The position numbers and the translations under genes are program-made. 20,000 bases of DNA from an uncultured virus (IMG/VR IMGVR_UViG_2541047086_000003) (taxonomy: Duplodnaviria > Heunggongvirae > Uroviricota > Caudoviricetes). The stretch lies in the IMG/VR virus record IMGVR_UViG_2541047086_000003, positions 108,464 to 128,463 of that record. One strand, written 5' to 3'. Shown piece by piece: positions 1 to 20,000 of this stretch; position 1 is the stretch's first letter; each line of letters starts with the position of its first letter. The notes under the pieces were generated by a model. It was given only the letters and a program-made list of their open reading frames with translations, did no database searches and was not told the origin of the DNA.

Positions 1-294
1 CAAATCCTAAAATCACTTAATCCATCAGATTTAACTTTAGCTATTTCCCGTATGACTCGAATTGAAGCGTCCTATGATCACACAAAAATGTGGACAGTTG
101 GAAGTGTCCTCATAGGAACATGCTTACTATCTCTCAGAATTATGTTTAGTTTTAATTTGCTTTGGTATATTCTAATCGCAATAGCCATTTGCCTTCTCCT
201 CCTTTTCAATGTACGAAAGGATAGGGATATTGTTATTACTGCTACATATTTTAAAGAGTTACTCGAGCAGATTAAGTCTGAAAAAGGAAAGTGA
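1..294 (+). CDS. Hypothetical membrane protein, 5'-partial
   Basis: Frame is open from base 1 (QILKSLNPSDLTLAISR, then the track's M at 52) to TGA at 292-294; two hydrophobic segments. Confidence 0.65.
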   Translation, partial: QILKSLNPSDLTLAISRMTRIEASYDHTKMWTVGSVLIGTCLLSLRIMFSFNLLWYILIAIAICLLLLFNVRKDRDIVITATYFKELLEQIKSEKGK

Positions 295-330
295 TCCTTC
301 CCATTGCTGGTTCTAACCTTTTGGAAACCA

Positions 331-339
331 TGATATAAT
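331..339 (+). promoter_or_regulatory. Putative sigma-A extended -10 promoter (TGnTATAAT) for the yomJ-like gene
   Basis: TG-a-TATAAT at 331-339 in the intergenic gap, about 30 nt before the ATG at 368; weak -35 candidate TTCTAA at 311-316 (17-nt spacer). Confidence 0.6.
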
Positions 340-367
340 GTAGGAAAATAATACTGGTGGTGGTTGG

Positions 368-994
368 ATGAACTGGGCTATCATTCTAATTTTAGTGATT
401 GGCGCTTTCATTATTATCGGGGTTTGCGCTTCAGATAAGCAAAAAGAAATGGATAAAAAAAGGGCAACCGAGATTGAGAGCATCGGGAACTTTCCTTCTA
501 ATTACAAGTCAATTATTAATCCCGATAAAAATGCAAAGCTTACATTGGTTGAACCGGATGATAAGTTTATGATCCACAAATTCAATCAATATGGAACACT
601 GGAAGAAAAAATTATTCCCTTTGAAAAAATCATTGAAGCCGAGGTTTCAATTGATGATTGTACAGTTACAAAAGTATCCAAAGGAAGTCAAATAACCGGC
701 GCTGTTGTTGGTGGATTAGCAGCAGGAAGCATTGGAGCTTTAGTTGGTGGGTTATCTTCCAATAAGACAGAAACAAAATACTTCAAAAAAATTGATTTGA
801 AATTAAAACTCGATGATTTCTCCTCCCCTATTTACAGATTTGATTTCCTGCCGAGTAAAGATGAATTTGGCCTAGAGAATGTTAAAGGGTTTAAACAGGA
901 TGATCCAAAAGTTAAAGATGCTTTATCAAATGCTGAAGTATGGCAAGGGATTATGGAGATTGCAATACGGAAAGCAAACAAAGTCGCTCAATAA
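368..994 (+). CDS. yomJ: YomJ-like membrane-anchored protein (putative superinfection immunity/exclusion)
   Basis: N-terminal TM helix, glycine-zipper GAVVGGLAAGSIGALVGGLS, C-terminus ...NAEVWQGIMEIAIRKANKVAQ resembling SPbeta YomJ as recalled; directly upstream of the tape-measure gene; own promoter and terminator. Confidence 0.7.
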   Translation: MNWAIILILVIGAFIIIGVCASDKQKEMDKKRATEIESIGNFPSNYKSIINPDKNAKLTLVEPDDKFMIHKFNQYGTLEEKIIPFEKIIEAEVSIDDCTVTKVSKGSQITGAVVGGLAAGSIGALVGGLSSNKTETKYFKKIDLKLKLDDFSSPIYRFDFLPSKDEFGLENVKGFKQDDPKVKDALSNAEVWQGIMEIAIRKANKVAQ

Positions 995-1008
995 TGAGTG
1001 GCTTTTTT
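981..1008 (+). terminator. Intrinsic terminator overlapping the yomJ stop
   Basis: AAGTCGCTCA-ATAA-TGAGTGGCTT hairpin followed by a T-run. Confidence 0.7.
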
Positions 1009-1040
1009 ATATGCCCTATTCGAAAGGATGTGACCTATAT

Positions 1041-4000
1041 TTGAGTCAAGATTTAAAGATCATACTCACACCCAAAGCTGATACTTCTTCAAAAACTGTC
1101 GAACAGTTAAATCAGCAAATTAAATCTTTAGAGAAAAAGCTAAATTCCCTTAATTTAAAGACCAATATTGATGCCTCTGCTTTAAAGACTCTCAACGATT
1201 TCTCCTCTGCAGTTGAAACTTATCAAAAACATCTCAAATCCTTCAATCAAACAGTTAAAGAAACCACAACGATTACCAGAAATGCTGATGGTACTGTTGA
1301 AAAGCTTACGCAGCAGTATAAGAAAAATGGCGAAATCATTCAGCGTGAAAAGAAATTCATCGACAATCGTAATCAATCACTACGTGAACAAACGCAAGAA
1401 GTTAACAGGCTTGCTCAAGCGACTGAAAAACTTGGTCAGGTACAGAAGAAAACAGAACAAAAGAATGCTCAAGGACAAACGACAAGGGTTACTCAAAAGA
1501 ACCGCAATGGCTTTGACGATATTACCTATACAACTGATCCAAAAACAAACGCTACTACATCTAAAGTAACAACGAATTATGATCAGCAACGAAAAGCAAT
1601 TGAACAATTAAAACTGGATTTAGAAAAACTTAGACAGCAAGGAATTGTAACTGACACCACCCTCTCTTCCCTTGGACGGAAATTAAATACTGCTCAAACA
1701 GCACAACAAATTGAAGCATTACAAAACAGAATCAAAATGCTCGATGATAAGTCTGCTGCTGTGGCGAAAAATAATGAGCTCAGAAAAACTATTGAGCTTT
1801 ATCAACGCCAAGCACAAGTAAACGTACAAAACCTTAATACGCGTTATGGCGATACGATGGGTGCTGGAAATAGACAAGCTATCCAAGAATATCTGAATGC
1901 AGTTAATAGTCTTAACTCAAGCGTCGGCGGAAGTAATGTCAGATCTCAAATTCAAAGCTTGAACATGCAATTCAGGGAATTGGCTTCAAATGCTCAAACA
2001 GCGTCTAGTCAAGCCTCCTCTTTTGGCACAGAGTTAACTCAAGCTTTCAAAAGTATGTCGACATATTTGATCTCCGGTTCTTTATTCTACGGTGCTATAT
2101 CTGGGCTTAAGGAAATGGTCTCCCAGGCTGTTGAAATTGATACTCTAATGACAAACATCAGACGTGTAATGAATGAGCCTGATTATAAGTACAATGAGCT
2201 ACTCGAGGAATCAATAAACCTAGGCGACACCCTTTCAAACAAGATCACTGACATACTCCAAATGACTGGCGATTTCGGGCGTATGGGTTTCGATGAAAGT
2301 GAACTGTCTACGCTTACTAAAACCGCTCAGGTTCTACAAAACGTCTCTGATTTAACTCCTGATGATACTGTTAACACCTTAACTGCCGCAATGTTAAACT
2401 TCAATATTGCTGCGAATGATTCTATTTCAATCGCAGATAAGCTTAATGAAGTCGATAACAACTATGCTGTAACCACTCTTGACCTGGCGAATTCTATTCG
2501 AAAAGCAGGAAGCACCGCCTCTACTTTTGGCGTTGAATTAAACGATCTAATTGGTTACACTACAGCAATTGCAAGTACCACCCGTGAAAGTGGAAATATA
2601 GTCGGTAAAGTGATTGCTGACTTTAAATCTCTTCTGATTGACTTGGAACTCCTAACGTTAAGACGAGGACGACAAGGGGCAAGCGTTATTGCAGCCTGAA
2701 CGACTGAGCGAAGAGACGCTAAATTGCGAAGCGACAGTCTGAACTTCTATGGAAACATAGAGAGTATGATTGAAGTATCATACCGCCACATATAGTGGTC
2801 AGTAGCCTTTAAGGTGAAAGTAACAGAATTGAACTCACTTAAAACCATTTTCGCACGTATCGGGAATAATGATAGCTCAATTAAAGCCTTAGAACAGATT
2901 GGCATTTCTGTGAAAACAGCTAGTGGTGAGGCGAAATCTGCTACTGAATTAATTAATGAGTTAGCAGACAAATGGAATAACCTCAGCGATGCTCAAAAAC
3001 AAAACACCTCGATAGGTGTAGCGGGCATTTATCAGCTTTCTAGATTTAATGCCTTAATGAACAACTTTTCCATATCACAAAACGCAGCGACTACTGCGGC
3101 TAATTCCGCAGGAAGCGCTTGGAGTGAACAGCAGAAATACGCTGACAGTTTACAGGCAAGATTAAATAGGTTGTCAAATGCATTTACAGAGATGTCAGTT
3201 GCCTCAAGTGAAGCTTTCATATCAGATAGTATTGTTGTTTTTGCAGATGCACTTAAAGGTTTAATGCAAATAAGTGCTCAAATCACTAAAACAGTCGGTC
3301 TCCTTCCTCAAGTTATAGGAGCTGCTACAGCTGCAGTTATGCTTTTTAACACTTCTTTACGTACAAGTGCACTTACCTCAGGAATGGCAATGGGCGCAGC
3401 CCTTAAAAATTTAGTACTCAACTTTAATGCTGTAACTGTTGGAGTAACTGCCGCCTCTGCCAAAACAGTTGTTTGGAATAGAGCTGTAACTGCATTTAAT
3501 GCATCCCTAGTTGGACTTAAAAGAGTGGCGATGACCACTGGAGCTTTCTTAGCAGGAAGTTTTCTTCCTATGGCAGCCATGGTTGGACTGGGCGTCGTTA
3601 TTGAGAAACTCATTTCCTCTTATTCTGATTTAAAACAAGCTAGAGAAGACTTTGAACAAGCTAAAACTACTAGCATTGAAGCAATTACAACCAATAAAGA
3701 TGAAACTGATAAACTGATTAGCCAATACAAAGAACTGCAAAAGGCTAAAGATGGCGGGGATTTATCAGCCAATCAGGAGCAAGAATACCTACAAGTAACG
3801 CAGCAATTGGCGCAAACGTTCCCGAATTTGATCGCCGGGTATGATTCTCAAGGGCAAGCAATCATAAAGAAAAACCAAGCACTAAAGGATGCTATAAAGT
3901 ACACTGAAGACCTTACTAATTTAAACAAAAAAGACATTCAAACAGGTGCTAATAGTAACTTTAAGGATAGCTTAAAAGACATTGATAAACTCAATGATAA

Positions 4001-7000
4001 GATTAAACAGTATAAGCAGGTTGCCGATTATTATAAAAACGGCAAGAGTTGGGATATTTTCTCTTCTGAAAATGACAAAAAAAATCAAGGTATTAAAGCT
4101 GAACAAGATGCACTACGTACTGAGCAAGAGCTATCCAGCTCACAGGCTAAAATTAGAGAGCAAGTGCAACAGACAATTGATGCCTTTAACTCAATAAAGA
4201 TAAATCCGAATCTTTCAAGGGAAATATCTAACGCATTCGATAAAATCGACTTCAGCAAAATGAATGCAGATGAACTTGAGTCATTTTCAATAAATGTTTC
4301 GAAATACATGGAAAATATTCAAAAAGCTCTGCAATCGGGCAATAAAAATAATTTTGATTCCGCCTCTAAAAGCTTAGAACAGCTTGTTAATCAATATATG
4401 AGTGGTAAAGATAAAGCTAATGGTTTGGCTTTATCTTATGATGACCTTAAAACTGCCATTGACTCTACAAATGATTCTGCACAAACTGCAAAAGTAACCT
4501 GGGATGAAAATGGTGAAGGTGTAGATGCATTAGGTGAGCAAGTCGGTAATTTATCTGACAAGCTCAAAGAAGCTAAAGGTGATTTTGAAGCAATTAAAGG
4601 AATCATCGATGATTTAGTTGAATCGAAGCAAAATGATGCTGCTATATCTGCCATTCAAAATGAAGCTTATGACACTATGTCTGACAGCATCTCCCCTTTA
4701 AATAACCTCCTTGAAAAAATGTCTGAAGGTAAAAGCATATCTGCAACAGAAGCCATGAAACTTATTCAGAAGGAACATGATCTTGCTGATGCAATTTCAG
4801 TTGAAAATGGTGTTGTAAAAATCAACAGAAATGCAGTTGTTAAGCTTCGGGATACAAAACTCAAAGCTTACAATGATATGCAACAATCTGTAAGACAAGA
4901 TTTAATTAATCAGGCTAACGCATTAAATAAAAAGATTAACATGTATAAGTCTGAAGTTAAGGCTATCAAGACTGTGCAAGATGCTTATAACATGAAATCA
5001 GAGCTGGAGAGTAACAAACAAAAGATCTATGATGAATTAAAAAAAGGAAACAGCGGATCGCTGCAATTCCTTCCAAAGAATCAAGAGGATCTGAAACAAG
5101 TTACCGATATCACCGATCAGCTTAAAGAGCTTGATAAACTAGCCGATTTGGCTTCAACTTCCCTATCTGAAACAGGAACATCTCTTGATGACCTGTCTTC
5201 TTCAAGTGATAAAGCCTCTGAGGAAATTAAAACATCTATGTATGTGGCTGACAAATACAAGGAAGCTCTGGAGAAAGTTAATGCCGAAGTCGAAAAGTAC
5301 AATAAGCAAGTAAACGACTATCCAAAGTATTCTCAAAGTTATCGGAATGCCCTGCAGAAAGAAATTAAAGCTCTTCAACAAAAGAAAAAGCTTATGCAGG
5401 AGCAAGCCAAACTCCTCAAGGATCAAATTAAGTCAGGGAACATTGCACAATACGGTATAGTTACCTCTTCCCTCTCCTCTGGTTCATCTTCTGGTAGTTC
5501 TTATTCTTCCGGTGGCGGGTCTTACTCCGGTAAATACTCCAGCTACATTAATTCTGCCGCAAGCAAATACGGTGTTGATCCAGCTCTAATTGCAGCTGTA
5601 ATCCAGCAAGAATCTGGATTCAATGCAAGAGTTCGTTCTGGAGCAGGCGCAGCCGGATTAATGCAGTTGATGCCTTCAACTGCTAAAAGCTTAGGTGTAA
5701 ACAATGTTTATGATCCGTATCAGAACATTATGGGTGGTACGAAATATCTAGCCCAACAACTAAGCAAATTTGGTGGCAATGTTGAGAAAGCACTTGCTGC
5801 TTATAACGCAGGGCCTGGTAATGTAATTAAATATGGTGGCATCCCTCCTTTCAAAGAAACGCAGAATTATGTTCAGAAGATCATGTCTAATTACACTAAG
5901 TCAATGACTTCTGCTAATTCATCCATTGCAAGCTACTACACGAAGAACAGCGCTTTTAGAATAAGTTCTAAGTATGGTGCACAAGATGGCTCTTACCGAT
6001 CAACTCCACATAAAGGTATCGACTTTGCAGCGAAAGCTGGAACCGCAATTAAATCGGTTCAGAGTGGAAAAGTTCAAATTGCTGGTTATAGTAAAACTGC
6101 CGGTAACTGGGTTGTCATTCAGCAGGATGATGGGAAAGTTGCTAAGTATATGCATATGCTTGATACCCCTTCTGTTAAAGCCGGTCAAACTGTTAAAGCT
6201 GGCCAGACCATCGGTAAAGTTGGCAGTACGGGTAATTCAACAGGAAATCACCTTCATCTTCAAATTGAGGAAAACGGAAAGACTATTGACCCTGAGAAGT
6301 ATTTAAAAGGTGTCGGTACATCTATTTCAGATGCATCTCAAGCTGAAGCAGAACGACAGCAAGCAATCGCACAAGCTAAATCCGACCTCCTCTCCCTCCA
6401 AGGCGACATTGACTCAGTAAACGATCAGATACAAGAACTCAGATATGAAATCGTTCAGTCGAAACTTGATGAATATGACAAGCGTATTGGTGATTTTGAT
6501 GTAAGAATCGCTAAAGACAAAGCCCTCGCTAGTCATTATCTGAGCGACAGTAAAGAATTCCGCAAGTATACAAACGATCAGAAAAAAGCTTTAACTGAAC
6601 AGCAAAAGATTCAGGGTCAGAAGGTTTCTTTTATTGAAAAAGAAATCAAAACAAACAAAACTTTAAATGGTGCTCAAAGAGCACAGCTTGCTGAGGAATT
6701 AAAACAGGCTAAGATTGATCTCATCAATTTTCAAGAAGAAGTAAGAGAACTTCGAGGACAGCTCATTCAGTCTGAGGTTGATCAAACACTTAACGGTATT
6801 GAGAAATCAACCAAGAAAACTGAATCCAAGCTTAAAGATGTTAGCAACAAAATATCCATGACCGAGGAAGATAAAGACAAGGTTAAATATTATAGCCAAC
6901 AGATTAAGCTTATTCAGCAGCAACAGAATGAAGCGAAAAAGTATATCAAACAGTTGGAAGCACAAAAGAAAGCTGCTAAAGGGTTCCCGGATATTCAGAA

Positions 7001-8138
7001 ACAAATTACTGAAGAGATCGAGAACTGGAAAGACAAGCAGAAGGATTACAATCTTGAGCTTTATAACACAAAGAAATCAATCAAAGATGTGTACAAATCT
7101 CTTGCTGATGAAGTTGTCTCCATCTATAAAGAGATGTACGAAAAGATGCGTGACATTGAATTAAAAGCGCACCAAAAAGCTACGCAAGACTTGATTGATG
7201 AGATTGATAAAACTGATGATGAAGCTAAATTTCAAAGACAGTTAAAAGAGAAGCAAGACAGTATCCAAAAACTCACTGACCAAATTAATCAGTATTCTCT
7301 TGATGACTCAGAGTTTGGTAAGTCAAAGGTTAAGGAATTGACTGAGCAGCTACAAAAGGAACAGTTAGATTTAGATGAGTTTCTTAAAGATCGTGAAAGT
7401 AGCAAACGAAAAGAAGCGTTGCAAGATCAGCTTCAAAAAGACGAAGATTCAATTAACAAGAAATATGATGATCTCGTCAATGATGAGCGTGGATTTAAGG
7501 AACTTGAGAAAAAGCTAATGGATGGGAAGATTACTGATATTGCTAAGCAACTGAATGAATTCTCTAAGTTCATTAACAGCAATATGGAGTCCATCGGGAA
7601 AAGCATCTCTAATAACCTTATCGATAAGCTTAAAGAAGCTTCTAATGCCCTTAATACTGTGACTAAAGGTAATACAACAGGCAAAAAAATATCCTCATTT
7701 GAAACAGGAGGATACACAGGAACAGGTTTAGGTTCTGGCAAGCTTGCTATTCTTCATGATAAAGAGCTTATTCTGAATAAGACTGACACCAAGAACATGC
7801 TTGAAACTGTAAAGCATGTTCGCAATCTGTCTGATAACGATTTGAATAATGAAACACCTAAATGGGGGCAAGGTGGAAAATTAGCAGCCTTGATTAACAA
7901 AGGAATCACCGCTATTCCATCAATAATTCCGAATATTAGCCAATCGAGCCTATCTAATAGTTTGATACCAAATGTTAAAACCACTAACCTCCCTCCTACA
8001 GTTAATTCTACTGGTGATAAAACAGTGAATCTAACAAACAATTTCAATATTGAAAAGCTCACAGGTGGTGAAACAGGAGCTAGGACAATGTTCGAAACCA
8101 TCAAGAAAGAAGTTATAAAATTAAATGGAAGCATGTAA
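1041..8138 (+). CDS. yomI: Tail tape measure protein / cell-wall hydrolase CwlP (YomI), spliced join(1041..2606,2832..8138), 2290 aa, with lytic transglycosylase (SLT, ~5535-5895) and M23 peptidase (~5965-6310) domains
   Basis: TTG start at 1041 after SD AAAGGATGTGA ([12 protein letters not shown]...). TP901-type tape-measure core; removing the intron gives ...[21 protein letters not shown].... SLT motifs [26 protein letters not shown]23 motifs [19 protein letters not shown]. Confidence 0.92.
2607..2831 (+). ncRNA. Group I self-splicing intron (225 nt, no homing endonuclease ORF) in the tape-measure gene
   Basis: 5' exon ends in U2606 and the intron ends in G2831. P1 GUCGGU(2601-06)/GCUGAC(2616-21) with a U.G pair at the splice site; P10 AAGUGA(2608-13)/UCACUU(2835-40); P3 UCUCUUC(2628-34)/GAAGAGA(2710-16); P4 CUUG(2642-45)/CAAG(2673-76); P5 UCCU/AGGA; P6 GGC/GCC; P7 GACUG(2702-06)/CAGUC(2735-39); P8 CGC/GCG; P9 CUAUG-GAAA-CAUAG(2747-60). 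In-frame stops at 2697 and 2793. Confidence 0.93.
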
Positions 8139-8175
8139 GAGTCTGTATAATGCAGGCTCTTCAGCTTGCTTTTTG
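8137..8175 (+). terminator. Stem-loop after the tape-measure gene (weak terminator or mRNA processing/stability element)
   Basis: AAGAGTCTGTA-TAA-TGCAGGCTCTT hairpin; the T-run is displaced by several nt. Confidence 0.4.
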
Positions 8176-8195
8176 ATTGGTAAGGGTGGAATTTT

Positions 8196-8954
8196 ATGAT
8201 TAGAGAAAGTCAATATTTCATGTTCGATGATATCCCCTCTTATGAAATTGGGGCAGTGAATGTAAACACAGAGGGCGGACTACTGGAAGAGACATTCATA
8301 GCGAATAGAACAGTAAATGAAACATATACACGATCAGCTTCTGAGCCATATGTAGACAGTGTTAAACGTGAACCATATGAAATCCCTTTAAACTTTTACA
8401 TAGAAGATCATTTAGATGAAGAAAATATTCGAAGAGTTGCACGTTGGCTAAATGTAGATGATTACAAGCCTCTTTCATTCAGTAGTAATTTAGATATCAT
8501 TTATTTTGCTTTGCCAGTGAACGCAACAGATTTAGTACACAACTGCTCTAATGATGGATATGTGAAGCTGACAATGAAAGTATTTCCTTATAGGTATGGA
8601 CGAGAAACAACTACCCATTGGCATGACATATCATCAGGCTCTAATAATATAGAAATTAAAAATATAGGGGATTTAGATATCCCACTCTCTCTCGAATTCA
8701 AAAAAATTGGTGATGGAGACATCACAATTGAAAACTTGACAGCTTATAAAGAACCTCTAAAATTCACATCAATTAAACATCAGGAAGTTATTAATGTAGA
8801 TGCCAACAAAGAGCTGATCACCTCCAGTGTTACTGGGTATGAGTGTTATGATCAAGTCAATGAACAGTATGTTTTTTTAACAAGAGGGATAAACAGAGTT
8901 AAAATAACGGGCGAATGTTATATCCGGTTCATATACAGATATAAGTATTTGTAA
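8196..8954 (+). CDS. yomH: Distal tail protein (Dit)-like, YomH
   Basis: 252 aa, immediately after the tape-measure gene; siphophage tail-component C-terminus (LTRGINRVKITG...YRYKYL); SD AAGGGTGG. Confidence 0.8.
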   Translation: MIRESQYFMFDDIPSYEIGAVNVNTEGGLLEETFIANRTVNETYTRSASEPYVDSVKREPYEIPLNFYIEDHLDEENIRRVARWLNVDDYKPLSFSSNLDIIYFALPVNATDLVHNCSNDGYVKLTMKVFPYRYGRETTTHWHDISSGSNNIEIKNIGDLDIPLSLEFKKIGDGDITIENLTAYKEPLKFTSIKHQEVINVDANKELITSSVTGYECYDQVNEQYVFLTRGINRVKITGECYIRFIYRYKYL

Positions 8955-8966
8955 GGGGATGTTTTA

Positions 8967-11900
8967 TTGATTTACGATTTTAAACCAGGCCATCTCAAAC
9001 TTTCTTTAGCAAAACCAAATAAAAAGAAAGTCGCTAATATAGTAGATTTCTCTAACGCCTCTCTAAATTTGAATTTTGATGAACTCCACGATCTAACTTT
9101 TAATATCCCACTTAAAGCAAGATATAATTTCAAGATGAAGCCAAACCATGTGGCAGAACTCATAAAAGGCTGGTATCTCATTAAGGCAGAATTCTTAAAC
9201 AGAGTTGAATGGTTTGTAATAACCGGATTGACAAAGTCAGAAAATGAGGAACAAACAATACAAGTTAGAGCTCAAGGTCTTCCCTACATTCTTCATAAAA
9301 GCAAAATCAAATCATATGAAGGCATCTCTAAAAATCTGTTGGAAGTTGCCACAGATTGTCTTAAAGGAACTTGCTTTACTGTAGACTTTATTGACCCCTC
9401 TTTTAATGAAAAGCGCCGCTCATTTGATGTTACCTCTACCCGATATGAGTTTTTAAAGAACATTGGAGAAACTTTTGAGGCTGTGCCTATATTTGATACT
9501 GTGAACAACACAGTATCATTTTATAAAAAAGAAACTGTGTCCAAGTATAAAGGTGTCCAATTCTCTCCTAAAAGGTTCATGATTGATATGGAAGATACCA
9601 TTGATATTGATGAAGTTGTAACACGATTAGACATTACCGGTAAAGATGGAATTGTTATTAATTCAGTCAATCCTACTGGACAGAGTTACTTGGATGATTT
9701 CTCTTATTTCCTCTACCCTTTTGAACGTGATGAAAAGAGAAATGTAATTAAGCATAGTGATTACATGGATGATGATTTGTGCCATGCAATTTTAGATTAC
9801 AATGAACTTGTAAATAAAGAAGGCTCTTCTTTTTACCTCCTTTTAAATCAGAAAAAAGATCTGGAAGCAACAAAAACGAAACAAGAGAATACCCTCTTCA
9901 CCCTAGAAAAAATCGAATTACAACAAATCTTAGATAAGATCACAGTAGCAAAAAAAGCTGGAGATGACACGAAAGACCTTATCAAGCAAAGAGATGCCAA
10001 GCAGCTAGAAGTTACATCAAAGAAAGCTGAAATATCCACCACTGCCAATCAGATTTCCAAGATAACTGAAGAAATAGCAGTGTTAAAAGATCGTCTGTCT
10101 ATGGATAAGTTTCTCGGTGAAAAGCTAATGAAAAAGTTGTCTTATTTTATCCGTCAAGAAGATTGGTCTAATGACAACATTTTTGATGAAACAGAGCTGT
10201 ATGAAAAAGGTCTTGAGGAACTTGGGGAGAAAAATACACCCCCGGTAGACATCAGAACAAACATTGTGAACCTATTTACTGTCAACAAAGAAAAGTACTT
10301 TTGGGATAGAATTTACCTGGGAGATATAATCAGATTAGTTAATGACGATTTTAGAACTGATGTCAAAGCAACACTTACAGGAATGAATTTTGATTTTGAG
10401 CAGCAAAGTATACAAGTAACACTTTCGAATGGAAAAAGAGCTACTACGATAGAACAAGACTTTGCACGCTCATTGTATACTGCCAAGAAAGCATCAACTG
10501 AATTCAATAAGAAAAAGATTGATTATGATACCCTACTGACCAATTACAATGCACGGAATGATCGTATATCTGCACCCGTTGCAAACCCAACTATCCGTAA
10601 TGATGGGACTGCTATAACTCATGTTGTAAATGATAATGGATCTGTAGATGTATCAATCGAATGGGATTTTCCAGACTCCAATGAGGATAAATGCAATATC
10701 GATGGTTTTCTTATCCATTGCTACTCTGACACATCAGATGATACCTATCTTTTTGGTTCAAAGATGTCAGCTGAACAATATTTATCAGTTAGTTATGATA
10801 AACGAATTGCAACATTAACCGGTCAAGTTTCAAATAAGCACTATACATTTGGAGTCCAAGCCTATCGCACAGTAGAGACATCTATTGATAGTAGCGGTCG
10901 AATATTATCTGATATTGTACAGCCTAAATTCCCCTCAGAAAACCCCTACCTCCCCTCTTCTACTGTAGAAGTCAAAGGTAAGCTTAATGGCTCGAAATAC
11001 ACTGTCTCCTCAACTGAACCCGAAGAGCCAGAAGCAAACGATTTATGGACTAATACGGTTACCGGTGTTGTTTCCTCTTATGACGGCGAAAAATGGGTTT
11101 CCAGTGACCAGAAAACTGCTGAGTTAGTTGAAACCACAGCAGCACAAGTTGACACTAAACTCTCCGACTATGATAGTCGTGTCCAAAACATTGAGCTCAA
11201 TAACCTTTTGGTCAATCCCCTGAAATGGAAAGGCGGAAATGTTTCTGCATTTGGTCGTAAATATTATGCCGATGTCAGTTATGACTCAACTGTTTTAAAC
11301 TTAAATACAATCACTATTCCTATCCTTATTAATGCAGTAGATGCTTCAGATTCAAATCCGACTGTTGTGGACTACACTTATAACGAAGCGTGGGATATGA
11401 TCCCTAAACTCAAAAATGATGGATATAACATTATTTTAGAACCTTACCCCTTCATCGCAAATGGAACCGTAGCTGAAACCGATTGGATCCCTTCTGATCT
11501 AAACCAATGGTTCACAGCATGGAACAACATCCTTCAAGACTTCGCCAAAAAATGCGAGCAATTTAAATTAGACGGTTTATACATAGCTTCAAACTTAGTT
11601 CATATGGAAGATTCAACAGAAAAGTGGAAATCAGTTATTACAGGGCTTAGGAGTTTATTTTCTGGCAAGATACTCTACCGGACAAATTATTGGGTAACCG
11701 CTGAGTGGGCTCCTGAAACGATTGTTGCGTATAACAAAAAGCTGAACAATCCTATATTTGGACTAGTCGATATTATTGCAATAGCTGCTTATTTTGAATT
11801 GACTGATAACCGTAATCCAACTGTCGATCAGTTAATTGATGCTATTTATAGCGTACCGTTATATGGACGAGGACAGAATATATTCAAGGAAATCAAAGCA

Positions 11901-12248
11901 TTTTACGATAAATGGAATAGGCCGATCTTCTTTGGTGAACTTGGCATCCCACCTTACAGTAACTCTCCTGAACAGCCCCATAACGCATTCGGAGACCTAG
12001 GAGAATACAATGAATCAATTCAGGCGAATTGGTTTGAAGCTTGGGTTAGAGTTTTTCAAGCTCAAGATTGGTGGCAAGGATATTCTGTATATGCGATTTC
12101 AGATGAGAAGTCTGTTTACAACGTAATTGGCAAGAAAGCTGAATCCATTATTAGAGGACAAACATTAGGTGGTACTAAGGGCAGACTGCAGAGTTTAGAA
12201 GAGAGAGTCGCGCACTTAGAAGAATTGCTCAAATCAATTACACAATAA
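8967..12248 (+). CDS. yomG: YomG-like tail protein (Tal/baseplate-hub-like N-terminus, coiled coil) with C-terminal GH113-like TIM-barrel domain (~11220-12170)
   Basis: TTG start, SD AAGGGGA; N-terminus of prophage tail-protein type (SVNPTGQSYLDDFSYF); C-terminal motifs IILEPYP, VDIIAIAAYFEL, RPIFFGELG, QANWFEA. Confidence 0.75.
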   Translation: MIYDFKPGHLKLSLAKPNKKKVANIVDFSNASLNLNFDELHDLTFNIPLKARYNFKMKPNHVAELIKGWYLIKAEFLNRVEWFVITGLTKSENEEQTIQVRAQGLPYILHKSKIKSYEGISKNLLEVATDCLKGTCFTVDFIDPSFNEKRRSFDVTSTRYEFLKNIGETFEAVPIFDTVNNTVSFYKKETVSKYKGVQFSPKRFMIDMEDTIDIDEVVTRLDITGKDGIVINSVNPTGQSYLDDFSYFLYPFERDEKRNVIKHSDYMDDDLCHAILDYNELVNKEGSSFYLLLNQKKDLEATKTKQENTLFTLEKIELQQILDKITVAKKAGDDTKDLIKQRDAKQLEVTSKKAEISTTANQISKITEEIAVLKDRLSMDKFLGEKLMKKLSYFIRQEDWSNDNIFDETELYEKGLEELGEKNTPPVDIRTNIVNLFTVNKEKYFWDRIYLGDIIRLVNDDFRTDVKATLTGMNFDFEQQSIQVTLSNGKRATTIEQDFARSLYTAKKASTEFNKKKIDYDTLLTNYNARNDRISAPVANPTIRNDGTAITHVVNDNGSVDVSIEWDFPDSNEDKCNIDGFLIHCYSDTSDDTYLFGSKMSAEQYLSVSYDKRIATLTGQVSNKHYTFGVQAYRTVETSIDSSGRILSDIVQPKFPSENPYLPSSTVEVKGKLNGSKYTVSSTEPEEPEANDLWTNTVTGVVSSYDGEKWVSSDQKTAELVETTAAQVDTKLSDYDSRVQNIELNNLLVNPLKWKGGNVSAFGRKYYADVSYDSTVLNLNTITIPILINAVDASDSNPTVVDYTYNEAWDMIPKLKNDGYNIILEPYPFIANGTVAETDWIPSDLNQWFTAWNNILQDFAKKCEQFKLDGLYIASNLVHMEDSTEKWKSVITGLRSLFSGKILYRTNYWVTAEWAPETIVAYNKKLNNPIFGLVDIIAIAAYFELTDNRNPTVDQLIDAIYSVPLYGRGQNIFKEIKAFYDKWNRPIFFGELGIPPYSNSPEQPHNAFGDLGEYNESIQANWFEAWVRVFQAQDWWQGYSVYAISDEKSVYNVIGKKAESIIRGQTLGGTKGRLQSLEERVAHLEELLKSITQ

Positions 12249-12268
12249 GAAAGGACGGTGAATTTAGT

Positions 12269-13084
12269 TTGGATTTTCCTCAGCTCTATAACGACCCCAC
12301 CCTTTCTCAAAAAAGGAAGGGCTCAATCGATGACCCTTATTTAAGCTACAGTGAAACTTTAACTGTTTACAATGGTCGAGTCTTACTTACAGAAGTACCT
12401 AACCGTGAGTACAGAGTCGAGGTTAGTGGTGACAGTAAAGAATGGCGAGAAATTGAAGATGGTGAATTAGAAGACAACTACTTTAAGGTTGATTACCTTA
12501 TGGGAGTTGTCTTTTTCAATGGTTCAAATGAAGGCAAATCACTTACTTTTACATATCAAGGAGAAGGTGCATCTTTCTTCCCTGCCTCAAGAATTTGGAT
12601 TAAACGGCAAGGAAATATGGTCATTGAAACACTTCAAGGCTTAATTGATGATGCTGAAGATGCCATTATTCGTATCAACGAACGTATTGCTGAATGTGAA
12701 CGTGTCACCAAGCGATGTGTTGAAATAACAAATTGGTGCAGACAAGCAACATCAGATTATGAGTATGTAGTTGAGAACACTAGGAAGATTTACTTGCCGT
12801 TTGTGTACACCTATCAGGATTTATTAAGCACTTATCCTTCCCCTCAAATTGGTTGGACTGTCACTGTAAAAGAAACAGGCATTGAATATCGATGGGATGG
12901 TTTTGACTGGATAAATATTAGCGTCTCAGATAAGTATGATGGTTTCAACATTGTTTCTAGCTATGTAGAGCCTTACAACATCAGGTCAGTATGGTTGAGA
13001 ACGAACAATGCTCCCAAAAAGATGAGGATAAAACCTTCTGTAGAACCCCCTGACGGAAGTATGGTTTGGATTAGAAAAGGATAA
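12269..13084 (+). CDS. yomF: YomF-like phage tail/baseplate protein
   Basis: 271 aa, TTG start after SD AAAGGACGGTG; syntenic with and similar in size to SPbeta yomF as recalled. Confidence 0.7.
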   Translation: MDFPQLYNDPTLSQKRKGSIDDPYLSYSETLTVYNGRVLLTEVPNREYRVEVSGDSKEWREIEDGELEDNYFKVDYLMGVVFFNGSNEGKSLTFTYQGEGASFFPASRIWIKRQGNMVIETLQGLIDDAEDAIIRINERIAECERVTKRCVEITNWCRQATSDYEYVVENTRKIYLPFVYTYQDLLSTYPSPQIGWTVTVKETGIEYRWDGFDWINISVSDKYDGFNIVSSYVEPYNIRSVWLRTNNAPKKMRIKPSVEPPDGSMVWIRKG

Positions 13085-13097
13085 GGAGGAGTATATA

Positions 13098-15680
13098 TTG
13101 AACGACAATTTAATTCCCGTAAACACAATGGGTTATATGGACGAAGAAACAGAGCAATGGATACCCATTGATGCTATCGGGTTAAAATCAAATAATATTA
13201 GATATACTGCAGACGATATTCAAGAGGCTTTTGATAAAGCTTCTAAGGATATTAAAAACGTAATAAGTACAGTCGATTCTGGCTTAACAGATATCACAAA
13301 CACTATTGGAGACATTTCAAAAATCCCTGCATCCGGTGCAACAATTGTTGATAAAGTCCTAAATGAATTTATCAGACGAAGTGTCAATGTTCAGGATTTT
13401 GGAGCTAAGGGTGATGGTGTTACTGATGACACTGAAGCTTTCAAAACTGCCTTTGCAAGTGGGAAACGAGAGGTTTTTGTTCCGGCAGGGATTTACATGG
13501 TTCAAGGATTGCACATCCCCTCTTATGTCAGACTTTATGGTGTTGGATCAGGGTCTGTTATCAAACTTCACCCAACTGCTACTGGAACATCTTGTGTATT
13601 AACCAATAGTGACTACACAAATGGAAACGAATTTATCTTAATTGAATACTTAGACCTCGACTGGAATTTAGATAAAAATGATAACACCATTACAAACGGA
13701 ACAAATGCGAACTGTGTGGGCATTGTTAACTCTAAATTTGTTCGGGTTAGAAACGTCAATGCTCGTAATCCAGGTGTACACGGTTTTGATGTAAGCTCCC
13801 CTGTTTGGAACTCTTCTTCTGATGGAGCAGATCATTATCAGCCAAATGGTAGCAAATATGTTTGGATTGAAAATTGTACTGCAACTAATTATGGTGACGA
13901 CGGCTTCACAACGCACTATTCTGATTACGTCTTCTTCACTAACTGTTACGCCTATGACGCTAATGGATCCGCACACAGCAAAGGAGCTTCAAATTCAAAC
14001 GGTTTTGAAATTGATGACGGCTCTAAAAACGTATGGCTTGTGAACTGTTACAGCCGAAAAAATTGCAGGGGTTTTGAAGTCAAAGCTCACAACAGAGCGC
14101 CTGCAGCAAGAAACGTAAATTTAATTAACTGCTATTCCGAAAATGATATCCGCGCATTTGATTTTAGGCATATTGGCTTTCACCTAGCCTCCGAAAAACC
14201 CTCTACAAGTGCATTTGACATTAATGTCGTTAACTGCACTGCCCAACATCCTATCTTCAGCGACCTTTATAAAGGGTTAAATCCCCGTGCACTTGTTATT
14301 TCCGCTTATAGAAATGTAAATGTATCAAACTTCAATGCAATTGGTGATCCGACGTATGATTATAAGAATACTATAGTAATCTCTACTCAATATAAGAGCA
14401 GAAATATCAACCTAAGCAACATCACTGTTTCAGGGTTTACAACAGCAAGTAACGATATCTATGTAATCGGTGGAGCCCAAAAATCAGACAATGTAAACAT
14501 CTCGAATGTAACCATTAACCAATCTGCACTAGTGGGTATTGCTGTTGGAAGTAAAGTTGGCTCAGTCAATATCAATAACGTTAACATGACGGGAACAAAC
14601 AAAGCAGGTTCAATAGGTGTTTATTGCACTAACTCACAAGCCAATATTAACGCTGCGATGTGCGAACAATACGCTACTCCCAGTAAAATTGCCGGGAAAA
14701 CCTACGCATTTATCCCGAATAATTTCAAAGGTGGTACACGGATTGCGACGACTTCCGGCTACGCTAAAACAAATACTAGCGTCGTAATGGCATCTTCAGG
14801 TGGCGGACAAGCAACTGGTGACGCTTCTGCCGTTATTGCAACAACTGGCGGTTCTAAAGCAGAAGGGCCACGTAATGCAGTTATTGCGTCCTCTGGAGGA
14901 TCTAAAACAACTGCAGAAGGAAGTCGTTCATTGGTTGTTGCATCAAATAATTCTTCCATTGAAGGATCAGGATCTTCTAGGGTTGTTATTGGATCACAAT
15001 CTGTAGCAAATAGAAAAGGTTATACCACTATATGGGGATATGGAACATCAGATGCCCCTTCCACCTCGAACATTAAGATAGAACATGATGCGATGAGAGG
15101 AAATATTGCCTTAACCGGTCAGGTTAAAGGTGCTTCCACATTTGCTGATTATGCGGAGTACTTCGAATCTGCAGATGGAAGAGCAATTCCTACCGGATAT
15201 ATGGTCACACTTGATGGGGACAAAATTAAAAAAGCGAATCTCGGTGACAAGGTATTAGGGGTTATATCTGAAACAGCTGGCATTGTGCTCGGAGAGTCTT
15301 TGTTTAATTGGCAAGGAAGATACCTCAAAAATGAATTCGGCGGTCTTATTTATGAAGATAGGGATGTGACATTTGTGGATTCGGAAGGTATGCAAAGAAC
15401 AGAAATAAGAAGGCTACCAAAAGAAAATCCCAACTTCAATGCCAATGAAGAATATGTTCCACGATCTGAGCGTCCTGAATGGAATATAGTCGGTATGTTT
15501 GGACAAATTTTCGTTCGCATTGATGAAACAGTTCAAGACGGCGACAGAATTGTACCCAAAGCCGGCAAAGGATCAAAATCCTCTGATGCTTCAGGTTATC
15601 CGGTAATGAAAATAACAACGCCTTACACAAAAGAAAGAGGATACGGTGTTGCTGTCTGCTTAATAACACCGACAGTTTAA
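13098..15680 (+). CDS. Tail spike / pre-neck appendage-like protein: pectin-lyase-like beta-helix plus peptidase G2 intramolecular chaperone (phi29 gp12-like; yomE position)
   Basis: SD AAGGAGGAG, TTG start; VNVQDFGAKGDGVTDDTEAF beta-helix start; GDDGFTTH and SNGFEIDDGS repeats; FADYAEYFES autocleavage motif (E687) and YVPRSERPEWNIVGMFGQI C-terminal motif. Confidence 0.85.
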   Translation: MNDNLIPVNTMGYMDEETEQWIPIDAIGLKSNNIRYTADDIQEAFDKASKDIKNVISTVDSGLTDITNTIGDISKIPASGATIVDKVLNEFIRRSVNVQDFGAKGDGVTDDTEAFKTAFASGKREVFVPAGIYMVQGLHIPSYVRLYGVGSGSVIKLHPTATGTSCVLTNSDYTNGNEFILIEYLDLDWNLDKNDNTITNGTNANCVGIVNSKFVRVRNVNARNPGVHGFDVSSPVWNSSSDGADHYQPNGSKYVWIENCTATNYGDDGFTTHYSDYVFFTNCYAYDANGSAHSKGASNSNGFEIDDGSKNVWLVNCYSRKNCRGFEVKAHNRAPAARNVNLINCYSENDIRAFDFRHIGFHLASEKPSTSAFDINVVNCTAQHPIFSDLYKGLNPRALVISAYRNVNVSNFNAIGDPTYDYKNTIVISTQYKSRNINLSNITVSGFTTASNDIYVIGGAQKSDNVNISNVTINQSALVGIAVGSKVGSVNINNVNMTGTNKAGSIGVYCTNSQANINAAMCEQYATPSKIAGKTYAFIPNNFKGGTRIATTSGYAKTNTSVVMASSGGGQATGDASAVIATTGGSKAEGPRNAVIASSGGSKTTAEGSRSLVVASNNSSIEGSGSSRVVIGSQSVANRKGYTTIWGYGTSDAPSTSNIKIEHDAMRGNIALTGQVKGASTFADYAEYFESADGRAIPTGYMVTLDGDKIKKANLGDKVLGVISETAGIVLGESLFNWQGRYLKNEFGGLIYEDRDVTFVDSEGMQRTEIRRLPKENPNFNANEEYVPRSERPEWNIVGMFGQIFVRIDETVQDGDRIVPKAGKGSKSSDASGYPVMKITTPYTKERGYGVAVCLITPTV

Positions 15681-15799
15681 TTCAATGCCCTCTTTAAAGG
15701 AGGTGGTTATGTTCTAGTTAAAATATAAATTTTATTCAATTTGCAGCATTCAAAAACAGAGATATCAAGAGCATACGTGAGAATATGTAAGTTTATCAA

Positions 15800-16024
15800 A
15801 TGGAGGTGATTGTCATAGTCTCAATCTTCCATCTTTTGGTCATGTGCCCAGCCTTTTTAATAGTTCATGCATATTACTTGGTTAGATTTAAATTTCTAAG
15901 AAAAGACGATTCCTTCAAAGAGAATAGAACATTCTGGATCATTGTGCAAGCGTTAGAGGCTCCCATATTCAATGGTAATTTCAGATCGATGTTTAATGAG
16001 TTAAGACTATTAAAAAAGACTTAA
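15800..16024 (+). CDS. Small hypothetical membrane protein, start uncertain
   Basis: Hydrophobic N-terminal half. Strong SD GGAGGTGA at 15802-15809 precedes an in-frame ATA at 15815, whereas the ATG at 15800 lacks an SD. Confidence 0.4.
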   Translation: MEVIVIVSIFHLLVMCPAFLIVHAYYLVRFKFLRKDDSFKENRTFWIIVQALEAPIFNGNFRSMFNELRLLKKT

Positions 16025-16058
16025 CAATAAGAGAGTAACAGCTTATATACATGCAATC

Positions 16059-16095
16059 GAGAGAGATCGGAATTTGTTTCCCTTCTCTCTTTTTT
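16059..16095 (+). terminator. Terminator-like hairpin upstream of the endolysin
   Basis: GAGAGA...TCTCTC imperfect stem followed by a T-run. Confidence 0.45.
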
Positions 16096-16128
16096 GTGCT
16101 CAAATTTAATTTAGGAGAGATGTTTAAT

Positions 16129-17175
16129 ATGGCTATTCAAGCGAGACAAATGCTAGTATCCCCAGAGAAATACGGAATCAAATGTCCATATGCATTATCT
16201 GCTTCATTCATCACTTTTCACAATACATACAACAACGCACCAGCGCAAAATGAAGTTAGTTATATGATCGGTAACAATAATGAAGTTTCTTTTCACTTTG
16301 CTGTAGATGACAAAGAGGTTGTTCAAGGGATTCCTACAAATCGTAATGCATGGCATACAGGTGATGGATCAGGTGTGAATTCAGGAAACCGGACTTCTAT
16401 CGGTGTAGAAGTTTGCTACTCTAAATCAGGCGGAGAACGCTATAAAAAAGCTGAAGCGTTGGCTATTAAGTTTATTGCACAACTCCTTAAAGAACGTGGT
16501 TGGGGTGTGGATCGAGTTAAAAAGCATCAAGACTGGTCTGGCAAATATTGCCCACATCGAGTTCTTGATGAAGGACGTTGGAATGCTGTTAAAGCTTCTA
16601 TTGCTGCTGAATTGAAAGCACTCGGCGGAAATACTTCTTCCTCATCTTCAAAGCCAACAAAAGTCGTTAAAACAAATGGTTCTTATGTTAAGAACACAGT
16701 TATCGCAGACAGTCTTAATGTGAGAACCCAACGCAATGCAAACTCCTCTATTGTCCTTACCCTTCCTAAAGGCTCCAATGTCCAATATCAAAAAGGATCA
16801 ACTCAAAACGGTTGGGGTTACATTAAATATACCAATTCTAAAGGTGCTACATACAGCGGCTATGTAAATGTGAAATACATTAAAAGTGATGCTGAGCTCG
16901 GACAATCAACCCCAAAGCCTAAATCCACTTCTAAGCCTAAAAGCAGTGGTATCAAATCTGTAGGCAAAATTAAAATTGTCGGTGTACAAAGCGCTGCAAT
17001 CGTTATGGACAGACCCGATAAAAACAAAGCAAAGAACCTCGGCACTGTAAAGCTAGGTGATACCATCAGCATTTCTGGCTCAGTGAAAGGTTCAAACAAT
17101 GCTAAGGGTTACTGGGAAGTGATCTATAAAGGTAAACGCGGCTACATCTCAGGTCAGTTTGGGTCAAAAATCTAA
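16129..17175 (+). CDS. Endolysin, N-acetylmuramoyl-L-alanine amidase (Amidase_2, CwlA/XlyA-like) with SH3b-like cell-wall-binding domains; blyA position
   Basis: Start reassigned to ATG 16129 (SD AGGAGA at 16113-16118). Motifs ITFHNT, SFHFAVDD, NAWHTGDG, SIGVEVCYS, KHQDWSGKYCP; SH3b-like LNVRTQ...GYVNVKYI. Confidence 0.9.
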   Translation: MAIQARQMLVSPEKYGIKCPYALSASFITFHNTYNNAPAQNEVSYMIGNNNEVSFHFAVDDKEVVQGIPTNRNAWHTGDGSGVNSGNRTSIGVEVCYSKSGGERYKKAEALAIKFIAQLLKERGWGVDRVKKHQDWSGKYCPHRVLDEGRWNAVKASIAAELKALGGNTSSSSSKPTKVVKTNGSYVKNTVIADSLNVRTQRNANSSIVLTLPKGSNVQYQKGSTQNGWGYIKYTNSKGATYSGYVNVKYIKSDAELGQSTPKPKSTSKPKSSGIKSVGKIKIVGVQSAAIVMDRPDKNKAKNLGTVKLGDTISISGSVKGSNNAKGYWEVIYKGKRGYISGQFGSKI

Positions 17176-17193
17176 ATATATTTAATTATCTTT

Positions 17194-17233
17194 GAGGATG
17201 ATTGTTGATCGAGGTATATCAATGATTATCCTC
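17194..17233 (+). promoter_or_regulatory. Long intergenic stem-loop between endolysin and holin-accessory gene
   Basis: GAGGATGATTGTTGAT...ATCAATGATTATCCTC, about 16-bp stem with G.U pairs, followed by TTATTTT. Confidence 0.55.
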
Positions 17234-17289
17234 TTATTTTAGGAGGTGATGTAATGTCACCTTTCTATTTTATCAAAGGTTGGTGACAA

Positions 17290-17682
17290 ATGGATAACTT
17301 TGAGCAAAGCACCATTTCAAGATTAAGTGCACTTGAAGAAAAAGCTAAGCACACTGATAACAAAATTGACTCTCTTGAAGAAAGAACAAATGTTATTGGT
17401 CGTATTGCTACGCTTGTTGAGCAGCAAGTCGAAATTAATAAGGATTCTCAAGCACAATCGAGAGAACAGTTCAGCACTCTGAACGAAATGAGCAATAGTT
17501 TAAAAAATCTGAGTAAATCATATGAAAAACTGGACAATCGAGTTGAAATATTGGAACGCTCTGATTCTACTCGCAAAATTGATCCCTCTCAGTTTACTAA
17601 AGACCTTGTGTTTAAGGTACTGCCCAGTGTAATTGCGACTATTGTCGCAGCCTGGTTACTCATACATTTTGGGCTTAAATAA
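17290..17682 (+). CDS. XhlA/BhlA-like holin-accessory protein (coiled coil plus C-terminal TM helix)
   Basis: Heptad-rich N-terminus, single C-terminal TM (VLPSVIATIVAAWLLIHF); lies between endolysin and holin. Confidence 0.65.
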   Translation: MDNFEQSTISRLSALEEKAKHTDNKIDSLEERTNVIGRIATLVEQQVEINKDSQAQSREQFSTLNEMSNSLKNLSKSYEKLDNRVEILERSDSTRKIDPSQFTKDLVFKVLPSVIATIVAAWLLIHFGLK

Positions 17683-17702
17683 AATGAACAGGAGCGAATT
17701 TC

Positions 17703-17954
17703 ATGACTAAAATTAACTGGAAAGTAAGACTTAAAAAGAAAACATTCCTGGTTGCAATCTTCTCCGCAACTCTTTTATTCGCACAAGCTATTACATCAGC
17801 TTTTGGATACGATATTTCTGTGTTTAGTGATGATCTCACTGAGAAATTTAATGCGCTGTTGACATTTTTAACTGCCATGGGAATTGTGGTGGATCCAACC
17901 ACTACAGGTATCTCAGATAGTGATCAAGCAATGGAATACACAGAACCAAAATAA
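17703..17954 (+). CDS. Phage holin, phiLC3 family
   Basis: INWKVRLKKKTFLVAI, two TM segments, GIVVDPTTTGISDSDQAMEY signature; SD AGGAG. Confidence 0.9.
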   Translation: MTKINWKVRLKKKTFLVAIFSATLLFAQAITSAFGYDISVFSDDLTEKFNALLTFLTAMGIVVDPTTTGISDSDQAMEYTEPK

Positions 17955-17957
17955 CTC

Positions 17958-17983
17958 AGGGGAGCTCATCTCCCCTTTTTTTC
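17958..17983 (+). terminator. Intrinsic terminator ending the lysis cassette
   Basis: AGGGGAG-CTCAT-CTCCCCT followed by a T-run. Confidence 0.85.
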
Positions 17984-18006
17984 ATTTTTAATTAAGAAAG
18001 GAATGA

Positions 18007-18297
18007 TTGTTGGTCATGCAAATAGGATCTGGGTATATCGGGAGTCCAATGCTTGAGAAGTCAGAATCTAACCATGAAGTGATCCCTTCCCCACCTGCAA
18101 CCTGGACGATTAAATATTCTTTCTATAAATTCAGCTTTTCGAATGATCAGGAATGCCACGTATCAATCAATGGTGGAAATCCTATCTATTTAAGAGCTGG
18201 ACAAGGCTTTCAAATGGACGCTCACGATTCACCTATCACAAGCTTCAAAATTTCTGAGTCAGGGATAACATATAATTTTTTGGGGGCGCATAAATGA
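18007..18297 (+). CDS. Hypothetical beta-rich protein (start may be 18007 or 18016)
   Basis: SD AAAGGA near 17997-18002; 96-aa ORF whose end overlaps or abuts the start of the next gene. Confidence 0.7.
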   Translation: MLVMQIGSGYIGSPMLEKSESNHEVIPSPPATWTIKYSFYKFSFSNDQECHVSINGGNPIYLRAGQGFQMDAHDSPITSFKISESGITYNFLGAHK

Positions 18298-18572
18298 GTT
18301 TCTTCAATCCGATGGTTAATGTCTCAATTGTCACTGGGAAGTCTGCTTATGATATTGCAGTGGACAATGGTTTTTCAGGAACTGTAGAGGAATGGTTAGC
18401 TTCACTAAAAGGTGAAAAAGGCAACACTGGAGCTACTGGCGCTAAGGGAGACAAAGGTGATACTGGTGCTGCCGGTAAAGATGGAAAATCAGCATATGAA
18501 TTAGCCGTTCAACAAGGTTTCTCTGGAACATTAGATGAGTGGCTTGCTTCTCTAAAAGCAACAGCAAACTGA
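18294..18572 (+). CDS. Small collagen-like protein: Gly-X-Y tract flanked by two GKSAY(D/E)xAV-xxGFSGT-xxEWLASLK repeats
   Basis: GEKGNTGATGAKGDKGDTGAAGKDGKS triplet repeats; duplicated ~25-aa module. Confidence 0.8.
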   Translation: MSFFNPMVNVSIVTGKSAYDIAVDNGFSGTVEEWLASLKGEKGNTGATGAKGDKGDTGAAGKDGKSAYELAVQQGFSGTLDEWLASLKATAN

Positions 18573-18576
18573 TCAT

Positions 18577-18608
18577 ATACCCTTCTCTAACGAGGAGGGT
18601 ATTTTTTT
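18577..18608 (+). terminator. Intrinsic terminator
   Basis: ATACCCTTCTC-TAAC-GAGGAGGGTAT followed by a T-run. Confidence 0.85.
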
Positions 18609-18723
18609 CGTTTCGTTCATAATCGAATTATTGATTTGTTTTTAATTTTCACTCAAATTCCCTTTACATTTCTTTCCTCCAATGCAACTATATAATAAAA
18701 TGGATTTGAAAGGGGTTTAGGAC

Positions 18724-19884
18724 TTGGAGAACGAAAAGGTCATTCCTTATGATTTAGTAGCAACAAAGATGAATCATTGGTATGTGGCTATTAAAAAGAA
18801 TTGGGTCGGTAGAGCAGAAGAAATGCGTAAAGAAGTTATGCAGGAAATAAAAATTATGGAAGAAAACCAAGATGTTTTACTATACTACTCCCTACTTGAG
18901 TTTAGACATAAGCTAATGTTGGCATATATGTATCCTAACGCTATAAAAGACATTGAGAAAAATTATGGTGAGTTAAAAGCATATGAAGGCCATGAAAACT
19001 TAACAGGAATGCTCGAATATTACTATTATTTTTTCATGGGCATGTTCTATTTTAGACAAAAGGAGTTGGCATTCTCCCTTAATCACTATAGACAAGCTGA
19101 GAGATATTTGGATTCAATTGAGAGCGAAGATATTGAAGTTGAAAAAGCTGAATTTTATTTTAAATTGTCAGAAGTGTATTACCACATGAAACAGACTTAT
19201 TTTTCAATGAATTATGCCATGAGGGCTTACGATATATTTAAAAAGCAACCTGCTATTGACGGGAGCCCTACATACGGGGTACAAAAGGTACGCTGTCAAT
19301 TCGTCATATTTGGTAATTTATTGGACAGTATGAAGTTTGATGAAGCTTTAAAGCAAGCATACAAAGCGTATCAGGAAGCAGTAGAGCTAAACAAAAGTGA
19401 AAAGAATCGTGGACATTTGATGCGTTCAGCACTGTTTAATATTGGATTATGTTATAATCAAATGGAAGAACTTGATAAAGCATTTTTTCACTTTAATAAG
19501 TCACTTCAAATCATTGAGCCGGAAAATCATGATTACGCTGCTAAAACATTATTTGTTATCTCCTTCTTAAAGGGAAGGCAAAATGACATTGAAAACGCAA
19601 AAAAATTTTATGAACAGGCCAAACAGTTGGCTGAACGGCATAACAATGAAATGGTACTTGAAAAGTTAAAAATGGTTAAAGGACTTTTCTTGGACTATGA
19701 TTTAGACTTAGTTAGGAAAACATTCGAGTTCTTCAAAGAAAGAAGTATATACCCTGACATGGAAAGCTATGGTGTCTCTGTAGCGGATTTTCTCACTGGA
19801 AAACAGGATGCTTGGGGTGCAGTTGAATTTTATCGTTTGGCAAATGAAGCAAGAAGACAAATCAAAAGGGGAGAAGCAATATGA
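18724..19884 (+). CDS. rap: Rap-family response regulator aspartate phosphatase (TPR, RRNPP)
   Basis: TTG start, SD GAAAGGGG; Rap motifs IPYDLVATKMNHWY, MEENQDVLLYYSLLEFRHKLM, LTGMLEYYYYFFMGM, EKAEFYFKLSEVYYHMKQT; TATAAT at 18691-18696 upstream. Confidence 0.93.
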   Translation: MENEKVIPYDLVATKMNHWYVAIKKNWVGRAEEMRKEVMQEIKIMEENQDVLLYYSLLEFRHKLMLAYMYPNAIKDIEKNYGELKAYEGHENLTGMLEYYYYFFMGMFYFRQKELAFSLNHYRQAERYLDSIESEDIEVEKAEFYFKLSEVYYHMKQTYFSMNYAMRAYDIFKKQPAIDGSPTYGVQKVRCQFVIFGNLLDSMKFDEALKQAYKAYQEAVELNKSEKNRGHLMRSALFNIGLCYNQMEELDKAFFHFNKSLQIIEPENHDYAAKTLFVISFLKGRQNDIENAKKFYEQAKQLAERHNNEMVLEKLKMVKGLFLDYDLDLVRKTFEFFKERSIYPDMESYGVSVADFLTGKQDAWGAVEFYRLANEARRQIKRGEAI

Positions 19885-20000
19885 AAACTAAACTATTTAT
19901 CTGTGCAGTTCTATTATTCGGCGTTGCCGGAACAGTGGGTGCTTCCTATCTCCAACAACAAAATGATACGTTCAAGGTTGCTGAAAGAGCCGAAACGTAA
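19881..20000 (+). CDS. phr: Phr signalling-peptide precursor, 39 aa (MKTKLFICAVLLFGVAGTVGASYLQQQNDTFKVAERAET), predicted mature ERAET
   Basis: ATGA overlap with the rap stop, SD AAAGGGGAG; Sec-type signal peptide; C-terminal VA-ERAET with Arg at position 2 as in PhrC ERGMT; TAA at 19998-20000. Absent from the ORF track. Confidence 0.9.
   Translation: MKTKLFICAVLLFGVAGTVGASYLQQQNDTFKVAERAET

What the first reader, a model, noticed from the sequence alone, without database searches (positions are those of the whole stretch)
2607..2831. Compact ORF-less group I intron interrupting the tape-measure/CwlP virion gene
Seen in sequence: the two in-frame halves of yomI are separated by 225 nt containing stops (TGA 2697, TAG 2793). 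Excising 2607-2831 restores [21 protein letters not shown] and a 2290-aa protein. The insert has the group I hallmarks: exon U paired to G in P1 (GUCGGU/GCUGAC), P10 guide pairing to the 3' exon (AAGUGA/UCACUU), terminal omega-G, the P3/P7 pseudoknot with a bulged C next to the G-C guanosine-binding pair, P4-P6, P8, a GAAA-capped P9, and further hairpins (GUAUGAU/AUCAUAC 2764-83; CCAC/GUGG 2786-98). Established: phage group I introns mostly sit in DNA-metabolism genes, and SPbeta's known ones are in the ribonucleotide reductase genes. I recall reports of tape-measure introns in B. cereus-group prophages, so the class may not be new, but SPbeta yomI itself is recalled as uninterrupted. Inference: tail assembly depends on ribozyme splicing, and pipelines would mis-annotate this as a split gene or pseudogene.
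Basis: partly seen in the sequence, partly recalled or inferred. Interest (0 to 1): 0.92.

Follow-up and report, generated by a model that had tools for sequence, protein, structure and literature searches.

The report
Spliced group I intron in tape-measure gene
A 225-base self-folding RNA intron interrupts the tail tape-measure gene of an SPbeta-like Bacillus prophage and is cut out precisely in RNA, a known kind of element that belongs to a large compact family which the standard database model fails to detect.

Summary
Window 2607-2831 is a 225-nt insertion that is missing from all 25 SPbeta-like phage records found. It splits one Pfam tail domain between two ORFs in the same frame.

The insert has the full group I layout: P1 with a U·G pair at the 5' splice site, P10, the P3/P7 pseudoknot with bulged C2701, P4-P6, P8, a GAAA-capped P9, three more 3' hairpins and a terminal G.

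- **Covariation, family level:** in 60 dereplicated family members, 95.7% of pair cells are paired, against 39-50% in slid controls. 23 of 34 pairs show compensatory change.
- **Covariation, orthologues:** three orthologous copies at the same tape-measure site (this window, Bacillus pumilus, Terribacillus) give 13 compensatory pairs.
- **Independent model:** a covariance model built without the window scores the insert at 113.6 bits.
- **RNA evidence:** contigs from RNA runs of two studies join 2606 directly to 2832.
- **Rfam:** RF00028 gives no hit, but it also misses the relatives.

Group I introns in prophage tape-measure genes have been known since 2008 (PMC2504315). This is therefore a new member of a known kind. 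It is moderately interesting because of the Rfam blind spot and the size of the family.

The parts
1041..2606 (+). Exon 1 of the tape-measure/lytic transglycosylase gene (yomI-like). Probable TTG start at 1041.
   Evidence: ORF list and start region. Pfam PF10145 PhageMin_Tail profile positions 4-131 match the last 128 residues.
2607..2831 (+). ORF-less group I intron, 225 nt.
   Evidence: Absent from 25 of 25 SPbeta-like phage records. Scores 113.6 bits against the family model R1 over 2624-2745. RNA contigs join 2606 to 2832.
2832..8138 (+). Exon 2 of the same gene, carrying the SLT transglycosylase and M23 peptidase domains.
   Evidence: PF10145 profile positions 136-195 match residues 1-59. 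PF01464 and PF01551 lie further on.
2600..2622 (+). P1: exon 2600-2606 (AGUCGGU) pairs with guide 2616-2622 (GCUGACU). U2606·G2616 is the wobble pair at the 5' splice site.
   Evidence: Read from the sequence. 7 of 7 pairs are kept in 3 orthologues, 2 of them by compensatory change.
2607..2615 (+). P1 loop, the guide for P10. 2608-2613 (AAGUGA) pairs with 3' exon 2835-2840 (UCACUU).
   Evidence: Read from the sequence. The B. pumilus and Terribacillus copies carry different guide letters that still pair with their own 3' exons, in slightly shifted registers (read by eye).
2628..2634 (+). P3, 5' strand (UCUCUUC). Pairs with 2710-2716.
   Evidence: 98.1% of cells are paired and 6 of 7 pairs show compensatory change in 60 sequences. 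RNAalifold predicted it independently.
2642..2697 (+). P4-P6 domain: P4 2642-45/2673-76; P5 2650-53/2666-69 with extension 2656-58/2663-65; P6 2677-80/2694-97 with extension 2683-85/2690-92.
   Evidence: P4 100% paired (3 of 4 pairs invariant); P6/P6a 100% paired with 5 compensatory pairs; P5 83% paired with 6 of 6 pairs changed on both sides. One search agrees.
2700..2706 (+). P7, 5' strand. A2700 pairs with U2740, C2701 is bulged, and G2702-G2706 pair with C2735-C2739. G2702-C2739 is the presumed guanosine-binding pair.
   Evidence: 100% paired in 60 sequences. The A2700-U2740 position reads AU 45, GC 13, UA 2. The G2706-C2735 position reads AU 43, GC 17.
2710..2716 (+). P3, 3' strand (GAAGAGA). 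Only 3 nt (2707-2709) separate it from P7, so there is no P7.1 or P7.2.
2717..2728 (+). P8 hairpin (CGC/GCG, loop UAAAUU).
   Evidence: 99.4% of cells are paired and 3 of 3 pairs are compensatory. 2 of 3 pairs are compensatory among the 3 orthologues.
2735..2740 (+). P7, 3' strand (CAGUCU).
2745..2762 (+). P9 hairpin, 7 bp, with a GAAA tetraloop at 2752-2755.
2764..2815 (+). Three further 3' hairpins: 2764-70/2777-83, 2785-89/2795-99 and 2805-07/2813-15.
   Evidence: 12 of 16 family 3' domains, the window among them, fold on their own into the same four hairpins. Among the 3 orthologues, helix 2764-83 has 4 compensatory pairs and helix 2785-99 has 1.
2831..2831 (+). Terminal (omega) G, at the end of the conserved tail GUAACAGAAUUG.

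Best explanation
Window 2607-2831 is a functional, ORF-less group I intron inside the tape-measure/lytic-transglycosylase gene of an SPbeta-like prophage. The gene is transcribed as one pre-mRNA and the intron folds into the group I core. P1 presents U2606·G2616. A free guanosine bound at the G2702-C2739 pair of P7, next to bulged C2701, attacks the 5' splice site. P10 then aligns the 3' exon, and the terminal G2831 takes the binding site for exon ligation. The result is an mRNA for a continuous 2290-aa protein.

Shown here: the insertion, the fold with its covariation, and the precisely joined RNA form. Inferred: the chemistry (autocatalysis with exogenous G) and the consequence that tail assembly needs splicing. 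The intron has no endonuclease gene. How it arrived at the same site in three Bacillaceae prophages is not known; it could be inheritance with the gene module or homing helped in trans.
For: 1. **Precise insertion.** It is absent from 25 of 25 SPbeta-like phage records.
2. **One domain split in two.** Pfam PF10145 is split at profile positions 131/136 between the two ORFs.
3. **Core helices in 60 family members.** 95.7% of 1880 cells are paired against 38.8-50.1% in slid controls. 23 of 34 pairs and 363 cells show compensatory change, and 0 of 500 shuffles reach this. RNAalifold finds P3, P4, P5, P6 and P8 unaided on 59 relatives.
4. **Independent model.** Model R1, built without the window, scores the insert at 113.6 bits, rough E 3.9e-27. 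It also hits, at 22.4 bits, an intron of the same prophage that RF00028 certifies at 90.5 bits.
5. **Orthologues at the same codon.** Copies in B. pumilus (89.9% identity) and Terribacillus (80.0%) sit at the same site. 98.4% of 189 cells are paired and 13 of 63 pairs are compensatory, including 2 in P1.
6. **Frame restored by excision.** Excision at U|...G| restores RESGNI[VI]G|NSLKTI in all three. The B. pumilus copy is 224 nt, so read-through cannot keep its frame.
7. **RNA evidence.** In RNA run X1 (study P1), a 58-nt contig of depth 18 joins 2606 to 2832. The intron-bearing contig has depth 8 and the exon contigs 58.9 and 56.2. The same joint appears in X5 (study P2) at depth 3 against 7.97.
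Against: - Rfam RF00028 gives no hit at the gathering score or at E up to 10 on 2500-2950.
- 2 of the 4 RNA runs laid (X2, X3) show only the intron-bearing contig.
- The runs are Logan contigs. They cannot exclude DNA in the library, and the table of the joined form in DNA runs was not given.
- The joint's depth of 18 is well below the exon depth of about 57, and I cannot explain the gap.
- The automatic ORF-restoration test on the family discriminates only modestly: 29 of 43 pass, against 11-15 of 43 for splice sites shifted by 1-2 nt.
- There was no test of autocatalysis.
- P10 forms in different registers in the three orthologues, so its support is weaker than for the other helices.
Confidence: 0.93

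Rival explanations
1. The intron fold is real, but this copy no longer splices efficiently. The joined contigs would come from an intronless allele (DNA or RNA) present in the same samples, for example a second prophage or a subpopulation with a precise deletion. In the window's genome yomI would then be a pseudogene of a defective prophage.
For: The runs are contigs that may hold DNA. The table of the joined form in DNA runs was not given. X2 and X3 show only the intron-bearing form. X5 is a metatranscriptome in which strains can mix.
Against: In X1, a transcriptome of one organism, the exon contigs (2772 and 15659 nt, no other letters) fork only at the intron borders. A second allele would therefore have to be identical except for the 225 nt. 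Intron depth is 8 against exon depth of about 57, the pattern expected of spliced RNA. Compensatory changes between three species show that the fold is under selection. The provirus is rated 100% complete.
Confidence: 0.04
2. The gene is truly split. Two separate proteins (ORF 879/1041-2699 and ORF 2814-8138) are made and assemble without splicing, and the insert is an intergenic structured spacer.
For: Both ORFs are listed as open, and a GTG lies at 2814. Annotators have filed such halves as separate CDSs in a relative, MW202674, where the coat protein is in two CDSs.
Against: One Pfam domain is cut at profile positions 131/136. By eye, no Shine-Dalgarno sequence lies at a usable distance before GTG 2814, which sits inside the conserved intron tail. 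All 25 related phages have one continuous gene. The joined RNA form exists.
Confidence: 0.02
3. The insert is another kind of small mobile insertion (a MITE-like element, or a translational bypass or recoding signal) that resembles a group I fold only by chance.
For: No RF00028 hit. The minimum free energy z-score of the region is only -2.35.
Against: The pseudoknotted P3/P7 core covaries in 60 sequences. The U·G pair and terminal G are kept. The family model also touches an RF00028-certified intron. The 224-nt B. pumilus copy changes frame, so read-through or bypass within one frame fails there.
Confidence: 0.01

Closest known systems
Group I introns TMP-IVS1, -IVS2 and -IVS3 in tape-measure genes of B. 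cereus-group prophages (Tourasse and Kolsto 2008, PMC2504315; section 8 and passages read)
   Same: These are group I introns in the tape-measure gene of temperate Bacillus phages. Several lack a complete endonuclease gene, are carried passively with the prophage, and have P1/P10 adapted to the site.
   Different: They occur in other phage lineages. The paper describes them as IA1 or typical IA2, whereas the intron here has no P2 and no P7.1/P7.2. I did not compare their sequences or insertion sites with the window.
Introns of SPbeta bnrdE and bnrdF (Lazarevic 1998, seen only as cited in PMC8270828, passages)
   Same: Same phage group. This provirus has RF00028 matches at G000:C1:15640-15893(-) at 90.5 bits, 14943-15235(-) at 68.4 bits and 12367-12645(-) at 31.7 bits.
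   Different: RF00028 recognises those. The yomI intron is not recognised. My family model gives the best of them only 22.4 bits, against 113.6 bits for the yomI intron. I did not check which genes those matches lie in.
Compact family of inserts in uncultured phage genomes (IMG/VR loci L006-L129) and in MW202674, where the insert lies between two CDSs both annotated as P22 coat protein
   Same: Same core, including the 15-mer CUGAUUGACUUGGAA (J3/4 plus the P4 5' strand), and the same helices and 3' tail GUAACAG..G. The host genes identified are phage genes: P22 coat, capsid, P22 portal and class II ribonucleotide reductase.
   Different: Different host genes and hosts. Many relatives have a long P9 loop in place of the GAAA tetraloop. 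Some carry long insertions in P6 or after P8.
Insert that splits the large terminase gene of Staphylococcus phage Twort (NC_007021, locus L001)
   Same: 82.5% identity over intron positions 9-64, window 2615-2670, which spans the P1 3' strand to P5, including the P5 motif CCUAACGU.AAGACGAGG.
   Different: Twort has about 90 nt between the P7 5' strand and the P7 3' strand where the window has 28 (by eye). Model R1 does not match it at E up to 1. I found no call or paper showing that this particular Twort insert splices.
ORF-less 265-nt intron in a minor tail gene of mycobacteriophage BAKA (Pope 2013, PMC3706429; passages read)
   Same: A small intron without an endonuclease gene in a tail gene of a temperate siphovirus. 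It has U before the 5' site and G at the 3' end, and splicing was shown by RT-PCR.
   Different: The host is a high-GC actinobacterium. No sequence relation was tested.

Membership tests
Group I intron | P1 helix between the 5' exon end and an internal guide, with a U·G wobble at the splice site | tested here: met
   AGUCGGU/GCUGACU with U2606·G2616. U·G is present in 3 of 3 orthologues, and 2 P1 pairs changed compensatorily.
Group I intron | [quoted passage not shown] | tested here: met
   G2831. The 3' tail GUAACAG..G is conserved in the family. The RNA joint lies at 2606/2832.
Group I intron | Conserved core: the P3/P7 pseudoknot enclosing P4-P6, with P8 between P3' and P7' | tested here: met
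   95.7% of cells paired and 23 of 34 pairs compensatory, against 38.8-50.1% paired in slid controls. RNAalifold recovers P3, P4, P5, P6 and P8.
Group I intron | Guanosine-binding site: a G-C pair in P7 next to a bulged nucleotide | tested here: inconclusive
   G2702-C2739 is invariant in 60 of 60 sequences, one nucleotide (C2701) is bulged, and the flanking pair covaries as AU 45, GC 13, UA 2. Binding itself was not tested. That this pair is the binding site is inferred by analogy recalled from the literature.
Group I intron | P10 pairing of the guide with the 3' exon | tested here: met
   AAGUGA/UCACUU, 6 bp. Pairing also forms in both orthologues despite different letters, but in shifted registers (by eye). 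This is the weakest of the helices.
Group I intron | Match to the Rfam model Intron_gpI (RF00028) | tested here: not met
   No hit at the gathering score or at E up to 10. As a control, the model also gives nothing at E up to 1 in the Twort, MW202674 and Desulfovibrio-phage relatives, while it finds 2 other introns in this provirus above its cut-off. Papers state that RF00028 does not cover all subtypes (PMC6125680 and PMC11878797, passages).
Group I intron | Precise excision with exon ligation in RNA | tested here: met
   A joint 2606->2832 is present in contigs of 2 of 4 RNA runs, from 2 studies. Caveat: these are contigs, and there was no DNA control.
Group I intron | Self-splicing in vitro, started by exogenous guanosine | not testable with these tools
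   Needs a bench assay.
Subgroup IA1/IA2 (the usual phage group I introns) | Extra helices P7.1/P7.1a or P7.1/P7.2 between P7 and P3' (definition recalled from Michel and Westhof 1990, not from a call) | tested here: not met
   Only 3 nt (2707-2709) lie between the P7 5' strand and the P3 3' strand.
Subgroup IA1/IA2 (the usual phage group I introns) | P2 helix between P1 and P3 (recalled) | tested here: not met
   Only 5 nt (2623-2627) lie between P1 and P3.
Any of the 14 GISSD subtypes | Significant score against a subtype-specific covariance model | not testable with these tools
   The GISSD models are not on hand, so the subgroup remains unassigned.

The most novel reading that the evidence does not exclude
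The intron belongs to a large, structurally minimal class of group I introns. The class has no P2 and no P7.1/P7.2, an invariant CUGAUUGACUUGGAA block, and four 3' hairpins. It is invisible to RF00028, and so probably also to the 2025 intron database that was seeded with RF00028 (PMC11835236, passages). It has colonised phage capsid, portal, tail and ribonucleotide reductase genes across many bacterial phyla, and it appears in bins labelled archaeal. If it fits none of the 14 described subtypes, it would be a new subgroup and a systematic source of falsely 'split' phage structural genes.
Probability: 0.25. Interest if true: 0.6.

Novelty: new member of a known kind. Interest (0 to 1): 0.4.

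Why it matters
- **Annotation.** Gene callers split an essential 2290-aa virion gene into two ORFs or a pseudogene. The same thing has happened in public records of relatives: the coat protein in MW202674 and the terminase in Twort.
- **Detection.** The standard Rfam model misses this intron and its relatives. A further 41 loci turned up in species-representative genomes. Intron censuses seeded with RF00028 therefore probably undercount phage introns in structural genes.
- **Model system.** SPbeta-like phages are easy to work with genetically in B. subtilis. An ORF-less intron in a late structural gene, with intronless sister phages such as phi3T at 92% identity, gives a clean system. It could test whether such introns cost or regulate late gene expression, and how endonuclease-free introns spread.

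Tried and rejected
- **Rfam.** No group I hit on the window at the gathering score or at E up to 10 on 2500-2950. The only matches were chance-level ones to a snoRNA and a lncRNA family. Nothing was found in L001, L003 or L004.
- **MAFFT, window against phi3T.** The gap was misplaced, so I read the junction by eye.
- **First P1 finder.** For the window it picked a spurious longer helix with a 41-nt loop. I restricted the loop length.
- **MAFFT alignment of the 3' domain (A3).** It put the window's shorter P9 out of register, so I did not count pairs on it. I folded each sequence on its own instead.
- **Flank identity profile.** Against phi3T, the 30 nt next to the intron are the least alike (23/30 and 25/30, against 25-30 elsewhere). 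Against B. pumilus, the upstream 30 nt are the most alike (27/30, against 18-25). This hints at co-conversion or at selection for P1/P10, but the numbers are too small to claim either.
- **L9 tetraloop against P5 extension.** 10 of 23 copies with an extended P5 have a GNRA L9, against 8 of 80 with a short P5. The sequences are related and the parser is crude, so this is not used as evidence.
- **Model R1 on the Twort locus.** No match at E up to 1.
- **Earlier notes of this scan.** None exist for this genome.
- **Twort orf142.** I had thought the Twort relative might be the well-studied orf142 intron set. PMC11878797 (passage) says orf142 is a tail tube gene, so I dropped that link.
- **Archaeal rRNA introns (PMC6125680).** These are IA3/IB4 in rRNA, and I made no link to them.
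- **Runs X2 and X3.** They show no joined contig. Contigs show presence, not absence.
Full report
**The observation**

The window is the last 20 kb of a 128,463-base provirus record rated 100% complete. ORF 879-2699 and ORF 2814-8138 share a frame. Between the residues ...RESGNIVG and NSLKTIFA... lie 225 nt with in-frame stops at 2697 and 2793.

A BLAST of 2300-3150 against 50,697 phage records found 25 Bacillus SPbeta-like records. Every one aligns in two pieces that cover 74% of the query and span 624-626 bases in the record, so each lacks the 225 nt. Seven of them, phi3T and its close relatives, are 91.9% identical in the flanks. Read by eye against phi3T, the insertion sits between GGT and AAC. 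The boundary can slide by up to 2 nt, and only 2607-2831 gives a U before the 5' site and a G at the 3' end.

Pfam shows that one domain, PF10145 (phage minor tail protein), is cut by the insert. Profile positions 4-131 end exon 1 and positions 136-195 begin exon 2. The neighbouring genes are tail, tail-fibre, amidase and holin genes, and no homing endonuclease gene lies in the window.

**What it is**

Rfam gives nothing, either at the gathering score or at E up to 10 on 2500-2950. BLAST of the insert alone, however, finds relatives:
- a 91%-coverage match between two CDSs, both annotated as P22 coat protein, in an uncultured phage, MW202674;
- matches in a Desulfovibrio phage;
- a match in the insert that splits the large terminase of phage Twort;
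- short, high-identity core matches in AR9/PBS1, Enterococcus, Aeromonas and Vibrio phages.

RF00028 also misses the Twort, MW202674 and Desulfovibrio relatives. It does find two introns above its cut-off elsewhere in this same provirus. The Rfam miss therefore reflects a gap in the model and is not evidence against an intron. Papers say the same about RF00028 in general (PMC6125680 and PMC11878797, passages read).

**The family**

Of the 128 hits outside the window's own record:
- 14 have no other family anchor and are chance matches;
- 84 carry both P7 anchors, and 79 of these are compact;
- 30 are partial, cut off, or carry long insertions.

I dereplicated the 79 compact copies to 59, dropping any that shared more than 60% of its 8-mers with a copy already kept. 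I aligned these with the window as A2.

On my hand-drawn structure, 95.7% of 1880 pair cells form standard pairs, against 38.8-50.1% when the 3' partners are slid by 1-3 columns. 23 of 34 pairs and 363 cells show changes on both sides, and 0 of 500 shuffles reach the observed pairing or covariation score. Helix by helix:

| Helix | Cells paired | Pairs with compensatory change |
|---|---|---|
| P3 | 98% | 6 of 7 |
| P6/P6a | 100% | 5 |
| P8 | 99% | 3 of 3 |
| P7 | 100% | 2 |

In P7, the pair flanking the bulge reads AU 45, GC 13, UA 2, and the distal pair reads AU 43, GC 17. P4 is nearly invariant, so it says nothing either way. P5 is paired in 83% of cells.

The sequences were chosen by a shared 15-mer and are related, so the shuffle control overstates significance. 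The slid control and the number of distinct pair types are the fairer measures, and they agree.

RNAalifold on the 59 relatives alone returned the same P3, P4, P5, P6 and P8. It cannot draw the P7 pseudoknot. The covariance model built from that alignment, which never saw the window, matches 2624-2745 end to end at 113.6 bits, rough E 3.9e-27. That is the only match in the window at E up to 10. Across the whole provirus it also gives 22.4 bits to the place that RF00028 scores at 90.5 bits. This ties the family to canonical group I introns.

**Anatomy in the window**

| Element | Coordinates | Note |
|---|---|---|
| P1 | 2600-06 / 2616-22 | U2606·G2616 at the 5' splice site |
| P10 | 2608-13 / 2835-40 | guide lies in the 9-nt P1 loop |
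| J1/3 | 2623-27 | 5 nt, so no P2 |
| P3 | 2628-34 / 2710-16 | |
| P4 | 2642-45 / 2673-76 | |
| P5 | 2650-53 / 2666-69 | extension 2656-58 / 2663-65 |
| P6 | 2677-80 / 2694-97 | extension 2683-85 / 2690-92 |
| P7 | A2700-U2740; 2702-06 / 2735-39 | C2701 bulged |
| J7/3 | 2707-09 | 3 nt, so no P7.1 or P7.2 |
| P8 | 2717-19 / 2726-28 | |
| P9 | 2745-51 / 2756-62 | GAAA loop |
| 3' hairpins | 2764-83, 2785-99, 2805-15 | |
| Tail | ends at G2831 | GUAACAGAAUUG |

12 of 16 family 3' domains, the window among them, fold on their own into the same four hairpins. By the recalled definitions it does not fit subgroups IA1 or IA2. I could not score it against subtype models, so the subgroup is open.

**Orthologues at the same site**

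A gapped family pattern found 41 loci in species-representative genomes and MAGs of many phyla. Two are the same intron at the same codon of a tape-measure gene: Bacillus pumilus 36R_ATNSAL (89.9% identity over 218 nt) and Terribacillus aidingensis (80.0% over 220 nt).

On the three-way alignment, 98.4% of 189 cells pair. 13 of 63 pairs changed on both sides: 2 in P1, 3 in P3, 1 in P5, 2 in P8, 4 in helix 2764-83 and 1 in helix 2785-99. Three cells are unpaired. Slid controls give 33-50%.

Excision at the predicted sites restores RESGNI[VI]G|NSLKTI in all three. The intron lengths are 225, 224 and 231 nt, so in B. pumilus only excision can keep the frame. The P1 loops differ, and by eye each still pairs with its own 3' exon.

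**RNA evidence**

Twenty public runs from 13 studies hold at least part of 2450-2990, and ten of them are on record as RNA. I laid four RNA runs on 2300-3150.

| Run | Study | Joined contig 2606→2832 | Intron-bearing contig | Exon contigs |
|---|---|---|---|---|
| X1 (transcriptome of one organism) | P1 | 58 nt, depth 18 | 2579-2861, depth 8 | depth 58.9 (ends at 2608) and 56.2 (starts at 2832) |
| X5 (metatranscriptome) | P2 | depth 3 | depth 7.97 | not summarised |
| X2 | P1 | none | present | not summarised |
| X3 | P2 | none | present | not summarised |

In X1 the joint is reported as 'skips 225, ends AA..TG', with 2 nt fitting either side.

These are assembled contigs, not reads. They prove that the joined form exists in RNA libraries of two studies. 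In X1 the graph forks only at the intron borders and the intron is about 7-fold less deep than the exons, which is what splicing predicts. I cannot explain why the joint's depth of 18 is so far below the exon depth.

**Mechanism**

Shown: the insertion, the conserved and covarying group I fold, the conserved U·G pair and terminal G, and the precisely joined RNA.

Inferred from established knowledge of group I introns:
- guanosine binds at G2702-C2739;
- splicing proceeds by two transesterifications;
- L9 GAAA may dock on P5.

Inferred from the split domain and from the continuous gene in 25 sister phages: virion tail formation needs the spliced mRNA.

Mobility is unknown. The intron has no ORF. 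The flanks give only a faint hint of co-conversion.

**Comparison with what is known**

Group I introns at three sites in tape-measure genes of B. cereus-group prophages, several without a complete endonuclease gene, were described in 2008. That paper also lists one in the tape-measure gene of Lactobacillus phage JCL1032 (PMC2504315, section 8 and a table passage read). Spliced ORF-less introns in tail genes are known in mycobacteriophages (PMC3706429, passages). The kind is therefore known.

For SPbeta and its relatives, a review mentions only the bnrdE and bnrdF introns (PMC8270828, passages). My searches for yomI with 'group I intron', and for SPbeta, phi3T, 'tape measure' and intron, returned no paper whose listing showed an intron in yomI. 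None of the 25 sequenced SPbeta-like phages has it. These searches cover open-access papers and bioRxiv only.

**Verdict**

This is a real, spliced group I intron: a new member of a known kind, of moderate interest. The extra value lies in the Rfam blind spot and in the size and breadth of the compact family.

Noticed in passing
outside the window: G000:C1:15640-15893(-), 14943-15235(-), 12367-12645(-); weaker at 87234-87471(+) and 29065-29282(-): RF00028 matches elsewhere in the same provirus, at 90.5, 68.4, 31.7, 18 and 15.8 bits. The first three are probably the ribonucleotide reductase introns known from SPbeta. I did not check the host genes. The two weak ones are unexamined.
   Followed up: partly
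L018, L065, L070 (two copies 218-441 nt apart); pairs L007/L008, L022/L023, L024/L025, L040/L041, L049/L050 on single contigs: Many uncultured phage contigs carry two family members within 0.2-1.1 kb, which suggests single genes with several of these compact introns and very short internal exons.
   Followed up: no
L011, L016, L024, L025, L031, L035, L095, L100, L105, L116, L120, L121, L124: Family members whose core is interrupted after the P6 5' strand or after P3'/P8 by long stretches that look coding. These are probably homing-endonuclease-bearing relatives of the ORF-less form (by eye).
   Followed up: no
L144, L150, L153, L157, L165, L167: Family pattern hits lie on contigs binned as archaea: Bathyarchaeia, Nitrososphaeraceae, Nitrosopumilaceae, Methanobacterium and 'uncultured archaeon'. 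They may be viral contigs or mis-binned. L150 holds several BLAST pieces and L153 two.
   Followed up: no
window 2563-2570 with 2612-2619: The internal guide can also pair over 8 bp (CAGCAAUU/GAUUGCUG, ending in U2570·G2612) with exon sequence 36 nt upstream of the real 5' splice site, a possible cryptic site. No RNA joint from 2570 was seen in the four runs.
   Followed up: partly
window 2649-2670; L001 1523-1544; L040, L096, L111, L137, L149, L169: The P5 motif CCUAACGU.AAGACGAGG, a helix with an AA bulge, is shared almost letter for letter by the window, its two orthologues, a few uncultured phage copies and the Twort terminase insert. Most family members have a plain short P5 instead.
   Followed up: partly
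window 18724-19884 (+): An ORF with a RapH_N domain and TPR repeats, a Rap-phosphatase-like gene, lies just past the holin and amidase genes at the end of the provirus.
   Followed up: no
L001 (Twort NC_007021 128207-129887) and L003 (MW202674 16569-18084): Public annotations file the halves of intron-split genes as separate CDSs: terminase large subunit ORF151 of 79 aa in Twort, and two 'P22 coat protein' CDSs plus a 39-aa 'hypothetical protein' inside the intron in MW202674.
   Followed up: partly
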